A DNA stretch of 5,913 bases from a virus. A program made the translations under genes and the position numbers. The stretch covers positions 1 to 5,913 of IMG/VR virus record IMGVR_UViG_3300020030_000109. One strand, written 5' to 3'. The notes under the pieces are model-generated. The model was not told where the DNA came from, did no database searches, and was given only the letters and a program-made list of their open reading frames with translations. Shown piece by piece: positions 1-5,913 of this stretch (the stretch's first letter is position 1; every line of letters begins with the position of its first letter).

Positions 1-121
1 GCAGCGATACCAGAATACTACTGGAGAAAGCTGGAGGCTGAAAACCCCGAAAAGGCATGGAGAATCAAGAAGTATCGACAGGAAAAAGCCATAGCGTCCT
101 TAATTGAAAGAAACGCGGAAA
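1..121. repeat. Terminal direct repeat (left copy). It is identical to 5793-5913 and is an assembly overlap of a circular 5,792-nt genome.
   Basis: Base-by-base comparison: gcagcgataccagaatactactggagaaagctggaggctg...gaaagaaacgcggaaa occurs at both ends. The rep reading frame is continuous across the junction (5793 and 1 are both codon position 1). Confidence 0.95.
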
Positions 122-204
122 CCAATAAACCATACGCAGAACAGCTAAAGGACAAAGAAACATCCATGTCCAAAAAGATGAGCAAAGCCAAAGGCATATT
201 TTGA
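1..204 (+). CDS. VP4: C-terminal 67 codons plus stop of the replication initiation protein (VP4/Rep). This is the wrap-around continuation of the ORF starting at 4977.
   Basis: Frame 1 is open from base 1 (AAIPEYYWRKLEAENPEKAWRIKKYRQEKAIASLIERNAETNKPYAEQLKDKETSMSKKMSKAKGIF) to TGA at 202-204. The first 121 nt duplicate the end of the 4977 ORF. A strong terminator follows. Confidence 0.9.
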   Translation, partial: AAIPEYYWRKLEAENPEKAWRIKKYRQEKAIASLIERNAETNKPYAEQLKDKETSMSKKMSKAKGIF

Positions 205-214
205 CACGTGGTGT

Positions 215-266
215 CACTCCGCCAAGTAACTATCAAGTAAGACTACTTGGCGGAGTGTTTTATTTT
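215..266 (+). terminator. Rho-independent terminator downstream of rep.
   Basis: Perfect 14-bp stem cactccgccaagta (215-228) / tacttggcggagtg (244-257) with a 15-nt loop, followed by TTTTATTTT (258-266). Confidence 0.85.
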
Positions 267-272
267 ATATTG

Positions 273-313
273 ACATGCACGTGCGCACACGTAATCGCGC
301 GCACACGCGCATG
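273..313. other. Alternating purine/pyrimidine (CG/CA-type, Z-DNA-prone) imperfect palindrome. It is a candidate ssDNA hairpin with a TAAT loop.
   Basis: Strict R-Y alternation over 273-293 (21 nt) and 296-313 (18 nt). Direct 9-mer gcgcacacg occurs at 283-291 and 299-307. catgc (274-278) pairs with gcatg (309-313), and about 14 of 19 stem positions are pairable around the loop taat (292-295). Confidence 0.6.
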
Positions 314-320
314 ATATTAT
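312..320 (+). promoter_or_regulatory. Possible extended -10 promoter element (TGaTATTAT) facing the iteron / small-ORF region.
   Basis: TG at 312-313, one base, then TATTAT at 315-320. There is no good -35 at 17 bp (taatcg). A consensus TTGACA at 270-275 is too far upstream to serve it. The region is AT-rich, so chance occurrence is plausible. Confidence 0.3.
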
Positions 321-358
321 TATTATTTTATTATTAATTTGTTGTAGTCGTAGTAGTA
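315..358. repeat. Triplet-periodic low-complexity tract: (TAT)4 TT (TAT)2 TAATTT followed by GTT GTA GTC (GTA)3.
   Basis: Read directly: tattattattat (315-326), tattat (329-334), gttgtagtcgtagtagta (341-358). It ends in a G5 run (359-363). Confidence 0.8.
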
Positions 359-370
359 GGGGGTGTTGAA

Positions 371-454
371 ATGTTGAAAACTATGAATTTTTATCCTTGG
401 AACGATATTTTTTGGTTAATTTTGATGTTGATACTTTTGTGGATAACCTGTTGA
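371..454 (+). CDS. Candidate 27-aa hydrophobic peptide (MLKTMNFYPWNDIFWLILMLILLWITC). It is a possible membrane, lysis or toxin-type small protein and is absent from the ORF track because of its length.
   Basis: ATG at 371 lies 7 nt after the SD-like AGGGGGTG (358-365), the same GGGGG-type SD used by the 913 and 4098 genes. The ORF is open for 27 codons to TGA 452-454. The C-terminal 15 residues are TM-like. Caveat: T-rich non-coding DNA readily gives hydrophobic pseudo-ORFs. Confidence 0.35.
   Translation: MLKTMNFYPWNDIFWLILMLILLWITC
438..446 (-). promoter_or_regulatory. Perfect consensus DnaA box (TGTGGATAA, the reverse complement of TTATCCACA).
   Basis: Exact 9/9 match to the E. coli / B. 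subtilis DnaA-box consensus. It sits immediately 5' (2-nt spacer CC) of a TGTTGAAA pair. Confidence 0.55.
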
Positions 455-475
455 AATGTTGAAAGTGTAGCAATA

Positions 476-495
476 TGCACAAAAACCTTTGTGCA
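476..495. other. Hairpin / inverted repeat between the two iteron modules.
   Basis: tgcacaaa (476-483), loop aacc, tttgtgca (488-495), a perfect 8-bp stem. Each arm overlaps a near-DnaA-box 9-mer: atatgcaca at 473-481 and tgtgcaaca at 490-498. Confidence 0.6.
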
Positions 496-501
496 ACATT
501 T

Positions 502-510
502 TGTGGAAAA
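502..510 (-). promoter_or_regulatory. DnaA box fitting the relaxed consensus TTWTNCACA (TGTGGAAAA, reverse complement TTTTCCACA).
   Basis: 8/9 to the strict consensus and 9/9 to the relaxed one. It has the same orientation and the same CC-TGTTGAAA context as the box at 438-446. Confidence 0.45.
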
Positions 511-549
511 CCTGTTGAAAGTGTTGAAAGTGTTGAAAAAGCAAATAAA

Positions 550-620
550 GGCCGGCCGGCGAGCGAAATCGAAAGGTCGCGTCATGCTCTTCGTACGGCG
601 CACCGCGCCTAGCGCATGAC
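550..620. other. GC-rich structured island inside the AT-rich non-coding region: a GGCCGGCC palindrome plus a nested imperfect hairpin.
   Basis: ggccggcc at 550-557. Outer stem gtcatgc (581-587) / gcatgac (614-620). Inner stem ggcgc (597-601) / gcgcc (605-609) with loop acc, plus a595-t610 and t594-a611. Confidence 0.6.
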
Positions 621-659
621 CTTCAAGGCAAAATTCTTCTAACTTTTTTTCAAAAAAGC

Positions 660-693
660 TTGACTTTTAGATAAAAATATGATAGAATATAAT
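660..693 (+). promoter_or_regulatory. Strong sigma70/sigmaA-type promoter (P1) for the two-small-ORF cassette.
   Basis: -35 TTGACT (660-665), a 17-nt spacer, an extended TG (680-681) and -10 TAGAAT (683-688). A perfect TATAAT overlaps at 688-693. An A/T-rich UP-like tract lies at 631-658. Confidence 0.8.
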
Positions 694-714
694 CACAGAA
701 AGGAAGTAATCAAA

Positions 715-894
715 ATGAAGCAAAAGGAATACAAGTTTTTAGCAAAAATTAGCTACAAGGACGGAAGAGAAGAGACGAACCCGTTTATTGACTACACAGC
801 AAGCGCAAGAGTACGAGCTAAAAAAGTAGCAAGCAGAACAGATGTGGACTCAGTAACGCTATACAGGATAGACAAAACCGAAGAATTTATCTGA
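715..894 (+). CDS. Hypothetical small protein, 59 aa (MKQKEYKFLAKISYKDGREETNPFIDYTASARVRAKKVASRTDVDSVTLYRIDKTEEFI).
   Basis: This is the ORF-track entry 679-894. I moved the start to ATG 715 because ATG 679 lies inside the -10 region of P1. The SD AAAGGAAG (699-706) is 8 nt upstream of 715. I recognise no family. Confidence 0.65.
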   Translation: MKQKEYKFLAKISYKDGREETNPFIDYTASARVRAKKVASRTDVDSVTLYRIDKTEEFI

Positions 895-912
895 GAAAGG
901 GGGACAACAAAA

Positions 913-1098
913 ATGAGAACGAAATCCTTAGGCCACCTAAGCAAAAAAGCCACAGTAGAACTATTTACATGCGGAACCTACGACAGCAAAAAATACAGAT
1001 ACATATACAAGCCGGACGAAGACAGCGTATACAGAATCGAAAAAGAGCTGTTAGGCACAACCGAAGCACTCAACCCCGAAAATTGGATAGAACAGTAA
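913..1098 (+). CDS. Hypothetical small protein, 61 aa.
   Basis: ORF-track entry. The SD GAAAGGGGGA (896-905) lies upstream of ATG 913, with its G5 core (899-903) 9 nt before the start. A terminator follows directly. I recognise no family. Confidence 0.65.
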   Translation: MRTKSLGHLSKKATVELFTCGTYDSKKYRYIYKPDEDSVYRIEKELLGTTEALNPENWIEQ

Positions 1099-1106
1099 AA
1101 ATAACC

Positions 1107-1132
1107 AAAGAGGCTTGACAAGCCTCTTTTTT
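1107..1132 (+). terminator. Rho-independent terminator closing the small-ORF cassette.
   Basis: Stem aaagaggctt (1107-1116) / aagcctcttt (1121-1130), loop gaca. The T-run 1127-1132 overlaps the 3' arm of the stem. Confidence 0.8.
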
Positions 1133-1143
1133 AAATATATACT
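1115..1143 (+). promoter_or_regulatory. Near-consensus promoter (P2) for the structural/replication gene block. Its -35 lies in the loop and 3' arm of the preceding terminator.
   Basis: -35 TTGACA (1115-1120), exactly 17 nt of spacer (1121-1137), -10 TATACT (1138-1143). Confidence 0.65.
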
Positions 1144-1219
1144 AAAAACAGTTAAACAGCACAAAAGTGCTCTTTTACAAAACCATTTATACAAAATAAT
1201 TTTTTAGGAGGTGTTTGCT

Positions 1220-1324
1220 CTGACCTTCAAGGAAATTAACGCGCTGTTTAGCAACATCCGCAAAATCCTAGCCATGTTGGATAAGATTTATCACGCAGTA
1301 GAGGGCAACAAGCCCGAGGAGTAA
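1220..1324 (+). CDS. Candidate 34-codon ORF with a non-canonical CTG start ((M)TFKEINALFSNIRKILAMLDKIYHAVEGNKPEE).
   Basis: A consensus SD AGGAGGTG (1206-1213) has no ATG/GTG/TTG at productive spacing. The only near-cognate start at 5-10 nt is CTG 1220 (8 nt after GGAGG), which opens a frame to TAA 1322-1324. The peptide is predicted to be helical and amphipathic. The alternative in-frame start ATG 1274 has no SD. Confidence 0.3.
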   Translation: MTFKEINALFSNIRKILAMLDKIYHAVEGNKPEE

Positions 1325-1337
1325 CAACGAGTGGCCT

Positions 1338-1559
1338 ATGAAAACTTGGAACGTAAGAGACCAGACCGACACGACGCTAGCGACGACACTCGCCAGAACC
1401 TACAAGGAAATCGAAGCGACATACAAACACGTAAAAAAAGCCGCAACGATAGAGGACGCAAAATTTTACATTGACATGGCATTTAGGAAAAAAGCTTTCG
1501 CAAATGACATCGAGATGGAACAAATCCGGAGGAGAATCAACAATGGCGAAGAGGAATAA
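1338..1559 (+). CDS. Hypothetical protein, 73 aa, predicted helical.
   Basis: ORF-track entry on the same strand as all phage genes. The SD is weak (GAGTGG 1329-1334). It starts 13 nt after the stop of the candidate CTG ORF, so translational coupling is possible. I recognise no family. Confidence 0.5.
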   Translation: MKTWNVRDQTDTTLATTLARTYKEIEATYKHVKKAATIEDAKFYIDMAFRKKAFANDIEMEQIRRRINNGEEE

Positions 1560-1662
1560 AGTCCGCAAATCCAAAGACGCAAAAATTTACAACAAGACCG
1601 CAAAAAAAACCAAGGCAATCAACCTTGGGAGCGGCGCAATGCGAGGAGGTATCCGACTGTGA
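1543..1662 (+). CDS. Small basic DNA-binding/packaging protein, 39 aa, analogue of phiX174 J and gokushovirus ORF8 (MAKRNKVRKSKDAKIYNKTAKKTKAINLGSGAMRGGIRL).
   Basis: This is ORF-track 1471-1662 trimmed to ATG 1543, which lies 8 nt after the SD GGAGGAG (1528-1534). The protein is very K/R-rich. Its C-terminal MRGGIRL resembles the RGG-basic-hydrophobic C-terminus I recall for chlamydiaphage and SpV4 ORF8 proteins. That recollection is from memory and not verified. Confidence 0.65.
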   Translation: MAKRNKVRKSKDAKIYNKTAKKTKAINLGSGAMRGGIRL

Positions 1663-1901
1663 GCAACAATGTATATGGCATCTATGACAAATGCGTGATG
1701 GGCTATATCACCATCTTTACCGAGCGCGAAGACAAGGTGGCCGAGCGTAACTTTAAGATTGCACTGACCGACGAACACAACATCATGAGCAAGACACCCA
1801 GTGACTACAGGCTGGTGCGGCTTGCAAAATTCGACGAACGCGACGGCGACTTCACGGAAGCAAAGGAGAACATTTACGATGGCGTTTCGCTCAGTAAGTA
1901 A
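1659..1901 (+). CDS. VP5-like non-structural protein, 80 aa.
   Basis: The GTG start overlaps the upstream stop (GTGA, 1659-1662). The SD GAGGAGG (1643-1649) is 9 nt upstream. The pattern VYGIYDK...Y...F...A.R.F....P.DY.L..L..FD...G.F matches my recollection of gokushovirus VP5, and its position just upstream of VP3 is typical. Confidence 0.6.
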   Translation: MSNNVYGIYDKCVMGYITIFTEREDKVAERNFKIALTDEHNIMSKTPSDYRLVRLAKFDERDGDFTEAKENIYDGVSLSK

Positions 1902-2373
1902 CTTTCGAAAAACAGCAACAGCAAAGCCAACCGAAGCCGGAGAAAGCGTAAGACGCACATACCTCTGGGAACGCGACGACAAAGGCGAAAAGGTACTGAG
2001 ACTCGACCAGACGATTGACCAGCAGGCGGAAATCGACTCCTACTTGGAAGAAACCAAGATAGAAAACATTATCCGACGGGCAAGCATCGACCCGAACATT
2101 GCAGCACGAATCGCGCCAGACTTGGGCGGCGGCGTCCAAGATTTTACCGAAATGCCGCATACGCTAGCAGAACTCCAAAACATCATGATACGAGCTGAAC
2201 AGATTTGGGACGAAGTGCCAAAAGAAATCAAGCTCAAATTCAACAACGATGTCGATAATTTTGTTGCATCGTTTGGCACGGTCGAATGGGCTAAAAATCT
2301 GGGCATCTACAAAGAAAAACAGCCCAACAACAAAACAACCGAGGCAACAGAAGTAACGGAGGCTAAAGAGTGA
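1879..2373 (+). CDS. VP3: Internal scaffolding protein VP3, 164 aa.
   Basis: This is ORF-track 1801-2373 trimmed to ATG 1879, which lies 9 nt after the SD AAGGAGA (1863-1869). The conserved gokushovirus scaffold core is present: DFTEMPHTLAELQNIMIRAEQIWDEVPKEIKLKFNNDVDNFVASF. It lies immediately upstream of VP1. Confidence 0.8.
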   Translation: MAFRSVSNFRKTATAKPTEAGESVRRTYLWERDDKGEKVLRLDQTIDQQAEIDSYLEETKIENIIRRASIDPNIAARIAPDLGGGVQDFTEMPHTLAELQNIMIRAEQIWDEVPKEIKLKFNNDVDNFVASFGTVEWAKNLGIYKEKQPNNKTTEATEVTEAKE

Positions 2374-4055
2374 ATAGAAACAAAGATGCGGGATTTAACC
2401 AGGTTCCGCGACTGGACATCACGCGAAGCCGCTTCAAAAGGCGGCAAGACGTCAAACTGACAATGAATGCAGGACAGCTTATCCCGTTTTACGTGGATGA
2501 GGTATTGCCGGGTGATACTTTTAGCATCGACCAAGCTGCTATTATCCGAATGACAACTCCTATCTTTCCGGTCATGGATAACTGTTACATGGACGTTTAT
2601 TATTTCTTCACACCCAACCGAATCCTGTGGGAAAACTGGAAACGGTTCATGGGCGAAAACGACACTGGTCCATGGGCACAAACGCAGGAGTACACAATTC
2701 CGCAAGTTAATATAGTCGGCACAGCAGAAAAACCCGCACCTTATGAAGGCAGCATCCTAGACTACATGGGCATCCCGACCAAGATAAGCAAGGGCGAAAG
2801 CACGGCGTTCACGGTCAACGCTCTGCCAATGCGGGCGTATGCTATGATTTGGCAGGAATGGTTTCGAGACCAAAACGTGGACAATCCGGCTATTAACAGC
2901 ACGGCGGACGCAAATGTAAACTATACGGACGACGAGAGCAAAGGCATGGACGCAGCAACGCCGGATTTGGAGTACATTCTCCAGAACGCATACACCGGCG
3001 GCAGACCGTTGCCTGTTAACAAATTCCATGACTACTTCACCAGTGCACTGCCGAGTCCGCAGAAAGCGGGGGAACCGGTAGCAATCCCATTAGGCGGAAA
3101 AGCGCCGGTATATGGATATAAGTACAACAGCGACACAAAGGAACCGGAAACGTTAAATTTTGTCACACATCTCTGGCAAAACTCAACCGTCGCTAACTCG
3201 GAAGACCAAGGGTTAGAAATATCCGCCTACAGTATAGACGAAGATGAAAACTATTCTTACCACAGCATGTACTTGTACACAGACATGAGCCAAGTAAACA
3301 GTACAACCATCAACCAACTGAGACAGGCGTTCCAGGTCCAAAAATACTACGAACAGTTGGCGCGCGGCGGCAGCAGATACCGTGAGATGATTTATTCGCT
3401 GTTTCACACCAAAATCAGCGATAAAACGGTACAAATCCCGGAGTATCTGGGCGGTACGCGCATCACCATCAACATGAGCCAAGTCATCCAGACCAGCGGC
3501 ACAACGGCAGAGAGTCCGCAGGGCAACACAGCAGCAGTAAGCGTTACACCGTACAACGGCAGTATGTTTACTAAGAGTTTCGAAGAGCACGGCTTTGTTA
3601 TCGGTGTATGCTGCATCCGGCATGACCATACTTACCAGCAGGGACTCGAGCGGATGTGGAGTCGAAAAACCAATCTGGATTTCTACTACCCCGTCTTTGC
3701 AAATCTGGGAGAACAGGCCATTCTTAAAAAGGAGCTGTATCTCACTGGTACGAGCACCGACGAACAGGCATTTGGCTACCAAGAAGCATGGGCAGAATAC
3801 CGCATGAAGCCAAACAGAATCAGCGGCAAATTCCGGAGCAACGCAACGGGAACGCTGGATAGTTGGCACTACGGCGACAACTACACGGAAACGCCAAGCT
3901 TAAGTCAAGCATGGATGAAAGAAGGAGACTCAGAAATTCAGAGAACTTTGGCAGTGGACAACGAACCCCAGTTTATCATGGACACCATCATCGATAATAC
4001 GTCCGTCAGACCGATGCCAATGTACAGCATACCAGGACTCGTAGACCATCACTAA
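2370..4055 (+). CDS. VP1: Major capsid protein VP1 (Microviridae F-protein family), 561 aa.
   Basis: Hallmark N-terminus FNQVPRLDITRSRFKRRQDVKLTMNAGQLIPFYVDEVLPGDTF, plus HDYFTSALPSPQK, INQLRQAFQVQKYYE and RYREMI. The size is typical of gokushovirus capsids with a large surface insertion. The GTG start overlaps the VP3 stop (GTGA), and the SD GGAGG (2358-2362) is 7 nt upstream. Confidence 0.95.
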   Translation: MNRNKDAGFNQVPRLDITRSRFKRRQDVKLTMNAGQLIPFYVDEVLPGDTFSIDQAAIIRMTTPIFPVMDNCYMDVYYFFTPNRILWENWKRFMGENDTGPWAQTQEYTIPQVNIVGTAEKPAPYEGSILDYMGIPTKISKGESTAFTVNALPMRAYAMIWQEWFRDQNVDNPAINSTADANVNYTDDESKGMDAATPDLEYILQNAYTGGRPLPVNKFHDYFTSALPSPQKAGEPVAIPLGGKAPVYGYKYNSDTKEPETLNFVTHLWQNSTVANSEDQGLEISAYSIDEDENYSYHSMYLYTDMSQVNSTTINQLRQAFQVQKYYEQLARGGSRYREMIYSLFHTKISDKTVQIPEYLGGTRITINMSQVIQTSGTTAESPQGNTAAVSVTPYNGSMFTKSFEEHGFVIGVCCIRHDHTYQQGLERMWSRKTNLDFYYPVFANLGEQAILKKELYLTGTSTDEQAFGYQEAWAEYRMKPNRISGKFRSNATGTLDSWHYGDNYTETPSLSQAWMKEGDSEIQRTLAVDNEPQFIMDTIIDNTSVRPMPMYSIPGLVDHH

Positions 4056-4066
4056 AGAGAGGGGGA

Positions 4067-4097
4067 AAGCCCAGGGCAAAACCCTGGGCTTATTTTT
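4067..4097 (+). terminator. Intercistronic hairpin plus T-tract between VP1 and VP2. It is likely a partial terminator and also bridges the VP2 SD to its start codon.
   Basis: Perfect 10-bp stem aagcccaggg (4067-4076) / ccctgggctt (4082-4091), loop caaaa, then ATTTTT (4092-4097) running straight into ATG 4098. Confidence 0.7.
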
Positions 4098-4976
4098 ATG
4101 GGATTATTAGCAACACTCGGAGTGCCTATCCTTAAAGCAGTAATTCCAAGCTTCATAGGAGCAGCAGCAAACAAACTGTTCGGCACAAGCTCAAGTTACG
4201 GACAGCAAGGACAATCAAACAGTCAAAGCAGCGGCTCAAGCTGGTCACAAGGCTCAAGCGACAGCGCAAGTTTCAGCAGCAGCGGAACAAACGACGAGAT
4301 AAACAAGAGCATTGCAGCACTAGCAAACCAGATAAGTCAAGGAAGTATGGCCGGACAACAGAAATACAATCGTAACTCAATGCTCATGCAAATGGGATAT
4401 AACACCTTAGGGGCAATCCAACAAGGCGTGTACAATCACATCCAGCAGCAAACAGCCATGAGTTACAACTCGGCAGAAGCGGCGACAAACAGAGCATGGC
4501 AAGAGAGAATGAGCAACACATCTTACCAGAGAGCTGTCGAAGACATGAGAAAAGCGGGAATCAATCCTATCTTAGCATACACACAAGGCGGCGCAAGCAC
4601 TCCAAGCGGAGCACAAGGAACAATCGGGAGCGCAAGTATGGGCATGGCATCCAGCAGCGCACTGGGAGCAACAGCATTACCAGGCATCAAACAAGACGGA
4701 AGCTGGAGCAGTCATAGCGAAGCATGGAGCCACGCAGAAAACGCAGCTGAAAGCATCCAACAAGCTATCATGTCGAGCAGCTCAAACCCGGTAAGACTCA
4801 AAGGAGACATGGAAGCCATAGCCGAAACGGCTGTAGAAAACGCAGCCAAACTCAAAGAAAAATTCGCAGCCTTACCCGTGGCAGACAAAGCAAAAAATGA
4901 ACTCGCGAATAGACTCGAAAGTTCAAGAAGACACTTGCCCACAGGGTATATGAGCATAAATCCGAGAGGTAAATAA
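4098..4976 (+). CDS. VP2: Minor capsid / DNA pilot protein VP2, 292 aa.
   Basis: Hydrophobic N-terminus, S/Q/G-rich low-complexity region, and the conserved pilot-protein motif [24 protein letters not shown]. It occupies the canonical position after VP1. Confidence 0.85.
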
Positions 4977-5913
4977 ATGGGATGCAATAAACCGTTAATC
5001 CGGTTTTATGTACCTCATAACAGGGAGGCGAGCGGGCGAGTGTACTCACTCGCCTCTTTTAATGAGACGCATAAGACAAACCTTAGATATGAAGACTTAA
5101 TGTACAGAAAAGATGTAATGTTGATACCATGCGGACAATGTACCGGATGCAAACTACGCAAGCGCAAAGATTGGTCAACACGAATGGAGCTAGAAGCATA
5201 TGGACACAGCAAAGAAAGTATCTGGTTTATCACACTGACTTATGATGATGACCACGTGCCAACGCAGGACACCGAAACAGGCGAAATCTATAAAGGCGGC
5301 ATAAACATCTGGAAAGGCGTCTCAGAGCGTCCAAGAACAGCTCAAACACTGAGCGTAGAGGATACCCAACTATTCATAAAAAGGCTCAGAAAGGCCGTCA
5401 AAGAGCCTCTGAGATACTTTTTAGCAGGAGAGTACGGAGACAACACAGCGAGACCGCACTATCACATGATACTGTATGGATGGCATCCGGACGACTTAAA
5501 ACCAATACACAAGCTGTCAAGACACGGTCACTACACAAGCGATAAACTAATAAAAATCTGGGGGCAAGGAGCAGTTGACATAGCGCAAGCAACACCGGAG
5601 ACATATAATTATGTTGCAGGATATGTGACTAAAAAGCTGTACGGCAACGACAAAAAGCGTTACCAGAAAATGGGTTTAATACCACCATTTTGCACAATGA
5701 GCCGGAAACCGGGACTCGGAGACAAATGGTTTGAGGACAACCAAGAGCGACTCTGGCAGCAAGGATACATACAGCTTACCAACGGAAAGAGAGCAGCGAT
5801 ACCAGAATACTACTGGAGAAAGCTGGAGGCTGAAAACCCCGAAAAGGCATGGAGAATCAAGAAGTATCGACAGGAAAAAGCCATAGCGTCCTTAATTGAA
5901 AGAAACGCGGAAA
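4977..5913 (+). CDS. VP4: Replication initiation protein VP4 (HUH rolling-circle endonuclease, phiX174 protein A family). The N-terminal 312 codons are here. The ORF runs off the window and ends at 204 after circularisation (about 339 aa in total).
   Basis: ATG 4977 directly abuts the VP2 stop (TAAATG) with the SD GAGAGG (4964-4969). Motifs: CGQCTGCKLRKRKDW, FITLTY, RPHYHMILYG (HYH at 5457-5465), and YVAGYVTKK with two Tyr spaced by three residues (5610-5612 and 5622-5624; compare phiX174 A, YVAKYVNKK). It is missing from the ORF track only because it is open-ended. Confidence 0.93.
   Translation, partial: MGCNKPLIRFYVPHNREASGRVYSLASFNETHKTNLRYEDLMYRKDVMLIPCGQCTGCKLRKRKDWSTRMELEAYGHSKESIWFITLTYDDDHVPTQDTETGEIYKGGINIWKGVSERPRTAQTLSVEDTQLFIKRLRKAVKEPLRYFLAGEYGDNTARPHYHMILYGWHPDDLKPIHKLSRHGHYTSDKLIKIWGQGAVDIAQATPETYNYVAGYVTKKLYGNDKKRYQKMGLIPPFCTMSRKPGLGDKWFEDNQERLWQQGYIQLTNGKRAAIPEYYWRKLEAENPEKAWRIKKYRQEKAIASLIERNAE
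5035..5060 (+). terminator. Terminator-like hairpin inside the 5' end of rep, a possible attenuator.
   Basis: 8-bp GC-rich stem ggcgagtg (5035-5042) / cactcgcc (5047-5054), loop tact, then TCTTTT (5055-5060). An alternative upstream arm gaggcgag (5025-5032) can pair with ctcgcctc (5049-5056). Confidence 0.4.
5793..5913. repeat. Terminal direct repeat (right copy), identical to 1-121.
   Basis: Same 121-nt string as the window start. Confidence 0.95.

Follow-up and report, generated by a model that had tools for sequence, protein, structure and literature searches.

A candidate DnaA-dependent origin-opening module carried by a clade of gut gokushoviruses

Positions 311-540 of the gokushovirus genome analysed here are best explained as a phage-borne, host-type origin-opening module, constructed like the basal unwinding system (BUS) of Firmicutes chromosomal origins. 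From the sequence comparisons reported below, we put at roughly 65% the probability of a BUS-type mechanism in which host DnaA melts 311-344 in the double-stranded replicative form. The window, by which we mean the whole stretch of DNA analysed (5,913 nucleotides), covers an entire circular gokushovirus genome (5792 nt), whose positions 1-121 recur at the far end of the sequence; all genes are on the + strand. The module sits within a 510-nt non-coding stretch bounded by VP4 on one side and by a predicted promoter on the other (Table 1), and an Rfam search of 1-1400 at a permissive threshold returned no matches in this non-coding region. It lies downstream of VP4 and is not flanked by dnaA or dnaN, as a BUS at a chromosome origin would be. 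Because it is found outside a chromosome, in a phage genome, it is not a chromosomal oriC and can only be the same kind of module. What the analysis established directly is the anatomy of the region, its conservation among related phages, its resemblance to the dnaA-dnaN origins of bacteria, and the way its repeat co-varies with a variant DnaA.

Table 1 Features of the window, with the basis on which each was assigned
Feature	Position	Strand	Basis or remark
A+T-rich tract, 91% A+T, proposed DNA unwinding element	311-344		composition
TAATTTGTTG, the window's variant of the phage-specific conserved TAACTTGTTG	335-344		last 10 nt of the A+T tract
DnaA-trio array TAG TCG TAG TAG TAG (= 3'-GAT-5' repeats)	345-359	+	Pelliciari 2021 trio definition, orientation
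4-nt G-rich gap GGGG, trios to first box	360-363		sequence
Trio-proximal tandem boxes TGTTGAAA/TGTTGAAAA, 8-nt phasing, TGTGGATAA-type	364-380	+	canonical TTATCCACA orientation on -
Degenerate box TGTTGATAC	426-434	+	2 mismatches to TGTGNAWAA; same orientation as the rest of the array
Perfect consensus DnaA box, TGTGGATAA on +, TTATCCACA on -	438-446	+	consensus match
Two TGTTGAAA boxes, 8-nt phasing	449-464	+	repeat search
8-bp perfect hairpin TGCACAAA-AACC-TTTGTGCA	476-495		arms and fold check
1-mismatch box TGTGCAACA (TGTGCACCA-like)	490-498	+	overlaps right hairpin arm; kept in relatives
Relaxed-consensus DnaA box TGTGGAAAA on +, TTTTCCACA read on -	502-510	+	consensus match
Three TGTTGAAA boxes, 9-nt phasing	513-539	+	repeat search
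Sigma-70-like promoter (predicted)	660-688		about 120 nt downstream of the box array
VP1	2370-4055	+	
VP2	4098-4976	+	
VP4 (Rep, 339 aa, HUH and Tyr motifs)	4977 across junction to 204	+	

The repeat TGTTGAAA occurs seven times in the window, exclusively on the + strand (starting at 364, 372, 449, 457, 513, 522 and 531), against a chance expectation of 0.30, and none of 200 shuffles attained seven copies. An earlier reading of this DNA, made from the letters alone (the sequence-only reading), had described these seven co-oriented repeats together with a perfect DnaA box at 438-446 and a relaxed box at 502-510, both in the same orientation and both followed by CC and then TGTTGAAA; our analysis bears out each of these points, and the relaxed consensus itself has 0.52 expected occurrences in the window. 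The duplicated module that it had placed 64 nt apart was recovered as a 22-nt unit, TTTTGTGGAWAACCTGTTGAAA, present at 435-456 and again at 499-520 with 95% identity. Its description of the intervening hairpin stood in part: the stem is a perfect 8 bp, but the arms, which had been proposed as near-DnaA boxes, carry 2-3 mismatches and were rejected as DnaA boxes for this weakness. TGTGGAAAA is one substitution away from the repeat TGTTGAAA.

The BUS consists of one or two co-oriented DnaA boxes beside a G/C-rich gap of about 4 bp, followed by at least three NAN trios (consensus 3'-GAT-5') and then by A+T-rich DNA (Pelliciari 2021). Functionally, a BUS is characterized by strand separation that depends on ATP-bound DnaA and needs boxes as well as trios. 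Under the BUS search rules the trio-side box may have up to 2 mismatches, an optional second tandem box up to 4, and the spacer to the better box may extend to 16 bp. Positions 339-380 of the window read TTG TTG TAG TCG TAG TAG TAG GGGG TGTTGAAA TGTTGAAAA, an arrangement of 5'-TAG trios-gap-TGTGGATAA-3' at 345-380 in which the boxes point to the trios. Three perfect TAG trios (351-359) are accompanied by the further TCG and TAG, and the A+T-rich tract lies beyond them. The box at 372-380, TGTTGAAAA, has 2 mismatches to TGTGGATAA and 1 to the relaxed consensus, the box at 364-372 has 3 mismatches to TGTGGATAA, relatives often carry TGTGGAAAA at this site, and the better of the two boxes starts 12 nt from the last trio, across the GGGG spacer. 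The motif TAGTAGTAG-N4-TGTKGAAA has a single occurrence in the window (351-371) and none in 200 shuffles of the window. On the strand opposite the trios, CTACTACTA holds TnnT pairs, by which the DnaD recognition element is defined. An oriC-like layout of unwinding element plus boxes had already been proposed for this region and is supported here, with the trios as an additional component. The sequence-only reading had overlooked TAG TCG TAG TAG TAG and GGGG (345-363), as well as the match to host origins and the mobility of the module.

The closest comparison is with the Firmicutes BUS, as represented by B. subtilis incC boxes 6/7 with their DnaA-trios and by C. difficile oriC2. The B. subtilis element is given as 3'-AATAGGTGT TTAGGTGT CCGG GATGAT...-5' (Pelliciari 2021 Table S1), which read the other way is 5'-...TAGTAG GGCC TGTGGATT TGTGGATAA-3', and the Firmicutes gaps in the same table (CCGG, CGTG, CCTG and TCGG) are all 4 nt. 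The phage and Firmicutes elements share the succession of A+T-rich DNA, TAG trios, a 4-nt G/C gap and two co-oriented boxes, and the 8-nt phasing of B. subtilis TGTGGATT/TGTGGATAA equals that of TGTTGAAA/TGTTGAAAA in the window. The C. difficile trio sequence on the same strand, TAGTAGTAATAGTAGTAGGTG, is nearly identical to the window trios; further co-oriented box clusters and TnnT motifs on the complementary strand are also held in common. Unlike the Firmicutes BUS, the phage module is located on a 5.8-kb rolling-circle ssDNA phage without flanking dnaA or dnaN, contains no more than 3 perfect trios, with 1-2 others in addition, carries TAACTTGTTG, and can face either way and occupy two genome positions.

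Results from the comparison of related phages demonstrated extensive conservation of this arrangement. A BLAST search of GenBank phages identified 42 gokushovirus records matching the non-coding region, several of which match 425-539 only (83-88% identity) while their genes fall below threshold. All 26 of the GenBank genomes fetched share one layout, namely the A+T tract, TAACTTGTTG, TAG NNG TAG TAG TAG, a 4-nt gap, a first box (TGTGGAAAA, AGTGGAAAA or TGTTGAAA), GTTGAAAA and TGTTGAAA clusters. At least 120 IMG/VR contigs contain the core, all of them 4-6 kb in length. Within a sample of 80 relatives selected by VP4 similarity alone, the module was detected in every contig spanning the region and was absent from two truncated contigs only. 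It is present in every complete relative examined (>200 genomes), and no other noncoding element is common to the whole clade. Analysis of a set of 141 genomes gave 5.8 copies of TGTTGAAA per module on one strand and 0 on the other, compared with 0.11 in the remaining genome, and all 824 module repeats were co-oriented. In these genomes the density of relaxed-consensus DnaA boxes is 87-fold higher inside the module than outside it, and 94 of the 141 have such boxes in module orientation. Identity to the window proteins in the same set is 33-96% for VP4 (median 54%) and 39-87% for VP1; set against a near-invariant module, this divergence indicates that the non-coding core is far more conserved than the proteins. 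The sequence-only reading had suggested aligning related gokushovirus genomes as a check, and comparison with relatives showed a module that stays nearly invariant while VP4 drops to 33% identity.

The variation that does occur in relatives was also informative about the nature of the sites. At the homologous first box, 45 genomes have TGTGGAAAA, 18 have TGTTGAAAT and 11 have AGTGGAAAA, while the next site, GTTGAAAA, is 97-99% conserved. The site homologous to 502-510 reads TGTTGAAAA in four relatives (L006, L007, L008 and L012). Among single-base variants of the repeat, T4G (TGTGGAAA) is the commonest (n = 134), with T4C and T4A found once each, and 140 of 153 TGTGGAWA sites possess the ninth A of the consensus. 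This swapping of TGTTGAAAA and TGTGGAAAA at homologous positions, along with the prevalence of T4G, upholds the earlier proposal that the repeats are DnaA-like sites, and we consider TGTTGAAA to be best read as a host-type DnaA box. The Spo0A 0A-box (TGTCGAA) was considered as an alternative identity of the repeat and rejected, since only one of about 1290 sites is the T4C variant. Of the 141 phage modules, 111 have an in-frame gap of 4 nt, and the trio variants of relatives (TAA, CAG) retain the central A. Other relatives have a different hairpin, CGTCA-AAA-TGACG, at the hairpin position, with ttgtgcaacattt conserved. A search of IMG/VR with the consensus signature TAGTAGTAG-N4-TGTGGAWAA produced 111 matches, about 80% of them in microvirus-sized contigs of this clade; roughly a dozen larger contigs contain convincing multi-box modules with dnaA/dnaN not nearby.

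The position and orientation of the module relative to the genes are less constant than its content. It follows VP4 in gene orientation in 108 genomes of the 141-genome set, is inverted and situated between VP2 and VP4 in 26, and is inverted in place in 6, so that inversion relative to the genes affects 32-33 of 141 genomes (about 23%). The A+T end abuts VP4 in 134 of the 141. Comparison of MG945447 with four relatives revealed a clean inversion of about 210 nt that comprises exactly the A+T tract, trios and boxes and leaves the flanks collinear. That so precise an inversion and a relocation are both tolerated indicates that the module works as a unit. Folding of the DNA as a single strand was evaluated in parallel. 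Of 200 shuffled versions of the + strand at 300-560, 198 fold better than the native sequence (z = +1.97), and the GC-rich element at 540-640 does not exceed its shuffles in stability. Both consensus boxes stay unpaired in the predicted structure, so the boxes do not occupy a hairpin stem of the kind that characterizes the ABC-primosome site of R6K (A site). Given both the mobility of the module and its poor folding as single-stranded DNA, a self-contained role on duplex DNA is favoured over a priming signal on folded ssDNA.

To place the module among bacterial sequences, one genome per species was scanned for the 17-nt signature TAGTAGTAG-N4-TGTTGAAA, which yielded at least 120 matches. Among the matches listed, 85 of 120 lie between dnaA and dnaN, the canonical position of the Firmicutes origin, and in these 85 listed loci the boxes are on the dnaA side and the A+T/trio end is on the dnaN side. 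For 3 loci the identity of DnaA and DnaN was confirmed with Pfam. The assignment of TGTTGAAA to the DnaA family of sites is strengthened by this result, as the repeat occupies the trio-proximal box position of bacterial dnaA-dnaN origins. Origins from Ruminococcus/Oscillospiraceae MAGs (L199, L248, L233, L230, L144 and L146) contain 8-14 further co-oriented TGTTGAAA boxes mixed with TGTGGAAAA, and they have in common with the phage the signature TAGTAGTAG-GGGG/GGGC-TGTTGAAA, box spacings of 8, 9, 11 and 12 nt, and a hairpin-bearing spacer after the proximal pair. Unlike the phage, these origins have longer trio runs and are without TAACTTGTTG, which was found in 1 of 120 bacterial origin loci among the matches listed. 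The alignable likeness between phage and bacterial origins amounts to about 30-40 nt at the motif level only, and common descent is therefore not inferred. VP1, VP2 and VP4 were sought in the 120 bacterial loci among the matches listed with zero matches; with only 30-40 nt in common, prophage integration at the host oriC by homology was rejected.

The DnaA proteins of these bacteria are themselves unusual. DnaA of Ruminococcus/Oscillospiraceae has DHSTIVY in the DNA-reading helix in place of the DHTTVxH of most bacteria. T435 and H439 (E. coli numbering) are listed as base-specific DnaA contacts; DHSTIVY alters both positions, with Tyr replacing His439. Extra TGTTGAAA sites number 6.1 in Tyr-type loci and 0.36 in His-type loci (p = 7e-6, kinship ignored). 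On the evidence of origin position and of this co-variation, in which kinship is ignored, TGTTGAAA is best read as the cognate box of the variant DnaA. A shift in the box specificity of DnaA appears to have taken place within Clostridia. Since the origins of Ruminococcus/Oscillospiraceae use the same TGTTGAAA boxes, gut members of this group are the likely hosts of the phages.

These observations suggest the following course of events. Host DnaA would bind the eleven co-oriented boxes, comprising the TGTTGAAA-type sites plus TGTGGATAA and TGTGGAAAA, and DnaA-ATP from the proximal pair at 364-380 would oligomerise past the 4-nt gap (GGGG) and along the + strand TAG trios. The A+T-rich tract would then open, the complementary CTA strand would present its TnnT motifs to DnaD, and the opened DNA would be used to start synthesis on the replicative form. 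After opening, host helicase loading with theta-type replication or maintenance seems somewhat more likely than the alternatives; theta-type episomal use had been put forward in the sequence-only reading, as had titration of DnaA. We infer DnaA binding, DNA opening and all the steps downstream of them from sequence. The BUS reading is favoured by the order, orientation and spacing of the elements, which equal those of the BUS, in combination with the match to bacterial origins and the conservation among phages. We count against it that the phage-specific, invariant TAACTTGTTG, at the passage from the A+T tract to the trios, is left unaccounted for, and that most sites of the array depart from the E. 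coli consensus at a position where the base is usually conserved. In addition, we know of no need for DnaA in a rolling-circle phage that has its own Rep.

The presence of TAACTTGTTG leads to the strongest of the competing explanations, a DnaA-assisted rolling-circle origin in which opening of 311-344 would expose TAACTTGTTG as single-stranded DNA for a VP4 nick. HUH nucleases act on single-stranded DNA, and exposure of the site would provide the substrate that they require. TAACTTGTTG is kept in 45 of 48 relatives not chosen for it, as opposed to the one listed bacterial locus, and it contains AACTTG, as does the phiX174 nick site CAACTTG^A (annotated 4306). That the module is the sole clade-wide noncoding element and that its A+T end adjoins VP4 would likewise be expected of such an origin. 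Like the viral-strand origin of phiX174 (CAACTTG^ATATTAATAAC...), also of the Microviridae, the modules of related phages have AACTTG beside an A+T-rich tract. The phiX174-type origin CAACTTGATATTAATAACACTATAGACCAC extends over about 30 nt, however, and the relatives share AACTTG only, while the window itself and L001 read AATTTG in its place. The likeness is thus a single post hoc hexamer with the A+T tract on its other side, and the phiX174 origin, unlike the module, is inside gene A and is without DnaA sites. A corollary of this explanation is that module inversion flips the strand that is displaced and packaged; it would need antisense packaging in 23% of lineages, which to our knowledge is unprecedented in Microviridae. 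Weighing these points, we regard a DnaA-assisted rolling-circle origin as possible but unlikely. A complete origin, in which DnaA melts the A+T tract via the BUS, VP4 nicks TAACTTGTTG and the inverted lineages (about 23%) would be negative-sense microviruses, we consider slightly more doubtful again.

The boxes could instead form a sponge or regulatory array that titrates or senses DnaA while the phage DNA is not unwound, with the proposed effect of blocking host initiation or of coupling the promoter at 660-688 to the DnaA level. A dense 11-box array on a multicopy replicative form would suit such a role, as would the nearby promoter-like site, and DnaA-box clusters on plasmids cause incompatibility in B. 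subtilis. Boxes would suffice for titration, however, which leaves the conserved trios, the exact 4-nt gap, the co-orientation and the A+T tract unaccounted for, and in 32 genomes the module has been turned around or moved with respect to promoters. We therefore judge the sponge to be improbable.

A plasmid-style double-strand origin, with TGTTGAAA as the bind locus of VP4 or of another phage protein and the box matches incidental, is considerably less probable than that. Direct repeats beside an A+T-rich region downstream of a Rep gene are in keeping with it, and the single substitution between TGTGGAAAA and the repeat would make a fortuitous resemblance easier. For the Rep nick site expected beside the repeats of such an origin, the conserved TAACTTGTTG would be a candidate. 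The sequence-only reading had likewise entertained the repeats as a separate iteron class or Rep bind locus. Several points weigh against this interpretation: the repeats do not co-vary with Rep in the manner of pMV158-type origins, being invariant across VP4 proteins that are 33-96% identical, and the same repeat, trios and gap recur at bacterial dnaA-dnaN origins. Repeat variants are specific to T/G at position 4, the ninth A is retained in nearly all TGTGGA sites (the 140 of 153 given above), and a plasmid similarity search with 205-715 returned zero matches. A repeat-binding protein from the adjacent small ORFs was rejected as well, these ORFs being confined to 9 and 19 of the 141 genomes. 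Least probable of all is a complementary-strand origin on the packaged ssDNA, by ABC-primosome priming as at the R6K A site (another proposal of the sequence-only reading) or by some other folded signal: an ssDNA phage has to prime its complementary strand, complementarity at 10 of 11 positions would allow 438-446 to pair with 474-484, and some relatives have an inverted pair TGTGGAAAA...TTTTCCACA, but the co-orientation of every module repeat makes stems impossible, the + strand folds poorly, and nearly a quarter of genomes have the module in the opposite orientation to their genes.

With DnaA-driven opening of the replicative form as the preferred reading, the module can be set against other mobile replicons. 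The origins of pSC101, P1 oriR, F, R6K and RK2 resemble the phage in placing host DnaA boxes beside an A+T-rich region on a mobile replicon. Those origins have a few DnaA boxes plus iterons for a plasmid Rep that opens the DNA, and we know of no DnaA-trio array described in any of them. The phage array differs from such plasmid and phage origins in being entirely of the DnaA-box type and joined to trios. Chromosomes are already known to have BUS-type origins, and DnaA boxes are known from origins of plasmids and phages that encode an initiator of their own. In the literature searched, no account of DnaA boxes or DnaA-trios in Microviridae was found.

The textbook account of Microviridae replication is a Rep-driven rolling circle with priming by the host. 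If the BUS reading is true, replication in a large clade of gut gokushoviruses would include a further step that depends on the host initiator, by way of a conserved, chromosome-type DnaA module. Should the replicative form replicate from the module as a minichromosome, this would constitute a mechanism of long-term carriage without an integrase. The module is widespread, unexpected for a rolling-circle phage and predictive of the host, and the combination of the TGTTGAAA box dialect with the variant DnaA helix may permit sequence-based host prediction for uncultured, abundant gut phages. Origin-motif dialects could link phages to their hosts generally.

The DnaA proteins and origins of Ruminococcus/Oscillospiraceae differ together from the usual bacterial type. 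In the C-terminal domain of DnaA, the usual DHTTVxH(A/S) is replaced in these bacteria by DHSTIVY(A/S) (dnaA-dnaN origin loci L199, L248, L233, L230, L144 and L146, and other bacterial loci), a variant that alters the equivalents of E. coli T435 and H439. Within the dnaA-dnaN origins of DHSTIVY-type bacteria, TGTTGAAA predominates over consensus boxes, and extra copies of it number 6.1 as compared with 0.36 for the usual type (p = 7e-6, a statistic that ignores phylogeny). Taken together, the altered helix and the TGTTGAAA-dominated origins suggest that DnaA box specificity has shifted in this clade.

Phages and bacterial origins also share the arrangement that follows the trio-proximal boxes. 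A hairpin is frequent in the spacer 3' of this box pair in both groups, reading gtactttttct...agaaaaagtac in the phages and ttgtccatatatggacaa in the bacterial origins, and a second box cluster lies beyond it, about 54-64 nt away. The decamer TAACTTGTTG, on the other hand, is phage-specific: it is invariant just 5' of the trios in the relatives, and among the matches listed it is present in only 1 of 120 bacterial origin loci. Its AACTTG is common to the phiX174 gpA nick site, which makes the decamer a candidate nick site for VP4, the phage Rep protein.

Features in and around the module (window positions unless a locus is named)
Feature	Position	Remarks
VP4 terminator-like hairpin	215-257	
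G+C-rich alternating purine-pyrimidine block	274-310	directly upstream of A+T tract
Phage-specific decamer	335-344	between A+T tract and trios, just 5' of trios; window reads TAATTTGTTG
Spacer hairpin region	380-437	about 1225-1260 in L014 (phage relative); about 2550-2570 in L199 (bacterial origin)
Conserved G+C-rich element	548-625	between module and promoter
Two small ORFs, 71 and 61 aa	within 679-1098	directly downstream of module
Terminal direct repeat, 121 nt	1-121 and 5793-5913	from circular assembly

G+C-rich DNA lies on both sides of the module. The upstream block holds two direct copies of CGYGCGCACACG (280-291 and 296-307); at its position many relatives (e.g. phage L003) carry a long perfect CGCG hairpin and others carry none. 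This block might form a cruciform, be prone to Z-DNA or act as an unwinding boundary. The downstream element contains nested inverted repeats, GTCATGC...GCATGAC enclosing GGCGC-ACC-GCGCC, and its place is taken in other relatives by a second, unrelated G+C-rich element. An Rfam search with the window's element returned no match and its stability was no greater than that of shuffled sequences; a complementary-strand origin and a terminator are possible roles for it. The two small ORFs are accessory: of the 141 module-bearing genomes, just 9 and 19 have a detectable copy. Since the terminal repeat derives from circular assembly, the genome is actually 5792 nt long.

Comparison of phage L007 (MG945447) with L011, L012, L006 and L014 revealed a clean inversion of the module (~210 nt) between collinear flanks, bounded by the short inverted repeats CGCCGT/ACGGCG. 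In a separate lineage the inverted module has moved to the VP2-VP4 junction. Phage loci L008, L009, L010 and L021 were also included in this analysis of inversion and relocation.

The layout of the bacterial basal unwinding system (BUS) was also found in larger IMG/VR contigs of 9-160 kb, presumably dsDNA phages (L328/L333/L374, L331/L334/L392, L332, L339, L343, L354, L365, L367, L370, L387 and L388). In these, A+T-rich DNA is followed by TAG trios and, after a gap of 4 nt, by tandem TGTGGATAA, with 3-7 additional consensus boxes. A tblastn search of the fetched stretch of these contigs detected neither dnaA nor dnaN. The recurrence of this layout suggests that BUS-like origins may be in use by other phage groups as well.
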